Shown: positions 1 through 64,000 of the stretch, piece by piece | Layout: every line of letters starts with the position of its first letter | Numbering within the stretch: the first letter of the stretch is position 1 | Sequence record: NC_005066.1 | From: Escherichia phage RB49 | Strand: one strand, 5' to 3' | Length of the DNA: 64,000 nucleotides | Program-made: the position numbers and the translations under genes | The notes under the pieces: generated by a model | What the model was told of the DNA's origin: nothing | Seen by the model: the letters and a program-made list of their open reading frames with translations, nothing else | Database searches by the model: none

Positions 1-2109
1 TTAAAATTTAACATTCTTAACCAGTTTCATAAAGTCTTGTGCGCGTTTGTCATTATGCAGAATACGATACCAGTTATCTACAATATCATACAGTAACGGG
101 CTATTCTCTTTAAACTTCGCACAAACTGCTTTAATTCGTTCGTTTGCTGCCGTGAATTTTTCATCACAGATCTTTTTAGTTTCTTCGTCCATAATCCAAC
201 GAGTACGAAGGAGTAACTTGGAAACCTCTTTATTATAATGACGACCGTACAGTCTGTCAATAAATTCTGGAACACAGCGTTCTAGTTCATCGTCATGAAA
301 CAACATAGTGATCACACCCAGATATTCGCCATACCCCAGATGATTGGTCTTAACCTTCTTAGCCAGACCAGCCAGCTTACCGCGAACAAATTCTAGCGCA
401 CATTCCAATTGTTCGTCAACGAGATATTTTTGTGTCTCGTTTCGAGTAATAATATACTTTGTTACCCCGAAGTAGTCAAGCGCCGTATGTAATGTATTTT
501 CACTATAGATCGATTTACGACTACGGCTTTCGAATGCATCACCTACGCGGAACATGTGCAAGCCTGATAACTCGCGAATCTCTGCCGCTTTCATGTGATG
601 GCTGGTTTTATGCCAACTGTCACCAATCTTTTCCATGATATACACGTTAGGCAGCTTGGGAGTCGCTTCACGTTGTGTACGCTCGGTCTTTTCCGGTTTA
701 ACTGCTTTAGCACGCAGATCATCGGCCTCAGACACTTTAATCACGGTCATTTCAGAATCATCATAATACTGTTTGATGTACTCGAAAGTCTCCATATGTT
801 TTTCGTTGTTCTGACGGAACACCAGTACCTTTTTATTGATGCCGTATTCCTGGACCATGCCGTTAAGAGTCAGTGCACGCAGTTTCGGTTTATCGGTATC
901 ATCAATAAGACACGTAATATCTTCTTTATGCATCCATACAAAATGCGTAATGTTGTATTGACTGCTAACGAAAGCAGGGCGCAATTTACTGATTGTGTGA
1001 CGAGTACGATACAGAGTATACACCTGACCTTCTACGTCATTAGGCGAATCTTTACCCGCATTCACAAACTTATTATAGATTGCTACCGGATCGTCCCATT
1101 GTCCGATCTTACCCATCTTGCTAATAATATTGCGTTGCGTCGATGAATACTCGCTCATAAATTGCGCAAGTTTACGCTCTGTTTTAATGTTGGCGATCTT
1201 TTCTTTAACCTTTTCCAACATCATTTCATTGATTTCTGCAATGCGTTTTTCGATGTTCGCTTTAGTCTCAATTGACAAGTGAACTTCTTCACGCGATGGC
1301 ATAAGGTCCAGATCACCCAACTCAAAATTAATGTAAATGGTCTGGTGCTGGCGGTTTACAGCTTCTAACCATGTTCCTCGAACATATTCATACGGGATCG
1401 GATACTGGATCTTACCCATGATTGCATATACTACATAGGAATCGTTATCACGCCCATTGCAAACATAATAATTATCAAAGCTAGGGAAATAATTAATTTC
1501 GATTGCATTGATATTAGGTTTGTGTTCCCCAAAATGACGAAGTACAAATTGTGCTTCTCGATGCCATGTCTGAATGTCTTTTTCTTTCACCGGAATAGTG
1601 ATTTTCAGACCGTTGTCTTCATAGGTCGGTTCGTCGAAAATCTGCACCATTTTCGGCATAGAGTTTTGCACAAATGCAGTAAAGCCATAAGCGCGACCAT
1701 TGTAGTAGTTTACGATTGTAAAGGTGTCAGTATAGCTATAAGCAGACTTCGCACCTAAACCAAAAGATCCGATATAATCATTAGTCTGGTCTTTTGTTGA
1801 TTCAAAGTAAACCGTAAACAGTTGTTCTAATTCTTTCTTAGACGGAATACCAGTACCATAATCACGCACAGAAAAATACGGTTCGATTGCAGTCGGTAAA
1901 TGAATATCAAACGGACGATCTAAGGTTCCGGCTTCTTTGTGAGTGTCGGTAGCATTGCACGAATACTCACGGACGCAAGCACGCTCACAATATTGATAAG
2001 TGTTCTTAGAAAGCACCATAAAAGCCTTGCTACTTGCTTTCAGTGAAAAATCAACCGCACCGCTCAAGTCACTGCCAAATACTTCTTCATTATCAATATG
2101 CATTTTCAT
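1..2109 (-). CDS. rIIA: rIIA protein (GHKL ATPase-like; rapid-lysis/exclusion locus)
   Basis: 702 aa ORF; motifs DYGTGIP and GSFGLGAKS typical of rIIA N-terminal ATPase-like domain; SD GAGGA then ATG at 2107-2109; stop at 1-3. Confidence 0.85.
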   Translation of the reverse strand: MKMHIDNEEVFGSDLSGAVDFSLKASSKAFMVLSKNTYQYCERACVREYSCNATDTHKEAGTLDRPFDIHLPTAIEPYFSVRDYGTGIPSKKELEQLFTVYFESTKDQTNDYIGSFGLGAKSAYSYTDTFTIVNYYNGRAYGFTAFVQNSMPKMVQIFDEPTYEDNGLKITIPVKEKDIQTWHREAQFVLRHFGEHKPNINAIEINYFPSFDNYYVCNGRDNDSYVVYAIMGKIQYPIPYEYVRGTWLEAVNRQHQTIYINFELGDLDLMPSREEVHLSIETKANIEKRIAEINEMMLEKVKEKIANIKTERKLAQFMSEYSSTQRNIISKMGKIGQWDDPVAIYNKFVNAGKDSPNDVEGQVYTLYRTRHTISKLRPAFVSSQYNITHFVWMHKEDITCLIDDTDKPKLRALTLNGMVQEYGINKKVLVFRQNNEKHMETFEYIKQYYDDSEMTVIKVSEADDLRAKAVKPEKTERTQREATPKLPNVYIMEKIGDSWHKTSHHMKAAEIRELSGLHMFRVGDAFESRSRKSIYSENTLHTALDYFGVTKYIITRNETQKYLVDEQLECALEFVRGKLAGLAKKVKTNHLGYGEYLGVITMLFHDDELERCVPEFIDRLYGRHYNKEVSKLLLRTRWIMDEETKKICDEKFTAANERIKAVCAKFKENSPLLYDIVDNWYRILHNDKRAQDFMKLVKNVKF

Positions 2110-2123
2110 AATATAATCCTCAC

Positions 2124-2381
2124 TTAATTAAAATCTTCTTTGTCCATCTCTGCGTAGATTACATCCCACGCCCATAAATCAATAAACGCATTATATGTCA
2201 CGGTGCAATCGTTGTCAATCACTTCTTTCGCATATTTCTTGATGTTTTCGTAGGAAACTTGCGGATCAATTTTGTGTTTACGAAGATGCGCATATTCATA
2301 CCTCAAACACTCCATAAACAGGTCCATCGATTTCTTTTCTCGATGACACTTGGCGATCAGAAAATCAAAACTTCGACTCAT
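2124..2381 (-). CDS. hypothetical protein (position of T4 rIIA.1)
   Basis: 85 aa ORF immediately upstream of rIIA, same strand. Confidence 0.45.
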   Translation of the reverse strand: MSRSFDFLIAKCHREKKSMDLFMECLRYEYAHLRKHKIDPQVSYENIKKYAKEVIDNDCTVTYNAFIDLWAWDVIYAEMDKEDFN

Positions 2382-2391
2382 TTTCTACTCC

Positions 2392-2586
2392 TTATACATT
2401 TTCAATCACCCATTGCAGATGGGCTTCTGCGTCAACCAGTTCAGCGCGGCTTTTCTCTAAGCACTTGCTGTATTCTTTACGTTCCCAATCAGCTATTTCG
2501 TTTTTCAAGACTTCTTCATAGTAAGCAATTACGCCTTTCAGGTCTGAAACTTTACGGCTTGCCAGTTCGATGTAATGGTTACGCAT
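2392..2586 (-). CDS. hypothetical protein
   Basis: 64 aa ORF in tandem same-strand array. Confidence 0.4.
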   Translation of the reverse strand: MRNHYIELASRKVSDLKGVIAYYEEVLKNEIADWERKEYSKCLEKSRAELVDAEAHLQWVIENV

Positions 2587-2763
2587 TTTGATTCTCCTTT
2601 GTTACTAGATAACGAATTTGGTCTTGCATTGCGATCAGTTCCCAGCGTGCTACTTTCATCATGGAAACCGACTCTTTGAACATAATATTAGCTTTTTCCT
2701 TATTCCCTGTCAAGTAGATTTCTGCAATTTTTTCACAAAATTTTTGAGTTTCTTCATTCTTAA
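2579..2763 (-). CDS. hypothetical protein
   Basis: ATG at 2761-2763 (MKPFKNEE...); ORF-track extension begins at TTG inside the upstream -35 box. Confidence 0.4.
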
Positions 2764-2826
2764 ACGGTTTCATATAAGTCAACCTTTTGTTTTCGATGGG
2801 GACATTATGATATATCCCCGATCCAG
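2764..2826 (-). promoter_or_regulatory. early-promoter/stem-loop cassette (TTGACA ... CATAAT)
   Basis: minus strand reads TGTTGACA-N17-CATAAT with GGGGA..TCCCC inverted repeat, then leader and ATG. Confidence 0.5.
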
Positions 2827-2839
2827 TGTCAACAGATTT

Positions 2840-3139
2840 TTAATCTTTTTTCAATGCATCCATTACTCGCTCTGCGATCAGTTCTCGTAAGCACTGATAA
2901 CCATGATATTTGATGGCAATGTCACGCAGATCATTAACCAGTTCCCGTACTTCATGGTCTTTCAGATCGTCTCTGTATTTCGATTTAACCGTGTCTTTAG
3001 GTGAATTGTGGATAACCTGAAAACCTTGTTCTGCAATCACTGCGGCTTCGCGCTGGCGTTCATGCTGTACTGTATTTTTGATCAGGTCTGCTTCCATGAA
3101 CTTTGCCATACTCATCATCATGTTATTCTTTTTGCTCAT
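2840..3139 (-). CDS. hypothetical protein
   Basis: 100 aa; ATG at 3137-3139 (MSKKNN...) preceded by GAGGA; ORF-track N-terminus is translated promoter sequence. Confidence 0.45.
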   Translation of the reverse strand: MSKKNNMMMSMAKFMEADLIKNTVQHERQREAAVIAEQGFQVIHNSPKDTVKSKYRDDLKDHEVRELVNDLRDIAIKYHGYQCLRELIAERVMDALKKD

Positions 3140-3204
3140 TATTAAATCCTCATAAAAGAAAAGGGAGACTCCCATTATAGAGAATCTCCCTTGTATGTCA
3201 AGTG
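3140..3204 (-). promoter_or_regulatory. early-promoter/stem-loop cassette
   Basis: minus strand TTGACA-N16-TATAAT flanked by GGGAGA/TCTCCC inverted repeat, between gene 39 stop and next ORF. Confidence 0.5.
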
Positions 3205-5028
3205 TTATGATTGCATCCAAATTTTGCGCTGATCTGCATCTTCACTATAGAGCAAATCGAATAGCTCTTTATAGTTTTCCGGTAACGTGATGATCTCCAT
3301 GACAGGATCGTTGATCACGCGATGATAGTCTGATTCTGTGAGCGATGCTAAACCTTTGATATATCGAATGTTGTAACCTTTGATATTATCTCGGTCGTTC
3401 TCGAAATCTTCTAGGTCATAATACCATCGAACATCATCACCTTTCTTTGGTTCCGCAATGATAATAGGTGTTTTGATAAACCGGATTCGTCCATCTTCGA
3501 ACAATTCAGGCCAACGTGCAAAGAAAGAGATCAGACTAGGTTTAATAGACCCGATCCCGTCAGTATCAGCGTCTGTCATAATCGCAATATTTTTGTATTG
3601 CATAACGTCCAGCGCATCAACACCAAATTGCAAACCAGTGATCGCCATGATGTTAAAAATTTCGGCGTTCTTAACGATCTTTGCCTCTGGTTGTTCCCAC
3701 GTTGTAAGAGTTTTACCTCGCAACGGGAAACCGCCATGTAAATCTTGATCACGTACAGAGATCAGATAGTTGATCGCGGAATCACCTTCCGTCAAAAACA
3801 GGGTAGTTTCTGCGTCAGTTCCAATAAGGTTAGCTTTAACGTGTTTTGCTACCTTAGCCCGTTTCGCTGCCTTTGCTGCCTTAGTCGCTGCCGCTTTATC
3901 TGCTGCCTCTTTGCGTGCCAGGACTACAGCAATAATAGGCATGATAATGTTTTCTTTCTTCGCAATGACTTTAGCCAGCTTTTTAAAATCAAGATCAATA
4001 TGACGCTTGATATCACCAGTCGGGTTAGTCAAGCGTTCTTTTGTCTGTGAATCAAAACGAAGGTTAGGCAATTCACGAACAATAAGAATACAGGTCAATC
4101 CAGATTTAACCGCAGCTTTAGTAACATCAACCTTATATTCTTTCTTGATTCGTTTTACAATCTCTTCACAAAGATCATCTGTCACATAATCAACGTGTGT
4201 TCCCCCGTTTTTGGTAAACAGACCGTTAGCAAAGGATACTGATTTAAAACCTTCTCCCTCGACCGCAGGAACTAGGGCAAGTGAAAAGTTTTTATCTTCA
4301 ATGACAAACGGATCATCATTGTATAGTTTAGCATAATCCTTGAACTTACTAACAATACGTTTACCATTAAACTTAAACGTGATCTTAGGAAATATTACGC
4401 TCAATGATTGCAGACGATCATGAACAATATCTAAAACAGAGTTGTCCATCATATAACCTTCGAAGTGGTCGAAGTCTGGACAAAATGTAACATTTGTTCC
4501 CTTCAATTTTGATGGTTTCGATGACCATGTGATATTTTCAGCACCGTTTGTACATTGAACGGTCATTTCTGTTTCGCCGTCACAGGTCACACCAGTAAAC
4601 CAATCGCTAAAGAAATTTGATAACGACGACCCAACACCGTTCATCCCTTGCGTTAATCGATTGGTATCATCAAAGTTAGACCCTGCTTTTGTTCGTGTCC
4701 ATGCGGCTACAGGTTGCGGAATCTGCGTACCCTCTGGGGTAGTAACCATATGTTGAGGAATACCGCGACCATTGTCTGTTACCGTAACAATATTGTTTTG
4801 GATATCGACGCTAATCACATTGGCAAATTCAAAGTTAGTGCGGATCGCCTCGTCTACAGAGTTGTCGATGATCTCATCAATGATTTTAACCAGTCCAGGA
4901 ACGTATGAAATTTTTGTCCATTTACCGAACAGGAAACGTTGATGTTCTTCGTAAGTTGTTGATCCTATATACATTCCTGCACGCTTAAGGACATGTTCAC
5001 GATCAGATAAAATGCGAAACTCACTCAT
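3205..5028 (-). CDS. 39: DNA topoisomerase II large subunit, fused gp39+gp60 type (GyrB-like ATPase + Toprim)
   Basis: 607 aa; GHKL ATPase motifs (DNGRGIP), Toprim region (MTDADTDG), C-terminal ...RKIWMQS matching the gp60 end; position after rIIA. Confidence 0.9.
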   Translation of the reverse strand: MSEFRILSDREHVLKRAGMYIGSTTYEEHQRFLFGKWTKISYVPGLVKIIDEIIDNSVDEAIRTNFEFANVISVDIQNNIVTVTDNGRGIPQHMVTTPEGTQIPQPVAAWTRTKAGSNFDDTNRLTQGMNGVGSSLSNFFSDWFTGVTCDGETEMTVQCTNGAENITWSSKPSKLKGTNVTFCPDFDHFEGYMMDNSVLDIVHDRLQSLSVIFPKITFKFNGKRIVSKFKDYAKLYNDDPFVIEDKNFSLALVPAVEGEGFKSVSFANGLFTKNGGTHVDYVTDDLCEEIVKRIKKEYKVDVTKAAVKSGLTCILIVRELPNLRFDSQTKERLTNPTGDIKRHIDLDFKKLAKVIAKKENIIMPIIAVVLARKEAADKAAATKAAKAAKRAKVAKHVKANLIGTDAETTLFLTEGDSAINYLISVRDQDLHGGFPLRGKTLTTWEQPEAKIVKNAEIFNIMAITGLQFGVDALDVMQYKNIAIMTDADTDGIGSIKPSLISFFARWPELFEDGRIRFIKTPIIIAEPKKGDDVRWYYDLEDFENDRDNIKGYNIRYIKGLASLTESDYHRVINDPVMEIITLPENYKELFDLLYSEDADQRKIWMQS

Positions 5029-5127
5029 TATTAAACCTCTTCATAACATAACCATAACTTACTGCAACCGCCACAAAGACGGCTGCAACAATCATATTAA
5101 AAATTGAGTGATTGTCAAGTATATGAC

Positions 5128-5301
5128 TCATGACACGCGCACATTTTTATCATAGTACCCGCCATTAATCCCGCGCGGGGCAGTTAATCCCTGTTTGCAT
5201 TCTTTACCACATTCAGGGCATTCTGCCTTTTCACGCTCGGAAATTTTGCGGATTTTCTGAAATTGACCGTGTTCTTCACAAGAATAATCGTATAATGGCA
5301 T
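5128..5301 (-). CDS. zinc-ribbon protein (CxxC...CxxC)
   Basis: 57 aa from ATG at 5299-5301 (MPLYDYSCEEHG...CPECGKEC); SD AAGGGGA. Confidence 0.5.
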   Translation of the reverse strand: MPLYDYSCEEHGQFQKIRKISEREKAECPECGKECKQGLTAPRGINGGYYDKNVRVS

Positions 5302-5302
5302 A

Positions 5303-5971
5303 TTATCCCCTTTGTTTCTTAACTGAATTTGGATCTGGATTTTCTGGTAGGTCTTCCAGACCCATAGCATAACGTTGTGCATAGATTAGCATAAGAATAT
5401 CGCGAGCGCAATCATGAATTGCATCATGTGCGATAAAACCATCTAGCGTACCCATTGGTAACGGACACTCACACATCCCGCGATGCATCAATGTACGCTC
5501 AATGGCGGTGCGAACATCTCGGATATTCCAGAATCGCACAGGTTCAAGGCTGAACGTCTCTCGTGTATTGTGTGCACGGCGGATCATATCAACTAGTAAC
5601 GGAATATCAAACGCATTACCGCGTGACCACAATACGGATTTAACCGGATCTACTCCTACGGCTTCACAGAATGCGTTAAAACGCGCTAAACCTTCTTTAG
5701 TTGATACTTCCGTACCATTTGTGATTAATTGCTTTCTCATGCCTTCTGAGGCGGTATTCTTCCACCATTCAACCACACCATGATCAAACACCCTTACACC
5801 TTTCTGGGAAGGAATATCAAATTTTACCAGAAAGGAATTGTCAACCAGTTCTTTAAATGTAGGTGGATTGTGAGGATCTTCTTTAAATCCGATTGCCGCC
5901 ATATTGATAACCGCCCCATCAGGCGGATAACCTAAACTTTCAAAGTCAATCATTAAATCCACTGGAAGCAT
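5303..5971 (-). CDS. dexA: exonuclease A (DnaQ-like 3'-5' exonuclease)
   Basis: 222 aa from ATG 5969-5971 with GGAGGA SD; N-terminal DxE exonuclease motif (MLPVDLMIDFESLG); position between 39 and dda. Confidence 0.75.
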   Translation of the reverse strand: MLPVDLMIDFESLGYPPDGAVINMAAIGFKEDPHNPPTFKELVDNSFLVKFDIPSQKGVRVFDHGVVEWWKNTASEGMRKQLITNGTEVSTKEGLARFNAFCEAVGVDPVKSVLWSRGNAFDIPLLVDMIRRAHNTRETFSLEPVRFWNIRDVRTAIERTLMHRGMCECPLPMGTLDGFIAHDAIHDCARDILMLIYAQRYAMGLEDLPENPDPNSVKKQRG

Positions 5972-5972
5972 T

Positions 5973-6215
5973 TTAAATATCCTCCGCGATATGCCGGAAC
6001 AACTCCAGATCGTTTTTATCCAGAATGAAACCGCTACAATCAATAATCCCGTTACCGTAATTATCGGTTAACAGTCGTTCCGTTGCCATGTATGCGCGTA
6101 CTTTGTTGTTAAAATTCATTACATGTTGTGCATAGTCACAATGAATCTTTTGACGGTTCCACGCGACAATTGATTGTAGATGTATTACATTAGCCACATT
6201 ATTAATAACAACCAT
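5973..6215 (-). CDS. hypothetical protein
   Basis: 80 aa ORF upstream of dexA. Confidence 0.4.
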   Translation of the reverse strand: MVVINNVANVIHLQSIVAWNRQKIHCDYAQHVMNFNNKVRAYMATERLLTDNYGNGIIDCSGFILDKNDLELFRHIAEDI

Positions 6216-6216
6216 A

Positions 6217-6384
6217 TCAAAACCCTCGCTTAGTGAAATATTCGATCATTTTATTGATACATTCAGCTTCACTGTCGCCGGATACGTTCCATCCATAATG
6301 ACCCCAACTAAAACACATGGTAACAGTTCCATTGTGACGGCGTACCGTCACATCGTCAAATTCTGGGATACTTCGCATAATCAT
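6217..6384 (-). CDS. small hypothetical protein (55 aa, below ORF-track cutoff)
   Basis: hand-translated MIMRSIPEFDD...; GAGGAA SD; stop one nt before next ATG. Confidence 0.35.
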   Translation of the reverse strand: MIMRSIPEFDDVTVRRHNGTVTMCFSWGHYGWNVSGDSEAECINKMIEYFTKRGF

Positions 6385-6394
6385 AATAATTTCC

Positions 6395-7786
6395 TCAAAT
6401 ATAGTCTACTCGATACCGCGCACGGGTAACACCAACATATAATAACTGCATTGCCAATTCAAAGTCAACATTGTCTGTACACATGCAAGGAGTATACAGG
6501 AACACGCGGTCTACGCTGATCCCTTGTGACTTATGAATGGTGCAAGCTGGTAATGCTTTTACATTCAAGAACATACGTTTCATCGTCCAGAAGGAATCCC
6601 AATCTGGTTTAAATTTTGGATTCTCTTTCTTCATTTCGCGATATTGTCCAGCGACCGTATTCAGATAGATAGAGAAAATGTTCTTCTGACGTTGTTCTGT
6701 TAGAATGTTGATTTCTACTAAATCCGGTTTATCTGTAGTGATTCCTACTGCATCTAAACCGACTTTCTGATTTAGGATTTCTTTGTCTTCGTCATCATCG
6801 ACGCTTTCCACTTTCAGAGTATAGCCTAAAACTGGTTGCGGTTCTACCCCCGTGCAACGTAATGTAAATTCACGCGGTATAACCTCTTTAACCCGGATCA
6901 TCTCACCATTGTTAAAAATAACATTGGGAATTTTCTTCCCGCGTTCATCTCGCAGATATTCGATCAACGGTTCCTGAGTAACCAGAATTTCATCTACAAT
7001 CACTGGTTCATCGGTGTTATAAACGCGCTTGCGCACAATTTCATTGAGTTTTTCGACGCTCTTGTTAGTGTAAGCCAGAATACGGTTTTCTAGAAGGTCT
7101 TCCGGCGTTTTAACGGTTTCGAAATAATGCTTCATAAACTCCGGCAGAGTTGAGCTATGGAATACACCCTCGTTACCGCACTGCTTTTCGAATACCCATT
7201 TACCGTTACGGACAGCGGTCGCCACATCAATTATTGGTGCATTGGACCGTTTAATCTCTGTGAGTTCTACATTCTGGAATCTTTCATCGGTGAAGAAAGG
7301 AGAGATCGACGTTGCACCGCTCGGATCAACTGGTCGTAACTGGTACAGATCACCCACGGCAATAATAACAATTCGACCGTTGATACTCTTCATGAGAATA
7401 TCAAATAGTTTCTTATCGACCATACTCGCTTCATCAACAATGATGATCTGAACATCATCTAGCTTAGGAGTATCTTTTTGTTCAAATACTTGAGTATCTT
7501 CATAGTTGGTCGGGTTAAGACGCAATAAAGCATGTAAAGTAAATGCTTGACGACCTACCGCCTTACTCAAAACTTTTTTAGCCTGGTGGGTAGGCGTTGC
7601 CAAAACCACACCAGTTACACCACGGCGGACCATTTCCTGAACAATGAATTTCATCATTGCGGTTTTACCAGTACCCGCCGCACCCCGGACCGTTGTATGC
7701 TTCTTTTGTTCAATGCGTTTCATTAGAACATCAAAAGCATGTTTTTGCCCGTCTGTTAACATATCGAAAGTTAATACTCTGCTCAT
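6395..7786 (-). CDS. dda: Dda DNA helicase (SF1B)
   Basis: 463 aa; Walker A GAAGTGKT, Walker B IIVDEASM; ATG at 7784-7786. Confidence 0.88.
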   Translation of the reverse strand: MSRVLTFDMLTDGQKHAFDVLMKRIEQKKHTTVRGAAGTGKTAMMKFIVQEMVRRGVTGVVLATPTHQAKKVLSKAVGRQAFTLHALLRLNPTNYEDTQVFEQKDTPKLDDVQIIIVDEASMVDKKLFDILMKSINGRIVIIAVGDLYQLRPVDPSGATSISPFFTDERFQNVELTEIKRSNAPIIDVATAVRNGKWVFEKQCGNEGVFHSSTLPEFMKHYFETVKTPEDLLENRILAYTNKSVEKLNEIVRKRVYNTDEPVIVDEILVTQEPLIEYLRDERGKKIPNVIFNNGEMIRVKEVIPREFTLRCTGVEPQPVLGYTLKVESVDDDEDKEILNQKVGLDAVGITTDKPDLVEINILTEQRQKNIFSIYLNTVAGQYREMKKENPKFKPDWDSFWTMKRMFLNVKALPACTIHKSQGISVDRVFLYTPCMCTDNVDFELAMQLLYVGVTRARYRVDYI

Positions 7787-8100
7787 TATCCTAAAATCCT
7801 CACCTTGCGAACACAGATAGTATTGAGTTCTCGCCGTACCCGTTCTTTTTCATATTCAGGAATTTTATATTCGATACCATCCCGAACAATTTCAGAAGAC
7901 CGGATTATACCAAATTTTCGTTTAGGCACAACCTTGTATTTCGGTTCACCTGCCAATAGACTCTCACAATAATCTATCTGATCACACATTGACGCTAACG
8001 CAGCATCATGTGTTTCGCAAGTTAGGACGCGACCTTTCGCGTCCACTGAGTATTGAAAGAATCCGTCTTTATCACGATAACATACAGCAAATACATGCAT
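7786..8100 (-). CDS. hypothetical protein (dda.1 position)
   Basis: 104 aa ORF, start overlaps dda upstream end. Confidence 0.45.
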   Translation of the reverse strand: MHVFAVCYRDKDGFFQYSVDAKGRVLTCETHDAALASMCDQIDYCESLLAGEPKYKVVPKRKFGIIRSSEIVRDGIEYKIPEYEKERVRRELNTICVRKVRILG

Positions 8101-8855
8101 TATAAACCTACCTTCGCTTTCATCAATTCAATCCACGACGCATCAATCGGAAGCCCGTATTTCACGCGTTCTTTTTGTGCTGGCGTTAAGTTCTCATACT
8201 TAGAAAGAGATTCAATCAAAACGCTGGTATATTTTAGCACGATTTCGGTATTGTTTGCAATAGCCTTAAGTTTTTCTTCTTTCTTGTTGATTTCGCTAAG
8301 GGCTTGCTTGAGATCTGCAATTTTCTGATAACGTTCTTCCATACGGGAGAGAGTATTTTTAATCGCTCGCTCGGCTGCCTCTGCTTTCTCCGGTTCGTTG
8401 TGCTTTTTATGGCGCTCGATGGCTAATTTCTTTTCTTCGATTGCCATTTCCTGATTTTTGATGCGATTCTCGTTAAGTTCGATCCACTCGATGTACTTCG
8501 CACGTAGGGCAATTTCATCATCAGAAAGTTTACCGTTAGTTCCTAGTTCCTGGATCTCTTTAAGAGATTCGATAGTGTGATTGCCACGGAAAGAATTGTA
8601 TTTCAGTTTAACCGGAATTACATTGCCATCAACATATCCCAGATTGCAATCAATGCGCTCTAAGGAGAGTCCATCATCACCTTCACCGAACGCTTCACCT
8701 GAATAGGCGCAATGAGTCTGACGGTAAATGTTACGCACAGTGACTAAGCTCATAGAGAAGTCTTTGTTGCGACGTGAAGCGCCAGCCATGATAGAGTTCA
8801 GACGGAAAACAACCAGCGCCAATTCTTCGTTAGATTTAAAAGCAAACAGTTTCAT
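8100..8855 (-). CDS. hypothetical coiled-coil protein (position of T4 srd)
   Basis: 251 aa; long charged helical C-terminal half; call is positional only. Confidence 0.4.
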   Translation of the reverse strand: MKLFAFKSNEELALVVFRLNSIMAGASRRNKDFSMSLVTVRNIYRQTHCAYSGEAFGEGDDGLSLERIDCNLGYVDGNVIPVKLKYNSFRGNHTIESLKEIQELGTNGKLSDDEIALRAKYIEWIELNENRIKNQEMAIEEKKLAIERHKKHNEPEKAEAAERAIKNTLSRMEERYQKIADLKQALSEINKKEEKLKAIANNTEIVLKYTSVLIESLSKYENLTPAQKERVKYGLPIDASWIELMKAKVGL

Positions 8856-8916
8856 AATTGATTCTCCTTAGTTGGTATGTGTGTATTATTGTCTATCTGG
8901 TTTGTCCTGTCAACAC
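8856..8916 (-). promoter_or_regulatory. early-promoter/stem-loop cassette
   Basis: TTGACA-N17-AATAAT then AAGGAGAATCAA-ATG. Confidence 0.5.
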
Positions 8917-9420
8917 TTAAATTAAAGAAAATTTGTAAATCTCTATCAGATCGCCGTTACACGCGTAAACTTCCTCGATCTCATCAAGGATCATGGTCGT
9001 CCCTGTCTTGTATATGCACTCGCGCTCATCTGCCAACATAGCATACAAAGACAGTCGAGTAGTCGGATTGTCATACTCTTTAGACACCACTCGATCAATA
9101 GCATGTTCGTAATAATTCATGCAAGGCTTGGTAGGTTTTATTGCAATAATCTTTCCTGTTGCATAAACATCGGTTGCAAAGTCCTCTGCTGTTGATTGCA
9201 GTGGCGTAAAGCTCATAGGACGCTCTACAACGAAAGAATCACCCACAATTAAGGTATCCAGCTTACGGCCTTCTCTTTTGCTCACACCGCGATACAAGGC
9301 TTCATGATGCACTAACCGCTCAGTCTTTTCAATCAATCCATTAAGGATCGACATATCGATATTTTCTTTAGAGTTCATCACCTCATCAATGATGTTAAGT
9401 TCTTCTGGTGTAAATTGCAT
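8917..9420 (-). CDS. putative ADP-ribosyltransferase (ModA/ModB-like)
   Basis: 167 aa; R (ALYRG), S-T-A and E-R-E motifs in R-S-E order; position of T4 mod genes. Confidence 0.45.
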   Translation of the reverse strand: MQFTPEELNIIDEVMNSKENIDMSILNGLIEKTERLVHHEALYRGVSKREGRKLDTLIVGDSFVVERPMSFTPLQSTAEDFATDVYATGKIIAIKPTKPCMNYYEHAIDRVVSKEYDNPTTRLSLYAMLADERECIYKTGTTMILDEIEEVYACNGDLIEIYKFSLI

Positions 9421-9489
9421 AATAAAAAAGCCTCCAATCTTTCGACGGGAGGCATAATAAAACCATTATAGAGTAGTGTCAACTAATTT
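9421..9489 (-). promoter_or_regulatory. promoter plus leader hairpin sequestering the SD
   Basis: minus strand TTGACA-N17-TATTAT, then hairpin GCCTCC..GGAGGC and U-run 10 nt before ATG. Confidence 0.45.
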
Positions 9490-10014
9490 TTAGTAGCCGC
9501 GTTCTTGACGGGCGAAGTTTTCAGCATTTTTCAGATAGTACAGAATAAAGAGTTCTTGAGCGTCAATACCCAGCGGGATCATCTTTGACAGAATGAAGTG
9601 GATCGCGTCCACAAATTCAAATTTCACTTCAAGCTGATCTTCCGGTGACAGTTCAGAGAATTTACGCGCTCGCGCTTCTCCGTGGTTCTTTTTCCACATT
9701 TTCCAGATTGCACTTGCATCTTTACCATTGGACATTCCACCCAGCGATGTGTAAAGCTCTCGTGTTTCGTCTGCGATAGCGTCATCCATCCGTTGCATCC
9801 AATCCAGCATTTCACCGCAAGTCTCTAGCTTAGTTGGATTTGGGACCCAATCAAATTTTTCGGATAATGCAACCTGCAAACCAGTTTGCATTTCGAGCAT
9901 CACCTGAAACGGATCTTTACCTTCTGCAATCGCGTGATGATATGCGGCGATAGCCGCGTTAATATCTTTTTCGTTAACCAGACCAGCACAAGAATTAAAT
10001 TCTGACATATTCAC
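9490..10014 (-). CDS. 56: dCTP pyrophosphatase (dCTPase/dUTPase)
   Basis: 174 aa all-alpha NTP-pyrophosphatase-like sequence; position between mod and 61. Confidence 0.65.
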   Translation of the reverse strand: MNMSEFNSCAGLVNEKDINAAIAAYHHAIAEGKDPFQVMLEMQTGLQVALSEKFDWVPNPTKLETCGEMLDWMQRMDDAIADETRELYTSLGGMSNGKDASAIWKMWKKNHGEARARKFSELSPEDQLEVKFEFVDAIHFILSKMIPLGIDAQELFILYYLKNAENFARQERGY

Positions 10015-10022
10015 CTCATTAA

Positions 10023-11051
10023 TTAAAATTTACAATATTTCATAAACCGCATTTTAGCCATCAGACCTTGTACGGTGTTCTCTTTGATATATTCCATGAT
10101 CTGGTCGCGTGTAGCGCCCTCGTCCTGAATCATGGCGTTAACGTCTTTAGAATGCCACGGGCAGCGATCCCACAAAACAATCTTTTCCCCTGCATTGATA
10201 AACTTTTCCAGTCGGTGCATTGTATCGGCAGACCGTGGTTCCGCATCAAGTACAAACACTCGCTGGTCTGGGAAAGGGATTTCATCTAATCCCAACGTAC
10301 CGCCAGTAATTGCACACCCGTTATCAATAAACAATGAATCGATCGGACCTTCTAAGAAATACACTGGTTTACTCGGATCGGCGCGTTCAAGACCATAGAC
10401 CTTACTCGCTAACTCATGAGTTTTAATCGTCATATATTTGGTCTTTCCGTAATCCTTTCTCAATGCTCTCCCCTGAATGGATTCTATCTTGTTCTCGCGG
10501 TTAAAGATAGGAATCACTAAACGCGGTTCAGGTTGTGGATTCTTGAAAGTATCAGCCTTAATGTGATTTGCTACCTTTTGCCATTCTCTCGTGAAATACA
10601 GAAGATCCCATTTATCGTGAGGGATGCAACGATCACTGACATACTTTATTATAGGATGATTAGCCGGAAGAGTATCTAATCTCTCGCAGAAAGGCAATGT
10701 TTGCACTTTCTTAATCTCCGGCTTTTCTACCTTTTTCAGTGGCTTGAACGTGGTGTTCTTGTGGTCGCCTTGTTCCTTCCGTCTCTCCATAAGCCATTCC
10801 CTGAATAGGTCCGGCTTATACTGTTTGAGAAATTCACCTAACGGCTGATTGTAGTTACAGTTGAAACAACCACAACGCAAACTATCCTTATAGGTATAGA
10901 TACGGAATCGCGCTTGAGTATGATTTTTCTTTGAGTCACCGCAGATCGGACAACTACAGACCAGCGTAAATGAGCTAGTATGCAACCGTTTAAAATTTCG
11001 TTCGCCGTATATGGCTTTTTCCGCTATTTCATAATCTGCGTAGTAAATCAT
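10023..11051 (-). CDS. 61: DNA primase
   Basis: 342 aa; zinc ribbon CPICGDSK...CFNCNY, Toprim FLEGPIDSLFIDNGCAITGG; near-collinear with T4 gp61. Confidence 0.9.
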   Translation of the reverse strand: MIYYADYEIAEKAIYGERNFKRLHTSSFTLVCSCPICGDSKKNHTQARFRIYTYKDSLRCGCFNCNYNQPLGEFLKQYKPDLFREWLMERRKEQGDHKNTTFKPLKKVEKPEIKKVQTLPFCERLDTLPANHPIIKYVSDRCIPHDKWDLLYFTREWQKVANHIKADTFKNPQPEPRLVIPIFNRENKIESIQGRALRKDYGKTKYMTIKTHELASKVYGLERADPSKPVYFLEGPIDSLFIDNGCAITGGTLGLDEIPFPDQRVFVLDAEPRSADTMHRLEKFINAGEKIVLWDRCPWHSKDVNAMIQDEGATRDQIMEYIKENTVQGLMAKMRFMKYCKF

Positions 11052-11060
11052 ATTAACCTC

Positions 11061-11264
11061 TTATAACTCAAATTTCATGAAAGTTCCCACACTTTCATTT
11101 TCATTCTCTCCGTTTTCATCTAAGCCAAATTTATAGACACTACCATCTGGCGATGTGTAAGAGAATACACGAAAACGGCCTACCGGGTCAAGTTCTGTAA
11201 ATTCATATTCTTTTCCGGCTTCAAAAAGTGCATATGTGCTTTTAAGACATTTCATCGTAATCAT
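11061..11264 (-). CDS. hypothetical protein
   Basis: 67 aa ORF downstream of small coupled ORFs. Confidence 0.45.
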   Translation of the reverse strand: MITMKCLKSTYALFEAGKEYEFTELDPVGRFRVFSYTSPDGSVYKFGLDENGENENESVGTFMKFEL

Positions 11265-11404
11265 TTAAGCGCCACCGACAACAGGATGAGAACTACACCA
11301 ACATACATTGTGATCTCGGATAACTTTTCTGTTTTTGTTTTGTGTCCAGATAATCCGAAAACAACAACACCGACAATAGCGGACAGCAAGCCAACGATAA
11401 ACAT
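11261..11404 (-). CDS. small membrane protein (47 aa, below cutoff)
   Basis: hand-translated MFIVGLLSAIVGVVVFGL...; ATGA overlap with next ORF start. Confidence 0.35.
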   Translation of the reverse strand: MFIVGLLSAIVGVVVFGLSGHKTKTEKLSEITMYVGVVLILLSVALK

Positions 11405-11411
11405 GATGATA

Positions 11412-11588
11412 CTAAGCACCGTCTTTCTCCTTTTTGCGTTTTTCTTTACCCGCTACACTAGGTCCACGATTGGTAATAGATCCGCTCGTTTCACCTGCTG
11501 CGATCTTCTCAGGATTGCCGCCAGCATCGCCAGCGGTCATATCTTCTTTGAGTTTATTTTCTTCAACAAACTGTTTAAATCCAATCAT
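11412..11588 (-). CDS. small hypothetical protein (58 aa, below cutoff)
   Basis: hand-translated MIGFKQFVEENKLKED...; ATGA overlap with upstream ORF stop. Confidence 0.35.
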   Translation of the reverse strand: MIGFKQFVEENKLKEDMTAGDAGGNPEKIAAGETSGSITNRGPSVAGKEKRKKEKDGA

Positions 11589-11962
11589 AGAATAATCTCT
11601 TTCAGTAAGTCAACAATCTGGTCTTTCGTCAGTTTATCCTGATTCTCTACAATCTTGATAACACAAGCATTAACATCTTTTCGAGTCACGCGGGAGATCG
11701 TTTTAATACGATGAAACGGTTCGTAGAAATATACTGCTTCATTATAGAGCGCAGCAATTTTTCGACGCATTTGATCTTTATCTGACAAGAAAACAAGTGC
11801 TGTTTTATGACCTTCTACACCCGCCACGTTATATAGTTCAGCAACACCCCAGCGACCTTCCGGTTCAATCATTCCGGCGTGTTTACCGTCGATAAAAATA
11901 AGAATATCTCCGTTGAATGCGGTTTTAAATGCTACATCTTCCGGTGTAATCATATTTTTCAT
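11585..11962 (-). CDS. hypothetical protein
   Basis: 125 aa ORF between 61 and 41. Confidence 0.5.
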   Translation of the reverse strand: MKNMITPEDVAFKTAFNGDILIFIDGKHAGMIEPEGRWGVAELYNVAGVEGHKTALVFLSDKDQMRRKIAALYNEAVYFYEPFHRIKTISRVTRKDVNACVIKIVENQDKLTKDQIVDLLKEIIL

Positions 11963-11992
11963 AATATAGTCTCCTTAGAGTTTCATTATAGA

Positions 11993-12628
11993 TCAAGCGA
12001 ATGTAGAAAGCAAATGTTTTGTTTCTTTCAGTTGTCTTTCAAGATCTTTGCGTTTCTCTTTAAGTTGCATTTTAGCATTATTTCGCTGTTTTTCAACATC
12101 TTTATCGATGTGCTTAGTCCAATTATCAATATCAGAATAAGTTGGCATACCCAATTCTAAGCCTAATGCGGTTGGATACAGGGTAACAGTCCATAAACCG
12201 CTAATCTTCTTAAACAGGTCGGGGTGTAGTGTACTACCTACATCTTCCGGTGTCAACTCTTTTTCTTCTTTCAGTGGTGGGATCTCGTCATATGGTTCCA
12301 GTGCATTTACTTTAATATCAGATACCTCATCAAAGAATCCGCGTACATCCGCAGGAAATACACAAGCAATTTCCCAACCGTGATCACGCAGAGAAGTAAT
12401 ATTTTTCACTCCCCCACCATGTGTGATGATTGATGTGACATTGCCATCAAGGTCCACCGAATTTACGAGAAATGGCTTATCGTCTGTCAGATCATTATAA
12501 AACTGTGCTTCGGCTGTAGTCATCTCCAGAAACAGATCTCGGATCGGACGACCATCAGGTGCGTTACCTTCCTTGAGAGTATAAAAGCGACTTACGATCC
12601 ATTTTGGCGGTAAAGCATTAGCGATCAT
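11993..12628 (-). CDS. hypothetical protein
   Basis: 211 aa ORF between 61 and 41. Confidence 0.5.
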   Translation of the reverse strand: MIANALPPKWIVSRFYTLKEGNAPDGRPIRDLFLEMTTAEAQFYNDLTDDKPFLVNSVDLDGNVTSIITHGGGVKNITSLRDHGWEIACVFPADVRGFFDEVSDIKVNALEPYDEIPPLKEEKELTPEDVGSTLHPDLFKKISGLWTVTLYPTALGLELGMPTYSDIDNWTKHIDKDVEKQRNNAKMQLKEKRKDLERQLKETKHLLSTFA

Positions 12629-12678
12629 GTTATATCTCCTATCAAATCATTCACCAGCGCCCCACAGGGCGCATTTTA

Positions 12679-14091
12679 TTAGAAAGTCATGTTATTTGCT
12701 AGCTCGTCGAGTTTTTCTCGTTTCTCGGCTTGCTGTGCGCTTTGTGGTTTAACTTGTGCATTCTCCTGATCTGCGATCTGGTTTGGTACTTCATACCAAC
12801 GCTGATTGCCTTTTTTCACACCAACGTTAAACCGTGAATAATAGTTCTTGTCACCGTAACGAGACTTGATCTGCTTCATGAGTTGAACGCCCATTTTAGC
12901 AAGGTCTTCGGTCTCGATAACACCCAACATAAAATCGGCTGTAGCCGGAAGACCTGCTGATTCAGCGGTATCACTCATGTTAAGGTCGGAAGCATCCCAA
13001 CCCGCGCGGGTAGTCTGTGCCGCAGTCCAACCAACAACATCCCACTTAACAAAAAATCCTCGCAGTTCTTCCGCAATCGCCTTAACTAGTGTGTAACTAT
13101 TTTCAGAGTATACACGCAAGCGAGACGATGCGCAAATCCCCAGATAGTCAACAATCACAACATCAGGTTTAAACTGTTTCTTGAGTCGCAATTCATTCAT
13201 TAACGCCTCAAAGTGATTGGAGTTCGCGCCACCAGTAGGATACTGCTTGATCATCAATTTTCCAACCGGACGATCTCCGATCTTCTTATTCTTAACACGC
13301 TTCATACGTGCGGAATATTCCGCAAAAGAAACATTACCATTATCCAATTCATCTAATGTAATGTCAAGCAAGTTTGCGTCGATACGTTTGGCTACGACAT
13401 GCTCTGCCATCTCCATTGAGATATACAATACATCATAACCACATTCCATATAATCCGCAGCAAGAGAACACAATCCAAGCGATTTACCAACGTTTACACC
13501 AGCAAGCAACACATTTAGCGTTTTTCTTTCCGCCCCTCCTTTCGTGATTTTATTCAACATCGGCAGCTTAAACGGGATCTTATTCGCCTTAGTCTGATAT
13601 AGCAAGAATCGTTTTTCAAAGTCATTAAACCAGTCATGACCTACATCAGAATCAAACGTAATGGATAGTGCTTCCTGCATGATCTCAGGAATAGCACCCT
13701 CACTCGGCAATTTCTTATTCTGTTTCTCTTTTGGTAGTTGTGCGTTCGCCTGAATCTCTAGCGCCCGTGACATTGCATTATACATGGCACGGTCACGAAT
13801 AAATTTTTCGGTTTCCTTCATTAACCAATCAAGGTCTTCCGGTGTATTCTCAAGCGAATCAAGAAGAGTTTTAGCCCCTTCATATGTTGTCTGATTGCCT
13901 CTCTCCTTGTCTAAAGCAATCTGTAATGCAGTTGGCGTAGGAATGTTGGAATATTCGTCTACGTGCTTTTTAATCAGCTTATAAATCAGTTTTTCTTCGT
14001 CTTCGGTGAAGTAGTCCGCTTTAAGGTGAGGCCATACATTCGTAAAGAATGCGCCATTGTAAATCAACTGTGAAAAGATAGTTTTAATCAT
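12679..14091 (-). CDS. 41: replicative DNA helicase (DnaB-like)
   Basis: 470 aa; Walker A GVNVGKS, RecA-like core; ATG at 14089-14091; order 61-41-uvsX. Confidence 0.9.
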   Translation of the reverse strand: MIKTIFSQLIYNGAFFTNVWPHLKADYFTEDEEKLIYKLIKKHVDEYSNIPTPTALQIALDKERGNQTTYEGAKTLLDSLENTPEDLDWLMKETEKFIRDRAMYNAMSRALEIQANAQLPKEKQNKKLPSEGAIPEIMQEALSITFDSDVGHDWFNDFEKRFLLYQTKANKIPFKLPMLNKITKGGAERKTLNVLLAGVNVGKSLGLCSLAADYMECGYDVLYISMEMAEHVVAKRIDANLLDITLDELDNGNVSFAEYSARMKRVKNKKIGDRPVGKLMIKQYPTGGANSNHFEALMNELRLKKQFKPDVVIVDYLGICASSRLRVYSENSYTLVKAIAEELRGFFVKWDVVGWTAAQTTRAGWDASDLNMSDTAESAGLPATADFMLGVIETEDLAKMGVQLMKQIKSRYGDKNYYSRFNVGVKKGNQRWYEVPNQIADQENAQVKPQSAQQAEKREKLDELANNMTF

Positions 14092-14405
14092 ACATAGCCC
14101 CCAACTACACGCATAACAAAGGTCTTGAGTTTATACCAGAAAGTTTCTTTTTTCAACTTTTCTTCTGCTTCTTTGATCTGCGCGGTTAACGCCTTAATGA
14201 CGTGTGGATATACCACATCACGATCTGACGGCGTGGAGTAGTCGACCACAATACCTTTAGTGTCTGGATCGTATTCAACATTATGAATATAGACAATATG
14301 ATGTTCTCCCTCTTCATCAACAATTATCAGTTCCTGGATAACTGTCTTCATTGCTTCTTGAATCAAGCTGTGTGCTTCTTCTAAACTTGTTGGTTTCTTA
14401 TCCAT
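14088..14405 (-). CDS. hypothetical protein (position of T4 gene 40)
   Basis: 105 aa; ATGA-type overlap with gene 41 start. Confidence 0.45.
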   Translation of the reverse strand: MDKKPTSLEEAHSLIQEAMKTVIQELIIVDEEGEHHIVYIHNVEYDPDTKGIVVDYSTPSDRDVVYPHVIKALTAQIKEAEEKLKKETFWYKLKTFVMRVVGGYV

Positions 14406-14426
14406 AATATAATCCTCTCTAGATAT

Positions 14427-14450
14427 GAAAAAGGGGCACGTAGCCCCTTT
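14427..14450 (-). terminator. rho-independent terminator after uvsX
   Basis: hairpin GGGGC-N5-GCCCC followed by U-run on minus strand. Confidence 0.55.
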
Positions 14451-14460
14451 ACTACCATTG

Positions 14461-15531
14461 TTATGCTAACATATCTTCGATTTCTTTGTCAACTGCTTCG
14501 TCGCTGATCACTTGCCCCAGCTTATAATGATCGTTGATTGCTTCGTTAAACTTATCGTTTGTCAGAAGTGGTTTCCAGAACTCAATGCTATTGGTTTCTT
14601 TAGCACGGAACTTGCGTTCTTCGGTTTCCATCTCTCCGGTCTCGGTATTTAGGATTGAACGAGAATACCAGCCGTTTGACGGTTTCACTACCCAGCCTAA
14701 CTCTACAGCCAATTCCAGCAAGCCGGAATAAGGATCGATGCCACCGCTAAATGTTACGCTAATCGGGAACTTAGATTTTTCTTTAACGGTTCGTGATTTT
14801 TCCGCATTCAGGATAAAATCATAACCAGTAATTTCGGTTCCTTCTTTCTGCTGACGACGACCAATAATGAAAACTTCATTGGCTGAATACATCGCGCCCG
14901 TACCGCCGGACATAACGGTCTTACTAAACATTTCTTGCGTTTCGTAAGTGTGGTTAATAGCGATGCACGGGATATCATTCATAGTCAGATACGGCGTCAC
15001 CATACGGAACAAGCCTTTAAGTGCTTTAGCTCGCGTCATATCCTGTGCGGATTTCTCATTAATCGCGTCTTCAACTTCTTTTTTACTTGCTAAGTTACCG
15101 ATTGAGTCAATAAAGATGATCACTTTATCTTCACGGGTAATTTGCTCAAGCTGGTTCATGATTTCAAATTTAAGTTCTTCGATGTTCTTGATTGGAACAT
15201 GCACCACGCGATCAGGATCTACACCCATAGATTCAAGATAAGCGGATGTAATACCGAACTCAGAATCAAAGAACAAGCAAGCCGCATCGGGATTCTGTTT
15301 CATGTATGCACTAACACAAGTTAATCCCATGTTTGATTTAAAGTGCTTAGACGGACCAGCAAAGAAAATTAGACCCGATTGAAAACCTTTTTTAAGATCA
15401 CCGGAAAACGCAATATTCAGCATCGGGATCTTAGTGCGAGTATTTGTTTTTTCGTTAAAGAAGCTGGATTTAGACAGTACCGCAGTAGTTTTCAGGGTAG
15501 AGTTCTTTTTCAGTTTTTCCAGTACAGACAT
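14461..15531 (-). CDS. uvsX: UvsX recombinase (RecA-like)
   Basis: 356 aa; Walker A GPSKHFKS, RecA fold; SD AGAGG. Confidence 0.9.
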   Translation of the reverse strand: MSVLEKLKKNSTLKTTAVLSKSSFFNEKTNTRTKIPMLNIAFSGDLKKGFQSGLIFFAGPSKHFKSNMGLTCVSAYMKQNPDAACLFFDSEFGITSAYLESMGVDPDRVVHVPIKNIEELKFEIMNQLEQITREDKVIIFIDSIGNLASKKEVEDAINEKSAQDMTRAKALKGLFRMVTPYLTMNDIPCIAINHTYETQEMFSKTVMSGGTGAMYSANEVFIIGRRQQKEGTEITGYDFILNAEKSRTVKEKSKFPISVTFSGGIDPYSGLLELAVELGWVVKPSNGWYSRSILNTETGEMETEERKFRAKETNSIEFWKPLLTNDKFNEAINDHYKLGQVISDEAVDKEIEDMLA

Positions 15532-15542
15532 TATTAATACCT

Positions 15543-15770
15543 CTATTCAGTTAATCCGTAATACTTTAATTGCTTCATTGTTATTCGATCTTTGTAATGC
15601 TCTTGAATTAACTTTTTCATCGCATCAACATCGATCGTCACAAATACTTCGTTGCTGTGATTTCCGTGAACTTTCTTGAAATGATCTATGCCTTCCTCAC
15701 GTTCACGTTTAATCTTTTCAATGTCTCTCATAGTATATTTCTCACGTTGGCGGGTATCGTCACCCAACAC
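15543..15770 (-). CDS. hypothetical protein
   Basis: 75 aa, the only ORF between 43 and uvsX. Confidence 0.4.
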   Translation of the reverse strand: MLGDDTRQREKYTMRDIEKIKREREEGIDHFKKVHGNHSNEVFVTIDVDAMKKLIQEHYKDRITMKQLKYYGLTE

Positions 15771-15792
15771 CCGCCATTATACACACTTTATC

Positions 15793-18471
15793 TTAAATGT
15801 CAAACAGGTCCGTAAGCGATGCCACTTTTTCATATTGCAGCTTTGCAGCCGTGGTAATGTTCTCAAGTGGTTTGACGAAAGTCTTATTAAACAACAAAGG
15901 CCAGTCCAACCACTTCAACACCTCCGATTCAATTTCTGGAGGAATACGAGTACCAGACAACCAACCAAAACAGATTTCTCCAAACGGATTTCGATCTTTA
16001 AGCGGTACAATCATAACCTTCTCGCCTTCACGAATCGGATCTAGTCCGAATTTTCGAGCATTACGATTATAACACAATACACTCTTAACCGCATACGGAC
16101 AACCCTTAATCGGATACCCGTTTGAATCGCTGTATTTCTGTAGGTTGTTTGCAGATGATACCGCAGCAACCTCAAGATAATCAAGTTTTCTAAATTCTTG
16201 CTCAAAAATACCGTAGTATTCCTGCAATGACTCTTCACCTTCCTGCAACATACGGCGAATACATTCTTTCAGTGATTTCTGACATGCTTTAGGGGTGGAG
16301 CTACGTTGCGTTTCCAAGCCCATGATTTTTAGCTTAGGTTCAGCAAAGCGCGTTCCTTCCATATCCCAAACATTAAGAGCATAACGCTTTTTGCCAGTCC
16401 AGAATCCACCGATACCCGCAGATTTCAACGGAGGACCAGCAATTGCCTCACGGTCCATAAACATCAAGTGCTCATAGTTGTTCATGTACTCGCATAACTC
16501 GCGATATCCCTTGTCGATAATAGGTTCCATTCGATGTTTACCGAAATTATCAAGGAAGTCAACAAGTTTTTCGGTATCGTCGAAACGGTCTTCCCCGCCA
16601 ACCTTATCAACAACATTGTTAACCAGCACATAAACGGAGTCAGTATCACAATAACGAACATATGCAAAATCAGTTGTTCCGCAAAGCTCGTTTAAGTATT
16701 CGTTAATCTTACGCTCAATCCACTGAATTGCAAGCTGACCGAACAGTGTGATCGCACTAGCGTTACGGAGATCATAAAAACGGAATTTAGGATTCCCCAA
16801 CGCACCATAAAGGGAGTTGATCAAAACTTTTCGAGAAAGCTGGTTTGTATTGCACAAGATCGACTCGTCTTTACATTCTTCCAGCAATTTCTCTAAGGCA
16901 TCTTTGCTCAATTCAGAAAGCATCGATTTAAACGCTTCATCGAAGTCATGACGCACTTCAACGCTATAGCTAATGGTTCCCCCATAAACATGATTTTCAT
17001 CGTGTAGAATCGCTTTACAGAGTTCAGCATTGCGATCACATGCCAACATCATGTTTTTGTACTGCTTACGCTGGTCAAATACCTTTTTAATCTCAATCGG
17101 TACGATACCATGAATATCTTTTCGATACATCCATCCGTTAGGCGAGCAAGAATACTCATCACTAGGACGTGGTGCAGTTTTATTGATATACTCGTGCATC
17201 GGTGCAGCATCAAAAGATCCAGCGATTGTTTCCGGCGAAATGTTGACCTGACGGATGATTGATGGATACAGACTTGTTAAGTCAAAGCTCATCATCCAAC
17301 GGTAAGCATTCGGCACAGGTTCTTTTACAAATGCGCCTGGATACGTCTGCTTAGGCTGTATCTTATTTTCCGGTACTACTTTACCCTCAGCTTTCAGAGA
17401 TCCGAAGATAATAGCATCCCATACTTTCATCGGGTTATAAACATGGTTAAATTTAATCTTTGCATAGAAACATAGACTATACACAAGATCGATAAATCCA
17501 CGCTTTTTATCAATCGCCAGCACACGATCAACGTCGCCGATGTTATAATCGATGTAAAGTTGATGGTTGTCATCACGCAATTTCTTTAACGGACCATCAT
17601 AATCAACCTTACCGATTCCTGTCTCATATTCAGCAACATAATCTAACGCATATGTTGGTTGAGTCGTAAAGCTAAATTTCTTGTACAGGTCAATATAATC
17701 AAGGCTTTCGATCCCCATGATCGTAAATGCTTCACGCTCGTTGCCAAAATCATCCTGTGAGATTCGGGATTTAATCTTACCGCACGGGCTTAGACGGTTA
17801 GCGGTTCTACTTCCGAACTTATTACTGATACGTTTAATGATATATGGAATATCGAATGTTTCTGTGTTCCAGCCAGTGAAACCAACGGGTCGGTTTTCCT
17901 CAAAGAATCGGATGTATTCTAACAGCAATTCATCTTCTGTGTCATAGACGTTATAAACAACGCGCTCTACAATATCAGGTCGAAGAATAGACTTGCTAGA
18001 TTCCCAGATTTCACCGTTTTTTCCTTTCAAATCAAATACAAAGAAACGATCATGTACGGAATCATAATGCGTAATTGCATCGATAGGATATTTCGCTTCT
18101 TCTGGTTTAGGAAATTCTGGGGCAGTGACCTCGATATCAACCCATGCTACACGGATTTTATTTCGGTCATATCGAATCTCGCCTTTATACGTATCAGACA
18201 GATAGGAGATGATAAAATCATCCATCCCTAGCGCCTCTTGCCCCATTTCTCCCATCTTTTTACGCCATTTGTTGGCCTCATTCATAGATGGGAATTTTTT
18301 AGCAATGCAAGGCTTGCCATAGATATCTTTATAATTCGTAACCATACCAGGCGCGGCATGATGAAATAATGTTGGCGTATATTCAACGTAACGCTCTTGT
18401 TCTTGTCCAGCATCATCAATATAACGCTCGTAGATCTTATCACCCACTCGCTCACATGACAGAAAATACAT
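15793..18471 (-). CDS. 43: DNA polymerase (family B)
   Basis: 892 aa from ATG 18469-18471 with AAGGAG SD; exo and pol motifs including YCDTDS; collinear with T4 gp43. Confidence 0.93.
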   Translation of the reverse strand: MYFLSCERVGDKIYERYIDDAGQEQERYVEYTPTLFHHAAPGMVTNYKDIYGKPCIAKKFPSMNEANKWRKKMGEMGQEALGMDDFIISYLSDTYKGEIRYDRNKIRVAWVDIEVTAPEFPKPEEAKYPIDAITHYDSVHDRFFVFDLKGKNGEIWESSKSILRPDIVERVVYNVYDTEDELLLEYIRFFEENRPVGFTGWNTETFDIPYIIKRISNKFGSRTANRLSPCGKIKSRISQDDFGNEREAFTIMGIESLDYIDLYKKFSFTTQPTYALDYVAEYETGIGKVDYDGPLKKLRDDNHQLYIDYNIGDVDRVLAIDKKRGFIDLVYSLCFYAKIKFNHVYNPMKVWDAIIFGSLKAEGKVVPENKIQPKQTYPGAFVKEPVPNAYRWMMSFDLTSLYPSIIRQVNISPETIAGSFDAAPMHEYINKTAPRPSDEYSCSPNGWMYRKDIHGIVPIEIKKVFDQRKQYKNMMLACDRNAELCKAILHDENHVYGGTISYSVEVRHDFDEAFKSMLSELSKDALEKLLEECKDESILCNTNQLSRKVLINSLYGALGNPKFRFYDLRNASAITLFGQLAIQWIERKINEYLNELCGTTDFAYVRYCDTDSVYVLVNNVVDKVGGEDRFDDTEKLVDFLDNFGKHRMEPIIDKGYRELCEYMNNYEHLMFMDREAIAGPPLKSAGIGGFWTGKKRYALNVWDMEGTRFAEPKLKIMGLETQRSSTPKACQKSLKECIRRMLQEGEESLQEYYGIFEQEFRKLDYLEVAAVSSANNLQKYSDSNGYPIKGCPYAVKSVLCYNRNARKFGLDPIREGEKVMIVPLKDRNPFGEICFGWLSGTRIPPEIESEVLKWLDWPLLFNKTFVKPLENITTAAKLQYEKVASLTDLFDI

Positions 18472-18545
18472 AATATAAACTCCTTCATTTACGAAAGACA
18501 CTCATTATAGGGGAATCGACCTAGTTTGTCAATACCCCTATCCCA
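18472..18545 (-). promoter_or_regulatory. sigma70-type promoter for gene 43 with flanking inverted repeat
   Basis: minus strand TTGACA-N17-TATAAT bracketed by TAGGGG/CCCCTA. Confidence 0.55.
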
Positions 18546-18553
18546 TCAGTATC

Positions 18554-18916
18554 TTAGCGTCCGATCTGATATTTCTCGATCAGCGTCCACTCTTCTTTCT
18601 GTTTGAAAGACAGTACACGGAAATTATTAACTTCGGTAGTTTCAAAATCACTATCAATCAGGGTACACAGATTCCACTGCGCAAGAAGTTTTGCAATGTT
18701 ATTACGGCGTAATTCATCTTCCCACGTCATTTTAACACTACGACCATCTAATTTCAACAACTCCTTGAAATGAACGATGTAATAGCGCCCCTTCTTCTGG
18801 AGAATATGACAAGACTGATACAGTGTCTTGTCTCGATTGTTGGCAATGCCGCAGCGGGTTAAAGTCTCCTTAATTTTAAGGAAGTTTTCAGGACTAATCA
18901 AATTAATTTCAATCAT
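18554..18916 (-). CDS. regA: RegA translational repressor
   Basis: 120 aa; MIEI...LTR.GIANN.DK.LYQSCHILQKKG.YYIVHFKE core as in T4 RegA. Confidence 0.9.
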   Translation of the reverse strand: MIEINLISPENFLKIKETLTRCGIANNRDKTLYQSCHILQKKGRYYIVHFKELLKLDGRSVKMTWEDELRRNNIAKLLAQWNLCTLIDSDFETTEVNNFRVLSFKQKEEWTLIEKYQIGR

Positions 18917-18917
18917 T

Positions 18918-19496
18918 TTACCACCTTTCTATAATCTTTTTAAGTCGTTTCCTTTCTGTCTGATTCTTAGTAACACCCGCCAAAAGTTCATCGGTCGCAT
19001 ACGGTTTAATATGCTTCAATAACTTGTCCATATATCCCTTTTCATTAGCCAAATCGAGATAAAACCGGGCGTCATCCATATTTACACAATATGCTTTCGC
19101 CACTGCCATTAAAACCAATTTTTGGTCCAATTCTTCTGTTAGTTTAGCCCATTTACCGTATCGTTTCCCCTTAGAAATACTCTGTAAGAGATAATCAAAA
19201 TGCATTTGATCTGGGAGGCCATGACCGATTAAATTCATCACATACGCGCTATATAGGCAATCTGCGTGCTGGGAAAGAGCGGTATTAATCCATCTCTGAT
19301 TGTATGCAGAATTATTCCCCACATTAACGCGCTGTTTATCTAAGGTGATATGATCCATCAGAGCAAATAATGCATTGTCGGTTTTCTCGGTGAATGTATC
19401 CGCTAATTCAGACACCTTTTCCCAATCACGAGAGCGCCATGCAATTTCATGCTCGTTTAATTGTGTATCATCTTCACCGAAAAATTGACCTAACAT
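18918..19496 (-). CDS. 62: clamp loader small subunit
   Basis: 192 aa; KRYGKWAKL motif; start overlaps gene 44 stop. Confidence 0.8.
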   Translation of the reverse strand: MLGQFFGEDDTQLNEHEIAWRSRDWEKVSELADTFTEKTDNALFALMDHITLDKQRVNVGNNSAYNQRWINTALSQHADCLYSAYVMNLIGHGLPDQMHFDYLLQSISKGKRYGKWAKLTEELDQKLVLMAVAKAYCVNMDDARFYLDLANEKGYMDKLLKHIKPYATDELLAGVTKNQTERKRLKKIIERW

Positions 19497-20470
19497 TACA
19501 CGAACTCCAATTCAACCATTAATTGCATTAACAAAAAGACAATGTGAATCTCTTTATCAGCCGCGTGCGCAAACATCTGATTATTTTCACCGATAATCTC
19601 AGTGAGACGAATAATAGAAGCTGGCTTAACTTGAGTATACAACTCATTATAAAGTTTCTTGACAAATTGAGCGTATGTATTGGTATAGCGTGGCGCGAGT
19701 TTACGCACATTAGCAAACTGTTTAGTTTTAAGTGCTTCCACCACATCGGTTACTTCGGTATTGCTACTTTCGATAACCATGCTCAATACGCCAGCATCAA
19801 TTTTACCATGTTTAGCGTAGCGATCCAAAAGTTTCATTACGCGCCGGAAGTCTGGGAAGTTCTGTTTAACCAGTTCCGCTAATACGCGCATTTCTTCGAC
19901 TGGCACACCTTCTTTATCAAGAATTGCTTTACACCGGACGATCATTTCTTTCATCATGCGAAGCTGATCATCTTTAGTCGGAGATCCAAACGTGATGGGG
20001 TCAAATCGAGATCGTAACGCTGGGATAATACCTTCTAGATCGTTTGCTGTGATAATGAATGTCACGTTGTTTGAGTATGCCTCAGAGAAACTACGCAAGT
20101 GTCTTTGAGCATCAGCTAGCCCCGCTCGGTCATACTCATCGATAATAACAACTTTGCCTTTTTCTCGTTTTTCTTCATCGAGTGATACACTCTGTGCAAA
20201 GCGTGTAATCTCATCGCGGATAAAATCAATCTTACAATCTGCGCCGTTAACAAACAGATAATCAACACCCACATCTTCACAAAGCGCCTTAGCAACGGTT
20301 GTTTTACCAGTACCCGGCGATGGGCTATGCAGAATCATAGAAGGGATTCGGCCTTGCTTAACAATCTGCGCGAAGATCTTTTTATCTGCTTCCGGCAGAA
20401 TACATTCAGAAATTGATTTCGGACGGTATTTCTGTTCCCACTGAAACTCATTTTCATTAACACTCAGCAT
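19496..20470 (-). CDS. 44: clamp loader large subunit (AAA+)
   Basis: 324 aa from ATG 20468-20470; Walker A SPSPGTGKTT, Walker B VIIDEYD. Confidence 0.9.
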   Translation of the reverse strand: MLSVNENEFQWEQKYRPKSISECILPEADKKIFAQIVKQGRIPSMILHSPSPGTGKTTVAKALCEDVGVDYLFVNGADCKIDFIRDEITRFAQSVSLDEEKREKGKVVIIDEYDRAGLADAQRHLRSFSEAYSNNVTFIITANDLEGIIPALRSRFDPITFGSPTKDDQLRMMKEMIVRCKAILDKEGVPVEEMRVLAELVKQNFPDFRRVMKLLDRYAKHGKIDAGVLSMVIESSNTEVTDVVEALKTKQFANVRKLAPRYTNTYAQFVKKLYNELYTQVKPASIIRLTEIIGENNQMFAHAADKEIHIVFLLMQLMVELEFV

Positions 20471-20565
20471 ATAATCACCTCTCACAAATTACATCATTAA
20501 AACGGGGAGTATTTACACTCCCCACAAACATTATATTAGTCGGTGTAGCTGGAGTCAAGGTCACA
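20471..20565 (-). promoter_or_regulatory. promoter (TTGACT-N17-TATAAT) plus leader hairpin for 44-62 operon
   Basis: promoter overlaps gene 45 3' end; leader hairpin GGGGAGTG..ACTCCCC. Confidence 0.5.
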
Positions 20566-21222
20566 CGCGATCATATAAGATACGGTTTCACTTGCCAGCC
20601 ATACAGCCTTACGGCGAGTGAAGCTAAGTTTGTAATCGCCGAAGTCAGTAGCAACCAGTTTCATGTTATCTTTACGAATAAAGAAATGGAAGTCTGCTGT
20701 TCCTGTATATTCGCCCATATCAAGACAAAACATCTCATTAGGATTATTTTTGTCAATCTCTTCCCAACCTTTGATCATCAGACGACCATCAATCGGAAGA
20801 AATTCAAGGCGATCCACTTTAAGCTGATTGCTCATTTTCATAAGCTGTTTCAGATCGTCGTTGCTCAGTTCGTAATCTACATCGCTTGCAGGTGGAGTAA
20901 CTCGGCCTTTCGGTGATACGATAGCAGCAGCACTAGCACCAGGATAATTAATTTTCAGACGATCATTAGACACACGAATGTTACCAGTGCGGTTATCAAC
21001 CGTAATATCTGCTTCATCGCCTACCAGATTCAGAATACCCAAGAAAGAGTTAAGATCATAGATCCCAATTTCGTGTTCCAGTTCTTGATTCAGAGTCGCT
21101 TCACCATATACAACGTTTGTCATGTTTTTGGTGATCAGGACGTTTCCTTTTTTCAGGATGATACCTGGGTTAATAGCGGAAAAGTTTTTCAGGGTAGCAA
21201 TGGTTTCTTTAGTCAGTTTCAT
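20536..21222 (-). CDS. 45: sliding clamp
   Basis: 228 aa; MKLTKETIATLKNF... collinear with T4 gp45. Confidence 0.88.
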   Translation of the reverse strand: MKLTKETIATLKNFSAINPGIILKKGNVLITKNMTNVVYGEATLNQELEHEIGIYDLNSFLGILNLVGDEADITVDNRTGNIRVSNDRLKINYPGASAAAIVSPKGRVTPPASDVDYELSNDDLKQLMKMSNQLKVDRLEFLPIDGRLMIKGWEEIDKNNPNEMFCLDMGEYTGTADFHFFIRKDNMKLVATDFGDYKLSFTRRKAVWLASETVSYMIACDLDSSYTD

Positions 21223-21252
21223 CAAATCACCTTTATCATGTTAATCAATTAA

Positions 21253-21651
21253 TTACGGGTTTACTTCGTGCTCATTTTGAATCTTTAGCATTCTTTCGAT
21301 AAATTTTTTCTCGGCTTCCTTGTCGGATGAGTGAGTATACTTCAATCCAATGTAAGCTGTCAAGTATTGTTGCAGAGCATAGACAGTAACAGGATTCTTT
21401 GCGGTCTTTTTGCCGTCGAGATATACCAGATCACCACGAACATCAAACGCAAGTTTACGACGAATCACATCATCAACAAATTTATCTAGGACAAAATACC
21501 ACTCAATACACTCTATCCCGTGACGGTAGTTCATTACATCATTATCTTTGATATAGTCAAACGGAATATGACATAATTTACTATTTTGTAGGATGAATAG
21601 CATTTGTTCTTTTAAGCTCATACGTTTCATTCTATCACTTCCCATCAGCAA
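21253..21651 (-). CDS. hypothetical protein (position of T4 rpbA)
   Basis: 132 aa immediately upstream of 45; start uncertain. Confidence 0.45.
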   Translation of the reverse strand: MLMGSDRMKRMSLKEQMLFILQNSKLCHIPFDYIKDNDVMNYRHGIECIEWYFVLDKFVDDVIRRKLAFDVRGDLVYLDGKKTAKNPVTVYALQQYLTAYIGLKYTHSSDKEAEKKFIERMLKIQNEHEVNP

Positions 21652-22027
21652 TTGCGATCAGACGAGTTACTACTACGCTAGCGGCTTCAATCAGCAGTTC
21701 ATCAGTGTCAATCTGATAACCTTTTTCGAGAATATCTTTACCTCGAATAGTTTTAGCTCCTTTAGCAATTGAATCATCGTAATACTTGCGCATTGCCGCG
21801 ATCCATTCTTTTTGCACCATATCATCAATATGCGCGTACAGTTCAAAGCGTGCTTGCTGCGGGATAACCTTCATTTTAGCTTTCTCGCTTTCCGGCATTT
21901 GTAGTACCCACGCTTTACGGATCTTGTTCATTGCTCGGTCAAATTCGAGACTGGTTTTCTTGTTCTGAATGTCTGCTACAGTAATTTTAGCCAGGTTTGC
22001 GGAAGTAGTCATAATATTAATCTCCAA
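21635..22027 (-). CDS. hypothetical protein
   Basis: 130 aa ORF between 46 and 45. Confidence 0.45.
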   Translation of the reverse strand: MEINIMTTSANLAKITVADIQNKKTSLEFDRAMNKIRKAWVLQMPESEKAKMKVIPQQARFELYAHIDDMVQKEWIAAMRKYYDDSIAKGAKTIRGKDILEKGYQIDTDELLIEAASVVVTRLIAIADGK

Positions 22028-22042
22028 AATAAAATCAGTATA

Positions 22043-22273
22043 TCACGTTCTAAAGTTTGTTGCAACCCCAGCATCAGGGTAATCAAGTTTATCAAAGTTG
22101 GGGACCAGCATAAACTCATGATGACGACAAGACAACATTTTTGTTATGTCTTCATCGCTGTATATGCTGTTTTTCATATCCCCCATACTAACTACATATT
22201 CTTCACCGGAATATAGATTGATTAAGGTATACAATTCTAACTCCGGCTGCGTTACTCTGTCAAATGTTAACAT
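22043..22273 (-). CDS. hypothetical protein
   Basis: 76 aa ORF between 46 and 45. Confidence 0.4.
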   Translation of the reverse strand: MLTFDRVTQPELELYTLINLYSGEEYVVSMGDMKNSIYSDEDITKMLSCRHHEFMLVPNFDKLDYPDAGVATNFRT

Positions 22274-23942
22274 TCATTTCAGTGAATCGCCCACGTTTAA
22301 CCATCTTGAGATGACGGCTAAAATCATCAGGGTTATGGTCACGATGGCTGATAATATACACGTTATCATCTAACTTGTCAATGATGGAATCAAGTGCTTT
22401 TACGCCCTGAACGTCCGTAGCCCCATCATAAATTTCGTCGAGTACCAACAAAGAAATATTAGTACCAGATACTTTACCAGCAACATCACGCCATGTAAAG
22501 AGCATCGCAAGGTCAATACGTGCTTTTTCGCCTTGACTGAATGATGTATACGAAAACGATTCACGCCCCCGTGATTTGATTGTTTCGTTAAACTCTTCAT
22601 CTAACGTAAAGATATAATCCGCTTCCATGATATCAAGATAATACGCAATCCGATCATTGAAATATGGAATATATTTCTTGACGATAGACGCCTTAACACC
22701 GGAATCCTTCAACATTTCTGTTACAAATCCACGGTGATATTTTTCAAGAACTAGCTTTGATTTTTCATTAGTAATCTCTACCAGTTCGTGTTCCAGTTTA
22801 GCAAGTTCTTCGGAATTGTCAACTCTTTCTTTTTGTAATTCCTGAATTGCTTTCTGGATCTGTTTAGCCCGACCTACAGATGCCGTTAAATTTGCTCTCT
22901 GTGACTCTATAGCGCGTTTAATTTCCAAGACCTTAGTTTGTGCTGTCTGGAAAGAATTGGCTTTCTCTGCGTATTCTACGCGTTTCTCGTCAATAAGAGA
23001 CAGTTTATGTTCGGCTTGTGCTTTTTGTTCGCGTACAGCCTGATCATTACCCTGAATGATCGGTTGTGTGCACGTAGGACAGATCCCGCCTTTCTCGTGC
23101 ATATGGATAACACGATCAAAGTTCTGGATCTGTGCACCAATCTGTGCGATAGCCGTATTGATTTTAGCCAATGCCGCGCTAGGATCTTCCGGCATAACAA
23201 CAGCCAATAGCTCATCGGTCAAGCGCGTTTCTTCGGCTTTAAATGCTTTAGCCGATTCTACCTCTTTATCATACATATTCTGTAAACGCTGGAGATTCTC
23301 GGCACTCGCCTTGCTAGCGTCTTCTATGTACTTTTTATGAGTGTTGATTTGTTGCTGAACGTGATTAGCTTTCATTTCCTGCATTTGGATATTCTGGGTA
23401 ATCTCGCGCACATACGCTTTATTCAGTTTATCCATTTCGCCTAGCGTAGCAATATCAAGCAAATCCTCAACCAGTTTACGGCGACCCGCTGCCGGAAGAC
23501 TCATAAACGGAACATAACCAGCAGTGCCTAAAACAACGATCTGTTTAAAGCTGGCTAGGTTCATGCCTATGATACCTTCAAAATATTCCTGAAAGTCTTT
23601 GGTGCTTGCGCTCTCGTCGATCTTTTGACCGTCGCGATGCACTTCGAATACTTCCGGTTTTTGACCACGTTTGATATAAAACTCTTTCCCGTCCAGTTCA
23701 AACCAGACTTCGACTAACAGTTTCTTTTTGTTGACGCTGTTAATCAATTGGCCTTTCTTGATACTACGAAACGGTTTACCGAACAACACAAAGCAAAGCG
23801 CCTCGATCATGGTCGATTTACCAGCACCGTTAACACCAGTGATTAGTGTCTTTTTGAATCCGTCTAGCTGAATCTCAACAGGTTCAGCACCCACGCTCAT
23901 TATATTTTGATAGCGCAAGGTTTTAAAATTTAACTTTGCCAT
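22260..23942 (-). CDS. 46: recombination nuclease ATPase subunit (Rad50/SbcC-like)
   Basis: 560 aa from ATG 23940-23942 (MAKLNF...); Walker A GVNGAGKST, long coiled coil with CPTC zinc hook, Walker B LLVLDE. Confidence 0.88.
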   Translation of the reverse strand: MAKLNFKTLRYQNIMSVGAEPVEIQLDGFKKTLITGVNGAGKSTMIEALCFVLFGKPFRSIKKGQLINSVNKKKLLVEVWFELDGKEFYIKRGQKPEVFEVHRDGQKIDESASTKDFQEYFEGIIGMNLASFKQIVVLGTAGYVPFMSLPAAGRRKLVEDLLDIATLGEMDKLNKAYVREITQNIQMQEMKANHVQQQINTHKKYIEDASKASAENLQRLQNMYDKEVESAKAFKAEETRLTDELLAVVMPEDPSAALAKINTAIAQIGAQIQNFDRVIHMHEKGGICPTCTQPIIQGNDQAVREQKAQAEHKLSLIDEKRVEYAEKANSFQTAQTKVLEIKRAIESQRANLTASVGRAKQIQKAIQELQKERVDNSEELAKLEHELVEITNEKSKLVLEKYHRGFVTEMLKDSGVKASIVKKYIPYFNDRIAYYLDIMEADYIFTLDEEFNETIKSRGRESFSYTSFSQGEKARIDLAMLFTWRDVAGKVSGTNISLLVLDEIYDGATDVQGVKALDSIIDKLDDNVYIISHRDHNPDDFSRHLKMVKRGRFTEMNVNI

Positions 23943-24186
23943 TAATCCACTCCGCAATCACACATTCCATAATATTAAATGCTAACACATCTTCATCAAT
24001 GTTGTAAACACTTGCCGCCTTCACTTTAACTAGTGTGTCTCTGCGATCTGGCAACATGATCACATAATCCAGTGTCGCCGGGTCATATGTCATAAAGGGA
24101 TCAACGTAAATCCCTTTATTCAATGCCAGATATTCGCGAAGACCTTCTATAACCCTGTGTCTAAGGTAGGTCATCGATAGAATCAT
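23923..24186 (-). CDS. hypothetical protein
   Basis: 87 aa ORF between 47 and 46. Confidence 0.45.
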   Translation of the reverse strand: MILSMTYLRHRVIEGLREYLALNKGIYVDPFMTYDPATLDYVIMLPDRRDTLVKVKAASVYNIDEDVLAFNIMECVIAEWINGKVKF

Positions 24187-24767
24187 TTTAGTTTATGTTC
24201 CTCTAAAAATTCTTCAATTTCACCTTGCAGGTCTTCCGCTTGTTGTTCCAGAATATCGCGAAATTCACCTACAGTCAAGCGGTAATCACACTTCACCAGT
24301 CGATGTGGGAGAATATACCCTTTATACATCGTCTCTGACGCTTCCAGGAATACCCCACTATGCATGACAGAGATCCAACCTGTTAGCGTCAATGGAGTAT
24401 TCGGAAAATAATATTTGCTGGATTGTTTCCACTGGACGAAAGCACCATATACAATCGGATTATATTCACCAACCACACTCTTAATAATGGATTCTACTTT
24501 GTCTTTTACAAAGTCGCCAATGTCCATAGTTATCATCAACTCTTTTGGATTAATGATTTTAAGGTAACGACGGTAGCCGTCATCATACCACATCTTAACA
24601 ACTGACCGATCAATATTCGCTTTCAGATAGCCATAGATCGGATTCTTGTAATATGATTGTTTTAGTGTGTATGTGTGCACCAATTTAATAAAATGTTCCA
24701 TTACCAACAAATCAGAATCAGCCGCGACCATAGTCGTATTCATAATATGTTCCTCGTTCAATCTCAT
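24183..24767 (-). CDS. hypothetical protein
   Basis: 194 aa ORF between 47 and 46; start uncertain. Confidence 0.45.
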   Translation of the reverse strand: MRLNEEHIMNTTMVAADSDLLVMEHFIKLVHTYTLKQSYYKNPIYGYLKANIDRSVVKMWYDDGYRRYLKIINPKELMITMDIGDFVKDKVESIIKSVVGEYNPIVYGAFVQWKQSSKYYFPNTPLTLTGWISVMHSGVFLEASETMYKGYILPHRLVKCDYRLTVGEFRDILEQQAEDLQGEIEEFLEEHKLK

Positions 24768-25035
24768 ATTGTTTCAGGTCTTCTAAAAGTTCATCCACTG
24801 CTTGTTTCAGCACATGACGCAGCGTAAAGTAATAGCTTTCATCAAATTCTATTTCCGCGCGAGGAATAGAGCGAAACTTACACTTAACGGTAGTATCAGT
24901 GAGTCGCTTTTCGACCATCATCCGAACTTCTTCATTCTCTTTGGAATACCATACATCAACGGAGATCCCCTTACGTCGAGCAAACATAGGCAATGCCGCA
25001 TTAAATTCCATTACCTTTTGTGCAATTGTTTTCAT
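24718..25035 (-). CDS. hypothetical protein
   Basis: 105 aa ORF between 47 and 46. Confidence 0.45.
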   Translation of the reverse strand: MKTIAQKVMEFNAALPMFARRKGISVDVWYSKENEEVRMMVEKRLTDTTVKCKFRSIPRAEIEFDESYYFTLRHVLKQAVDELLEDLKQYEIERGTYYEYDYGRG

Positions 25036-25295
25036 CGTACAGACCCCATAGATCCACGCGCAATAACATTCTGGGTAATATCAGCAACCTTATGGGATAC
25101 GATGTTTGTTAGCCCCTCTTTGGTGATATTTTCACGATCAAATGGGATTTCGTCATGAGTCCACAAACCATAGTTAGACCGAAATGATAGCATATACTGA
25201 CCATCTCGCACAACCTCAAATACATGGATCTTAGTGAATTTCGACAAACCTTCGTTGATTTCTTTCAGTGCATTAGTAATCATAACAACCTCCAA
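25032..25295 (-). CDS. hypothetical protein
   Basis: 87 aa ORF between 47 and 46. Confidence 0.45.
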   Translation of the reverse strand: MEVVMITNALKEINEGLSKFTKIHVFEVVRDGQYMLSFRSNYGLWTHDEIPFDRENITKEGLTNIVSHKVADITQNVIARGSMGSVR

Positions 25296-25338
25296 TCAAT
25301 TTTTTAGAGAGTATAACGGGGATTTCTCCCCGCGTCAA

Positions 25339-26364
25339 CTAACTTTTTGCGCTATTTACTTCGGCTAAAAGTTCATCAGAAATACGCTTAACTGCCGCAA
25401 GTTCTTCCGGTTCTAGGTTTTGTTCTTCCAGATATTCATAGACCATCTGAATGGTGCTTTTAACTTCAATAACACCTGTTTCCTGTGATGCGCTACTCTC
25501 CAGCTTATGGACCACTTTTAGCTTGTGCACAACGGCCTCTAACGCGCTTTCTAACTTAGTTAACCCATTATCAGCGACCGTTGTGATAAGACGCACACTA
25601 AGCCCCTTAAAGCGTTCTACGTCGATTTTATCATCTGACGGGTAAGTGATACGCACATGATAAGTTTTATCATTCTGGATAAACTCTTTTTTGTGTGTAT
25701 CGGTATCGAATACCCAAAAACCACGCGGATCGTTTTCGTCACCCGCCGTTAGTGTGTATGGTGTACCGATATACGTTACGTTACCGCCATCACTGATAGT
25801 ATGAAAGTGACCGGAAAACACTTCACGGTATTTCTTGAGGAAGTCCGCGCTATAACCTTCGGATTTTAGCCCTTTATAGAAATAGTAGCCAGACAATTCC
25901 CAATGGCCTACACAATATTCACTGAATGAGTTTTGAATAAACTCTAAAATCTCTGATTTATTGTCATCACAAAACCACGGGAACAGATCAAATGATACAC
26001 CATCAAAGGTAACTGTTTCCGGTTTATCAATGACCTTAATGCAATCATATTGGCTTAACACTTCACGCGGTGCGTTAGGCTGGATCTTGTTTCGTTTAAA
26101 CATATCATGATTTCCGACCGTGATATAACAAGTAATACCAGCCTCTTCCAGTAACGGGATAATTTTCGTTCTATTAAAACGCATAGTTGCATGTGTGATT
26201 GCTTTTCGGCAATCAAACCAGTCCCCTGTCTGAATCCATGCCTTAATATTATGTTTTTTTGAATAATCGACTGCCTTTTTAATAGTATCAAGAATATACT
26301 CATGTATCCACGGATCATCGTTGCCGATACCAGTATGCAGATCACCTAAAAGCAAAATTTTCAT
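25339..26364 (-). CDS. 47: recombination nuclease subunit (Mre11/SbcD-like phosphoesterase)
   Basis: 341 aa from ATG 26362-26364; motifs GDLH, GDWFD, GNHD, GHWE, GHFH. Confidence 0.88.
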   Translation of the reverse strand: MKILLLGDLHTGIGNDDPWIHEYILDTIKKAVDYSKKHNIKAWIQTGDWFDCRKAITHATMRFNRTKIIPLLEEAGITCYITVGNHDMFKRNKIQPNAPREVLSQYDCIKVIDKPETVTFDGVSFDLFPWFCDDNKSEILEFIQNSFSEYCVGHWELSGYYFYKGLKSEGYSADFLKKYREVFSGHFHTISDGGNVTYIGTPYTLTAGDENDPRGFWVFDTDTHKKEFIQNDKTYHVRITYPSDDKIDVERFKGLSVRLITTVADNGLTKLESALEAVVHKLKVVHKLESSASQETGVIEVKSTIQMVYEYLEEQNLEPEELAAVKRISDELLAEVNSAKS

Positions 26365-26379
26365 ATTATACATAATCTC

Positions 26380-26934
26380 CTAAAAATTTTTAACACCATA
26401 TTCACCAAAATAAAGATCAACCGCTTTGTCATAAGCTCTAGCCGCATCTTCTTCGTTGACATAATACCCAAGAGATATTAGTTTATCATTATTTCGTATT
26501 CTTGCAACCCATTTCTTCGTATGTTTATGCCAGCTAACTCCTTTATACTTGCTTGCTTTATTCTTGTACTTTCCAACGTTACAAGCATTTTTCTTTGCGT
26601 CGGACTCTCTAAGATTGCGCGGTGCGTTGTTTAAAGGATTTCGGTCTATATGATCTATAATTTCTGGTTGTGTTCCATGCTCAAGAAACCATACAACACG
26701 ATGTACATATGGCTTTAAAACCCTCCCATTATCCATAACGATTGCAATTTGGAGATGATCCTGACTTTTAAAAGTTTTTACTTTATCTCCTGCCTTATAA
26801 AACTTTCCTTCGTAATTCTTTCCTCCGGCTCGGCTATTCTTTAAATGATAAAGAATACCCTCATCGTCATGTCTATATCTTTCTCTTATAATTCGTTGCG
26901 TTTCTTCATCCCACAATTTGGAACGTCTACTCAT
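26380..26934 (-). CDS. HNH homing endonuclease with AP2 DNA-binding domain
   Basis: 184 aa; HNH core VHRVVW...HIDRNPLNN...NLR; AP2-like YKGVSWHKHTKKWVARI...LGYYVNEEDAARAYD. Confidence 0.75.
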   Translation of the reverse strand: MSRRSKLWDEETQRIIRERYRHDDEGILYHLKNSRAGGKNYEGKFYKAGDKVKTFKSQDHLQIAIVMDNGRVLKPYVHRVVWFLEHGTQPEIIDHIDRNPLNNAPRNLRESDAKKNACNVGKYKNKASKYKGVSWHKHTKKWVARIRNNDKLISLGYYVNEEDAARAYDKAVDLYFGEYGVKNF

Positions 26935-27024
26935 AGTCTCTTCCTCTCTTCGTTTTCGATGCTCTCACTATATCACAGAAAAATAAAAAGGGAAACCCCT
27001 TTCAGAGTCTCCCTTATAAAGCCA

Positions 27025-27312
27025 TTACAGCATACTTAATACAGTTTGCCGTGTACTAATCCACATAGCAGAAAGCAGTTCTGGCGTGTGTGGCTGTTTG
27101 TAGATATCACGTAACTTTCCGATAGCGTAGATATACGCATCACGGTTATCATCGATGATAGCTTGTTCAGCCCACCGCTTAAGGCGTGCAATCTCTCGCG
27201 AGTTCTTACGCAAGATCTTTTCCGCTTTCTTAGCGGCTTTAGCCTCTAGTTCTGCTTGTACTTTGTCTACTTCATTCACTGCAATCTGGTCATGCTGTTC
27301 ATCGTAAGTCAT
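27025..27312 (-). CDS. hypothetical protein
   Basis: 95 aa ORF between HNH gene and 55. Confidence 0.45.
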   Translation of the reverse strand: MTYDEQHDQIAVNEVDKVQAELEAKAAKKAEKILRKNSREIARLKRWAEQAIIDDNRDAYIYAIGKLRDIYKQPHTPELLSAMWISTRQTVLSML

Positions 27313-27313
27313 G

Positions 27314-27547
27314 TTATTTTACCTCTGGGATATAATCAATTATTAAAGAAAATTCATCTTCTGATACATTATAGCTATGTGAGATTGTACCCGTAAAGAC
27401 CTCAAGATCCGGTGATTTGATATTGCACGGATCGATAATCACCGGAACGCCGCAATCTCTCAAAAATAATTTGGCGAAATACGGCACGAGGTCAGTTTCA
27501 AACTCTGCTTCTTCCAGCAAACGGGAAATGTTAATTTTCAATCTCAT
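27314..27547 (-). CDS. hypothetical protein
   Basis: 77 aa ORF adjacent to 55. Confidence 0.45.
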
Positions 27548-28064
27548 AAAATTGGTCCAAGCTAGGCAATTCCTCGGTCAATACATCTTCAACCTTTGGC
27601 GCTTTCGGTTTATTGACCGATTCCTCGTAGTTGTTGATTTTATCGTAAATGTCCTGTATGAATGCCTCATCAGCAATCTGGCACATATCAGCGTCGCGTT
27701 CGTCATATACATGATGCACAAAATATTTGTATTTTGCGGCTGTCGCTGTTCTCTCTTTTTTAATGCGCTGTACAAAAGCATTAAAGCACGCTTGCGTGAT
27801 GTAAGCATGAGGATTTTTATACTTTGTCTCGTCAAAATTAATCAAACCCTTGACCGCCGCTTCGATTCCGTCGTCGATCATTTCTTCGCGCCATGTTTGA
27901 CTATAACCAGAAAAGTTAAAACGACGTGATAGATTTTTAGAGATTTGCATAATTGCTAGGCCGATTTGATCGCTCATTGGAACTTGCCGACCTTGTGCTG
28001 CAATTTGTTGTTTCCAACGGCAAATTTCTTCGTAAAGCTCTTTATTGTTTACATAATCAGACAC
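27531..28064 (-). CDS. 55: late-transcription sigma factor
   Basis: 177 aa; SRRFNFSGY...[30 protein letters not shown] collinear with T4 gp55. Confidence 0.88.
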
Positions 28065-28104
28065 TTCGCACCCTCGCTATTATTTAGGAAATAACCCTTT
28101 CGGG

Positions 28105-29574
28105 CTATTCCCCATTACCATTATACTTTCTTTGCTTAGTTATCCACACTCTAACCATCTCTACAGATTCACCGTCAGACGGATCAAGAGTTTTTCCTTT
28201 TTTCTTCATGCGGTACTTAAATCCGTTAAATCTTGCATTCTCTTGCTCGTTAAAGTCGAACATCTTTTTAAATGATTTTCGCCCTTTACGCTCACCGCAT
28301 TCTAGCGGAATCATTCGGTCTGTTATTACATTGGCATTAGGTAGAAACGTTTTTAGATAATCTACCAACGCCCAATCAGGAACATATAGATTAACATTCT
28401 CCTTGCTCTCGTTGTCTCTCAGGTTACAACGCAAACATAATTGAAATGCTGGTTCCAGATAATCAGACACATGACGCGCTTTCAAAAACTCGTTTGTCGG
28501 GAGATCACAACTATTAGCAAGACCTTTTAAAATATCAATCTCCCATCGTTGAGGGTTAAAGCTGAACATCACAGCAACATTTTTATGATGAATGTAAGAG
28601 TTAAGACCATAAGATCCGTAAGGTATCCGCTCACCAATACCATTTGTACACGCTTCACGGTCCCGATTCACGGTATAAATGAAGTCATCACCACATTCAT
28701 TTTTAACCATATCAACAAGACGTTCAAAGGTATTGTTTGTTTCTGACTGGTGACGCGACCATCGTTCGGAGTCCGTCATAAGGATGATGTTAACTCTATC
28801 TGTATTTTTATACTCTTTGAAATATAGTCTGGATTCTAGCGCACTCGGAACAAAATCGCAATTTGCATAGTATCGTAGATACTTCCCACTATATGTATCA
28901 AAGAGATTTGCACATGCTATCGTAACCTTTTTAAAGTCTCCCCACGTACCGTGTTTGTTATCGTTCAAGAAAACAATTTTCGACCCATTCTTCCGGTGTC
29001 CTTCGTTATGTTTTACCATAACGTTGATTTTCTTCTCTAATAACGCCTCATAAAGCCCTCTAAGAGAAGAATCGATCATATCAGTACCATCCTTTGCACT
29101 TTCTATCTTTTCTTTGATAGCGGCCTTCTCAGAGTCTTTTAGAACTAAGTTCTGTAGGCATTCCGATTCGTCGGCGATTGGTTCGCAATGCTTCGTGATA
29201 AGTTCAAGATTAGACTTAAACGGATACTCATTAAATTCAACCAGTTGAGGAACTTCATCAATGTAAAGAGCATATTCACCAAACATTTTTGAACGTTCCA
29301 TATTAGATAACGCTGTATGTGTAATGAATATCACATCAGCACCGTCTTTAACTGATTGCATTATCGACGCTTGCACTGTCTTAAGGCTTCTTAGTCTGGT
29401 GCTATCAATCAAGACAGCACGACCGCCCATTCTTTTAAACTTATTGTAAGATTGTTCACTTAAAACACGAGATGGCGAAGCAATAACCGCTTTTTCTTTT
29501 GTCTCTAGGACGTGGGAAAGTATAGCATCAGTTTTCCCCGCCGCTGGCAATGCGATTAATGTTTCAATCTTCAT
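28105..29574 (-). CDS. uncharacterised P-loop NTPase (helicase-like N-terminal domain, novel C-terminal domain)
   Basis: 489 aa; Walker A ALPAAGKT at residues 8-15, Walker B ALYIDEV; no T4 counterpart at this position. Confidence 0.6.
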   Translation of the reverse strand: MKIETLIALPAAGKTDAILSHVLETKEKAVIASPSRVLSEQSYNKFKRMGGRAVLIDSTRLRSLKTVQASIMQSVKDGADVIFITHTALSNMERSKMFGEYALYIDEVPQLVEFNEYPFKSNLELITKHCEPIADESECLQNLVLKDSEKAAIKEKIESAKDGTDMIDSSLRGLYEALLEKKINVMVKHNEGHRKNGSKIVFLNDNKHGTWGDFKKVTIACANLFDTYSGKYLRYYANCDFVPSALESRLYFKEYKNTDRVNIILMTDSERWSRHQSETNNTFERLVDMVKNECGDDFIYTVNRDREACTNGIGERIPYGSYGLNSYIHHKNVAVMFSFNPQRWEIDILKGLANSCDLPTNEFLKARHVSDYLEPAFQLCLRCNLRDNESKENVNLYVPDWALVDYLKTFLPNANVITDRMIPLECGERKGRKSFKKMFDFNEQENARFNGFKYRMKKKGKTLDPSDGESVEMVRVWITKQRKYNGNGE

Positions 29575-29860
29575 TAGAAACCCTTACGTCGTGCTTTCTG
29601 GCATTTCTTGATCATTTTATCAGAAATTTCGCGCTTAGGTGCAATCTCTTTCACACCGAAAGCACTAATGCCAAATTCAGAGAGAATATATTCAACTAAC
29701 AATTCACGCACACGCGCTTTACCGATATTCACGCCGTTATTTTTCAGATATGTCTGGCCTTCGACTTGCATCAGATCTAAATCTGCGTCGGTAATAATGA
29801 TTTCTTCCATGCGCCCAAATCGAGAATAAACCATGTGTGCGATTGCATTGTGTACTAACA
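29574..29860 (-). CDS. hypothetical protein, translationally coupled to the P-loop NTPase
   Basis: 95 aa from ATG 29858-29860 with GAGGAA SD; stop overlaps downstream start. Confidence 0.45.
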
Positions 29861-29882
29861 TAATATATTCCTCACTCAAGAA

Positions 29883-30041
29883 TTACTTAATGATACTTAC
29901 TTTACCAGATCCGTGACAATGAGCACAACACCCATCACCACGCAATCCTGTTCCGTTACAGTGTTTACACTTCTTCAACGGTAAAGTCATTATAGCAAAT
30001 AAAGCAATAATGAACACCGAAACTAAATTCTCAATAATCAT
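29883..30041 (-). CDS. small membrane-anchored protein with two CxxCxGxG zinc-finger motifs (52 aa, below cutoff)
   Basis: hand-translated MIIENLVSVFIIALFAIMTLPLKKCKHCNGTGLRGDGCCAHCHGSGKVSIIK; GAGGG SD. Confidence 0.35.
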   Translation of the reverse strand: MIIENLVSVFIIALFAIMTLPLKKCKHCNGTGLRGDGCCAHCHGSGKVSIIK

Positions 30042-30300
30042 AAATCGCCCTCAGTTCTTTATAGCCTCCAATGTGCTCGTTGTCAATGAATATCTGGGGG
30101 TATACAAAACGGAGGCTCTTTGAGTTCAGCCTCCCCGCCAGTTCTTCAATCATATCACGGTCGGGAATAATGTCAACCCCGACCTGCTTGAATACTGGTT
30201 TAAGTGTATACGGAATACCCAGATCATCCAGTAGCTTCATTGCACTAATACAACCATAACAATGATAAGCCTCTTTCGGTATGCCGTATATCTCGATCAT
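30031..30300 (-). CDS. glutaredoxin-like redoxin (NrdH/NrdC-type)
   Basis: 89 aa; CYGC active site and C-terminal PQIFIDNEHIGGY glutaredoxin signature. Confidence 0.65.
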   Translation of the reverse strand: MIEIYGIPKEAYHCYGCISAMKLLDDLGIPYTLKPVFKQVGVDIIPDRDMIEELAGRLNSKSLRFVYPQIFIDNEHIGGYKELRAIYDY

Positions 30301-30773
30301 TTCTCAGCCTTTAATCTTTCTAGTTCTTCTTCCAGTTCCTTGATCCGTTGGTCACGTTCAAAGTCACGCTGTAGCTTAGTGGCGAATACTCGTTTAAACT
30401 GATTGTAATCATCGATTTTAAACACTTCTTCTTCGCCATAGCGACGCACAGAAACTTCGTAGTTATTGAAGAATTGTTGCATCATTGCTTCGGATGATAG
30501 TTCTGCTGATACCACTTTAAAATATTGATCTTCGGTAGGTGAAAACCAATTACAAGCATAAAGATAAACCTTTTCATTGTCTGGACACTGGTAAGCCTTA
30601 CCATCGATTTCAATCACAGAAACATATTCAGGTATACTAGATGAATCAATAGCTAAGACTTTAAACGCACGGTCCCCGATAAACTCGGAGATCACACGAT
30701 TCGCATCACTGGTTGCAAATGCTTTACGCGCTTGTTCGTTTTTCCACTGATAGGTCATACCAACAACAAACAT
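30297..30773 (-). CDS. repeat-domain paralog family protein (1 repeat + coiled-coil tail)
   Basis: motifs VGMTYQWKNE, IEIDGKAY, WFSPTEDQYF; ATG 30771-30773. Confidence 0.5.
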   Translation of the reverse strand: MFVVGMTYQWKNEQARKAFATSDANRVISEFIGDRAFKVLAIDSSSIPEYVSVIEIDGKAYQCPDNEKVYLYACNWFSPTEDQYFKVVSAELSSEAMMQQFFNNYEVSVRRYGEEEVFKIDDYNQFKRVFATKLQRDFERDQRIKELEEELERLKAEK

Positions 30774-30774
30774 A

Positions 30775-31599
30775 TTACCAACCTCGCTCTTTACCAATCA
30801 AAAATTCAACTTCACGACGTTTAATGTCTTCTTGAAGGTCTTTAATCTTCTGGCGATCTTGCATGATTTCATCCATCTTGTCAAGTGCCGCAATGAAATC
30901 ATCGAAACGTTCAAAGGTTTTACCTTCATTTGCTTCGCCAAATTTAACCATTGTCAGGCCGTAACGACTACTAAACAGACGTTTCAACTGTCCAACGATT
31001 TTAGAATCAGTGGTTATAACTTCCAATTCTTCTACTTCACGAAAGAATTTTCTATCAGAATCAATAAACCAGCTAGTTCCTTTATGGTCTCTATCTTCGG
31101 TTGCGCTCATTAGAGTATGGTCTTTACCATCAATTTCAATTACATCAATTTGCCCACATGGACGAACATTTTTAACAGTAAAAGGTCTATAATTTATTGC
31201 TCGTGCAATAACATAATTAAGATTAGATACGTTTTCAGCATAATGACAGAAGTCGGTCATAGCCTTATCATCTTTCCAAGTATAAGTTTTACCAACTTCC
31301 CATTTCTGGGGAACTTCTTCAACTTCACGAAAGAATTTTCTATCAAATGGACTAAAGAAATATGTTGCAGTCCAAATGTCTTTTCCTGTAGCAGTTTTCG
31401 CCGTATGATAAACACCGTCTAGCTCTATTGCATCAATCCAACCGTTACCCTCGATCTCGATGATGGTAAATGGCTTGTCACCAATAGCTGCACTGATATC
31501 GCTGTTAAGTGGAGAAAGAACACCTTCTCCGTTAGTAATAAACTCAGTTTTAGCGTTTTCATCTTTCCAAGTGTAAGTTTTACCAATTTCCCATTTCAT
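30775..31599 (-). CDS. repeat-domain paralog family protein (2 repeats)
   Basis: WEIGKTYTWKDE and WEVGKTYTWKDD; IELDGVYHT and IEIDGKDHT; DRKFFREVEE twice. Confidence 0.5.
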   Translation of the reverse strand: MKWEIGKTYTWKDENAKTEFITNGEGVLSPLNSDISAAIGDKPFTIIEIEGNGWIDAIELDGVYHTAKTATGKDIWTATYFFSPFDRKFFREVEEVPQKWEVGKTYTWKDDKAMTDFCHYAENVSNLNYVIARAINYRPFTVKNVRPCGQIDVIEIDGKDHTLMSATEDRDHKGTSWFIDSDRKFFREVEELEVITTDSKIVGQLKRLFSSRYGLTMVKFGEANEGKTFERFDDFIAALDKMDEIMQDRQKIKDLQEDIKRREVEFLIGKERGW

Positions 31600-31611
31600 A
31601 ATATATTCCCC

Positions 31612-32076
31612 TTAACCGATTTTATCAAGTTCGTTTAATGCTTTCTCAGCTTCCTGTATAGCTTGCACTCTTTCCGGCATTTTGTCAAGAAAATCTTTCA
31701 ACTCTTCAAAACTGGAGATATGACGCAAGGCGTTAGCACCGATAGCCGCATGTGATTTGCATTCAAAGCGGATTTTATAATTATCCATCGCCAATTTGAG
31801 AAGATCAATTAATTTAGATTCTTCTGGAATAATAATTTCTTCAAATCTGCTACGGTCATGATCCAGAAACCAACAAGATAGACCTACATCGGTTGAACTC
31901 ATATAAGTTCCATCATGAAGATAAACAGACCGCACGTATCCTTTTTTCGCATCAACCGACGCAACTTTAAACGGTAATCGCAGATATTTCAAATAATCAA
32001 CATCATACCATTTAAAAAATTGGTTTGCATCTTTTACATCTTTCCACGCATAGGTCTTACCAGCTTCCAATTTCAT
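31612..32076 (-). CDS. repeat-domain paralog family protein
   Basis: MKLEAGKTYAWKD, LHDGTYMS, WFLDHDRSRFEE. Confidence 0.5.
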   Translation of the reverse strand: MKLEAGKTYAWKDVKDANQFFKWYDVDYLKYLRLPFKVASVDAKKGYVRSVYLHDGTYMSSTDVGLSCWFLDHDRSRFEEIIIPEESKLIDLLKLAMDNYKIRFECKSHAAIGANALRHISSFEELKDFLDKMPERVQAIQEAEKALNELDKIG

Positions 32077-32080
32077 AATA

Positions 32081-32608
32081 TCATCTCTCATTTTTGATAC
32101 GTGATTCTAATTGGATCATACGGTCTCGCGTTTGTTTGTATTCTCGGATAGCACCGATCCGGCTAGGCATACCATCCAGTACGCTCTTAATACCTTCTAG
32201 GGTAGTAATTTTGGCAATGCTATTATGCAACCCCATCTTATCGATCAACTGAATGTCGTAGGCTTCCATAAGCAGACCCAGGCGTTCTAAAGTTAGGTCT
32301 TCTTCTTTTTCTTCTGAATCTGGAATCTTAGGTTCAATAGTAACTTCGGTAAAGAAACGACGCTCACCCGACCAAAACCACACACCGGAACAGCCAATAG
32401 GGGATTCTTTTAACGTCATAGAGTCGAAATTACTACCAATAATAGTAATTTCTCTAACATCACCATCATCGTCAAGGTCTTCTACCCTAAACGGGCGACC
32501 AGCCAACAAGTCAACAATACATCTGTTAATAGACGACGAAAATTTAGTCAGTTCGGCTTTCGACGCTTCGCATTCAATCTTGTAAGTTTTACCAACTTCC
32601 CATTCCAT
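32081..32608 (-). CDS. repeat-domain paralog family protein
   Basis: MEWEVGKTYK, WFWSGERRFFTEV; ATG 32606-32608 with GAGGTGA SD. Confidence 0.5.
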   Translation of the reverse strand: MEWEVGKTYKIECEASKAELTKFSSSINRCIVDLLAGRPFRVEDLDDDGDVREITIIGSNFDSMTLKESPIGCSGVWFWSGERRFFTEVTIEPKIPDSEEKEEDLTLERLGLLMEAYDIQLIDKMGLHNSIAKITTLEGIKSVLDGMPSRIGAIREYKQTRDRMIQLESRIKNER

Positions 32609-32618
32609 AATAATCACC

Positions 32619-33128
32619 TCAAATAATTTTCACTGGAATACTATTAACAATCTTGTATTGTACTTGATTGTCAGACCCCCGCCACGGCTTCTTCGTTGGC
32701 ATATCTTTAATATAACGCCCATCGATGAACATGTCAACTGATTCTACAATTTTTCTTTGCTCATCATTCAATTGGTCAAGGGTATAACCGGACCATAGCC
32801 AAATATCTTTATTTGGCATCCATGATTTTACTTCATCGATGATCCGCTGTACACCCTTTAAATTGCGTTTATACAGTGGATCGCCACCTAAGAATGTTAG
32901 CCCCTGAATAAAATCAGGTCTAAGCAGATCCAGAATCAATCCCATTGTATCATCGGTGAATGGTTCCCCGTTCTTAGGATTGAGTAGACTGGAATTAAAG
33001 CAACCATCACATGCGTGTGAACATCCGGTAACGTAAAGGGAGACTCTCACTCCCTCACCGTTAACCATATCACAATCTTTAATATCGGCATAGCGTAGTT
33101 TGCCGTATGTATCAGAACTCATATTCAA
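32619..33128 (-). CDS. nrdG: anaerobic ribonucleotide reductase activating protein (radical SAM)
   Basis: 169 aa; radical-SAM cysteine cluster CSHACDGC; collinear with T4 NrdG. Confidence 0.85.
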   Translation of the reverse strand: MNMSSDTYGKLRYADIKDCDMVNGEGVRVSLYVTGCSHACDGCFNSSLLNPKNGEPFTDDTMGLILDLLRPDFIQGLTFLGGDPLYKRNLKGVQRIIDEVKSWMPNKDIWLWSGYTLDQLNDEQRKIVESVDMFIDGRYIKDMPTKKPWRGSDNQVQYKIVNSIPVKII

Positions 33129-33264
33129 TTACCCCGAACTCGTTTACAATCTGCGCTTTATAGTAACCACCGCGAGATGCTAATATATAAGCTGGGCTTA
33201 GGTATTCGTATTCACGGATTTCTACTTGTGCGTTTTCAGTTTCCCAAATCAGTAAAGTCCACAT
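33112..33264 (-). CDS. small hypothetical protein (50 aa)
   Basis: ATG 33262-33264 (MWTLLIWETENAQ...) after promoter cassette. Confidence 0.3.
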   Translation of the reverse strand: MWTLLIWETENAQVEIREYEYLSPAYILASRGGYYKAQIVNEFGVIEYEF

Positions 33265-33339
33265 ATTTGATTCTCCTGTAAAGTTGTATCTCGTCTTGAT
33301 GAATATAGTATAGGGGATCTCGCGATCCCCGTCAAGCAT
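33265..33339 (-). promoter_or_regulatory. early-promoter/stem-loop cassette with palindromic spacer
   Basis: TTGACG-GGGATCGCGAGATCCCC-TATACT; the 17-nt spacer is a perfect palindrome. Confidence 0.5.
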
Positions 33340-33867
33340 TTATTTTAAATTTTTTCGAATGTATTCAGACCATTCCTTCCCTGTCAGTTCGGTCCCATTC
33401 TGGAAACTGAAATATTCATACGGCATCGAGTCAAGATAAAACAGGATCATACATCGCGCCATATAATACCAATCACGATTAAAGTAAACTACGTTATCGC
33501 CAGTACCATCAGCACCTTTATCATAACCATCGCGGGTACGGGCGACCCATTGAATGGTATCATTTTTCTCACGGATAGTAACAGGTTCCCAATATCCAGC
33601 ACATCCAGCATGACCACACGAACAAGTAAGGAAATATTGACCTTTTGCTTTGTTGTCATCCCATTCACGATGAATTGGTTTGATTTCGTGAAACAGTGCC
33701 AAACAATCATGATTATGCAACACTGGCTTACCATCAATCAATGCATGGAATGTATACAAACGACCCGTAGACAAATAGTTATCTTCTCGCTCTACAAGTT
33801 CAATAGCAATCTTTTTAGCTCGTTCTTTGTGTCGTTGTGCTTTACGCTTACGGTTTAATGATTTCAT
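33340..33867 (-). CDS. hypothetical Cys/His-rich protein
   Basis: 175 aa from ATG 33865-33867; CSCGHAGCAG cluster. Confidence 0.45.
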   Translation of the reverse strand: MKSLNRKRKAQRHKERAKKIAIELVEREDNYLSTGRLYTFHALIDGKPVLHNHDCLALFHEIKPIHREWDDNKAKGQYFLTCSCGHAGCAGYWEPVTIREKNDTIQWVARTRDGYDKGADGTGDNVVYFNRDWYYMARCMILFYLDSMPYEYFSFQNGTELTGKEWSEYIRKNLK

Positions 33868-33884
33868 ATTCACCTCACACATTA

Positions 33885-34424
33885 TCAAAGGTCGCGATAT
33901 AGTACATTATGAAAATGAGAACTTGCATTACCAATATTGTAGATAATAAATTCTTCATCCGGCGCTTGCGCTACAAATTGAGTATGAGCAACCGCCACAA
34001 CCTTAAAAATACGATCCGTGATCTTGTGTTTAATTTCTGCCCCTACTTCCATAGGAACATATTCATGTGTTTCTGTTTCAGTCGCAAAACAGCCATCTTC
34101 TTCATAAGCACGAACAAATCGATCGCAATCAGTACGCTTAACAAATTCAAGAGTATACAATTCTCGTGAATTGTCGGTATAAACCAACACAGAATTATTA
34201 TGATAGCGAATCACATACAGGTTATTATCATCGTCAATTACGCAAAAGCTACGGATTCCTTCGCCTTTACTCCAGCAGATATTAACCACCGTTCCTCTAA
34301 TAAAAAAACTTTCCTTTAAATTAAAACTAGTCAATGTGCTAGCGTGCATTTTAACAACAACACCATCGCCAATTTCCAGTTTACGAAGTTTAACTTCTTT
34401 GCTCAGTACACAAAACATCATCAT
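33885..34424 (-). CDS. hypothetical protein
   Basis: 179 aa ORF downstream of nrdD. Confidence 0.45.
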   Translation of the reverse strand: MMMFCVLSKEVKLRKLEIGDGVVVKMHASTLTSFNLKESFFIRGTVVNICWSKGEGIRSFCVIDDDNNLYVIRYHNNSVLVYTDNSRELYTLEFVKRTDCDRFVRAYEEDGCFATETETHEYVPMEVGAEIKHKITDRIFKVVAVAHTQFVAQAPDEEFIIYNIGNASSHFHNVLYRDL

Positions 34425-34490
34425 GTTGTCCTCTCGTTGTTTTCGATGTGAGCATTATACATTAGCTAATCATGTTGTCAACACCCCAAA
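34425..34490 (-). promoter_or_regulatory. early promoter (TTGACA-N16-TATAAT)
   Basis: minus strand promoter between nrdD terminator and next ORF. Confidence 0.5.
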
Positions 34491-34518
34491 ACGAAAAAGC
34501 CGACCCTTTCGGATCGGC
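34491..34518 (-). terminator. rho-independent terminator after nrdD
   Basis: hairpin GCCGATCC-GAAAGG-GTCGGC followed by U-run on minus strand. Confidence 0.6.
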
Positions 34519-34524
34519 TGAAAA

Positions 34525-36387
34525 TTACATGTGCTTAACGCGGTTTACCATCTCGGAGTGTTTCCCGTGGTTGAATGGACGCAGATCAACAGATCCAAGA
34601 TATCCACTAACGCGACGGATAACATTCATCTTTTCCAGATTGTCATTGCCGCAATCAGGACAAACAAAACCAGACTCGGTCGCTCTCATTTCCTTAGTAG
34701 ATCCGCATACATGACATACATCAGAAGGAGTATTAACACCGAAGTAGTGCAATTTATCCATTGCATAGTCTACTACAGTTTCAAGACCTTTCAGGTTGTT
34801 TTTCATGTCTGGGAACTCAACATAAGAGATCATGCCACCGGACGCCAGCCAGTGATAATCTTTCTCAAAGTCGATTTTCTCAAATGGAGTGACTTTCCGG
34901 TCTACGTCAAGGTGGAATGAGTTGGTGTACCAGTCTTTATCGGTAGCACCCTTAACAATACCAAATTGCTCTCGGTCCAGTCGATTAAATCGATAGCAAA
35001 GGCTCTCGGCTGGCGTACCGTAAAGACTAAACCCAAGTCCGGTTTCATCCTTCCATTTTTCAGTATAATGACGCAAGATCTTAAGAATATGTTTACCGTA
35101 TCGCTGCGCATCTTCCGAATCAAACGGATGAACACCAAACAGGACGCTCAATACCTCATGTAAACCAATATATCCAAGAGAGATACTAGCGCGACCATCT
35201 TTCAGAACTTCCAAAATTTCATCGTTTTGATGAATACGGAAAAATGCACCTTCTGTATACAGTACAGGAGCAACATTGGCTTTAGCCCCTTTTAAAGCGT
35301 CTACGCGACTCATGAGCGCATCAAAGCAAATAGGCATACGATTAGCTAGCTCTTGTTCGAATAGCTCAATTCTGCGCATTACAGACGCTTTACCAGCACG
35401 ACGCGCGGCAATAAGGGCAATACGCGGAAGATTTAGAGTCACAACACCTAAGTTATTACGTCCGTCTAATACTTCTTCGCCTTTCTCATTATGCCACACA
35501 CCCAGGAAGCTACGACAACCCATCGGGCTAACCGGAACACTAGATCCGGTGATACTACGGTTATTCTTCGCAGAGATATAATCAGGGTAAAGACGCTTAC
35601 TAGAACATTCCAATGCAAGTTGCTTAATGTCGTAGTTCGGATCTTCTGGTTTAAGGTTTAATCCTTCTTCTAAGAACATCACCAGCTTAGGAAACACCGG
35701 AGTTATACCATCTTTACCTAAACCTTTAGTTCGAACTTTCAGGATCGCTTTCTGAATCAGTTTTTCTTCCCAGCTAGTACCCATACCAAAGGTTAAAGTC
35801 ACAAAAGGCGTTTGACCGTTGGTGGAGAACAAAGTGTTGATCTCATATTCCAACGCCTGATATCCGTCTAACGTTTCTTTTTCTGTCTTCTCTTGTGCAT
35901 AGAGAGTATCAGCTTTGATTCCGTAGGTTTCGGCATCAGCAAGGTGTTTATGATATGTTTTCTTAACATACGGTGCTAACACCTGATCGATGTTTGCAAT
36001 TGTGGTCCCGCCATATTGATGACTTGCCACCTGTGCGATAATTTGAGCGGTTACAGCACATGCAACACCGATCGATTTAGGACTTTCGATTTGTGCGCTA
36101 CCCAATTTAAAACCATTCTCTAACATGTCTTTGAGATTAACAAGACAGCAGTTAGTAAACGGCATAGCGGGTGCATAATCCATATCATGATAATGAATAT
36201 CACCATCTACATGCGCTTTATAGATGTGCTCAGGTAACACGGTTTTAGCAATCTGTTTAGACACAGCGCCAGCAATCAGATCTCGACGTGTCGGGAATGT
36301 TCGCGCGTCTTTGTTCGCGTTCTCTTTACTTACTTCGTTTTCTTTACCCGTTGCGATCTCTGTAATGTCTTTGATTAGTTTTTCCAT
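34525..36387 (-). CDS. nrdD: anaerobic ribonucleoside-triphosphate reductase (glycyl radical enzyme)
   Basis: 620 aa; C-terminal zinc ribbon CHVCGS..CPDCG and glycyl radical motif RVSGYLG; uninterrupted ORF. Confidence 0.92.
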   Translation of the reverse strand: MEKLIKDITEIATGKENEVSKENANKDARTFPTRRDLIAGAVSKQIAKTVLPEHIYKAHVDGDIHYHDMDYAPAMPFTNCCLVNLKDMLENGFKLGSAQIESPKSIGVACAVTAQIIAQVASHQYGGTTIANIDQVLAPYVKKTYHKHLADAETYGIKADTLYAQEKTEKETLDGYQALEYEINTLFSTNGQTPFVTLTFGMGTSWEEKLIQKAILKVRTKGLGKDGITPVFPKLVMFLEEGLNLKPEDPNYDIKQLALECSSKRLYPDYISAKNNRSITGSSVPVSPMGCRSFLGVWHNEKGEEVLDGRNNLGVVTLNLPRIALIAARRAGKASVMRRIELFEQELANRMPICFDALMSRVDALKGAKANVAPVLYTEGAFFRIHQNDEILEVLKDGRASISLGYIGLHEVLSVLFGVHPFDSEDAQRYGKHILKILRHYTEKWKDETGLGFSLYGTPAESLCYRFNRLDREQFGIVKGATDKDWYTNSFHLDVDRKVTPFEKIDFEKDYHWLASGGMISYVEFPDMKNNLKGLETVVDYAMDKLHYFGVNTPSDVCHVCGSTKEMRATESGFVCPDCGNDNLEKMNVIRRVSGYLGSVDLRPFNHGKHSEMVNRVKHM

Positions 36388-36432
36388 TGTATCACCTATG
36401 AAAAAGCGGGATTTTCTCCCGCTCGTTGATAG

Positions 36433-36927
36433 TTATTTTACCAGTTCTGCTAATTCTTTTTCTTTAGCTTCTAGTTCAGCTTTAAGCTGTTTAATCTCTT
36501 GTCGCTTCTTATTAGCGGCTTCTTGCTTACTATTTCGGATAACCTGATCTAGATACAACTCCCAATCCTGAATATTTTTGATAATGTAACCGTCAACATT
36601 AATTGGTCGGAGATTCAGTACAGCTTCCAGTTTAGTTGCAAAAACTTTAATTGCTGGGGTGAAGTATTCATATTCGTTATCTTCAAACCAATAACCTAGA
36701 CTTGCATTATCAATACGAAGACGAAGTTCAAGATCAAGGTCTTTATCTTCGGTGTATAGGTCTTTTACACACCCCATAGAATTAACAACAACTTTAAAAC
36801 GAATTTTATCTACACCACCAAACACATCAGTAAGGATACCAGCAATTGAGCTATTAGCGCAAGATTGGTCGCTGAATGCGTCAAGGTTTTCTTTAGTTAC
36901 AGTATACCAAACATCTTGTACCCACAT
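36433..36927 (-). CDS. hypothetical protein with C-terminal coiled coil
   Basis: 164 aa; tail KQLKAELEAKEKELAELVK resembles tails of the paralog family. Confidence 0.45.
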   Translation of the reverse strand: MWVQDVWYTVTKENLDAFSDQSCANSSIAGILTDVFGGVDKIRFKVVVNSMGCVKDLYTEDKDLDLELRLRIDNASLGYWFEDNEYEYFTPAIKVFATKLEAVLNLRPINVDGYIIKNIQDWELYLDQVIRNSKQEAANKKRQEIKQLKAELEAKEKELAELVK

Positions 36928-36981
36928 AATATAATCCTCTCGTTGTTAAGTGGGAGTATTATAGCATACTCCCTTTGCATG
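36928..36981 (-). promoter_or_regulatory. early-promoter/stem-loop cassette
   Basis: TTGACA-N16-TATAAT with GGGAGTA/TACTCCC inverted repeat around the -10. Confidence 0.5.
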
Positions 36982-38160
36982 TCAAGCACTAACTTTTTTC
37001 TTTACTGCTTTCACCTTCTGGCGAATTGCTCGAATCTCTTCGATCTCTTTTTCAGTCTCTTTAACAATTTCTTTGCGATTCTGAATATCTGTATCGAGAT
37101 TATCATCAAGTTTAGGCAGCATGTCAATCAAGAACTTTTTAAAGTCTTTCAGGTTTCGGATAACAGCACCTTCACCCATTACCGCCACACCAACACCATC
37201 CGGCAGATCACCAAACAGTTTAACCAGTTCAGACAGATGATCATGGTCTTCTAATGCTTCCTCCGGTTCAGATGGCAGTTCAACAAAGTTATAACGTTCA
37301 TCATTGCTGATCAAGTGATACCAGCAAAGCCCGAAAGATTTCGGTGTATATTCTACACCATCAATTTCAACCGCGTCAACACTTCCATAATCATCTACTT
37401 TAGTTACCTTAAATCCTTGTCCCAGCTTTTGAACAATTTCAACAACATGACTTGATACAGTTTCAGCGGTAAACCAATATGGCAAATTATGCTGATTTGG
37501 CTTGTAGCGTTCACCTACTTTAAATCTCTGACCATCCGCTTGCATAGCATGAAATTGTTGTTTCGTGATTTCCGCGAAGTATTCAAATTCGCCACCATCA
37601 AACACACAAGCCCATTGATCACAAAAACGATCTGCCTTAACAGTTTCACCTTTCGCGGTGATCATGGTAGCCGATCCGTGCAATTCTTCTTCAACCAAAA
37701 AGCCATATTCGACAAAATCAACAAGTTTCATGGCTTCTTTGTGCTCTGGGTCATGCTCTCCCCAGAATCGCTTAAATTCTTGCAAACCTTCTGGTGTAAA
37801 CGAATAACATTTACCTTTTTCAAAGTAAGTCGGCATTACATCCTCTTTCTTGTTCATCGCTTCGTATGCCTCTTTTGAGATGCGTTTAAAGTATTTACGC
37901 TCATCGTGCATAATCATAGTAGCCCAATAATAAACGATATCCTCAGCGGAATAAACTACATCTCCAGCTTCAATAGTAATAACATGACCGTGGTCATCTT
38001 TTTCTAATACTTTAAAGCCCTTTTCGACGATTTCAGCAACCCGAATATGACCACGGCGCGAAGCATCGGTCAGAATAATTGAATAGCGAGAAAAGTCTAG
38101 AAACTCATCTTTACCACCTTCACGGAATGCATAGTAATGACCTTCAAAGAATTTAGCCAT
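36982..38160 (-). CDS. repeat-domain paralog family protein (3 repeats)
   Basis: 392 aa; three copies of the G-K/E-x-Y ... D-G ... D-E-R-[KY]-[YN]-F module. Confidence 0.5.
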   Translation of the reverse strand: MAKFFEGHYYAFREGGKDEFLDFSRYSIILTDASRRGHIRVAEIVEKGFKVLEKDDHGHVITIEAGDVVYSAEDIVYYWATMIMHDERKYFKRISKEAYEAMNKKEDVMPTYFEKGKCYSFTPEGLQEFKRFWGEHDPEHKEAMKLVDFVEYGFLVEEELHGSATMITAKGETVKADRFCDQWACVFDGGEFEYFAEITKQQFHAMQADGQRFKVGERYKPNQHNLPYWFTAETVSSHVVEIVQKLGQGFKVTKVDDYGSVDAVEIDGVEYTPKSFGLCWYHLISNDERYNFVELPSEPEEALEDHDHLSELVKLFGDLPDGVGVAVMGEGAVIRNLKDFKKFLIDMLPKLDDNLDTDIQNRKEIVKETEKEIEEIRAIRQKVKAVKKKVSA

Positions 38161-38216
38161 AATATAATCCTCTCGTTGTTTAAATGGGAGTATCTTACTA
38201 CTCCCGTTTCATCATG
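38161..38216 (-). promoter_or_regulatory. early-promoter/stem-loop cassette
   Basis: TTGACA-N17-TAAGAT with GGGAGTAG/ATACTCCC inverted repeat. Confidence 0.5.
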
Positions 38217-38783
38217 TCAAGCGTTAAATGACTTTTGGATCTCTTTCAGTTCAGCTACTTTATCGGCGCTGAATTTAGCGTAGGTATCATGTCGAATAAT
38301 TTCACTTTCAAGAAAGGTTTCCAGCCGAGATCTATTTTCAATAAGGAACTCTTTCAGGTCTTCCGCGTTCTTGATAAAGATTTTATTGTCAGTAATGTCA
38401 TCTTCAATCGCAAAGGAGATAGAGCGAACTTTACCAAACAAGTTAATCAGATCTTCCAGAGATTCTTCTTTCTTAACTGGTTTCATTTCTTCAAACTGCT
38501 TTTTAGTGATGCGTTTAAAGTATTTGCGCTCGCTTACATCAATCATGATTGACGCACCCTCATAATCATGAGTTTCGACCAAATACACTTTACCCATAAC
38601 ATTAACAGTTAGAACTTTAAAGCCCTTGTGAAGCACACCATACAGGAACTTGTTATGTTGTGGATAGCGTTTAACAAATTCCTCTGCGGACTCAGCATTA
38701 CGGAAAGTGTAATAACGACCTCGTTCAAAAACAGCATCAGTTGAAGACTTAGCCGGATACAATTTATACGTTTTCTGTACCAT
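38217..38783 (-). CDS. repeat-domain paralog family protein
   Basis: 188 aa from ATG 38781-38783; YFERGRYYTFRNAESAEEF and SERKYFKRI. Confidence 0.5.
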   Translation of the reverse strand: MVQKTYKLYPAKSSTDAVFERGRYYTFRNAESAEEFVKRYPQHNKFLYGVLHKGFKVLTVNVMGKVYLVETHDYEGASIMIDVSERKYFKRITKKQFEEMKPVKKEESLEDLINLFGKVRSISFAIEDDITDNKIFIKNAEDLKEFLIENRSRLETFLESEIIRHDTYAKFSADKVAELKEIQKSFNA

Positions 38784-38797
38784 AATATAATCCTCTA

Positions 38798-39070
38798 TCA
38801 TTTCACTAATTGAACAGCACGAAACAGAATGCGGTCACACGGAAGAAGCATAAATTCCCAACGCGGATCAAAGTCTTTAGCGGTATATGTTTTCCCATCA
38901 ACCGAGATTTCACTTACATAACCAATAGGTGACAATTTAAGAACAGTAAACCCATTCTTGATGACTTCGTAGGTATCTTTCAAACCTTCGTAGTCATCCT
39001 CTAAGAAGTCTTTACGTGCTTGCTCAGATTTAAAAACATAGGCCACACCGGATTTAAACATCTTACGCAT
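38798..39070 (-). CDS. repeat-domain paralog family protein (single repeat)
   Basis: 90 aa; FKSGVAYVFKSEQARKDF, ISVDGKTYTAKDF. Confidence 0.5.
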   Translation of the reverse strand: MRKMFKSGVAYVFKSEQARKDFLEDDYEGLKDTYEVIKNGFTVLKLSPIGYVSEISVDGKTYTAKDFDPRWEFMLLPCDRILFRAVQLVK

Positions 39071-39133
39071 TGTTGATTCTCCTTCTTGATTAGATGGGAG
39101 TATTTTACTACTCCCATTTCATGCTGTCAACTA
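39071..39133 (-). promoter_or_regulatory. early-promoter/stem-loop cassette
   Basis: TTGACA-N17-TAAAAT with GGGAGTAG/TACTCCC inverted repeat. Confidence 0.5.
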
Positions 39134-39607
39134 CTATCTTAATCTTTGTATAAATTGTTTCTTATACTTCTTCGTGATCTCTTCTCTTGTATCCGCGTCA
39201 CAATAATCGAAACCTTCTGCGTCCATAATAGCAACCATCTCCGCGCGTGTCAAGCGTGAAAATCGTTTTACTTTATCAACAGCATATTGAGGATGTAAAT
39301 GATTGTTGGTGTAGTCTCCTTTGATGTAATTAACATAGTTTGTAGCCCAAACAACGAAATCAGCACCTAAAGCACCAACACCAAACCGTTTAAAGTCTCC
39401 GGTCAACGATCCTTCTAGGCGGTTGCAACACGAATGAAGCAATCCCCTTACACGGCCTTGCCCTTTCCCATCTAGATCGTGGTCGTGGTCAAGATGGTTT
39501 TTGCTCATATCCTCAAAAAGTGGCAATTGACAAAGGGGGCAAATGCCCCCCTGTTTTTCGAATAGTTCTTGTTTGTACTCTTTAGCACTCTTAGCAGTCA
39601 GTAACAT
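39134..39607 (-). CDS. 49: endonuclease VII (Holliday junction resolvase)
   Basis: 157 aa from ATG 39605-39607 (MLLTAKSAKEYKQ...); CPLCQ...NHLDHDHDL...RGLLHSCCN zinc site; collinear with T4 Endo VII. Confidence 0.88.
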   Translation of the reverse strand: MLLTAKSAKEYKQELFEKQGGICPLCQLPLFEDMSKNHLDHDHDLDGKGQGRVRGLLHSCCNRLEGSLTGDFKRFGVGALGADFVVWATNYVNYIKGDYTNNHLHPQYAVDKVKRFSRLTRAEMVAIMDAEGFDYCDADTREEITKKYKKQFIQRLR

Positions 39608-39631
39608 AAATTCACCCTCCAAAGAAGGTAT

Positions 39632-39913
39632 TTAACCATTAATCTTGTTTTTGACTACAAAGGATCGGAACTCATCAAAACCACCGATATAATCACCATC
39701 ATAGAAAATCTGCGGCATGGTGGCAATAACTTCTACCCCTGCGCGATCCTGAATATCGGCAATGATAGAATCAATCTTTACCGGACGACCGTTTTCGTCC
39801 ACACCATCATTAACCGGAATGTAGATGTAAGGGATCTTACGCGCTTCACAAAGGCGCTTTGCATTCTGGCAATACTTACAGTTGTAACCTTCAAAACCAA
39901 AAATTTCTACCAT
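39632..39913 (-). CDS. nrdC: glutaredoxin/thioredoxin-like NrdC
   Basis: 93 aa from ATG 39911-39913; CKYC active site, C-terminal MPQIFYDGDYIGGF; adjacent to 49. Confidence 0.7.
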   Translation of the reverse strand: MVEIFGFEGYNCKYCQNAKRLCEARKIPYIYIPVNDGVDENGRPVKIDSIIADIQDRAGVEVIATMPQIFYDGDYIGGFDEFRSFVVKNKING

Positions 39914-39921
39914 GTTATACC

Positions 39922-40734
39922 TCAATCTACGTTAGTTACATAAACTTCTTGCGTATCAGAAGACTTACCACCTGAACGATCTAGGCAATAGGTCTTATTC
40001 AACAGGACGCAGTTTAAATCATTCCGCTTGATAAAGTCAAGAAGATGATCATTTACCTTTCCCTTATGATGCGTGACATTACTGATACCAAACTGAAAAC
40101 CACGCGCCATAATAGATTCTACCCACTGATAGAATTTAATCTCTTCCTCGTCACTCCAGAACTTATTATATTCCGCAGAAGTGACAAGGTACGGCGGGTC
40201 CAAATAAACGAAATCACCTGGCAAGATCTCGATCTCGTCATAACGACCAGACGTAAAACTGATTCGACCGTCTTTGTTTTCTTCCTTAAAATTCAGGACA
40301 CGCTCTACCGCGTTTTCGTTAAAAGTCCGGCGACCAAAATTAGCATTAAATTCGCCCTTCCTGTTATGGCGGTTAATGTTGCTAAAACTGTGCTGAATCA
40401 GAACAAACAGAGATAGCGGATCTGGATTCTCATTATACTTCTTACGGAATGCCATGTAAGCATCTTTATCATCACGAGACAAACCATTTTCGGTAATAAT
40501 ACGCTTGATCGTAGAAACCGGATCAGGACACTCGTCAATCGCTTTGTACGCGTCAATTAAGCGGTGATCATAGTCATTAGCCAGCACATCCCCTTCGACG
40601 TACAGAGACACGCTCAAGCCGCCACAGAAGGCATCAACAAAGCGGTTATAGTGCTTAGGGAAATACTTACTAACACCTGGCAATAACTTTTCCTTATTGC
40701 CAGTATAGGGAATTAAACCTAATGCTTTCTTCAT
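39922..40734 (-). CDS. dam: DNA adenine methyltransferase (Dam, N6-adenine)
   Basis: 270 aa; FxGxG-like FCGGLSV and catalytic DPPY; collinear with T4 Dam. Confidence 0.88.
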   Translation of the reverse strand: MKKALGLIPYTGNKEKLLPGVSKYFPKHYNRFVDAFCGGLSVSLYVEGDVLANDYDHRLIDAYKAIDECPDPVSTIKRIITENGLSRDDKDAYMAFRKKYNENPDPLSLFVLIQHSFSNINRHNRKGEFNANFGRRTFNENAVERVLNFKEENKDGRISFTSGRYDEIEILPGDFVYLDPPYLVTSAEYNKFWSDEEEIKFYQWVESIMARGFQFGISNVTHHKGKVNDHLLDFIKRNDLNCVLLNKTYCLDRSGGKSSDTQEVYVTNVD

Positions 40735-41165
40735 TATCCCTTCCTCAAATAAGTTCGCTCAATCTCTACCAGTTCGAAAAATTCTTGCCAATCACACGGA
40801 AAATTGCAGTTTCCGAAATGATCCTCTTTGTAAAGTTCTTTACCGGATGGCAGCTTAATATCTGTTACGCTGTAGTATCCGCAACAATCGCAATCACCAT
40901 CTGTATATTCTGTTTTGGTAGGAATATCCATCATTGCCAGATACAAAGGTACATCGTCTTGCTCAAAGTTCATGTAACCTTCATGATCGAATGAAACAAA
41001 GTTATCATCGCCACCGAAAGGGATATAATGGTCATAATCGGTTACAGGTTGACCGTGTAATTCCCATTCTACAATTTTAACATTACCGCTAAACTTGATA
41101 CCCATAATTTCAACAAGAAAATGAGTATCGTCAATGTAAATCTTACTAGGGGTTGGATAAACCAT
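40734..41165 (-). CDS. hypothetical protein
   Basis: 143 aa ORF in small-ORF block. Confidence 0.45.
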   Translation of the reverse strand: MVYPTPSKIYIDDTHFLVEIMGIKFSGNVKIVEWELHGQPVTDYDHYIPFGGDDNFVSFDHEGYMNFEQDDVPLYLAMMDIPTKTEYTDGDCDCCGYYSVTDIKLPSGKELYKEDHFGNCNFPCDWQEFFELVEIERTYLRKG

Positions 41166-41175
41166 TATATAATCC

Positions 41176-41472
41176 TCATATCTCAGAGAATAGAATCTCT
41201 GTTAGCTTCACTGACTGCTCTCTGAATGTTAGCGTATACTCGAAAGGAAAGTCAACACCCAACTTCAAAAGAGAATAGCCTACAGCCTCTTTATGCTTAT
41301 CGGTTAGGGCAATCCTAACCAATTCCCGTTGAATCTCTTTAGGCGGTGAATGGATAGTAACACGGGTATCATGCAATGTCCAGTCACCATTACGAATCAA
41401 GATTAACGGTTTATCGTCATTGAAGATCACCGACCCCTTTCCGGTCGGTGAGTGTTTTATACTAATCATCAA
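41176..41472 (-). CDS. hypothetical protein
   Basis: 98 aa ORF. Confidence 0.4.
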   Translation of the reverse strand: MMISIKHSPTGKGSVIFNDDKPLILIRNGDWTLHDTRVTIHSPPKEIQRELVRIALTDKHKEAVGYSLLKLGVDFPFEYTLTFREQSVKLTEILFSEI

Positions 41473-41683
41473 ATTCTAAGAAATATTCTGGAACGATATA
41501 ACCGTTAAAGTCATTACACTTATAAAAATGTGGTGCATTTAATGCTGGATGAGCATTAGTAAAGAGTTTACCCTCTAGAAACAGAATGTAATTAATAGGT
41601 CTAATACCTACAGAATCAGGGTCTAAACCTTTTTCTTTCAGTTCAGCCAGCGTTAAAACTCGTCCAGATCGTAACTTAGCCAT
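41462..41683 (-). CDS. hypothetical protein
   Basis: 73 aa ORF. Confidence 0.4.
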   Translation of the reverse strand: MAKLRSGRVLTLAELKEKGLDPDSVGIRPINYILFLEGKLFTNAHPALNAPHFYKCNDFNGYIVPEYFLEFDD

Positions 41684-41969
41684 GATTTACCCCTAATTCA
41701 TCAAGATTATGTCGCAGCATTTCAGAGTATTTTTCTACTTCCTTGATCTTAGTGTGGATCTCCACGATCTCATCTTCACTATCAGATAGTTTAATGGCAA
41801 TCGCGAGCGTGCTTTTACCAGCTTTCATAGTCTCTTTCCGTTCAACCAATAGATCCGCGTGTTTCAATAGCAATTCTTCACGTCGAACATAAGCGACGGT
41901 CAAAGCCTCGTCAGCAATTTCTAAAGCATTTTCAGCGACACCAACAACCATTTTACGAGTAGACAGCAT
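41676..41969 (-). CDS. hypothetical protein
   Basis: 97 aa ORF. Confidence 0.4.
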   Translation of the reverse strand: MLSTRKMVVGVAENALEIADEALTVAYVRREELLLKHADLLVERKETMKAGKSTLAIAIKLSDSEDEIVEIHTKIKEVEKYSEMLRHNLDELGVNHG

Positions 41970-41983
41970 AAATTCACCTCACA

Positions 41984-42328
41984 TTATTTCACGTTAACGC
42001 CGTCATCAATCCAGCCGACGCTATTTGGTTTAACAGTTTTACCATAGGATGCATACTTAATCAAGCATGGTTTAACATCATTATCAAATCTTCCTAAACG
42101 TACTCCCAAATCAGGAATATCCATGTATGCGGCTTTATATCCCCATGTGCCATATTCAGAATCAATCTCAACCGGACGGCCTTTAAAAGCATACACTACA
42201 CCGTGACGGTCAATGATAACATAGCAATAACCAGCCGGAAGATACACAGTTTCGCCGTAAACTTTAACTGGAGTAGCCGAAGAGATAAACATAATATAAT
42301 CCTCACATCGTTCATTTGATGCGGTCAT
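41984..42328 (-). CDS. hypothetical protein
   Basis: 114 aa ORF. Confidence 0.4.
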   Translation of the reverse strand: MTASNERCEDYIMFISSATPVKVYGETVYLPAGYCYVIIDRHGVVYAFKGRPVEIDSEYGTWGYKAAYMDIPDLGVRLGRFDNDVKPCLIKYASYGKTVKPNSVGWIDDGVNVK

Positions 42329-42362
42329 TATATGATAACCGCATTTTCATGTCAAACAGTTT

Positions 42363-42737
42363 TTAAAAATCTTCTTCCGGTTTATATCGTCCGTCATCAA
42401 CTGGTTTTGGGCTGAATCCGGTATGTTTGCGCGGCTTCGCTTCCGGTTTCCCCGCGATCGATAGTCCAAGCCATTTAAGAAGTTTGTATGAGTAAGCGAT
42501 GATCACAACTACCCACGTTAAAGGCCATACAATAGAACAAATGGCATATGCTCCGGTATCGACCTCTTTGGTGTCCTTATCGAATCTGGCATACAAGCAA
42601 ATTATAAGATAGGTGATCATTGCACCAGTAGGCCAAATATAAAGCACATTAACAATATCTTGTGTTGTCACGTTATCCTCCTTACATGTCTTGCAGTGCA
42701 TAAAAGCATTTTTCTTCGTAGTCATAGAAAATGTCAA
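42363..42737 (-). CDS. predicted membrane protein
   Basis: 124 aa with two hydrophobic helices; start uncertain. Confidence 0.4.
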   Translation of the reverse strand: MTFSMTTKKNAFMHCKTCKEDNVTTQDIVNVLYIWPTGAMITYLIICLYARFDKDTKEVDTGAYAICSIVWPLTWVVVIIAYSYKLLKWLGLSIAGKPEAKPRKHTGFSPKPVDDGRYKPEEDF

Positions 42738-42960
42738 AGTATGCTTTTTCTACATACTCGCCATTGATCCAAGCGGCAGTAACAATCAGAGTAGTCCAGT
42801 TAGACCCGCTCTCAACGGTAAAGGTTTTAATACCCAGCTTCGCTGCCAAGTCGAACGCAAACCGGACGCAACCACGGCAGGAAGTGATATTGGAAGTTTT
42901 GATTTTAAAGCCACCGCGAGTTTTAGAAATTTCTACTTTAGCGAAAGACAGGTTGCTCAT
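42682..42960 (-). CDS. hypothetical protein
   Basis: 92 aa from ATG 42958-42960 (MSNLSF...) directly after cassette RBS. Confidence 0.4.
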   Translation of the reverse strand: MSNLSFAKVEISKTRGGFKIKTSNITSCRGCVRFAFDLAAKLGIKTFTVESGSNWTTLIVTAAWINGEYVEKAYFDIFYDYEEKCFYALQDM

Positions 42961-43039
42961 TTTGATTCTCCTTAAGAAAGTGTGTTTCGTTTTGATGTGT
43001 GTAGTATAGGGGATCACCGATCCCCTGTCAACAACTTTT
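42961..43039 (-). promoter_or_regulatory. early-promoter/stem-loop cassette with palindromic spacer
   Basis: TTGACA-GGGGATCGGTGATCCCC-TATACT. Confidence 0.5.
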
Positions 43040-43369
43040 TTATGATTTTAGTGAATTAACCACTACATCAAAATGATGTACAGAGCACACCTTACGAAAC
43101 ACATATTCATCATGTTTCGGAATCGCCCCCAACCGCTTTATTTCGCTCGCTGACACGATAAACCGTTTATCCGGTGCATTTACCTTATATGCTTCAACAA
43201 CGCACGGAAAACGCGTTTTAGCGAGTTCGGGATAGTTTTCTGACTCCATCAGGACAATGAATACACTATTACATTGATTGTAGAATCCTGTTTTTGATTT
43301 CATCAAGTTTTCTTCTATGTTCAAGTCGTGCAATCTTCCTTTCATGATTTCGTTGGTTCTTGTCTTCAC
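43040..43369 (-). CDS. hypothetical protein
   Basis: 109 aa ORF; start uncertain. Confidence 0.35.
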   Translation of the reverse strand: MKTRTNEIMKGRLHDLNIEENLMKSKTGFYNQCNSVFIVLMESENYPELAKTRFPCVVEAYKVNAPDKRFIVSASEIKRLGAIPKHDEYVFRKVCSVHHFDVVVNSLKS

Positions 43370-43610
43370 AGTTTACCCACTCAACAAGATCTTTACCCAA
43401 CTCGAAAGCCCATTCTCGGTCTTGCTTTACGTTTTGTAGGTATGGACTTTCCGACACTCTACGAAGTGATGTTGTCGTAACAAGAATGATCCCATGAATG
43501 GTCGGATGTTCCTTTCCATATACAATAGGACGCGAGTCACTATCAATACCTTGTAAGAAGGTGTATCCTGAATCACTTAGAATCATATACTTTTTCATTT
43601 CACACATCAC
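43269..43610 (-). CDS. hypothetical protein
   Basis: 113 aa ORF; start uncertain. Confidence 0.35.
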   Translation of the reverse strand: MMCEMKKYMILSDSGYTFLQGIDSDSRPIVYGKEHPTIHGIILVTTTSLRRVSESPYLQNVKQDREWAFELGKDLVEWVNCEDKNQRNHERKIARLEHRRKLDEIKNRILQSM

Positions 43611-43864
43611 AGTTTCCTCAACCAGTTATTAAAGCTAGCAAACCATGATGCTTTTCGTGCTTCTTTTACTTTATGTGCACGAAAACCACTGAAACACCAT
43701 TCATAATCATCACTGAAACATGATTCAACAGGAACACCCGCATTTCGTAGTTCTCTGGTCTTTATCATGAATCCTTGACATAAGGGGCGACCTTCAACAA
43801 TGATAGGAAGTTTAACTTTTTCCATGAAAGTATACCCAGCACGGTCAATAATTTCAATCTTCAT
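43607..43864 (-). CDS. hypothetical protein, MKIEIID paralog 1
   Basis: 85 aa; MKIEIIDRAGYTFMEKVKLPIIVEGR. Confidence 0.45.
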   Translation of the reverse strand: MKIEIIDRAGYTFMEKVKLPIIVEGRPLCQGFMIKTRELRNAGVPVESCFSDDYEWCFSGFRAHKVKEARKASWFASFNNWLRKL

Positions 43865-43882
43865 AATATAATCCTCAATTAG

Positions 43883-44080
43883 TTATACCGCCCAGGCTTC
43901 ATTTGCACGAAAACACCATTCATACTCAGGAAAATAACCTTTAATTGGTACGCCAGCTTTTTGTAGTTCCTGTGTTTCTACAAGATAATCAAGCCCATAA
44001 CGACGACCTTCCACGATGATAGGAAGTTTAACGCCATTCATGAAAGAAAATCCACCGTCATCAATAATTTCAATTTTCAT
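43883..44080 (-). CDS. hypothetical protein, MKIEIID paralog 2
   Basis: 65 aa; MKIEIIDDGGFSFMNGVKLPIIVEGR. Confidence 0.45.
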   Translation of the reverse strand: MKIEIIDDGGFSFMNGVKLPIIVEGRRYGLDYLVETQELQKAGVPIKGYFPEYEWCFRANEAWAV

Positions 44081-44325
44081 TTTACATTATCTCCATAGAT
44101 CTTTCCAGCAATATCAATTTCACCAGCGCGAACATCTAGGATAAGATGCGGTAGGCGTATGCAGTTTTCCCACCCTACTCGCTTCATTTCTGAAACAGTG
44201 ACGTAAGCCCACCCGTTCGCTGTAATAAAGTCTACTTCAACCTTGAGAGGAAAGCAAGACTTTTCTATGTCTTCGAATCCGATAATGTGTTTTGTCGTTG
44301 AATATGGAATATATCCGGTGATCAT
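44077..44325 (-). CDS. hypothetical protein
   Basis: 82 aa ORF. Confidence 0.4.
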   Translation of the reverse strand: MITGYIPYSTTKHIIGFEDIEKSCFPLKVEVDFITANGWAYVTVSEMKRVGWENCIRLPHLILDVRAGEIDIAGKIYGDNVK

Positions 44326-44783
44326 TTTGTGATCTCCTTATACTCAACACACCATAAGCGGGTAGCCCATGATAAACGCTCATAACGCTGGCAGAAATCG
44401 GACCATAGATATTGTGCACCGTTCGGCATAGTTGAAATATGCGTTTTCTCTCCAACTTTCACGAAAGAAGTATTCGATTTTGTGATCTCGACCGGAGTAT
44501 ATCCGAAAGCGGGTTCCAAGCCAACATCTGAACTAAATGCCAATTTAACAGAATTTGTTTTTCTGACCGCTGTCCGGTTTCCTTCTGGGTATAGCACAGC
44601 AGGTTTAGCGCCTAAGCGGATAAACTCAGTATTTTTAATAAACAGAATATCATGATAACCGTCGTATTCCGACACTTCCATAGTAACAGGAAAATCGATA
44701 TGTGCTAAACCTGGTAGATCTCGCATATCATGAAATGTAGCCATCAACTTTTTCATCTTGTATGCCTCACTCTTCTGTTTCAT
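44322..44783 (-). CDS. hypothetical protein
   Basis: 153 aa ORF. Confidence 0.4.
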   Translation of the reverse strand: MKQKSEAYKMKKLMATFHDMRDLPGLAHIDFPVTMEVSEYDGYHDILFIKNTEFIRLGAKPAVLYPEGNRTAVRKTNSVKLAFSSDVGLEPAFGYTPVEITKSNTSFVKVGEKTHISTMPNGAQYLWSDFCQRYERLSWATRLWCVEYKEITK

Positions 44784-45003
44784 TTCTTTTATATGGTACT
44801 ATAACAGGATTAATACAGCAAGCACCAATTACGTTATGAGCACCACAATTTAAACATTTATAGTCATGGAACTTATTAAGGAATCGACCAAACTCATAAC
44901 CGACTAGCGCCGCGTGTACTTGAGTCTCGATCTCATCCATATCAGCCAATGTTTTAACCTTCATAATATAATCCTCAAATTGTAGTTTTGCGAAGATGGT
45001 CAT
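44767..45003 (-). CDS. hypothetical Cys-rich protein
   Basis: 78 aa; CLNCGAHNVIGACC. Confidence 0.4.
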   Translation of the reverse strand: MTIFAKLQFEDYIMKVKTLADMDEIETQVHAALVGYEFGRFLNKFHDYKCLNCGAHNVIGACCINPVIVPYKRNETEE

Positions 45004-45265
45004 TACATGCTTTTAATGCATCGGTCGCGGTGTCATAGCGAGTATTATCATAGCACCAATAACCATCTGTCAACTGATAAATTAATCCATCCTTTTTAGC
45101 TTCGATGAAAGACAATTCTTTGAAAGTTTCTACTTTCTTTGCTGATACTCCACGGTCACGGCGCTTATAGAGTTTAGCTAAAATGCGTTCAGCTTGTTCC
45201 TCTTTATCACCAGACAGATCCCAGATGATGTTTCGGATATGTTTGATTAATTGTTCAGTGGTCAT
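44975..45265 (-). CDS. hypothetical protein
   Basis: 96 aa ORF preceded by cassette RBS. Confidence 0.4.
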   Translation of the reverse strand: MTTEQLIKHIRNIIWDLSGDKEEQAERILAKLYKRRDRGVSAKKVETFKELSFIEAKKDGLIYQLTDGYWCYDNTRYDTATDALKACNDHLRKTTI

Positions 45266-45329
45266 CTTTGATTCTCCTTAGTTGGTATGTGTGCATTATA
45301 GCACTATGATTTTCATTGTCAACAACTAA
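45266..45329 (-). promoter_or_regulatory. early promoter cassette (TTGACA-N16-TATAAT)
   Basis: follows terminator, precedes AAGGAGAATCAA-ATG. Confidence 0.5.
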
Positions 45330-45360
45330 AAACAAAAAGGGCTATCCCGAAGGATAGCCC
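45330..45360 (-). terminator. rho-independent terminator
   Basis: hairpin GGGCTATCC-TTCG-GGATAGCCC followed by U-run on minus strand. Confidence 0.6.
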
Positions 45361-45366
45361 ATAAAA

Positions 45367-46143
45367 TTACACGCGAGCACCGTAGATCGTGCCTACTTTA
45401 TCCCAGCGTGGAGCATTACCAGTAACGGCTTTACCAGCAGCACCACCGTTATATTCTGTACCGTTCCCCTGAGTATTACATCTTCCTCCAGCAGCACCAA
45501 CGTTACCGCCCGCACCGCCTGTATATGCACTAAGAGACCCCTCACCAACAGATCCTTTACCCGGAGCGGAAATGGAGCCAGCGGTTGCACCAGAACCCAT
45601 ATTAGAGGAAGACCCACCAGCACCGAATGGGCGACCACCACCGCCACCAAATACTAGTCGACCCCTGTTACCGCCACCACCACCGCCACCACCGCCAGCG
45701 ATAGCACCGTTATTTGTAATTCGTAGACGTGTACCGATAGCGTTATTGATTGCGTTTCCACCAGCAGCGCCAGCCGCGTTACTACCACCGTTACCCCCAC
45801 GTCCGTAGACAGTCACACCGGAGTTAATGATCAATGTTACATATTCGTTTGTTAACGAGCTAGGGAAGTCAAGACAAGGAACGCCAGTAGATTGGGAAAC
45901 AATATTACCCGTGATAGTAATTACTACCGGAGTAGATCCTTGTGCTTTCATCCAGTTAATAAGAGTGTCTTTATTGTAAGAGTTACTAGCACCAATGCTA
46001 TAATGAATCTCTTTAGAGCGTCCGACCATTGCCGACATATACGCCGGACGACCTAAGCGAACAGCTTGCATTGCGGCGCTCATCCACCGTTGACCAGTCT
46101 CGGACACAGCCGATGATCCGACCCAACCTGCTTTAATTGCCAT
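45367..46143 (-). CDS. glycine-rich protein (N-terminal globular region + Gly/Ala/Asn-rich low-complexity C-terminus)
   Basis: 258 aa; runs such as GGGGGGGGGNRGRLVFGGGGGRPFGAGG; GGN codon run raises local GC. Confidence 0.5.
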   Translation of the reverse strand: MAIKAGWVGSSAVSETGQRWMSAAMQAVRLGRPAYMSAMVGRSKEIHYSIGASNSYNKDTLINWMKAQGSTPVVITITGNIVSQSTGVPCLDFPSSLTNEYVTLIINSGVTVYGRGGNGGSNAAGAAGGNAINNAIGTRLRITNNGAIAGGGGGGGGGNRGRLVFGGGGGRPFGAGGSSSNMGSGATAGSISAPGKGSVGEGSLSAYTGGAGGNVGAAGGRCNTQGNGTEYNGGAAGKAVTGNAPRWDKVGTIYGARV

Positions 46144-46197
46144 AAAGTTTCCTCACAAGAAAAGCCCCAATTAAGGGGCATTGATTGATAATATTAC

Positions 46198-46419
46198 TTA
46201 GATGATCTCTGCTTCACCATTCAGGAAGAAAGACCATGTTTTGTTAGGATAGCGAAGCGCCCATGATTCGGCAGTTTTAACACCAGCTTCGAACAATTGA
46301 CGGCTGGTCACTTTAGCCATACCATCTTCGATGGCAACGTTTTCAATAATCATCGGGTACTTAGCGCCACGCATGAAACCGAAGCCAGCGGAAGACTTGA
46401 TAATTTTAACAGTTGCCAT
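46198..46419 (-). CDS. hypothetical protein, MKIEIID-family paralog 3
   Basis: 73 aa from ATG 46417-46419 (MATVKIIKSSAGFGFMRGAKYPMIIENV). Confidence 0.45.
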   Translation of the reverse strand: MATVKIIKSSAGFGFMRGAKYPMIIENVAIEDGMAKVTSRQLFEAGVKTAESWALRYPNKTWSFFLNGEAEII

Positions 46420-46507
46420 TTTGATTCTCCTAGAAAGTGTATCTCGTTTCGATGGGTGTATTATGCAATAACACCGGATCGCTGTCAACACTTTCTAAGA
46501 AAAATTT
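46420..46507 (-). promoter_or_regulatory. early promoter cassette (TTGACA-N17-CATAAT)
   Basis: conserved leader CACCCATCGAAACGAGATAC then AGGAGAATCAAA-ATG. Confidence 0.5.
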
Positions 46508-46792
46508 TTAAACTAATCGAATATAACCCAGAATTTCAGCACCTTTAGCCAGTTCTAAAACTTCCCATTCAAGGTCTCCGTAGTCATAATTTGCAACCAT
46601 CAACTGACCATTTTTCATGCAGCAATCATGAGAGAAAATTTGCCCCGCATAAACTACGATAGTAATAAACTTTCCTGATTCTGGCGGTGTGGAAGACAAA
46701 GCGACCATATGATCATTCAGCTTAGTCACCAGTGATGGAACAATAAAATTCGGGCTTACCTGAATACCGTTAAATTCGTTTGTGTCTTTCAT
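46508..46792 (-). CDS. hypothetical protein
   Basis: 94 aa ORF. Confidence 0.45.
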   Translation of the reverse strand: MKDTNEFNGIQVSPNFIVPSLVTKLNDHMVALSSTPPESGKFITIVVYAGQIFSHDCCMKNGQLMVANYDYGDLEWEVLELAKGAEILGYIRLV

Positions 46793-47139
46793 GCCATACC
46801 CCTTAAAACACTAATAGCATAATCATGCTGGTTATTCATAATATCAATTGCATTGTGATAACGAGCTAAACCATCAAGGATAAATTCTTGTTTATCCTGT
46901 TTCAGTTTGGTATCACGCGCAGCCATAAGAGCATCAAGAACAGGTCCAAAGTGATTATCTAATTCATCTTCGGTTGCAATGTTTCCTATTGCCTCGTCGA
47001 TCCGTGATTCTAATGCTTGCTTTTCGTTGATCACTTGCTGGGTATATTCCAACACATCAAGAATATCGCGGGTAACGTCGCCATGATAAGGTGTTCCCGC
47101 ATGAAGGTAATCAATTAGTCGTTGAATGTCAATGTTCAT
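46789..47139 (-). CDS. hypothetical protein
   Basis: 116 aa ORF. Confidence 0.45.
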   Translation of the reverse strand: MNIDIQRLIDYLHAGTPYHGDVTRDILDVLEYTQQVINEKQALESRIDEAIGNIATEDELDNHFGPVLDALMAARDTKLKQDKQEFILDGLARYHNAIDIMNNQHDYAISVLRGMA

Positions 47140-47474
47140 TTGTAACCCTCCTCTGAAAGTACATCCCAGATCGTTGAGTCAAGGTGCATTAAATTCCACA
47201 TAATAGAGTCATAACTACCGAAGCCAGAAGTAAAAATTACATCACACTGGCGATAGGTCTTATGAAAATCGGTGGCTGTCTCTGCATCAATAGGCATATC
47301 GTCACCGGAAAGCACCAGACATTTAAGAATCATAACTCTGTTAGCCGTTGGCGCTTGCTTAGTCTTTTCAGCATATTTTTCGATGATCCGTTTTGCCTTT
47401 TCTTCTTTGATACGTCCAGACCAAATCCGGTTTCGGTATTGATTCATAATAATTTCAATCACATCATTTTGCAT
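47136..47474 (-). CDS. hypothetical protein
   Basis: 112 aa ORF. Confidence 0.45.
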   Translation of the reverse strand: MQNDVIEIIMNQYRNRIWSGRIKEEKAKRIIEKYAEKTKQAPTANRVMILKCLVLSGDDMPIDAETATDFHKTYRQCDVIFTSGFGSYDSIMWNLMHLDSTIWDVLSEEGYK

Positions 47475-47509
47475 TCTTCACGGTCTCCATAATTGTTTTG
47501 TAAGCCAGT

Positions 47510-47674
47510 TTAAGATGATTCACCGAAAAACTTTGCGGTGTTACCCTTCGGATCGCGGAGCATGGTTTCTACGATCTCATCGGCAGTAACAATTTCTCCT
47601 TTCTTTGCTGCATGTTCTACCATATACTTCAAAGTTTCTTCGGAAGCAAGTGCTGCGGCTACTGGATTAATCAT
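47510..47674 (-). CDS. small hypothetical protein (54 aa, below cutoff)
   Basis: hand-translated MINPVAAALASEETLKYMVEHAAKKGE...; ATG directly after cassette RBS. Confidence 0.35.
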   Translation of the reverse strand: MINPVAAALASEETLKYMVEHAAKKGEIVTADEIVETMLRDPKGNTAKFFGESS

Positions 47675-47740
47675 TTTGATTCTCCTTTGTTGTCGATGTG
47701 TGCATTATGCTATACTCTATTCCGGTTGTCAACACCTAAA
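47675..47740 (-). promoter_or_regulatory. early promoter cassette (TTGACA-N17-CATAAT)
   Basis: conserved leader and AAGGAGAATCAAA-ATG. Confidence 0.5.
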
Positions 47741-47773
47741 AACGAAAAAGCCACCCTTTCGGATGGCTTTTTG
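47741..47773. terminator. bidirectional rho-independent terminator
   Basis: hairpin AGCCACCC-TTTC-GGATGGCT flanked by A-run and T-run. Confidence 0.6.
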
Positions 47774-56134: not shown

Positions 56135-56473
56135 TCACACCTTTAAAGTCATAGACGCATAAACATTAATGCCAGGCCAGTTAGGATCGCAATTATACTC
56201 AACATCCCACAAATAAAGCGGTTTAGATGTATCAGCCAAGTTTTTAAAATCTTCTACCCACATTTCAAGGCTATATGATGGATAAACTAGGCTATCATAT
56301 CCGCCGTAACGTTGGCCTACTGGTCGGTCAGTAAAAACTACCTCAAGATCCGGTAATTCTTTTTCAAGGATAACCGCCAGCGCATAAATAAGACGGTCTT
56401 CCTTGTTACGCTGCCGAAGGACCGTTGTCAGTTGGTTTTTCTGGTTCACTAGCAAGCACCTCCACATTTTCAC
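56135..56473 (-). CDS. hypothetical protein
   Basis: 112 aa ORF; start uncertain (overlaps upstream ORF). Confidence 0.4.
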   Translation of the reverse strand: MKMWRCLLVNQKNQLTTVLRQRNKEDRLIYALAVILEKELPDLEVVFTDRPVGQRYGGYDSLVYPSYSLEMWVEDFKNLADTSKPLYLWDVEYNCDPNWPGINVYASMTLKV

Positions 56474-56726
56474 AGAATGAAATTTTCACAGACACAATTT
56501 TACCATAAGTGAAGAATGAATATACATTATCGATATATTCAACGTCACCTACAATCACATCAAACTGCGGATCAGCAACCGCCGCAACATATTCTACCAG
56601 TTCATCAAGAGAATGCAACTTAATTTCATCAATTCGGCTGTATTTGGTTGCATCTTTGATTTTAAAACCACGTTCTTTCAGCTTATCAATTAGAATTTCA
56701 CGCGGAGTTTCAAACAGTTTGCTCAT
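56406..56726 (-). CDS. hypothetical protein
   Basis: 106 aa; GAGGATTATATT-ATG initiation region. Confidence 0.45.
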   Translation of the reverse strand: MSKLFETPREILIDKLKERGFKIKDATKYSRIDEIKLHSLDELVEYVAAVADPQFDVIVGDVEYIDNVYSFFTYGKIVSVKISFCENVEVLASEPEKPTDNGPSAA

Positions 56727-56747
56727 AATATAATCCTCACATTAAAT

Positions 56748-56948
56748 CTAAAATTTGTTAACGACGAATTGCATAATTAGACTAATCACAAACATTGCAA
56801 ACCAAGTATAAATGCAACAGATAAAAGCTACATACAATTCAATCTGGTCAGAGAATACACCGGGTAAAAGCATTAGCAAAATAACAACAGTAAAGACGCT
56901 AGCGATACCCGCAACAAAACCAATATCATTTTTACTAATCGTCATCAA
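56748..56948 (-). CDS. small membrane protein
   Basis: 66 aa, hydrophobic. Confidence 0.4.
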   Translation of the reverse strand: MMTISKNDIGFVAGIASVFTVVILLMLLPGVFSDQIELYVAFICCIYTWFAMFVISLIMQFVVNKF

Positions 56949-57154
56949 GTCACCGTTTTGTAAAGAAACACAATAAAATCCAAGACAAGAAAGACAGTGT
57001 AAATGATCATCGTCAAGACAGTAAACACTGTCAGATTTTCATCGTTAGTTAATTCATAGTCGCCCATCCATACAATCACAAGATATAGCATTGAAAGAAT
57101 GGAAGCGCCTACGAAGTTGAAAAACATATTCTTGAGCGTCATATTAACAACCAT
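56945..57154 (-). CDS. small membrane protein
   Basis: 69 aa, hydrophobic. Confidence 0.4.
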   Translation of the reverse strand: MVVNMTLKNMFFNFVGASILSMLYLVIVWMGDYELTNDENLTVFTVLTMIIYTVFLVLDFIVFLYKTVT

Positions 57155-57326
57155 CGCGGCTTAAGTCAATAGCAATTGCATACAGCATAATGAATATGCT
57201 AGCAGATCCAAGAATCAATGCACCGTCACATTTTGAAACTCGCTCATCAAAATGTAACATTATCCATCCGAGGATGTTAAAGGCGCATAACGCGCCTATA
57301 TTATCTAACCAATTAATCTTTTTCAT
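57144..57326 (-). CDS. small membrane protein
   Basis: 60 aa, hydrophobic. Confidence 0.4.
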   Translation of the reverse strand: MKKINWLDNIGALCAFNILGWIMLHFDERVSKCDGALILGSASIFIMLYAIAIDLSRDGC

Positions 57327-57334
57327 AATATACC

Positions 57335-57661
57335 TTAGAAAGAAACAGTTTTCAAGAAATCAAGATTTTCAGTACCGAAAACAGAAAAGTAGTGTTTTCC
57401 TTTTTCGGTTTTAGAGAAAGCGATTGTCTTCTCTACATGGTGACGGAAGCCAGATAGACGATCACCCAGGTCAAGGCGGCAAGCGTAAGTAGTGCCGTTT
57501 TCGAAAGTAACCTCGATTTGAGTTTTGTCATATTCGCTTTCATAGGCTTTTGCTGCCGCGTCCAGTGCTTTACGCTCGAAGTCTTCGAAGTGGAATACTT
57601 CGTTTGCGTTAGCGAATACAGAGGATTCAGAGAAGATAACTTTAACAGATACTGGTTTCAT
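57335..57661 (-). CDS. hypothetical protein
   Basis: 108 aa; ATG directly after cassette RBS. Confidence 0.45.
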   Translation of the reverse strand: MKPVSVKVIFSESSVFANANEVFHFEDFERKALDAAAKAYESEYDKTQIEVTFENGTTYACRLDLGDRLSGFRHHVEKTIAFSKTEKGKHYFSVFGTENLDFLKTVSF

Positions 57662-57740
57662 TTTGATACTCCTTAGTAGTTCGTGTTTCGTTTCGATGGG
57701 TGTATTATGCTATACACCCTCTTGTGTGTCAACAACTTTT
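57662..57740 (-). promoter_or_regulatory. early promoter cassette (TTGACA-N17-CATAAT)
   Basis: conserved leader CACCCATCGAAACGAAACAC then AAGGAGTATCAAA-ATG. Confidence 0.55.
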
Positions 57741-57929
57741 TTAGTCTTTTTTCATAATTTCTAGAGCAGTTTCTACCGCACCTTTCCAACCCTCCCACAT
57801 AATGGACATAGTAATGAAGTTAAAGCACCCGCAGGAATCAGCCTTTTTAGAAATAAACCATTCTACAAACGCTTCGCTCATACCATGCTCTTTAGCGGAT
57901 TCGCGTAATTGTTCAATTTGGTCTTCCAT
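57741..57929 (-). CDS. hypothetical protein
   Basis: 62 aa ORF. Confidence 0.4.
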   Translation of the reverse strand: MEDQIEQLRESAKEHGMSEAFVEWFISKKADSCGCFNFITMSIMWEGWKGAVETALEIMKKD

Positions 57930-57938
57930 AGTATCACC

Positions 57939-58127
57939 TCAACACTTAACGCTATTCAAACGATTTTGAAAGTACATATAGCAAGCATAATTTTGCTTTG
58001 GCTGTACCGTATCAGATAGACACGCTTTTACAGCCTCGCGGTCCGATGGATCTACACCCTCAGCTTTAAGTAATGCTAAAATCTGGTTATAGCGTACTCT
58101 TAGTTGTACTAATGGTTTATCCCCCAT
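57939..58127 (-). CDS. hypothetical protein
   Basis: 62 aa ORF. Confidence 0.4.
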   Translation of the reverse strand: MGDKPLVQLRVRYNQILALLKAEGVDPSDREAVKACLSDTVQPKQNYACYMYFQNRLNSVKC

Positions 58128-58136
58128 ATTACCCCC

Positions 58137-58358
58137 TTATAGTTGATCAGCGATGTAAGCGTGACAAGCGCGGAGTTTCATTAATGCACTACCTTTCACT
58201 TCGCCGACGATGTTCATAACTTCTAAGCGGTCGGATGGATTCATCTTAGAGCACCAGATCTGGTTAGCCAATTCCAGTTTACTCATATTTGGTTCCATCT
58301 CAAACAGTTCACGCTCAAAGTCGATAATTTCTTTTGCTGCGTCTTTAAAGTTAATCAT
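58137..58358 (-). CDS. hypothetical protein
   Basis: 73 aa ORF after cassette RBS. Confidence 0.4.
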   Translation of the reverse strand: MINFKDAAKEIIDFERELFEMEPNMSKLELANQIWCSKMNPSDRLEVMNIVGEVKGSALMKLRACHAYIADQL

Positions 58359-58424
58359 TTTGGTCCTCCCGTTTCGTTGATGGTTGTATTGTAGGGGAGT
58401 TATCCTCCCCTGTCAACACTTTTA
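58359..58424 (-). promoter_or_regulatory. early-promoter/stem-loop cassette with palindromic spacer
   Basis: TTGACA-GGGGAGGATAACTCCCC-TACAAT. Confidence 0.5.
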
Positions 58425-58610
58425 TCAGAAATATGCAATATAGTTTGCCAGTCCTACAGAGTCATCATTCGGCATTGCTTTTACTGCCAGTTCAAACCCT
58501 GCTTCAACTTTCTGTTTAGCGGATTCTTCGTTATAACCCCAGATTACCAGAATAGCTACTACGTTTTCTTTGCTTACTGCTTTCAGTGCTTTAGTGATGC
58601 GACGTGCCAT
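58425..58610 (-). CDS. hypothetical protein
   Basis: 61 aa ORF after cassette RBS. Confidence 0.4.
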   Translation of the reverse strand: MARRITKALKAVSKENVVAILVIWGYNEESAKQKVEAGFELAVKAMPNDDSVGLANYIAYF

Positions 58611-58700
58611 AATTTGATTCTCCGTTTAAGAAAGTGTGTTTCGTTTCGATGGGTGTATTATGCTATAGGCAGGATCTGGTGTCAACAACTTTTTTAAAAA
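58611..58700 (-). promoter_or_regulatory. early promoter cassette (TTGACA-N17-CATAAT)
   Basis: conserved leader CACCCATCGAAACGAAACAC then GGAGAATCAAA-ATG. Confidence 0.55.
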
Positions 58701-58710
58701 AATTTTAGGC

Positions 58711-58740
58711 AATAAAAAAGCCACTCCGAAGAGTGGCTTA
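58711..58740 (-). terminator. rho-independent terminator
   Basis: hairpin AAGCCACTC-TTCG-GAGTGGCTT followed by U-run on minus strand. Confidence 0.6.
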
Positions 58741-58745
58741 TAGGG

Positions 58746-58895
58746 AAGGTAGCGAATCTTCCTTGTCTCCAACCTGCTAGCGGCCTAGCAAGTGAATGCT
58801 TTAGCGTACCGGATCGCCCACATACGCTGTAATAAATGCGGCTAGGTGACGTCCAAATCATTCTAACCGCGCTGTCTTTAGTTCACTATTATTTA
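58746..58895 (-). ncRNA. candidate small structured RNA (not a tRNA)
   Basis: ~150 nt ORF-poor segment between a TATAAATA-type late-promoter match (plus-strand tatttata near 58899-58906) and the terminator; local hairpins GGAAG..CTTCC and TGCTAG..CTAGCA. Confidence 0.2.
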
Positions 58896-59107
58896 TATCG
58901 CTTTCTCTCGCGACGTTTTTGGTCTTCTTCCTTGATAGAGTTAAATGCATCAAAAAGACACATGGCACTAATAATAAACATAACCGTATTTTCTACGATA
59001 TCCCACGGCTTCGCATCAGTACAGATCCCCCAAACGGTAAGAAATGCAAATAAGGCAGAAGAGATCACAAGCATGATACTTGCTAAGATATAAAAAGTCA
59101 TTTTCAT
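58889..59107 (-). CDS. small membrane protein
   Basis: 72 aa, two hydrophobic helices. Confidence 0.4.
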   Translation of the reverse strand: MKMTFYILASIMLVISSALFAFLTVWGICTDAKPWDIVENTVMFIISAMCLFDAFNSIKEEDQKRRERKRYK

Positions 59108-59298
59108 GGTTTTACCTCAATTCTTCGATATTCATCACACATCCACACAGTAAGCAAGAATCCCAGCACATAAGCAACAAAATACGTTAATGCTTCTTCT
59201 GGTTCGGTGCTATGCGCCATCATCAGACCAGCGAGAAAGGTCTTAACAATTACATTTAAAATAATTAGCCACGCAAATAATTTCATAGTTTGCCCCAT
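59104..59298 (-). CDS. small membrane protein
   Basis: 64 aa, hydrophobic. Confidence 0.4.
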   Translation of the reverse strand: MGQTMKLFAWLIILNVIVKTFLAGLMMAHSTEPEEALTYFVAYVLGFLLTVWMCDEYRRIEVKP

Positions 59299-59522
59299 TT
59301 CGGACGAGTATTTTCAAACTTATACATTACGTAACAATCTCGAATCATCCACGTAACAAGAGCACCAGTCAACACAGACAATACGCAGAAGAAGTAAAAC
59401 GGTCCGGTTGCATTATCAACATGAGCAAGCCAGGTAAAGAAAACACATGCTAAGAATGTAAAGAACATCATAAAGCACAAGAAAGCGAAATATTTTATAC
59501 TACTCATAGCGCCACCATACAA
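59283..59522 (-). CDS. small membrane protein
   Basis: 79 aa, hydrophobic. Confidence 0.4.
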   Translation of the reverse strand: MYGGAMSSIKYFAFLCFMMFFTFLACVFFTWLAHVDNATGPFYFFCVLSVLTGALVTWMIRDCYVMYKFENTRPKWGKL

Positions 59523-59610
59523 CAGATCATAAGAAACCCCAACGCAATAAGAATTGCGTCAAATTTAGTGAACTCCGGTCCACCTATCAACATCATTCGT
59601 TCTATTTCGT

Positions 59611-59853
59611 TCATAGCGTACAAAGCCATTTAAAAGCACCACATAAAGCGAGCAGAATACTAGGTATAAACGAGACCAAAACAAGTTTGCAAAAATCATC
59701 TAAGGTAACACCGGAATAGCTACCTACTGTAACAACACCGATCATCAGACACAGAAAGAAAACAAATGCAATCATAAACAAAGTATTGCTAAACAGTTTA
59801 GTGATCATTAGACACCCCACGACGATCAATTTCAAAAACTTTTTTATCATCAA
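59611..59853 (-). CDS. small membrane protein
   Basis: 80 aa, hydrophobic. Confidence 0.4.
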   Translation of the reverse strand: MMIKKFLKLIVVGCLMITKLFSNTLFMIAFVFFLCLMIGVVTVGSYSGVTLDDFCKLVLVSFIPSILLALCGAFKWLCTL

Positions 59854-60001
59854 CGAAGCATGTCACAACTGCCTCGTTGACTTCCGCAAATTGTTGTGTC
59901 ACCCACTTAAGGTCAGAGCGAAACAATGTTCTATTAATAACAAATGTTTTACCGCTCTTATCCTTACCCATAAATTTTGCTTTACCCATATCCAATTCCA
60001 T
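59798..60001 (-). CDS. hypothetical protein
   Basis: 67 aa ORF; start uncertain. Confidence 0.35.
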   Translation of the reverse strand: MELDMGKAKFMGKDKSGKTFVINRTLFRSDLKWVTQQFAEVNEAVVTCFVDDKKVFEIDRRGVSNDH

Positions 60002-60010
60002 ATTATCACC

Positions 60011-60169
60011 TTATTTGCTAATCGCTAAACCCAATCCGAAGAGAGCACCCGATGCTACAGTATACCCGAAAGTTTCAAAGGCAGTAAAGATATCTAAGCC
60101 ACCAGCTAACAGAGTTGCAGTAAACAGAGTACCAGCTACGAACATAAAAGTTTTACCGATGAATTTCAT
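60011..60169 (-). CDS. small membrane protein (52 aa, below cutoff)
   Basis: hand-translated MKFIGKTFMFVAGTLFTATLLAGGLDIF...; ATG directly after cassette RBS. Confidence 0.35.
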   Translation of the reverse strand: MKFIGKTFMFVAGTLFTATLLAGGLDIFTAFETFGYTVASGALFGLGLAISK

Positions 60170-60236
60170 TTTGATTCTCCTTTCGTTTGTTTGTGGGGGT
60201 ATCTTACTACCCCCCGTTTCATGTTGTCAACTATTT
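60165..60236 (-). promoter_or_regulatory. early-promoter/stem-loop cassette
   Basis: TTGACA-N18-TAAGAT with GGGGGGTA/TACCCCC inverted repeat. Confidence 0.5.
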
Positions 60237-60614
60237 TTAAGAATATTTTACTTCGTCTACAATGTCTTTCATGACATTGATTTCCATTCCGGTCAGAACA
60301 CGTTGGAACATGTGCTGCACATACGCTTTCAGGTATTCATTTGATGGCTTGCTATCGAAAGTCTTTTTAGTGTAGTAGTCATCACCGAAAGCTACTGTAA
60401 TTATATTTTCGTCGTCGTTCCAAGCGATATAAGCAAATTTGCCGTTATCCCAGAAGCGAGCACTAATTGCTACTTTTGTTGAATCGAATCCTACTTCGCT
60501 GTGAGATTCAAGAACTACTTGCGTGCCAGTTTCTTTATGAATGTAGTAGCGGGATACTAAGTCAAAGTTACGGGTGTAGTGACATTCGAATTTATCTTTA
60601 AACATCATCATCAT
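60237..60614 (-). CDS. hypothetical protein
   Basis: 125 aa from ATG 60612-60614 after cassette RBS. Confidence 0.45.
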   Translation of the reverse strand: MMMMFKDKFECHYTRNFDLVSRYYIHKETGTQVVLESHSEVGFDSTKVAISARFWDNGKFAYIAWNDDENIITVAFGDDYYTKKTFDSKPSNEYLKAYVQHMFQRVLTGMEINVMKDIVDEVKYS

Positions 60615-60687
60615 TTTGATTCTCCTAAGTGTGTTTCGTTTCGATATGTGCATTATGCTATAGTCGTTTATGGTTGTCAACAACTAA
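60615..60687 (-). promoter_or_regulatory. early promoter cassette (TTGACA-N17-CATAAT)
   Basis: conserved leader then TTAGGAGAATCAAA-ATG. Confidence 0.55.
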
Positions 60688-60719
60688 AAACAAAAAAACC
60701 CCGAAAAATTTTCGGGGTA
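60688..60719 (-). terminator. rho-independent terminator
   Basis: hairpin ACCCCGAAAA-TTTTTCGGGGT followed by U-run on minus strand. Confidence 0.6.
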
Positions 60720-60724
60720 TAAAA

Positions 60725-61195
60725 TTACAGTTTGGTCGTCCACTCCAGGTCTAGATCTTCGACATACTCATGAGATCGGACAATCTCTAAATCGAACTCT
60801 AGGTCAGTGCCAAATTTACGCGCACCAACATCATAAGAAAGCGTGATATGCGGTACATATTCAGGATAATCCCACGTCGCGCCTAAAGCAGTTCCGATAT
60901 CGTGTCTGAATTGCATGTAGTCGCTTTCAAATGCCAACACAAGCGCATTAGTACCGGATTGAGTTTCAAACACTTTCAGATGGCATAGAGAGCCTAAAAA
61001 CTTTTCACCCTCTTCTGGGATAAACGGAACATAGACACGAGAATATAAGATAGTGCTATGCAGTTTATCACGAGGAACGGCATTAGGCAGATCGTAGAAC
61101 TCCTGCAATTTTTCAATGCGGTCTAGTGTATCCTCAGTGAATTTAACCGCCGCATATGTACCTTTAACGGATTCTCGAAACGGGGTCATAATCAA
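60725..61195 (-). CDS. 57B: 2H phosphoesterase (LigT-like), candidate Acb1-type cyclic-nucleotide phosphodiesterase
   Basis: 156 aa; two H-x-[ST]-x motifs (HSTI, HITL) about 85 residues apart; ATGA-coupled downstream of 57A, the T4 57B position. Confidence 0.55.
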   Translation of the reverse strand: MIMTPFRESVKGTYAAVKFTEDTLDRIEKLQEFYDLPNAVPRDKLHSTILYSRVYVPFIPEEGEKFLGSLCHLKVFETQSGTNALVLAFESDYMQFRHDIGTALGATWDYPEYVPHITLSYDVGARKFGTDLEFDLEIVRSHEYVEDLDLEWTTKL

Positions 61196-61458
61196 GCCTC
61201 CGTGATCAGTTCTACTTCCTCTTTAGCGTCTTCCGCTGCTTCGTCTTTAGGGAGAAGTGCTTTCACTTCTTCGACAATAGCATCAAGGGAAACAGTGCCG
61301 TTTTCGTCTGGCTGAATACCCAGAATGCGTACAAGTTCCATCAATACACGCTCACGATCTTTCAGTTGGCCTTCTAAGAATGCGGCCTTTTCTTGAGTGT
61401 CAAACAGACGTACTTTCAGGACATTAATCATTTGTTCATGCTGATTGGACATATTCAC
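61192..61458 (-). CDS. 57A: tail-fibre assembly chaperone 57A-like coiled-coil protein
   Basis: 88 aa acidic coiled-coil protein immediately downstream of gene 1. Confidence 0.5.
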   Translation of the reverse strand: MNMSNQHEQMINVLKVRLFDTQEKAAFLEGQLKDRERVLMELVRILGIQPDENGTVSLDAIVEEVKALLPKDEAAEDAKEEVELITEA

Positions 61459-61484
61459 ATCTCCTACTTGTTGATAACTTTTTA

Positions 61485-62141
61485 TTAAATGTTCGCGAGA
61501 ATCGCGCTTTCAAATTCTTCTAATGTGCCATTATTTATGATAACTGTTTCACCGTCAATAGGCAAAATTCCTTTTTCGGTGGAGTGGGTCGATACAATAC
61601 CAGTATCGCGCTGAATATGCAACACCTTAGCACCCATAGCACGCATGAGAGCAATTTCAATAGGCTGACGCACATCAACCACTACAAAATACCCTTCTTC
61701 ATTTTTGCGCTTCATAAACTCATCCACAAAGAGATTACACCAATAAAGCGGATTGATCAAGTTAACCATTATATCAGTACCGAGAGTGGTTAACATGAGA
61801 CGAATAGACCAGACGTTATTATGTTTTTCGCCAATCTCATTAACGACCTTGTAAATCTCAGCCAGACGATCACAAGTAAAGGAACTACCGCCATACTTCG
61901 AATCTAGCATAAGCAGACACTGAATAAACCACTTATGCGCGGTATAGGTATCAATACCTAGATCGGCTTCTCTGTCACGCCCTAACCCGTCAAAGTCAAG
62001 ATAAGTCAGACCTAAGTCTGGTTGACATTCGCATAAGATTTCTTTGATCGGTGCTGCCAGTTGATAACTATGTCCATCAATGATTAACGCGGCAGTGTCT
62101 TTTCCTACTCGCTTTTTACCACAAAGTGCAATCAATTTCAT
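61485..62141 (-). CDS. 1: deoxynucleoside monophosphate kinase
   Basis: 218 aa; Walker A CGKKRVGKDT; LMLTTLGTDIMVN and MRAMGAKVLHIQR collinear with T4 gp1. Confidence 0.85.
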   Translation of the reverse strand: MKLIALCGKKRVGKDTAALIIDGHSYQLAAPIKEILCECQPDLGLTYLDFDGLGRDREADLGIDTYTAHKWFIQCLLMLDSKYGGSSFTCDRLAEIYKVVNEIGEKHNNVWSIRLMLTTLGTDIMVNLINPLYWCNLFVDEFMKRKNEEGYFVVVDVRQPIEIALMRAMGAKVLHIQRDTGIVSTHSTEKGILPIDGETVIINNGTLEEFESAILANI

Positions 62142-62156
62142 TATATAAGCCTCTTA

Positions 62157-62747
62157 TTACTTTCTAAAAGCAGGGTGCATAGCTTTAATACCTTCCACTC
62201 GCTGACGATCCGCCGCCTGAATTGCAGGGCGAGGAACGATCAGTTGACCATCACGTTCAATGCTCATTGTTTTAAATGGAAGAATTGCAGTACACACCAG
62301 AGATTCATGCATATCATCGGTGTATGTTAACTCAAGTTCCCCCAATTGTGAACACCAACAACCATAAAAGTTAAAAGTGCACACAATGTTACGTCGTTCG
62401 TTGTCCATCATGTGAACTTGAACGGCTTCCGGCATTGAATCCTTCCACGCAGTGGAGTTACCGTTATTGTAGTCTACTATAGAAAGCATCCATGTGTAAA
62501 GGTTTAGATAGCTTTCCAAATGCTCATCGACAATAAACCGGACTACCAACGGGTCAAACTCCACATGACTGGAAGGATAATCTGCAATAGCCAAACCATA
62601 TTGACCAGCAACTTGCTTAGTCGGTGGAATGGTTATAGCCGGAAGCGTAACACCTTGAGCATTTAAAGTAAAGCCTTTTGTTAGCTGTCCATCTGGAATA
62701 TTGATCTGCCAGTTGCTAGGGTTAGCATAGTTAAAGAGATTAGACAT
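62157..62747 (-). CDS. 3: structural protein at the position of T4 gene 3 (tail tube terminator)
   Basis: 196 aa; assignment by position after gene 1 only. Confidence 0.4.
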   Translation of the reverse strand: MSNLFNYANPSNWQINIPDGQLTKGFTLNAQGVTLPAITIPPTKQVAGQYGLAIADYPSSHVEFDPLVVRFIVDEHLESYLNLYTWMLSIVDYNNGNSTAWKDSMPEAVQVHMMDNERRNIVCTFNFYGCWCSQLGELELTYTDDMHESLVCTAILPFKTMSIERDGQLIVPRPAIQAADRQRVEGIKAMHPAFRK

Positions 62748-62936
62748 TACTGATTCCTCAAATGAAAATATTTATTAACAATTGTCGCTTTGCGACGTGC
62801 CGTAGGCACTGACTAATTTTTAACCGAAACAAATTTTTATTATTCTAAAGATCTTTCTTCGTTTTGGTTATGTTTTAACCAATAACTATATTTTTATACA
62901 GTAATAAATAAAACGGGTACTATACGAGGACTTCTT

Positions 62937-63191
62937 ATGACAGAAGACATTTTGTTAAAACTCTATGATCGTTTGGATAACGAATTAGCAACATTGCGGG
63001 GTGAAGTTCTCTATTTGTCTAAATGCAATACAGATCTGCTTAAGCAGATTGCAGAAAGGGATGATCAAATAAAATCCCTTTCAGGTGCATTACGTGATCG
63101 CGACAAGGCATTAGAGATTTTACAGCGTGTTACCAATAAGGAAGAATTAAAAGACTTCTTACATGGTTATGCTCATGCTATCGATCTATAA
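62937..63191 (+). CDS. hypothetical coiled-coil protein (plus strand)
   Basis: 84 aa; GAGGA SD 7 nt before ATG; sits in a divergent AT-rich intergenic region. Confidence 0.4.
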   Translation: MTEDILLKLYDRLDNELATLRGEVLYLSKCNTDLLKQIAERDDQIKSLSGALRDRDKALEILQRVTNKEELKDFLHGYAHAIDL

Positions 63192-63208
63192 TAAAAAAGC
63201 CCGTCATT
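63183..63208 (-). terminator. rho-independent terminator
   Basis: hairpin AGCCCGTCA-ATGACGGGCT followed by U-run on minus strand. Confidence 0.55.
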
Positions 63209-63221
63209 GACGGGCTTAATG

Positions 63222-63968
63222 TTATGCATCCTTCCAAACTTTCCTTGCGTCGTATTTCTTGCCTTTTGACATAAACTGATATGTAGGCATATAGATAATA
63301 TTGCTCCAGTCTTTCGGGCTAATCTCAACAAGTTTTGTTTTAATGTGTCCCGGTAGATATGCTTTGATCATGTGGTCACTACCACGCATACCTTTTACAT
63401 CGCTCCATTTGATTTTTAAGCGTGTTTTATTGCTCAAGGTAGGAGTAGATGCATATTGCTTTAAAAGTGCCTCTAAAAACTGCTGACGGGCTTTAGGAGT
63501 TACATAGTGTAAGTTAAGACCCAGCATCACAGTATTACCCGCCTTTGTCTTAGAATCACCCAGACAAATGATCAGCGGGAAAACATCCCAATATGGCAAA
63601 GTGTCTTTATACTTAGCATCATACATAAAGGTATAGATTCGCCCTACTTGCGGTTTTACAATCTGGTGTCCCTTTATTCCCGCTTTTATTGTTTTAGTAA
63701 ACCACTCCTGTGATTTTTCTTTAGGACGACTCTTTGATACAGCACGCATAGACGCACGAAAATCATTAATCATCATCATTGCACGTTGCTGCTTATTGAG
63801 ACCCTTTGCTCCTTTCCCTTTTAGTTTTTCAACTTCTATTGCTGTTTTAATTTCGCTGGCATAACGAGACATACTTTTAGTGAAAGTCGCATAGGCTATT
63901 CCCTTAGAATCTGCAAATGCTTTAGCTGTCATGCCTTTGGCTTTTGCTTTCGCAAATTCTACACCCAA
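63222..63968 (-). CDS. 2: basic protein at the position of T4 gene 2 (DNA end protector)
   Basis: 248 aa lysine-rich ORF; ORF-track start is a non-ATG codon near the window edge; positional call only. Confidence 0.35.
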
Positions 63969-64000
63969 TTCGACCCACTGTTTAGACTTTCGTTTTTGGG

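What the first reader, a model, noticed from the sequence alone, without database searches (positions are those of the whole stretch)
30297..39070. Expanded paralogous family of repeat-domain proteins flanking the nrdG/nrdD module
Eight ORFs (30297-30773, 30775-31599, 31612-32076, 32081-32608, 36982-38160, 38217-38783, 38798-39070 and possibly 36433-36927) share a ~80-aa module present in 1-3 copies per protein. The module has three conserved blocks: an N-terminal [W/F]-E-[VI]-G-K-T-Y-x-W-K-[DN] block, a central I-E-[IL]-D-G-x-x-[HY]-T block, and a W-F-x-x-x-[DE]-R-[KR]-[FY]-F-x-E-[VI] block. Most end in a charged coiled-coil tail. Nearly 5 kb of coding capacity in an early region goes to one unrecognised, internally duplicated family, which suggests a diversifying host-interaction function (a defence-decoy or receptor-like role is pure speculation). 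Several members carry their own promoter cassette.
Basis: seen in the sequence. Interest (0 to 1): 0.7.

Follow-up and report, generated by a model that had tools for sequence, protein, structure and literature searches.

The report
Expanded GoF-family genes around phage nrdD
The repeated ~90-residue module is real, but it is the N-terminal small beta-barrel domain of the T4 GoF/Frd.2 early-protein family described in 2025; this RB49-like coliphage carries nine such genes (twelve modules) against three in T4, and what the family does is still unknown.

Summary
Observation confirmed and extended. The window is a Krischvirus (RB49/Phi1-like T4-type coliphage, 96-98% identical). All eight ORFs, including the doubtful one at 36433-36927, carry one to three copies of a ~90-aa module. 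In leave-one-protein-out profile tests each module scores 18-59 bits, against at most 9 bits for 500 shuffles. A ninth member lies at 11993-12628, beside helicase gene 41.

The family is not unrecognised. A profile of the modules hits T4 GoF (E 4e-12; hhalign probability 96%) and Frd.2. This is the "LSm-like fold" family of Kim et al. 2025. AlphaFold2 gives a confident SH3-like barrel (pLDDT 90). [quoted passage not shown]

That paper does not mention four things seen here:
- the threefold expansion relative to T4;
- tandem modules within one protein;
- a shared helical C-terminal domain, absent from the T4 proteins;
- recurring positions next to nrdD, nrdG and nrdH in other T4-like phages.

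Three members have identical-type promoter/stem-loop (PeSL) cassettes. Among six Krischviruses the genes evolve 4-60 times faster at non-synonymous sites than neighbouring core genes, yet dN/dS stays at 0.19-0.40, so they are functional. Function is inferred only: non-enzymatic early binding proteins, possibly acting on mRNA stability. Interest is moderate.

The parts
38798..39070 (-). H: 90 aa, a single module with no C-terminal tail (phrog_16115)
   Evidence: 47 bits in the leave-one-out test
38217..38783 (-). G: 188 aa, one module (aa ~17-100; the only clearly basic module, pI 9.3) plus the helical tail; phrog_8944 'goF mRNA metabolism modulator'
36982..38160 (-). F: 392 aa, three tandem modules (F1 37861-38160, F2 37543-37839, F3 37255-37542) plus the helical tail (36982-37254); annotated frd.2 in Phi1
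36433..36927 (-). E: 164 aa, the most divergent module plus a charged tail (phrog_15067)
   Evidence: 18.3 bits in the leave-one-out test against at most 6.8 bits for shuffles; tail profile E 2e-10
32081..32608 (-). D: 175 aa, module plus tail (phrog_5347). AlphaFold2 model: barrel at residues 1-93, disordered linker, helices at 101-116, 137-145 and 148-174
31612..32076 (-). C: 154 aa, module plus tail (phrog_5347)
30775..31599 (-). B: 274 aa, two tandem modules (B1 31309-31599, B2 31021-31308; 50% identical to each other) plus tail. Phage AV108 has a one-module allele
30297..30773 (-). A: 158 aa, module plus tail (phrog_5347). Its stop overlaps the start of nrdH
11993..12628 (-). I: a ninth family member outside the finding. 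211 aa, one module (aa ~8-105) and a charged C-terminal helix. It lies directly downstream of helicase gene 41 (phrog_16187)
39096..39130 (-). PeSL-type promoter/stem-loop cassette upstream of H (TTGACA, 17 nt, TAAAAT; GGGAGTA/ACTCCC hairpin around the -10)
38186..38220 (-). PeSL-type cassette upstream of F (TTGACA, 17 nt, TAAGAT; same hairpin)
36952..36985 (-). PeSL-type cassette upstream of E (TTGACA, 16 nt, TATAAT with TG; same hairpin). It overlaps the stop codon of F
34525..36387 (-). nrdD (context): anaerobic ribonucleotide reductase large subunit, uninterrupted here
32619..33122 (-). nrdG (context): activating subunit. D, C, B and A follow it and end at nrdH (30031-30300)

Best explanation
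SHOWN. The nine genes are paralogues of the T4 GoF/Frd.2 family of T4-type phage early proteins. Each protein has one to three copies of a ~90-residue SH3-like small beta-barrel: beta1, two inserted helices, then beta2 to beta5. This is the FeoA-like topology that Kim et al. called 'LSm-like'. In seven proteins the modules are followed by a flexible linker and a shared helical domain that ends in a long, highly charged helix.

SHOWN. The conserved residues are hydrophobic core positions plus one Glu-Arg pair. There is no catalytic-type motif, so these look like binding proteins, not enzymes.

INFERRED from sequence. The genes are transcribed early by host sigma-70 RNA polymerase, either from PeSL cassettes (H+G, F, E) or by read-through from the nrdD/nrdG units (D, C, B, A).

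INFERRED from T4 genetics, not shown here. The modules bind RNA or a component of the host RNA-handling machinery (Rho, the degradosome or RNA polymerase) and adjust the survival of phage pre-replicative transcripts. The terminal helix oligomerises the protein, and tandem modules add valency. The paralogues have diverged in surface, and so probably in target.
For: Identity
- A profile of the window's modules hits T4 GoF residues 4-91 (40 bits, E 4e-12 at T4-proteome scale), Frd.2 (E 2e-4) and MotB.1 (E 8e-3). These three are the only hits in 150 kb of T4.
- hhalign: GoF probability 96%, E 3e-9; Frd.2 probability 90%, E 2e-6.
- T4 GoF and Frd.2 belong to phrog_622, which A, B, C, D, F, G and H also hit.

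Fold
- AlphaFold2 model of module B2: pLDDT 90.4, pTM 0.82.
- Foldseek against BFVD: 55 viral matches at E<=1e-3; nearly all of those with an organism name (about half of the 50 listed) are T4-like phages.

Functional genes
- dN/dS is 0.19-0.40 across six Krischvirus genomes.
- Synteny is conserved in 57 genomes.

Early expression
- 10-12 of 12 sigma-70 consensus matches in the cassettes before H, F and E.
- PeSLs were shown to be active promoters/terminators in RB49/Phi1 by Arbiol et al. 2010 (PMC2839356).

RNA link
- T4 goF mutants D25Y and G84R rescue growth on rho(nusD) hosts, and GoF(D25Y) stabilises the gene 41 leader RNA post-transcriptionally.
- G84 aligns to a K/R-rich column beside the family-conserved Arg. 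T4 GoF lacks this Arg; 9 of 12 modules here have it.

Oligomerisation
- GoF and MotB.1 run partly as dimers.
- A long terminal helix is predicted in D.
Against: - No function is known for any wild-type member. Wild-type GoF and MotB.1 had little effect in the RNA reporter assay, and T4 mutants lacking goF (deletion or amber), motB.1 (deletion or amber) or frd.2 (amber) grow normally.
- 10 of the 12 modules are acidic (pI 4.2-6.1), which does not suit a general RNA binder.
- Expression timing, oligomerisation and any binding partner are all untested here.
Confidence: 0.5

Rival explanations
1. The modules are protein-protein adaptors with no link to RNA. In this reading, acidic SH3/Tudor-like domains dock onto host proteins (for example RNA polymerase, proteases, or defence or stress factors) to take over the host or to act as anti-defence decoys. 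The paralogues would have diversified to follow variable host targets.
For: - Most modules are acidic.
- Structural neighbours include protein-binding small barrels: FeoA, the Mind-bomb repeat, the PcrA/UvrD C-terminal Tudor domain that binds RNA polymerase, CarD, and KOW domains.
- Wild-type GoF shows no RNA effect.
- The genes lie in a hyperplastic region with PeSL cassettes. Non-synonymous rates are 4-60 times those of core neighbours, synonymous divergence is also raised (pointing to allele exchange), and module copy number is polymorphic.
Against: - There is no significant hit to any defence-related model.
- Gene-wide dN/dS is below 1, so no positive selection has been shown.
- The only phenotype known for the family concerns mRNA level.
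- No partner was seen in the GoF pull-downs apart from GoF itself.
Confidence: 0.3
2. The proteins are accessory factors of the anaerobic ribonucleotide reductase module, for example FeoA-like iron, redox or assembly helpers for NrdD/NrdG/NrdH. That would explain why they sit next to those genes.
For: - Family members lie between nrdG and nrdH, or upstream of gp49-nrdD, in Krischvirus, Klebsiella phage Roth23, Citrobacter phage Xman (Pseudotevenvirus) and two uncultured T4-like contigs.
- FeoA is the top structural match.
Against: - T4's three members are not near nrdD/nrdG, and the ninth member here is next to gene 41.
- Aeromonas phage Asswx_1 has nrdD-nrdG-nrdH with no member at the locus.
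- No Cys/His metal-binding motif is conserved.
- The nrdD region is a known PeSL-associated plastic locus, so co-location may reflect only where non-essential genes accumulate.
- Similarity to FeoA is at fold level only (10-15% identity, no Pfam hit).
Confidence: 0.07
3. The shared blocks come from composition bias or chance, and the ORFs are not a true family.
For: Pairwise identities are low (13-38%, apart from B1/B2 at 50%).
Against: - Leave-one-out profile scores are 18-59 bits against at most 9 bits for shuffles.
- An independent member was found outside the training set.
- External homologues exist.
- The common predicted fold is confident.
Confidence: 0.01

Closest known systems
T4 GoF (ComC-alpha), Frd.2 and MotB.1: the 'LSm-like fold' family of Tevenvirinae early proteins (Kim et al. 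2025, PMC12152347)
   Same: - The ~90-aa N-terminal module is homologous (profile and hhalign hits, shared PHROGs).
- The predicted five-stranded small barrel and its FeoA-like structural neighbours are the same.
- The genes are small, acidic, apparently non-essential early-region genes of T4-type phages.
- The layout is an N-terminal domain, a linker and a C-terminal domain.
   Different: - Nine genes and twelve modules here, against three single-module genes in T4.
- Tandem arrays of two and three modules within one protein.
- A shared helical/charged C-terminal domain that the T4 proteins lack.
- The host phage is a Krischvirus, outside the subfamily Tevenvirinae.
- The genes cluster around nrdD/nrdG instead of at the T4 positions (next to gene 39, motB and frd).
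- The link to MotB.1 is weak (hhalign probability 36%).
FeoA and the C-terminal SH3-like domain of DtxR/IdeR
   Different: Identity is only 8-17%. There is no Pfam FeoA hit and no conserved metal-binding residues. The resemblance is at fold level only.
Hfq/Sm (LSm) RNA chaperones
   Same: They share a bent five-stranded antiparallel sheet, and the T4 goF(D25Y) phenotype concerns RNA stability.
PeSL regulatory cassettes of RB49/Phi1 (Arbiol et al. 2010, PMC2839356; Comeau et al. 2014, PMC4122927)
   Same: A strong sigma-70-like promoter is combined with a stem-loop, in hyperplastic regions, and nrdD is named as a PeSL-associated gene. The cassettes before H, F and E fit this description.
   Different: These are regulatory DNA elements, not the protein family. 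The papers read here do not mention the paralogue family.

Membership tests
GoF/Frd.2/MotB.1 phage 'LSm-like fold' family (Kim et al. 2025) | Sequence-profile homology of the ~85-90-aa N-terminal domain to T4 GoF and Frd.2 | tested here: met
   HMM of the 12 modules: GoF E 4e-12, Frd.2 E 2e-4. hhalign probability 96% and 90%. Shared phrog_622, phrog_3710 and phrog_5347.
GoF/Frd.2/MotB.1 phage 'LSm-like fold' family (Kim et al. 2025) | Homology to the MotB.1 branch | tested here: inconclusive
   HMM E 8e-3, covering only the first half of the module. hhalign probability 36%. MotB.1 is in a different PHROG (phrog_2333).
GoF/Frd.2/MotB.1 phage 'LSm-like fold' family (Kim et al. 2025) | Predicted bent five-stranded antiparallel beta-sheet domain whose nearest solved folds are FeoA-type SH3-like domains | tested here: met
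GoF/Frd.2/MotB.1 phage 'LSm-like fold' family (Kim et al. 2025) | N-terminal domain joined by a flexible linker to a variable C-terminal domain | tested here: met
   In the model of D the barrel covers residues 1-93, low-confidence stretches lie at 95-105 and 118-133, and C-terminal helices follow. The C-terminal domain is not homologous to those of T4 GoF or Frd.2.
GoF/Frd.2/MotB.1 phage 'LSm-like fold' family (Kim et al. 2025) | Early expression in a T4-type phage | tested here: inconclusive
   Sigma-70 consensus promoters precede H, F and E, and the genome is a T4-type Krischvirus. No expression data were available.
GoF/Frd.2/MotB.1 phage 'LSm-like fold' family (Kim et al. 2025) | Effect on mRNA level or stability (known only for the GoF D25Y mutant) | not testable with these tools
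   This needs a reporter assay or an RNA half-life assay.
Hfq/Sm (LSm) proteins | Sm1/Sm2 sequence motifs, an N-terminal helix followed by five strands, and a ring oligomer | tested here: not met
FeoA (Pfam PF04023) | A sequence match to the FeoA profile | tested here: not met
PeSL promoter/stem-loop cassettes (Arbiol et al. 2010) | A strong sigma-70-like promoter combined with a stem-loop, in intergenic gaps of hyperplastic regions | tested here: met
   TTGACA, 16-17 nt, a -10 hexamer, and a GGGAGTA/ACTCCC hairpin lie before H, F and E. The hairpin motif occurs at 4 sites in the window (7 matches counting both strands), against 0 expected. Promoter and terminator activity were not tested here.

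The most novel reading that the evidence does not exclude
The Krischvirus paralogues may be the naturally 'active' form of a function that T4 GoF shows only after its rho-suppressor mutations.

Nine of the twelve modules carry the family Arg in the E-R-[KR]-[FY]-F block. T4 GoF has E-A-G-F-F there, and its G84R suppressor restores a basic residue. Five of the twelve modules have an aromatic residue at the position equivalent to GoF D25, where the suppressor is D25Y.

If this is right, the cluster would be a multi-paralogue, multivalent and oligomeric system that protects pre-replicative phage transcripts, or counteracts Rho or nucleases. It would sit at an old, conserved locus next to nrdG/nrdH across several T4-like genera.
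Probability: 0.15. Interest if true: 0.6.

Novelty: new variant of a known kind. Interest (0 to 1): 0.4.

Why it matters
GoF has been an unexplained T4 gene since the rho(nusD) suppressor work. The family was recognised only in 2025, and no wild-type function is known.

A phage that devotes about 5.4 kb (3% of its genome) to nine diverged paralogues, some with two or three tandem modules, offers three things for working out what the domain binds:
- natural sequence variation;
- a clear conserved patch (the Glu-Arg pair and an aromatic residue);
- a genetic target, namely deletion of the whole cluster.

The recurrence of the family next to nrdG/nrdH in distant T4-like phages shows the locus is old. 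It is not a recent Krischvirus oddity.

For annotation, five 'hypothetical proteins' per Krischvirus genome in this region, plus the one beside gene 41, can be assigned to the GoF family. The label 'mRNA metabolism modulator' should be treated as unproven.

Tried and rejected
- Pfam, NCBIfam and PADLOC scans gave only sub-threshold noise.
- A profile search of PDB sequences found nothing significant.
- An Rfam scan of the whole window found nothing.
- The search for related loci with the module alignment failed, because no stretch was conserved enough.
- The word-indexed protein search returned only 10 close relatives. The exhaustive HMMER search was used instead. It returned 90 representatives, of which roughly a dozen are giant repetitive proteins; the three read in full (P0017, P0023, P0052) match only part of the profile many times, and I reject these as artefacts.
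- The tail profile did not hit T4 GoF, Frd.2 or MotB.1, so the C-terminal domain is not part of the T4 family definition.
- tblastn with the three-module metagenomic protein P0034 found no isolate phage.
- T4 gp61.2, which occupies the same position as member I, is not detectably related.
- ORF 56406-56726 gave a borderline partial hit (E 0.01) and was not counted.
- No further members were found in Phi1 63-163 kb.
- A strict Hfq/Sm assignment was considered and rejected (see the membership test).
- Gene-wide positive selection was tested with Nei-Gojobori estimates and not found. Site-wise tests were not run.

Full report
WHAT THE WINDOW IS

The 9.2-kb region is 96-98% identical to 57 sequenced Krischvirus genomes. 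These are RB49/Phi1/JSE-like T4-type coliphages of the family Straboviridae, outside the subfamily Tevenvirinae. All genes in the region are on the - strand.

Read in the direction of transcription, the order is: dam, nrdC, gene 49, H, G, F, E, nrdD, two unrelated ORFs, a small ORF, nrdG, D, C, B, A, nrdH, then 55.2 and gene 55.

CHECKING THE OBSERVATION

Their starts match the Phi1 RefSeq annotation, except for H, where Phi1 annotates a longer 306-nt ORF.

I cut out eleven ~90-residue segments and aligned them. Three columns are invariant (Tyr, Phe, Phe) and three more nearly so (Phe, Val, Gly).

A profile of these segments, run over a six-frame translation of the whole window, recovered every member. 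It also found one gene that was not in the training set, at 11993-12628 (E 2e-7). This gene encodes a 211-aa protein directly downstream of helicase gene 41.

I then left each protein out of the profile in turn. Its modules scored 18-59 bits, while 500 shuffles of the same residues never exceeded 9 bits. The weakest real scores were E at 18.3 bits and F2 at 20.9 bits.

So the family is real. The doubtful ORF at 36433-36927 belongs to it. The count is 11 modules in 8 genes in the region and 12 modules in 9 genes in the window.

The C-terminal parts are not merely charged: they are homologous in A-G (E 1e-10 to 1e-27). H is a bare module. The tail of I is charged and predicted helical in the alignment, but it is not significantly similar to the others.

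WHAT THE MODULE IS

Curated libraries give nothing (Pfam, NCBIfam, PADLOC). PHROGs place the proteins in phrog_5347, 8944, 16115, 15067 and 16187, with cross-hits to phrog_622, 3710, 13003 and 2980. Several of these are labelled 'goF mRNA metabolism modulator'.

[quoted passage not shown] The window-only profile hits:
- GoF residues 4-91 at 40 bits (E 4e-12 for a T4-sized proteome);
- Frd.2 at E 2e-4;
- MotB.1 at E 8e-3.

Profile-sequence hhalign gives 96% probability (E 3e-9) for GoF, 90% (E 2e-6) for Frd.2, and only 36% for MotB.1. T4 GoF and Frd.2 are themselves members of phrog_622.

This is the family described by Kim, Tai, Hinton and colleagues in 2025 (PMC12152347). They describe N-terminal 'LSm-like' beta-barrel domains in three T4 early proteins, with FeoA-type SH3-like domains as the nearest solved structures.

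MY STRUCTURE PREDICTIONS AGREE

Module B2, predicted with the 12-module alignment, gives pLDDT 90.4 and pTM 0.82. Its elements in order are beta1, two helices, beta2, beta3, beta4, a short helix and beta5.

The full-length D model shows the barrel, a low-confidence linker, and C-terminal helices ending in a 27-residue helix.

Foldseek against predicted viral structures finds 55 matches at E<=1e-3. About half of the 50 listed carry an organism name, and nearly all of those are T4-like phages of Enterobacterales and Aeromonas.

The exhaustive HMMER search of 1.84 billion representatives finds only 90 hits. Roughly a dozen are giant repetitive proteins; the three I read in full match only part of the profile many times, and I reject these as artefacts. 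The rest are small proteins with one to three modules.

HOW THIS PHAGE DIFFERS FROM T4

[quoted passage not shown] Scanning the rest of a Krischvirus genome (Phi1, 63-163 kb) finds no further member.

So the genus has nine genes and twelve modules, all inside this window, against three single-module genes in T4. None sits at the T4 positions.

The modules are old paralogues, 13-38% identical to one another; only B1 and B2 reach 50%. This is about as far apart as they are from T4 GoF and Frd.2. They fall into two positional groups:
- F1, F2, F3, G and H, upstream of nrdD;
- A, B1, B2, C and D, downstream of nrdG, which group with GoF and I.

This pattern points to local tandem duplication, both of genes and of modules within genes.

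The paper by Kim et al. does not mention RB49, Krischvirus, paralogues or tandem modules. The PeSL paper does not mention the family.

VARIATION AND SELECTION

All five Krischvirus genomes whose locus I fetched keep the eight genes in order. Phage AV108 has a one-module B.

Nei-Gojobori estimates over six genomes:

| Genes | Mean amino-acid identity | dN | dS | dN/dS |
|---|---|---|---|---|
| Family genes | 82-93% (minimum 63%) | 0.03-0.14 | 0.15-0.58 | 0.19-0.40 |
| gp49, nrdD, nrdG, nrdH, gp55 | 98-99% | 0.002-0.008 | 0.07-0.12 | 0.03-0.13 |

The genes are therefore under purifying selection, so they are functional. They are much less constrained than their neighbours. The raised dS suggests exchange of diverged alleles. 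The two unrelated ORFs between nrdD and nrdG behave in the same way, so part of this signal belongs to the hyperplastic region as a whole.

POSITION NEXT TO THE nrd GENES RECURS

- An uncultured T4-like contig (L013) has five adjacent genes with two or three modules each, immediately upstream of gp49-nrdD-nrdG-glutaredoxin.
- Another contig (L014) has a two-module gene abutting nrdH.
- Klebsiella phage Roth23 and Citrobacter phage Xman (Pseudotevenvirus) each have a ~310-320-aa gene with two divergent modules directly after nrdG.
- Aeromonas phage Asswx_1 has none at this locus, and T4 has none there.

REGULATION

H, F and E are each preceded by a ~60-bp cassette with TTGACA, 16-17 nt, and a -10 hexamer in the loop of a GGGAGTA/ACTCCC hairpin. 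A conserved leader and Shine-Dalgarno sequence follow, nearly identical before F and E and more diverged before H. That hairpin motif occurs at only four sites in the 64 kb, where none is expected by chance.

This matches the PeSL cassettes of RB49/Phi1, which Arbiol et al. showed to act as promoters and terminators, and which they link to nrdD.

G, D, C, B and A have gaps of only 1-14 nt before them and no promoter-like site in those gaps. They are probably co-transcribed with the upstream genes.

HOW IT MOST LIKELY WORKS

Shown: this is a non-enzymatic-looking small-barrel module (only core residues and a Glu-Arg pair are conserved), present in one to three copies, with a shared helical tail.

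Inferred: early expression, oligomerisation through the terminal helix, and binding of a macromolecular partner.

The only functional data for the family come from T4:
- the goF D25Y and G84R mutations suppress the T4 growth defect on rho(nusD) hosts;
- GoF(D25Y), but not wild-type GoF or MotB.1, stabilises a gene 41 leader reporter RNA.

My alignment adds one lead. G84 falls on a column that is K or R in 45 of the 103 modules that have a residue there. It lies next to the family's conserved Arg, which T4 GoF lacks (E-A-G-F-F against E-R-K-[FY]-F); 9 of the 12 modules here have that Arg. D25 is the position three residues after the conserved Phe, and it is aromatic in 22 of 112 family modules and in 5 of 12 here. 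So both suppressors move GoF towards residues that are common in its relatives.

This is suggestive only. Against a simple RNA-binding role, 10 of the 12 modules are acidic.

I therefore put the RNA-metabolism reading first but only at moderate confidence. A protein-adaptor/host-takeover reading is close behind, and an nrd-accessory role is a distant third.

VERDICT

The interpretation 'unrecognised family' is out of date, and the decoy/receptor idea is untested.

The locus is an expanded, architecturally distinct branch of a recently named phage family whose function is still unknown. It is worth a moderate score, mainly as a handle on the old goF problem.

Noticed in passing
window 11993-12628 (-): A ninth family member lies outside the finding. 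It encodes 211 aa, with one module and a charged C-terminal helix, directly downstream of helicase gene 41. The only known phenotype in the family (T4 GoF D25Y) concerns gene 41 mRNA, so the position is a curious coincidence. T4 gp61.2, at the equivalent position, is not detectably related.
   Followed up: partly
window 36952-36985, 38186-38220, 39096-39130 (-); also 20505-20522: Three near-identical PeSL-type cassettes precede E, F and H: a sigma-70 promoter whose -10 hexamer sits in the loop of a GGGAGTA/ACTCCC hairpin. A fourth copy of the hairpin motif at 20505-20522 was not examined.
   Followed up: partly
alignment of T4 GoF (L002:1343-1768) with the window modules: The T4 goF suppressor G84R falls on a K/R-rich column beside the family-conserved Arg, which wild-type GoF lacks. 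D25Y falls on a position that is aromatic in 5 of 12 modules here and in 22 of 112 family-wide. Both mutations make GoF more like its relatives.
   Followed up: partly
window 33340-33867 and 33885-34424 (-): Two unrelated ORFs of unknown function between nrdD and nrdG (phrog_8242, phrog_14838) are as variable among Krischviruses as the family genes (minimum identity 50-57%, dN/dS 0.22-0.28). The second follows a terminator-like hairpin (34498-34519) and a perfect 12/12 sigma-70 promoter match (34454-34481).
   Followed up: partly
L013:7920-13569 (uncultured T4-like contig, SRR14300940): Five adjacent genes with two or three GoF-type modules each lie upstream of gp49 and an nrdD gene split by a homing-endonuclease-like insertion. 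The contig has no close relative among 50,697 phage records. It appears to be an independent or parallel expansion at the same locus.
   Followed up: partly
L015:10562-11521 (Klebsiella phage Roth23); L016:10559-11488 (Citrobacter phage Xman): A ~310-320-aa 'hypothetical protein' directly after nrdG carries two divergent GoF-type modules, in the same nrdG-nrdH interval as D-A here.
   Followed up: partly
L004:9510-10043 (Escherichia phage AV108): The B orthologue has one module (177 aa) instead of two. Module number is therefore polymorphic within the genus.
   Followed up: yes
window 56406-56726 (-): A 106-aa ORF (phrog_16584) gives a borderline partial match to the module profile (E 0.01, profile positions 27-57 only). 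It was not counted as a member and remains unresolved.
   Followed up: no
proteins P0017, P0023, P0052: Three giant repetitive proteins that I read in full (two adhesin-like proteins and one apparent wrong-frame repeat translation) reach E 1e-6 to 1e-17 by summing many partial matches to the F-x-V...D-G-x-V part of the profile. This is a trap for automated family expansion.
   Followed up: yes
window 36388-36432 (-), between E and nrdD: A hairpin, GCGGGA-GAAAA-TCCCGC, followed by TTTTT sits just upstream of the nrdD start. It is a possible terminator or attenuator separating the E transcript from nrdD. The consensus scan did not list it.
   Followed up: no

Follow-up and report, generated by a model that had tools for sequence, protein, structure and literature searches.

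Why should a gene for a conspicuously glycine-rich protein lie among the small early-type ORFs of a T4-like phage? The question is raised by a 258-aa ORF in the window (here, the entire 64,000-nt stretch of DNA that was analyzed). The remainder of the window encodes rIIA, topoisomerase, dda, gp41, gp43, gp46, and nrdD, all on the minus strand, and represents the arm of a T4-like genome that carries early and replication genes. The original prediction, made from the sequence alone, regarded a Gly-rich gene as unusual in such surroundings, and this impression was correct: the ORF is almost certainly gene 38 (g38) of a Krischvirus, i.e., of an RB49-like, T4-related coliphage, which encodes the monomeric adhesin capping each long tail fiber and is displaced from g37. 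The literature already describes gene 38, the gp38 fold, the modular evolution of the gene, and its displacement in RB49-like phages, none of which is new biology; what is added here is the observation that the location of g38 varies within Krischvirus. The features of the locus are listed in Table 1.

Table 1. Sequence features of the g38 locus (nucleotide positions in the window; residue numbers refer to gp38)
Feature	Position	Strand	Details
g38 ORF	45367..46143	-	ATG start, 258 aa; almost certainly the long-tail-fiber tip adhesin gp38, a receptor-recognizing protein
Attachment domain	46024..46143	-	Codons 1-40; helical, predicted to dock on the gp37 trimer tip; Gp38_N match, S16 alignment
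Gly-rich motifs and hypervariable loops	45370..45807	-	Codons 113-258; predicted polyglycine-II sandwich and receptor-binding face; conservation, diversity, fold match
Gly motifs	Residues 113-120, 150-158, 166-177, 209-220, 232-237		YGRGGNGG; G150-G158 run; GGGGGRPFGAGG; GGAGGNVGAAGG; NGGAAG
Hypervariable loops	Residues 159-165, 178-208, 221-231		Most variable among 111 homologues
GC island	45370..45807	-	g38 codons 113-258; coincides with the Gly-rich motif region
Spurious proline-rich ORF	45572..45808	+	78 aa; antisense image of the g38 GGN runs
Sigma-70-type early promoter	46460..46488	-	TTGACA-17-CATAAT, 11/12 in scan; nearest promoter upstream of g38
73-aa ORF	46198..46419	-	Homologous to Phi1 ORF080; opens the g38-containing transcription unit
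Leader hairpin	46164..46179	-	GCCCC-ttaatt-GGGGC, then TTTTCTT; between the 73-aa ORF and g38; scan, fold
Shine-Dalgarno sequence	46151..46154	-	GAGG, 7 nt before the g38 ATG; invariant in 7 Krischvirus genomes
Strong intrinsic terminator	45339..45360	-	UUCG-loop hairpin with 9-bp stem and T tract, 6 nt past the g38 stop; conserved in seven genomes
Perfect sigma-70 promoter	45295..45322	-	TTGACA-16-TATAAT with TG, 12/12 in scan; conserved in seven genomes; serves the next gene
g38 cassette	45291..46197	-	Leader hairpin, g38, terminator, promoter; in "filled" Krischvirus genomes; 45291 is approximate

Identification of the ORF as gene 38

The ORF product matches the T2/T6/S16-type gp38 family over its full length and above the family thresholds. 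Both Pfam domains were found, Gp38_N (PF21721) in residues 1 to 40 (E = 6e-18, 65 bits) and GP38 (PF05268) in residues 45 to 258 (E = 7e-72, 242 bits), each exceeding its curated cut-off of 25 bits. PHROG 2056, "tail fiber protein; host specificity," was matched with E = 3e-98, and among proteins of known structure the sequence matched gp38 of Salmonella phage S16 (PDB 6F45, chain D; residues 1 to 256, E = 1.5e-50) and the receptor-binding domain of PP01 gp38 (PDB 9V85). The protein has 154 homologues at E≤1e-5, and 794 phage records contain a gp38 match in tblastn searches.

At the DNA level, a 1.4-kb segment spanning the gene shares 95 to 97% identity with the Krischvirus genomes ELT3, KFS-EC, RB49, JSE, and Phi1, where the ORF is annotated as gene 38, "distal long tail fiber adhesin" or "receptor-recognizing protein." Gene 38 has been named at exactly these coordinates in RB49 (Nolan 2006 supplementary tables). 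The gp38 proteins of RB49, Phi1, and JSE are of equal length and 97 to 99% identical to that in the window, differing by few substitutions only, and these genomes share the flanking ORFs, the hairpin, the terminator, and the promoters. One such difference is at residues 4 and 5, which are KA in the window and JK32 and SS in Phi1, RB49, JSE, and GEC-3S. The Shine-Dalgarno sequence and ATG of g38 are conserved, and nothing was found that contradicts the gp38 identification.

Predicted fold of gp38 and its glycine motifs

The AlphaFold2 model of gp38, based on 55 homologues, has a mean pLDDT of 93.6, with no segment below 50 and values exceeding 90 throughout the Gly-rich half. It displays a three-domain fold, consisting of the helical attachment domain, a beta-helix, and a polyglycine-II sandwich. 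In Foldseek comparisons, it superposed on 6F45_D with E = 1.6e-22, TM scores of 0.82/0.85, and an rmsd of 2.6 Å, and on 9V85_C with TM scores of 0.76/0.88; beyond 6F45_D and 9V85, no PDB fold was found for the model at E<1. The S16 (6F45_D) and PP01 (9V85) proteins thus resemble the window gp38 in their three-domain fold (TM, 0.82 to 0.88) at about 42% identity, and all three have the GGGGGGGG helix and the GGGGGRP(F/L)GAGG motif in common, whereas the receptor-specificity loops differ.

In S16 gp38, the Gly motifs form ten polyglycine-II helices packed in a three-layer "polyglycine sandwich" (PMC6851490), and the hypervariable segments between the motifs of S16-type gp38 are the distal receptor-binding loops (PMC6851490; Trojet 2011). 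By homology to the solved S16 gp37-gp38 complex, a short beta-helix would follow the N-terminal domain of the window gp38, two long excursions from this helix would build the three-layer sandwich of polyglycine-II helices from the Gly motifs, and the hypervariable loops would make up the distal receptor-binding face.

The pattern of conservation agrees with this arrangement. Among 111 homologues, the Gly motifs listed in Table 1 are conserved or invariant (the invariant Gly columns are 114 to 117, 128 and 129, 152 to 155, 167 to 170, 210 to 213, 219, and 237), and the entropy maxima of the alignment fall at residues 181 to 208 and 221 to 230. A comparison of repeat lengths across relatives, as proposed in the original prediction, proved informative: variable loops alternate with conserved motifs, and the poly-G helix measures 7 to 9 residues in 103 of the 111 homologues, which indicates a structural element and not a freely expanding low-complexity tract. 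Accordingly, the view of the GGN runs as a slippage-prone contingency locus was rejected: repeats of 9 to 12 nt do exist, yet the poly-G length is fixed. A low-complexity protein, as had been proposed, or a disordered one is likewise ruled out by the ordered model; the suggested structure prediction revealed no disorder, and the Gly runs appear as ordered polyglycine-II helices in the pLDDT profile and in the match to the 6F45_D fold.

Attachment domain and the gp37 partner

The attachment domain of the model contains helices at residues 8 to 16, 21 to 27, and 36 to 39, whose apices carry W7, W20, and Y35. In S16 gp38, three apex tryptophans of this domain plug into pockets of gp37 (PMC6851490). 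The third apex is Trp in S16 and Tyr35, an aromatic residue as well, in the window and in RB49-type proteins; at this position, 60 of the 111 homologues have W and 30 have Y. By analogy, the three-helix N-terminal bundle would dock on the tip of the gp37 trimer once the C-terminal chaperone domain of gp37 has been removed.

Gene 37 lies outside the window, so the partner was studied in relatives. Phi1 gp37 contains the Peptidase_S74 domain (an intramolecular chaperone) at residues 872 to 931, and its tip has no sequence match to the gp37 chains of 6F45. A second type of gp37-gp38 pair is found in phage kvi, whose gp37 tip differs from that of Phi1: ahead of the S74 chaperone domain, which is conserved, the two tips show only weak similarity, with 36% identity over the whole alignment, and the N-domains of the Phi1-type and kvi-type gp38 are 51% identical. 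Taken together with the Tyr35/Trp difference, the divergence of gp37 tips and gp38 N-domains is consistent with covariation of the docking partners, as far as sequences can tell.

These data also bear on the annotation of gp38 in JSE, GEC-3S, and teqhal as a "distal long tail fiber assembly catalyst," which implies a protein of the T4 type, an assembly chaperone that helps gp37 to fold and stays outside the virion. We consider such a role very unlikely for the window gp38, given that it matches the adhesin family and, in the crystal structure, the S16 gp38 chain seated on gp37, that the T4 gp38 sequence is very different (PMC6851490), that point mutations in gp38 alter the host range of RB49 (PMC9569957), and that Phi1 gp37 has an intramolecular chaperone of its own.

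Displaced position of g38

In S16, T2, T6, and PP01, g38 is located immediately 3' of g37 in the late fiber operon, whereas g38 of the window type lies on the early strand at a distance of about 55 kb, flanked by small early-type ORFs. The complete arrangement can be seen in Phi1, where g34 to g37 occupy 145 to 154.6 kb on the opposite strand (g37 itself at 151.6 to 154.6 kb), g37 is followed by a 79-aa ORF at the place where g38 usually sits and then by the holin gene, and g38 is found at 45 kb amid small early ORFs. The displacement of g38 from g37 into the early hyperplastic region has been published (Trojet 2011; 2026 bioRxiv preprint), with a distance between gp37 and gp38 of about 55 kb in Krischvirus (2026 bioRxiv preprint).

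Transcription signals around g38

The original prediction assigned the gene its own upstream promoter and downstream terminator. The terminator is clearly present: the structure that follows the stop codon has a folding energy of -17.7 kcal/mol (z = -5.1), and it corresponds to the terminator "ORF078c<--38" of Nolan (2006), with 9 bp and a TransTerm score of 100. The promoter directly upstream is not. The nearest one, conserved in 7 genomes, is 316 nt upstream of g38 and precedes the 73-aa ORF; a sigma-70 promoter inside that ORF was considered and rejected, as the sequence is only a weak 9/12 match. With the order promoter, 73-aa ORF, hairpin, g38, the gene comes second in its unit, downstream of an attenuator-like hairpin, and is not the independent expression unit that had been suggested. 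Of the early promoters predicted in RB49, Pe:46502 is the one that precedes the 73-aa ORF, and Pe:45336 also coincides (Nolan 2006). The 73-aa ORF itself has no Pfam match and is a distant paralogue of the ORF at 43883..44080.

The hairpin ahead of g38 probably acts as a weak terminator or attenuator. Its stem is invariant across 7 genomes, the sole substitution being in the loop, in JSE, and it was listed as the 5-bp terminator "38<--RB49ORF080c" in Additional File 6 of Nolan (2006).

No late-promoter motif (T/A)ATAAATA was found between g38 and position 48724, upstream of rI. The search covered the minus strand of positions 46144 to 48900 and included TATAAATA as such, ATAAATA as a relaxed form, and variants with one mismatch. 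The only one-mismatch match, TATGAATA at 46840, lies within a coding region and was not accepted as a late promoter. A 12-bp terminator (47772-47745) stands between the motif at 48724 and g38. Phi1 g34 and g36 each have TATAAATA about 30 nt upstream. In agreement with these results, the published predictions for the first 64 kb of RB49 contain a single late promoter, at 48756, and none at g38 (Nolan 2006). RB49 lacks MotA and is absent from the phages listed as having AsiA.

These signals suggest that g38 may be expressed by read-through from early-type promoters: transcription would start at the sigma-70-type promoter at 46488, possibly also at 47732, pass the weak 5-bp hairpin, and end at the terminator downstream of g38. 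Two caveats apply to this model, namely, that virion proteins do not usually lack a late promoter and that the upstream hairpin might terminate transcription efficiently.

A g38 cassette that is present in some Krischvirus genomes and absent in others

The location of g38 is polymorphic within the genus. In 42 to 43 of the 57 Krischvirus records, the site is split by the g38 cassette; another 13 have a contiguous empty site, and FL04 represents a 14th, its match being cut by the end of the record. In "empty-site" genomes such as kvi, a 40-nt PeSL core takes the place of positions 45291..46197, and a single PeSL with TTGACA-cGGGGAgaaaTCCCCg-TATAAT lies between homologues of both flanking ORFs. 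The check for a canonical g38 beside g37 covered 11 of the 14 empty-site genomes, all except G2248, G37-3, and UPWr_E1, and the gene was seen there in each of the 11. One paper mentions in passing that the location of g38 sets FL37 and FL38 apart from FL04, FL15, and FL20.

A PeSL is defined by a stop codon, an AT-rich tract, a stem-loop, a near-consensus sigma-70 promoter, a Shine-Dalgarno sequence, and an ATG (PMC2839356). The region downstream of g38 (45366-45266), with its 9-bp stem-loop, TTGACA-16-TATAAT, AAGGAG, and ATG, agrees with this definition. The upstream boundary of the cassette (46197-46144) contains a stem-loop and a Shine-Dalgarno sequence with no promoter hexamers, so that a complete PeSL is found on one side of the cassette and not on both. 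One junction of the cassette coincides with the upstream stop codon, the other falls in the gap separating the -10 box from the Shine-Dalgarno sequence, and the crossovers of PeSL mini-circles have been mapped at the same kinds of places (Arbiol et al. 2010, PMC2839356). The g38 cassette thus shows presence/absence polymorphism with junctions inside PeSL elements. Excision by homologous recombination between the flanking stem-loops was also considered and discarded, as these have no obvious similarity by eye and the junctions fall elsewhere.

The g38 cassette resembles the PeSL and ORF cassettes of RB49 and Phi1 (PMC2839356) in several respects: both are part of a hyperplastic stretch of small early ORFs, both have the 3' order of stop codon, stem-loop, near-consensus sigma-70 promoter, Shine-Dalgarno sequence, and ATG, both show presence/absence polymorphism, and the sequenced mini-circle crossovers are likewise at the stop codon or AT-rich zone and in the gap between the -10 box and the Shine-Dalgarno sequence. 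They differ in their cargo, which is an essential virion gene in the g38 cassette and an ORFan in the cassettes described by Arbiol et al. (2010), who did not treat g38.

The kvi-type gp38 is carried by kvi, FL04, FL15, FL20, and MIZ4/5, among others, members of the same genus as the window; the DNA polymerase of kvi is 99.8% identical to that of the window. In these genomes, g38 is in the canonical order g37, g38, 79-aa ORF, holin, and the site that g38 occupies in the window is empty. The C-terminal halves of the kvi-type and window gp38 proteins are 82% identical, compared with 51% for the N-terminal halves, and the DNA identity is 93 to 96% over nt 481 to 660 of the gene, the middle of its specificity region, and 80 to 96% over nt 421 to 720. 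The 3' end of the kvi-type g37 and the 5' half of its g38 are 92 to 93% DNA identical to Tequatrovirus, and the last 13 nt of an RB49-type g37 remain behind the imported g38. These comparisons suggest that the kvi-type state arose by secondary import into an RB49-type backbone, followed by loss of the displaced copy.

Could the displaced g38 be a redundant or decaying copy, with the working adhesin encoded elsewhere, beside g37? Its distance from the fiber operon, the lack of a late promoter, and its absence from this site in 14 of 57 Krischvirus genomes might be taken that way. However, Phi1-type genomes contain no other gp38 homologue, the 79-aa ORF that follows their g37 being unrelated; tblastn finds a single place for gp38 per record in nearly all genomes; and the reading frame of the displaced gene is intact and under purifying selection (see below). 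The presence of g38 by g37 in 11 of the 14 empty-site genomes further suggests one copy per genome. We therefore regard a redundant copy as very improbable.

A further reading concerns the cassette as a whole. It is conceivable, although rather less likely than not, that the RB49-type adhesin is the sole fiber component on an "early" schedule, encoded by a PeSL-bounded, horizontally mobile host-range cassette that would be transcribed by sigma-70 RNA polymerase via a leaky 5-bp attenuator, in place of a gp55 late promoter, and gained or lost as a unit. This tentative reading draws on approximately 43 filled and 14 empty sites in 57 genomes, with one g38 each in those examined.

Sequence variation, selection, and host range

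The original prediction named frameshifts in close relatives as evidence that would speak against the ORF, and none were encountered: every annotated relative examined has an intact frame, and dN/dS stays at 0.08 to 0.25 throughout the gene, indicative of purifying selection. Among seven Krischvirus genomes, nucleotide diversity is 0.12 to 0.24 in the C-terminal half of g38, with a peak at 45400 to 45800, compared with 0.01 to 0.07 in the N-terminal half and both flanks. Between the two halves of the gene, dS for the window/GEC-3S pair rises from 0.16 to 1.1, which points to module replacement and not to positive selection in place. GEC-3S and JK32 have the specificity module of Tequatrovirus teqhal, and the window carries the RB49/Phi1 module. 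The DNA polymerases of Krischvirus share at least 99% identity with one another and about 55% with those of Tequatrovirus, whereas the identity of gp38 to Tequatrovirus reaches 76%; this closer relationship marks gp38 as a host-range determinant that is exchanged horizontally.

Host-range mutants of RB49 map to gp38 (E230K/Y231S; PMC9569957), and both E230 and Y231 are present in the window gp38, in the loop of residues 221 to 231, the most variable of the loops. RB49 is listed as targeting OmpA, with an AlphaFold3 model of the gp38-OmpA complex (2026 bioRxiv preprint); the receptors named in the literature for RB49-type gp38 alleles are OmpA and certain O antigens.

Amino acid and nucleotide composition

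The compositional features that had drawn attention to the ORF were confirmed. Glycine accounts for 60 of the 258 residues, with 12.5% in the ordinary N-terminal part (residues 1 to 120) and 32.6% in the Gly-rich remainder (residues 121 to 258), and the peptide quoted in the prediction is present. GGT serves as 38 of the 60 Gly codons, and the GC content of the C-terminal half is 0.55, compared with 0.40 for the window; in 200-nt windows it reaches 0.545 to 0.60 at g38, compared with 0.34 to 0.48 in the surrounding few kilobases, so that a local GC island formed by GGN codons does exist. The glycine richness of gp38 and the GC island are both accounted for by the polyglycine-II fold.

Fibers, colicin or pyocin translocation domains, and microcin-like precursors had been named as the kinds of proteins in which such a composition is typical. 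The first of these is retained in the form of the fiber tip adhesin, and the colicin and microcin options are dropped, there being no similarity to these families. Indeed, it is extremely improbable that the ORF encodes a toxin-type protein, be it a colicin/pyocin translocation domain or an early microcin-like precursor: composition, with 33% Gly in the C-terminal half, is all that speaks for it, whereas no colicin or microcin Pfam match was obtained at E≤1 and no such match appeared in any search, and the Gly-rich half is predicted to be fully ordered and superposes on the polyglycine sandwich of gp38. The proline-rich mirror ORF on the plus strand was correctly dismissed as spurious, as it overlaps g38, itself under purifying selection on the minus strand, and has no independent support; although frames on both strands can stay open in GC-rich repeats, the chance that g38 is an accidental ORF, or that the plus-strand ORF is the real gene, is negligible in view of the numerous homologues (154, in addition to the 794 matching phage records), the selection on the minus-strand frame, and the conserved ribosome-binding site and ATG.

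Implications

In most T-even-like phages, host range is determined mainly by gp38. The protein is a target for the engineering of therapeutic phages, and its correct recognition matters for genome annotation, since several GenBank records describe it as a "hypothetical protein" or "assembly catalyst." Two aspects of the locus are modestly useful. One is the expression of a virion protein in the absence of any recognizable late promoter. The other is the polymorphism of g38 position within a single genus, which provides a natural experiment on the mobility of the cassette and on the coevolution of the gp37 tip with the gp38 N-domain. If the tentative reading of g38 as an early mobile cassette is true, such a cassette would uncouple the exchange of the adhesin from the remaining fiber operon.

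Position of g38 within Krischvirus

The position of g38, the gene for the long-tail-fibre tip adhesin gp38, is polymorphic within Krischvirus. In 14 of 57 records the promoter/stem-loop (PeSL) site used in the window is empty, as in phage kvi, and g38 occupies the canonical place after g37 (seen in 11 of the 14); in about 43 it is displaced. Across the 3' end of g37 and the 5' half of g38, genomes with the canonical arrangement show 92 to 93% DNA identity to Tequatrovirus, from which this form of g38 seems to have been imported.

The two terminators near g38 (45339-45360 and 46164-46179) have exactly the coordinates that published tables give for the reference genome of RB49; the window is therefore collinear with RB49 from the first base. 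Despite this collinearity, one RB49 assembly is only 96.4% identical to the window over 1.4 kb around g38.

The match to the DNA polymerase gene of kvi is split into two pieces separated by a "hypothetical protein" and extends over 3.8 kb rather than 2.7 kb, which suggests that the kvi gene carries an inserted element that has no counterpart in the window.

Surroundings of g38

Each of the small open reading frames (ORFs) on either side of g38 has a distant paralogue within a few kilobases, which suggests that the hyperplastic region holds duplicated small-gene families. The σ70 promoter of the upstream 73-amino-acid ORF is flanked on both sides by a 16-nt inverted repeat (88% complementary), which may form a long-range PeSL-type stem-loop with the promoter inside. 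Two hot spots elsewhere in the hyperplastic region, where π among seven Krischvirus genomes reaches 0.2 to 0.57 compared to 0.01 to 0.07 in the surroundings, are probably ORF replacements.

In the early arm represented by the window, the core motif of late promoters, ATAAATA, is far rarer than expected (8 copies observed versus 23.6 ± 5.5 expected). Three of the 8 copies are clustered upstream of rI, and the sole RB49 late promoter published for the region, Pl:48756, coincides with this cluster.

Coordinates of the features discussed
Feature	Sequence	Position (strand)	Details
Paralogue pair	Window	46198-46419 (-), 43883-44080 (-)	32% identity, E=2e-6
Paralogue pair	Window	44975-45265 (-), 47136-47474 (-)	37% identity, E=4e-5
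Inverted repeat arms	Window	46425-46440, 46488-46503	
Diversity hot spots	Window	43800-44100, 47800-48000	
ATAAATA cluster	Window	48724-48811 (-)	3 copies
Polymorphic g38 position	L008 (phage kvi)	1180-1959	
Polymorphic g38 position	L010	2720-2780	
Split DNA polymerase match	MN850615.1 (kvi)	117886-121705	
gp38 N-terminal domain match	KU298437.1 (phiON-2011, 60.9 kb)	42980-43171	Tail-fibre adhesin gene
gp38 N-terminal domain match	PV189403.1 (phi315, 59.5 kb)	10500-10664	Tail-fibre adhesin gene

Matches to the gp38 attachment domain in other phages

Matches to gp38 are also found in phiON-2011 and phi315, phages with genomes of about 60 kb and no relation to T4. These matches are limited to the N-terminal attachment domain (residues 1-54 and 1-64; 44 to 49% identity), which hints at a gp38 docking module common to several phage families.

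Follow-up and report, generated by a model that had tools for sequence, protein, structure and literature searches.

Between two minus-strand genes of Escherichia phage RB49 lies an intergenic gap of 279 nt, compared with 66-111 nt for the neighbouring promoter-bearing gaps of the same region, which raises the question of what the extra sequence is for. The gap was studied within a window of 64,000 nucleotides from record NC_005066.1, which corresponds to the left portion of a genome of Krischvirus (the RB49/Phi1/JSE group of T4-type coliphages). A first-pass annotation of the letters alone had proposed a candidate small RNA at this place, and the features that it listed are all present on the minus strand, with a single error of coordinates that concerns the late-promoter motif. 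We propose here that the extra ~170 nt are accounted for by a structured, single-copy non-coding RNA of the minus strand that is specific to Krischvirus and acts as set out below, a reading to which the sequence comparisons would give a probability of roughly 0.55.

The gene upstream of the gap (58889..59107, minus strand) is the homologue of Phi1 ORF118 and encodes a hydrophobic protein of 72 aa (PHROG 15168); its 3' end carries three in-frame stops in succession, TAA TAG TGA (58891-58883). The downstream gene (58425..58610, also minus strand) is the homologue of Phi1 ORF117, with 61 aa and the Pfam domain DUF7421. Farther upstream on the same strand lie a gene for a protein of the tail-tube fold, in the position of T4 gene 3, then gene 1 (the dNMP kinase DNMK, 61485-62141), 57A (gp57, 61192-61458), 57B/Acb1 (60725-61195) and dmd. 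The region around the element is variable, and Acb1 and Dmd are anti-defence genes.

The element is confined to one genus in every collection that we searched. A query of 901 bp around it matched 57 phage records, every one a Krischvirus, with 95-99% identity, and with sensitive blastn the element itself was recovered from 57 of 57 Krischvirus genomes in GenBank at 96.7-100% identity. Outside Krischvirus, blastn gave no match among 50,697 phage records, T4 included. Among E. coli genomes, a search reaching matches of ~24 nt or more hit the 24-26-nt terminator and nothing else, and 72,556 plasmids gave no match; an origin from the host or from a plasmid was thus rejected. The DUF7421 gene is found in T1-like siphophages as well, with 75-80% amino-acid identity, but the RNA element is absent there, and we have likewise rejected the idea that the RNA travels together with ORF117. 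More divergent copies came from an IMG/VR contig (L004/L021), from ENA and Logan contigs reached through ORF118 homologues (L029-L034), and from a pattern scan of metagenomes (L036-L038) that yielded three further close relatives and no distant one. Seeds of 17-19 nt run against IMG/VR found, besides real relatives, chance matches within unrelated coding sequence. In total ~18 distinct sequence variants were available, 15 of which make up the alignment used below (A2); the row of L032 is padded there with six T's past the end of its contig, which affects no base pair.

Does the element have a promoter of its own? An exact copy of the T4-type late-promoter consensus, TATAAATA, is found at 58890..58897 on the minus strand, where it extends over the two final codons of ORF118 and into its stop (TAT AAA TAA, in the context ...CGA TAT AAA TAA TAG TGA). 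The first-pass annotation had correctly noticed such a motif but had placed its plus-strand form, tatttata, at 58899-58906 instead of 58890-58897, 9 nt off. The published late consensus is placed at -13 to -6 (PMC1524935), and the present copy, put at these positions, predicts a +1 at G58884 and an RNA of ~171 nt. Exact copies are scarce: the 64 kb contain two, where 6.0 +/- 2.4 would be expected, and the other of these, 34 nt ahead of the antiholin (rI) gene, has been published as a late promoter of RB49. In the 64-114 kb part of Phi1, nine of nine exact sites sit in promoter positions on the late-gene strand, and one of them (gp21/gp22) has the same stop-codon context, CGN-TAT-AAA-TAA. All 10 other exact sites in 114 kb therefore occupy late-promoter positions. 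Since exact copies are apparently tolerated only where there are promoters, the copy at 58897-58890 is, by its genome-wide context, a credible late promoter. It is kept in 17 of 18 variants; in the remaining one, the metagenomic contig L036, 14 nt including the motif are missing and the RNA is retained, in a sequence of low quality with frameshifts in two other genes. The site does not appear in the late-promoter prediction published for RB49 in 2006. Furthermore, TATAAATAA is also constrained as Tyr-Lys-stop, and its invariance is weakly above what third-position variability would lead one to expect (~P = 0.09).

The predicted RNA covers 58714..58884 on the minus strand, with its 5' end at the inferred +1, G58884, and its 3' end at the last base of the U-run; when the upstream operon is transcribed early, the same sequence doubles as the 3' UTR. 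The minus-strand RNA folds into four hairpins followed by a terminator. It would begin with a single-stranded, A-rich 5' leader, GAACUAAAGACAGC (58871..58884), in which one position varies (G>A or deletion). Hairpin 1 (58838..58870) consists of an 8-bp stem, an internal loop and a 4-bp stem closed by the loop UUGGAC, and hairpin 2 (58803..58828) has a conserved 7-bp basal stem below a hypervariable apex. Hairpin 3 (58768..58796) is built on an 8-bp core stem, CUUGCUAG/CUAGCAGG, with the loop GCCG and a 4-bp extension, and includes the TGCTAG-CGGC-CTAGCA palindrome that had been picked out before (58775-58790). Between hairpins 3 and 4 runs a purine-rich stretch, GGAGACAAGG (58763..58772), which contains GGAG and extends into the flanks of both hairpins, its first five bases lying within the 4-bp extension of hairpin 3. 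Hairpin 4 (58744..58762), GGAAG paired with CUUCC around the 9-nt loop AUUCGCUAC, is the GGAAG-N9-CTTCC element of the first-pass annotation. The strong terminator hairpin that it had described is equally present: an intrinsic terminator (58714..58739) with a G+C-rich 9-bp stem, AAGCCACUC/GAGUGGCUU (5 G-C), the loop UUCG and U6. Its stem occupies 58739-58718, and the T-run, at 58719-58714, is found on the minus strand only. In one variant, FL15, the loop of this terminator is inverted.

The terminator is at the same time the first part of a repeated cassette. The stretch 58739-58657 is a typical PeSL (promoter-early stem-loop), of the kind described for RB49 and Phi1 (PMC2839356), in which a terminator stem-loop, an AT-rich spacer and an early promoter precede an ORF. 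Here an AT-rich tract separates the terminator from an early sigma-70 promoter (58657..58685, minus strand; TTGACA, 17 nt, CATAAT), which lies outside the RNA and drives ORF117. Further copies of the early-promoter part lie in the window at 57683, 46432, 42961 and 60627, and the records of GEC-3S, G2248 and Makalu annotate the terminator as such, those of GEC-3S and others also the early promoter. In contrast to the PeSL repeat, the core of 148 nt that precedes the stem-loop is unique and G+C-rich. Its G+C content of 49% lies at the 98th percentile of the window, which has 40% overall, and is a peak in an AT-rich genome, unsurpassed within 55-62 kb; no second copy was found in the window plus Phi1 64-114 kb, that is, in 114 kb of genome, making the element single-copy. 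Tandem arrays inside the element numbered 0 by TRF, and direct repeats and iterons were also not found in it. The core is also far better conserved than the PeSL promoter, with a nucleotide diversity (pi) of 0.013 in the RNA without hairpin 2 and of 0.057 in the promoter. Given the lack of repeat copies, the body of the candidate RNA is not PeSL sequence.

This arrangement, a late promoter followed by a structured RNA, a terminator and a gene, is also what one would expect of a long structured leader or attenuator, in which the late promoter would drive ORF117 and the genes downstream of it by regulated read-through of the terminator, and ORF117 is conserved together with the RNA. However, ORF117 already has a strong early promoter just 3' of the terminator, and most late leaders in this genome are ~25-45 nt long. 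In addition, no alternative pairing that would compete with the terminator stem was seen in the folds, and PeSL stem-loops terminate efficiently, about like rrnB T1 (PMC2839356). We therefore consider a leader of this kind quite improbable.

Could the gap instead encode a small protein? Two mechanical ORFs cross it on the minus strand, one of 55 aa (58694-58861) and one of 48 aa (58626-58772), and the plus strand has an 85-aa ORF across the region, antisense to ORF118. CDSs have been placed in the gap by some GenBank records, but these CDSs disagree with one another in strand and coordinates. Both minus-strand ORFs traverse the terminator, and both are broken among isolates, the longer one by indels of 1-2 nt in hairpin 2 and the shorter one by indels of 1-3 nt in the AT spacer. 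Neither start has a clear Shine-Dalgarno sequence, and neither Pfam nor PHROG gave a match for the ORFs of the gap. Thus the earlier statement that there is no ORF of note was true in substance, since the mechanical ORFs are neither conserved in frame nor matched to a family; the element, as judged from its variants, encodes no protein, and one or more functional small proteins are barely credible here. In 20 GenBank records (17 distinct phages) the element is either unannotated or mis-annotated as small CDSs. The RB49 record carries no annotation whatsoever.

If the sequence acts as RNA, substitutions should bear the mark of pairing on one strand. The first-pass annotation had named covariation in related phages as a check, and structure-preserving and compensatory changes are indeed found, which are valid for the minus-strand RNA only. 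In the alignment of 15 variants, 99.7% of the pair cells of the five-helix model are standard pairs, compared with 28-46% when the partners are slid. Hairpin 2 shows one compensatory series, G-C>G-U>A-U, and, at three more of its pairs, changes on one side that preserve pairing, and the sole change in hairpin 4 is an A>G that turns an A-U into a G-U pair. All five informative stem transitions (5/5) keep pairing in the minus-strand RNA alone (binomial P = 0.03); on the plus strand their result would be A-C mismatches. Two changes disrupt a pair of the model, namely the window's own U in the apex of hairpin 2, where the register shifts, and a C>A of RB49 in the extension of hairpin 3. Covariation support, one double change and four one-sided wobble changes, is real but thin. 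For the folds of hairpin 1, hairpin 3 and the terminator, which lack informative substitutions, the support is thermodynamic only. Minimum free energies in the 15 variants range from -60 to -66 kcal/mol for the minus strand and are always weaker for the plus strand, from -49 to -61; the z-score of the minus-strand fold is -2.7. Hairpin 2 folded as a hairpin in all 14 of the 14 distinct variants tested, and it is thus free in sequence but not in shape. A 9-bp pairing of the 5' end with the loop of hairpin 4, suggested by RNAalifold, was not adopted, as it is invariant, near chance and mostly upstream of the predicted +1.

The same substitutions bear on whether the sequence is a signal at the level of DNA, such as a recombination hotspot, a replication origin or a protein-binding site. 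The element adjoins a PeSL cassette, and such cassettes mediate recombination (PMC2839356); the inverted terminator loop of FL15 further shows that hairpin events do occur at the DNA level. Nevertheless, the substitutions are asymmetric between the strands, each G-U of the minus strand being an A-C on the plus strand, the core is unique and not repeated as PeSLs are, and neither iterons nor direct repeats are present. We regard a DNA signal as very unlikely.

We find that most of the element is conserved beyond the level of its neighbours. Another proposed check had been whether the region is poorly conserved, and it is not: its identity is well above that of neighbouring synonymous sites. In divergent relatives, ORF118 retains 80-83% nucleotide identity, whereas the RNA outside the apex of hairpin 2 retains 97.6-99.4%. 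Against L029, a 170-kb contig and the most divergent complete relative, ORF118 is 82.9% and the other neighbours 81-95% identical, while the RNA reaches 94.9%, and 97.6% when the apex of hairpin 2 is left out; against L004 the values are 80% for ORF118 and 93% for the core. Third codon positions have a pi of 0.159 in ORF118, 0.065 in ORF119 and 0.043 in ORF117, all above the value given for the RNA without hairpin 2. In terms of variable sites, 13 of 150 positions vary in this part of the RNA and 77 of 197 at third codon positions (Fisher P = 4e-11), and the difference persists when ORF117, the best-conserved neighbour, is taken alone (P = 0.003). The low pi and the few variable sites indicate that most of the element is constrained beyond neighbouring third codon positions.

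This constraint is unevenly spread. Pi is 0.0025 in hairpin 1, where the 15 aligned variants show a single change, in the loop; it is 0.009 in the region of hairpin 3, whose core stem is invariant, and 0.004 in hairpin 4. The single-stranded linkers are invariant, and so is GGAGACAAGG in all 15 aligned variants, with one A>G in L037, at an unreliable contig end. Hairpin 2, at 0.112, changes at the rate of synonymous sites, through substitutions and through 1-2-nt indels in its apex. Hairpins 1, 3 and 4, together with their loops and the linkers, are thus under purifying selection that exceeds that on the neighbouring third codon positions.

ORF117 is itself highly conserved, as is the adjoining RNA element, and because the gene is unusually so, the low diversity may in part reflect a recently exchanged module. 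Taken to its end, this would make the element a functionless relic of acquired sequence or of a decaying gene, which looks conserved through the recent spread of the module. The restriction to one genus, the great similarity of ORF117 among genomes, and an identity that differs strongly between genes of the region (81-97% against L029), as mosaicism would produce, would all agree with such an origin. Yet the diversity of the RNA is below that of the third codon positions of ORF117, a gene of the same module, in the comparison just given. A sweep does not explain why diversity is uneven within the element, at 0.0025-0.009 in some parts and 0.11 in hairpin 2, and the changes in the stems keep pairing. 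A relic is accordingly highly improbable.

Granting a functional RNA, does it exist as a molecule of its own? As the element is located between an early gene and the intrinsic terminator of that gene, it is almost certainly transcribed early, at least as a 3' UTR, whatever the activity of the late promoter. The main rival starts from this point and holds that the element acts purely in cis, in the 3' UTR of an early operon whose last gene is ORF118, where its hairpins would shield the mRNA from 3' exonucleases or serve as processing sites, with no separate RNA and with TATAAATA a by-product of the Tyr-Lys-stop codons. Such a role would suit a region sitting between a gene and its terminator, it would agree with L036, which has the RNA without the promoter, and it would account for the absence of the site from the published list of late promoters. 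On the other hand, a stabiliser needs shape, and yet it is the loops and linkers that are invariant here, and the sole hairpin that varies freely is the one that keeps shape alone. The promoter positions of all other exact copies of TATAAATA in 114 kb argue that non-functional copies are purged, and the other PeSL gaps in the region have no such element. We consider a purely cis-acting element possible, if on the doubtful side. The proposal of a candidate small RNA thus stands in so far as the region is conserved, structured and non-coding and has a credible promoter, while a separate late RNA and a functional early 3' UTR would both fit these comparisons. A search of the literature found no transcriptome study of a Krischvirus.

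In our preferred reading, a discrete late RNA of ~171 nt is probably made in addition to the early 3' UTR. Late in infection, gp55-containing RNA polymerase would start at G58884 from TATAAATA, and the transcript would end at the terminator, giving the discrete RNA. The invariance of loops and single-stranded linkers, and not of stems alone, suggests that the RNA probably acts in trans and is recognised by a specific partner. This partner would be sequence-specific, either a host or phage mRNA, through pairing of the sRNA type and with a U-tail compatible with Hfq or ProQ, or a protein; hairpin 2 would then serve as a structural spacer.

Is there a known RNA that it resembles? The first-pass annotation had been unable to fold the segment into a tRNA cloverleaf, in agreement with ARAGORN, which finds neither a tRNA nor a tmRNA gene (0 tRNAs) in the 64-kb window; RB49 has no tRNA genes (PMC1524935). 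Nothing in the window reaches the gathering threshold of any Rfam 15 family. The best scores below threshold, EF3314_EF3315 with 23.9 bits (gathering 100), RNAI with 22.8 (47) and STnc100 with 19.7 (47), were rejected because they are far below threshold and all of these matches include the terminator hairpin. The element thus matches no described RNA family, and is new and restricted to its genus.

An analogy with the tRNAs and small stable RNAs that T4 encodes in the equivalent interval had also been drawn. It holds for position, since genes 3, 1, 57A and 57B/Acb1 lie upstream as in T4, but not for likeness in sequence or structure to rnaC, rnaD or the tRNAs. Like the element, T4 rnaC and rnaD are small non-coding RNAs encoded in the same interval and on the same strand downstream of genes 3, 1, 57A and 57B. 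They measure 139 and 119 nt, compared with ~171 nt here, and an nhmmer profile of the present family run against T4 68.5-75.5 kb scored 5 bits at best, elsewhere in the locus. T4 rnaC has a tRNA-like T-arm, whereas the element is without a T-arm motif; both T4 RNAs are annotated directly downstream of tRNA-Arg in a tRNA cluster, whereas the window has no tRNA genes; and, unlike them, the element would have a late-promoter consensus and a terminator of its own. The roles of rnaC and rnaD are unexplained, and a review published in 2010 noted that T4 did not yet have a single trans-acting regulatory RNA of characterised function (PMC3014915).

Another comparison is with trans-acting sRNAs of bacteria and prophages that end in a Rho-independent terminator, both those of the Hfq and ProQ class and those derived from 3' UTRs. 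The element resembles them in its size, in several hairpins with conserved single-stranded stretches between them, in a terminator with a U6 tail, in the absence of coding capacity, and in a dual origin, from a 3' UTR and possibly from a promoter of its own. It differs from bacterial and prophage sRNAs in belonging to a strictly lytic phage of the T4 type and in having a predicted gp55 late promoter. A scan for pairing targets of its conserved single-stranded parts over both strands of the window and of Phi1 64-114 kb, made with no shuffled null, gave no outlier in duplex energy besides the antisense of the element itself. Two regulatory sites were considered and rejected. GGAGACAAGGA fits the RegB/S1 consensus GGAGRAYARAA poorly, because cleaved sites rarely have a C at position 6. 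A CsrA sponge would call for enrichment in GGA motifs, which is not seen (four by hand count, against ~2.7 expected).

The setting of the element suggests a further comparison. Like ToxI and pseudo-ToxI, it is a phage-borne structured RNA, in a neighbourhood with the anti-defence genes Acb1 and Dmd, and hairpin 4 agrees at 12 of 13 nt with the repeat of the ToxI antitoxin (as given in PMC8610362), with a local alignment score of 21 against 15.0 +/- 2.3 for shuffles (P = 0.03, in a post hoc comparison). However, ToxI consists of tandem direct repeats of about 34-36 nt, and the element has no repeats and no match to an Rfam antitoxin. A mimic of ToxI was hence rejected on account of a short, post hoc match at this P value and the missing repeats, and is kept merely as a lead of low probability. 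More broadly, the RNA might be a late-expressed decoy against a host defence or an RNA-targeting factor, for example by mimicking an antitoxin RNA or the substrate of a nuclease, which we hold to be an unlikely variant of its function. The invariant hairpins would in that case be the recognised surface, and the hypervariable apex of hairpin 2 the trace of an arms race. To our knowledge, RNA-based counter-defence of the decoy kind has not been described in T4-type coliphages.

T4-type phages are among the best-studied viruses, and yet their regulatory RNAs are essentially uncharted. The locus described here offers a test case of ~171 nt for whether a gp55 late promoter can drive a non-coding RNA and of what benefit such an RNA would be to a lytic phage, and the contrast between its invariant modules and the one free-running hairpin is a guide to which parts to mutate first. 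RB49-like phages, Phi1 and JSE for example, are used in therapy cocktails, and an unrecognised functional RNA in their genomes would thus be relevant to genome engineering and annotation.

The predicted non-coding RNA (58714-58884, minus strand) follows the upstream 72-aa gene ORF118, which closes with three in-frame stops in succession, TAA TAG TGA (58883-58891, minus strand), spanning the predicted transcription start. In the metagenomic relative L036 (MAVA01000028.1), 14 nt (GATATAAATAATAG), equivalent to 58886-58899 of the window, are deleted. The stop codon of ORF118 is lost with them, as is the late-promoter motif, while the RNA is kept. The quality of the L036 contig is doubtful, given that two other genes are also frameshifted.

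Within the RNA, hairpin 2 (58803-58828, minus strand) is hypervariable, with many distinct apex sequences and indels of 1-2 nt, whereas the remainder of the element is nearly invariant; selection on this hairpin may be either relaxed or diversifying. In phage FL15, the terminator loop (equivalent to 58727-58730) is inverted from TTCG to CGAA while the stem stays intact, the hallmark of a DNA-level flip of the hairpin loop. The contigs of the metagenomic relatives L004/L021, L030 and L031 end about 205-250 nt past ORF118. The break point, shared by three independent metagenome assemblies, lies within the repeated early promoter of PeSL, the promoter-early stem-loop cassette of RB49 and Phi1, indicating that PeSL repeats fragment assemblies.

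Besides the RNA's own copy, the exact T4-type late-promoter consensus, TATAAATA, occurs only once in the window, at 48724-48731 (minus strand), a site corresponding to RB49 Pl:48756 in Nolan et al. 2006. It lies 34 nt upstream of the start of an antiholin ORF (48388-48690, minus strand; 100 aa, Pfam Antiholin, rI-like). Since this gene is placed directly after thymidine kinase, the site represents a late promoter within an early region. In Phi1, the same motif occurs immediately past the gene 23 terminator (position 96351, plus strand; L039:32351). The leader between it and ORF161.1 is unusually long, at about 170 nt, and might be a further candidate stretch for a structured late RNA. Across the window, G+C content peaks most strongly, at 62%, in a 258-aa glycine-rich ORF with G runs and GGxGG-type motifs (45367-46143, minus strand).

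The variable region that carries the RNA also holds two anti-defence genes, dmd (59798-60001, minus strand), an antitoxin against RnlA/LsoA, and the anti-CBASS gene Acb1/57B (60725-61195, minus strand). Downstream of the RNA, the 61-aa ORF117 (DUF7421; 58425-58610, minus strand) has 75-80% identical homologues in many T1-like coliphages of about 50 kb, including damhaus, tunus and pSf-1; outside Krischvirus, no T4-like phage was among the matches listed. This distribution suggests that phages of unrelated families have exchanged the gene horizontally.

Follow-up and report, generated by a model that had tools for sequence, protein, structure and literature searches.

The window analysed here is a 64,000-nucleotide stretch of the Escherichia phage RB49 genome (NC_005066.1; one strand, 5' to 3'). 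At its 61-kb region, the minus strand carries a gene that lies directly downstream of gene 57A and that we assign to acb1 (gene 57B). The genes and signals of the immediate locus are as follows.

60725..61189, minus strand: acb1 (gene 57B), 154 codons and a TAA stop, with the ATG start used in the Phi1 and G2494 annotation
61197..61201, minus strand: putative Shine-Dalgarno sequence GGAGG, read from the sequence and located inside the 3' end of 57A
61192..61452, minus strand: gene 57A, tail-fibre assembly chaperone, 86 amino acids from its ATG (PF17594, phrog_1002, Phi1 annotation)
60698..60718, minus strand: stem-loop ACCCCGAAAA-TTT-TTCGGGGT with a T run after it, obtained in a terminator scan and presumed to function as a terminator

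The longest uninterrupted open reading frame at this position (60725..61195, minus strand) encodes 156 amino acids when counted from a TTG codon at 61195. A preliminary description of this DNA had reported the 156-amino-acid frame without giving its strand. The frame is real, but its product is likely shorter, since an ATG at 61189-61187, two codons inside the TTG, yields a protein of 154 amino acids. The spacing between GGAGG and the ATG at 61189 is 7 nt, versus 1 nt for the TTG at 61195, and the Phi1 and vB_EcoM_G2494 orthologues are annotated from the same ATG. We therefore consider the ATG the likelier start, and the TTG was dropped. Residue numbers of the acb1 product given below refer to the 154-amino-acid protein.

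Gene order and transcription signals

Gene 57A was recognized by a PF17594 (GP57) score of 27.4 bits, just above the 27-bit cut-off, by a match to phrog_1002 ("tail fiber chaperone", E=3.2e-26), and by a tblastn search with T4 57A (E=2e-7). As judged from Pfam and PHROGs matches and from the T4 and Phi1 annotation, the minus-strand genes here follow the T4 order: gp2-like, gp3, gp1 (dNMP kinase; PF21448, E=3.7e-68), 57A, and 57B. The placement of the gene immediately after 57A, in the slot that 57B occupies in T4, had been pointed out in the preliminary description and holds for the entire 2-3-1-57A-57B module, the synteny of which was observed directly. The ATGA coupling of 57A and 57B described at the same time is a property of T4, where the two genes overlap by ATGA; here, the TGA stop of 57A (61194-61192) is separated from the acb1 start by a 2-nt gap, the junction being TGA-TT-ATG-A. 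Despite the gap, close coupling of the two genes is plausible.

No terminator-like site was found when the coding strand was scanned from gene 1 to 57B, and no T4 late promoter (TATAAATA) is present within about 1.8 kb of acb1. The sigma-70-like sites upstream of acb1 are consensus matches only. Since a late promoter is lacking nearby and no terminator separates gene 1 from 57B, co-transcription with genes 1 and 57A is the simplest arrangement, and acb1 is probably expressed in this way. A G+C-rich stem-loop (ACCCCGAAAA/TTTTCGGGGT) begins 7 nt past the acb1 stop; the G2494 annotation lists the same stem-loop as a terminator, and it would end the 1-57A-57B transcription unit. Translation of acb1 would start from its own GGAGG/ATG, on a transcript ending at the hairpin past the acb1 stop.

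The stem-loop is followed by a near-consensus sigma-70 promoter, TTGACA-17-CATAAT (60680-60652, minus strand), after which come an AGGAG Shine-Dalgarno sequence and the ATG, at 60611, of the next gene. By analogy, the stem-loop and early promoter (60652-60718) together resemble the "PeSL" (promoter-early/stem-loop) cassettes, which were described in RB49 and Phi1, and proposed to drive modular shuffling (PMC2839356). The PeSL-like element is located at the border between the conserved 2-3-1-57A-57B module and an ORFan-rich region.

The 57B product belongs to the Acb1 family

The 154-amino-acid protein matches the Pfam Acb1 profile PF23474 over profile positions 1-143 of 144 (E=1.5e-51; 174.3 bits versus a cut-off of 27 bits), and the same profile was present in all 64 homologues recovered from a large protein collection. 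In a sequence search of the PDB, the sole match was Acb1 of Erwinia phage FBB1 (7T26/7T27, E=1.9e-43). Pairwise alignment with T4 Acb1 had been proposed in the preliminary description as a check, a lack of significant similarity being evidence against the assignment. BLASTP against T4 57B/Acb1 (NP_049750.1), the enzyme on which the family was founded, revealed significant similarity that extends end to end, with 47% identity over 154 amino acids (E=3e-47). Homology to Acb1 is, then, an observation.

RB49 (AAQ15381.1), Phi1 (ABR24636.1), and JSE (ACL78078.1) encode a gp57B that is 100% identical to this protein, which an exact-sequence look-up found on 316 contigs. A 2.2-kb region around the gene is 98.5-98.9% identical at the nucleotide level to 57 phage records, all of them Krischvirus (RB49-like T4-type coliphages), including RB49, GEC-3S, JSE, Phi1, and kaaroe. 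The acb1 gene differs from that of Phi1 by 3 nucleotides and no amino acids, and from that of G2494 by 8 nucleotides and a single amino acid (D129N). Because the drift is almost all synonymous and leaves the protein nearly unchanged, these few differences suggest, on thin data, that acb1 is under purifying selection.

An AlphaFold2 model of the protein, built with 62 sequences, had a mean pLDDT of 91.5 and a pTM of 0.84, with disorder confined to five residues at the N-terminus and four at the C-terminus; the low pLDDT of the last four residues would be as expected for a flexible lid (see below). When the predicted structure was compared with the PDB using Foldseek, the top match was 7t26 (E=1.6e-16, target TM 0.97, rmsd 0.9 Å), followed by 7t27 (E about 1e-16, target TM 0.93, rmsd 2.0 Å), i.e., the apo and the 3'3'-cGAMP-containing structures of FBB1 Acb1. 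The next match was a phosphodiesterase of Burkholderia phage BCSR5 (E about 1e-7, TM 0.66-0.72), while cellular 2H enzymes, E. coli LigT among them, were far behind (TM about 0.5, rmsd 6-7 Å, 10-13% identity). The 2H phosphoesterase fold that had been postulated for this protein is therefore supported by the superposition of its AlphaFold2 model on FBB1 Acb1 (7T26).

Catalytic motifs and ligand-contact residues

Three segments of the coding sequence correspond to functional elements of Acb1.

61052..61060, minus strand: first catalytic motif, H44-S45-T46 (HSTI), equivalent to T4 H44/T46
60842..60850, minus strand: second catalytic motif, H114-I115-T116 (HITL), equivalent to T4 H113/T115
60728..60757, minus strand: C-terminal lid, residues 145-154 (DLDLEWTTKL), aligned with the FBB1/T4 lid, residues 145-152

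In T4 Acb1, metal-independent acid-base catalysis is carried out by the tetrad H44, T46, H113, and T115, bases of the ligand are stacked on by Y12, W74, F107, and W147, and a C-terminal lid (residues 145-152) shuts over the ligand (Hobbs et al. 2022; PMC9117128). E141 touches the N6 of adenine, a contact that explains why Acb1 substrates must contain one adenosine or more (PMC9117128). The corresponding HxT/HxT tetrad of the RB49 protein (H44, T46, H114, T116) is invariant across 62 homologues. All four base-stacking aromatics are present. Y12, equivalent to T4 Y12, is found in 61 of the 62 homologues. Position 74, which is always F or W in the family and is W in T4, is occupied by F, as in 41 of the homologues. 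Y108, the equivalent of T4 F107, is found in 15 of the 62 and is shared with FBB1. In the lid, alignment with T4 and FBB1 identifies W150 as the equivalent of T4 W147 (47/62), and E144 (56/62) is aligned with the adenine-reading E141. The loop leading from the second motif to the last strand has the length that is the mode among the 62 homologues. Hence, the catalytic and ligand-contact residues of Acb1 are all conserved or conservatively replaced, in states common in the family, and nothing about the RB49 copy is unusual for an Acb1.

The pair of H-x-[ST] motifs had been put forward earlier as the hallmark of the 2H/LigT phosphoesterase fold, with a spacing of about 85 residues. Both motifs exist, at H44 and H114, but the two histidines are 70 residues apart. 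Two H-x-[ST] motifs also occur in 13% of composition-matched shuffles of the acb1 protein. As stand-alone evidence the motif pair was rejected as too weak, and the case therefore rests on full-length homology.

Relation to characterized enzymes

T4 Acb1 and the RB49-type protein share the genomic slot after 2-3-1-57A, are of similar length (152 and 154 amino acids, respectively), and have identical HxT/HxT tetrads and identical residues at the E141 and W147 positions. The two proteins differ by one 1-amino-acid and one 2-amino-acid insertion in the RB49-type sequence and by the conservative replacements of T4 W74 and F107 with F74 and Y108, both as in FBB1. The gene surroundings also differ: T4 has ipI downstream of its overlapping 57A/57B pair, whereas the RB49-type phages have a Krischvirus-only ORFan downstream. 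Acb1 of FBB1, a phage of a different host genus, is 52-53% identical to the RB49-type protein and has the same F/Y combination at the two variable stacking positions; in the RB49-type protein, two inserted residues, E132-F133, lengthen the variable loop that precedes the last strand.

The BCSR5 enzyme, "2H PDE-9" (9Q2G/9Q2Y), likewise of viral origin, is a 2H phosphodiesterase with 3'3'-cGAMP among its substrates (bioRxiv 10.1101/2025.08.21.671373). In the structural alignment it is just 16-18% identical to the RB49-type protein. Its lid is N-terminal, unlike the C-terminal lid of Acb1, and it spares 2'3'-c-di-AMP (bioRxiv 10.1101/2025.08.21.671373). E. coli LigT and the cellular 2H enzymes (5LDI; PF02834, PF13563) have the same superfamily fold and paired H-x-T/S motifs, but neither the lid nor the stacking residues of Acb1; their substrates are RNA ends or 2',3'-cyclic phosphates and not cyclic oligonucleotide signals.

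Proposed function

The T4 orthologue was found by its activity, as a cGAMP-degrading factor (PMC9117128), which bears out the earlier statement that T4 57B has been characterized as Acb1. T4 Acb1 cleaves 3'3'-cGAMP, cUA, cAAA, and cAAG, 3' of adenosine and independently of metal, but not cGG or cA4; together with nine homologues (10 of 10), it cleaves 3'3'-cGAMP and cAAA (PMC9117128). On hosts carrying CBASS, T4 Δacb1 suffers a more than 300-fold loss of titre, while acb1 is dispensable in T4 in the absence of CBASS (PMC9117128). The lysate screen of 57 phages in the same work included "vB_EcoM-G2494 (Escherichia phage RB49)" (PMC9117128, Supplementary Table 1), the 57B protein of which differs from the RB49-type protein by D129N only.

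We conclude, with a probability of about 0.9, that T4 gene 57B has its Krischvirus orthologue in this gene, which encodes Acb1, an anti-CBASS phosphodiesterase, the function being assigned by homology. The earlier Acb1-like call is thus upheld by the Pfam profile, the PDB sequence match, the predicted structure, the contact residues, and synteny. The word "candidate" then used understates the present status of the gene, for the identical Krischvirus protein is already labelled Acb1 in UniRef (Q7Y455_BPRB4, "Anti-CBASS protein Acb1 n=16 Tax=Krischvirus").

From T4 and FBB1 Acb1, we infer the catalysis, substrate range, expression, and anti-CBASS phenotype of the Krischvirus orthologue, and the following mechanism is transferred from the same two enzymes. 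Acb1 would be produced by the phage during infection as a small, metal-independent 2H phosphodiesterase. Its U-shaped pocket would capture cyclic di- and trinucleotides with at least one adenosine (3'3'-cGAMP, cUA, cAAA, cAAG), which are made by host CBASS CD-NTases. The bases would be stacked by Y12, F74, Y108, and W150, the N6 of adenine would be read by E144, and the C-terminal lid would close onto the ligand. With the adenosine strained, H44/T46 and H114/T116 would catalyse attack of the 2'-OH on the 3'-5' bond, opening the ring to a linear product via a 2',3'-cyclic phosphate intermediate. The signal would thereby be removed before the effectors (e.g., Cap4, Cap5, CapV) fire, so that CBASS would be kept off and abortive infection averted.

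Alternative interpretations

A promiscuous Acb1 takes 2'3'-c-di-AMP and cA3 as further substrates and, as a result, triggers Panoptes guard systems; phages escape Panoptes by inactivating acb1, and Panoptes selects against promiscuous Acb1 (bioRxiv 10.1101/2025.08.21.671373). A "stealthier" Acb1 with a shifted range, which would, for example, leave intact the decoys by which Panoptes is armed (2'3'-c-di-AMP or cA3) and would still erase CBASS signals, can be envisaged for the Krischviruses, but we regard it as improbable. In its more general form, the proposal is that the protein is a true Acb1 whose substrate range is shifted relative to that of T4, either narrowed to avoid the 2'3'-c-di-AMP/cA3 decoys or aimed mainly at cA3 signalling instead of CBASS of the cGAMP type. 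Selection by Panoptes provides a motive for such a shift. Identity to characterized Acb1 enzymes is only 47-53%, and close structural relatives differ in this very respect: T4 Acb1 and PDE-9 behave very differently towards 2'3'-c-di-AMP, and specificity is set by the enzyme core (bioRxiv 10.1101/2025.08.21.671373). For these reasons, the substrate range may differ in detail from that of T4 Acb1. Since no Acb2 sponge is detectable in phages of the Krischvirus type (see below), selection on Acb1 may likewise differ from that in T4. Against a general shift stand the common family states of the contact residues F74, Y108, E144, and W150, the modal loop length, a model nearly superimposable on FBB1 Acb1, and the cleavage of 3'3'-cGAMP and cAAA by every one of the ten Acb1 homologues tested (PMC9117128). 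A shifted range is decidedly improbable on this evidence.

The assignment to Acb1 has also to be weighed against a generic LigT-type 2H enzyme, i.e., a 2'-5' RNA ligase or 2',3'-cyclic phosphodiesterase that would act in RNA or tRNA repair together with PseT and RNA ligase 1. Krischvirus encodes both pseT and rnlA, and phrog_755, to which the protein belongs, carries the label "RNA ligase", which has been copied into many GenBank records. Weak matches to PF13563 (2_5_RNA_ligase2, E=0.0012) and PF02834 (LigT_PEase, E=0.058) were indeed obtained, and LigT structures are among the fold-search matches of the AlphaFold2 model. The two profile scores are, however, under the curated cut-offs (19.4 versus 27 bits and 14.0 versus 23.3 bits, respectively), as compared to 174 bits for the Acb1 profile, and the structural match to LigT is poor, at the level of a superfamily, when set against the 0.9 Å superposition on Acb1. 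Features specific to Acb1 are all conserved, namely the stacking aromatics, the Glu that reads adenine, and the lid at the C-terminus; the T4 orthologue was identified by degradation of cGAMP (PMC9117128); and acb1 is not adjacent to pseT or rnlA. Membership in the LigT/RNA-ligase group was rejected as very unlikely, and the "RNA ligase" label of phrog_755 reflects superfamily membership only.

A gene in decay or no longer expressed, and without any present function, which the disrupted copies in some Krischviruses (split into 64 and 82 amino acids in Cognac, frameshifted at the C-terminus in vB_Eco_TB34) and the dispensability of acb1 for T4 in the absence of CBASS might bring to mind, has next to no probability, because the RB49 copy is intact, with a good Shine-Dalgarno sequence and ATG and all catalytic residues, and 316 contigs encode the identical protein, with nucleotide differences among relatives almost all synonymous. 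The frameshift in TB34 removes the lid Trp. The Cognac and TB34 alleles represent either natural inactivation, comparable to the acb1 nonsense allele of Bas43 that escapes Panoptes, or sequencing errors.

Acb1 in the absence of a detectable Acb2

T4 encodes Acb2 (Vs.4) in addition to Acb1. A tblastn search of the window and of positions 64000-163999 of Phi1 revealed, at BLAST-level sensitivity, no second 2H enzyme, no Acb2, and no IPI homologue (best E=3.1). Judging by these genomes, Acb1 may be all that Krischviruses have against CBASS, as their only cyclic-oligonucleotide countermeasure. Possession of Acb1 with apparently no Acb2 predicts resistance to many CBASS types and exposure to Panoptes-type guard systems. 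Krischviruses are therapeutic candidates.

The gene as such is already known: the structure, mechanism, and biology of the family have been published, and the identical protein, in GenBank ever since the RB49, Phi1, and JSE genomes were deposited, has been named Acb1. As Acb1 enzymes, the way they work, and their part in evading CBASS were already described in 2022, the RB49 copy has little discovery value. A search of a literature library for a published assay of a Krischvirus Acb1 found no paper naming both "Acb1" and "Krischvirus", and a broader search gave unrelated matches only. Many Krischvirus records still list the gene as "hypothetical protein" or, misleadingly, as "RNA ligase"; the proper annotation is anti-CBASS nuclease Acb1.

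Genes downstream of acb1 and elsewhere in the window

Two genes are located downstream of acb1, past the stem-loop.

60237-60611, minus strand: open reading frame of 124 amino acids, phrog_15253 (unknown function), in the slot of T4 ipI (anti-GmrSD)
59798-60001, minus strand: dmd homologue (PF17587, E=5e-15), two genes downstream of acb1

The 124-amino-acid frame is confined to the 57 Krischvirus records. It has no Pfam match above cut-off (there is a weak match to Gp30.7, E=0.009) and no significant match in the PDB. Since it sits between acb1 and dmd, we consider it a candidate anti-defence gene. The presence of dmd two genes downstream fits an anti-defence neighbourhood of acb1, like the ipI neighbour of T4 acb1 (PMC9117128). 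The Dmd protein is an antitoxin against RnlA/LsoA-type toxins, and T4 dmd is located elsewhere in its genome. Taken together, acb1, ORF125, ORF124, and dmd have the appearance of a small anti-defence cluster. Downstream of dmd, positions 58889-59853 (minus strand) contain a run of small hydrophobic, apparently membrane-spanning open reading frames (41-80 amino acids), which match Phi1 ORF118-122 and have no known function.

Two further genes of the window, both on the minus strand, were noted. A homologue of the T4 macro-domain (A1pp) protein Tk.4 is encoded at 50046-50495 (44% identity, E about 4e-39; PF01661, E=8.6e-7). At 63222-63968, residues 54-248 of the product are homologous to gp2 (DNA end protector, phrog_429), and the N-terminal stretch is HTH-like (phrog_32288). 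In Phi1, the counterpart of this gene is annotated as "ORF130.1 hypothetical" and lies beside a separate gp2. Either paralogy to gp2 or a different splitting of the gene may account for the frame at 63222-63968.
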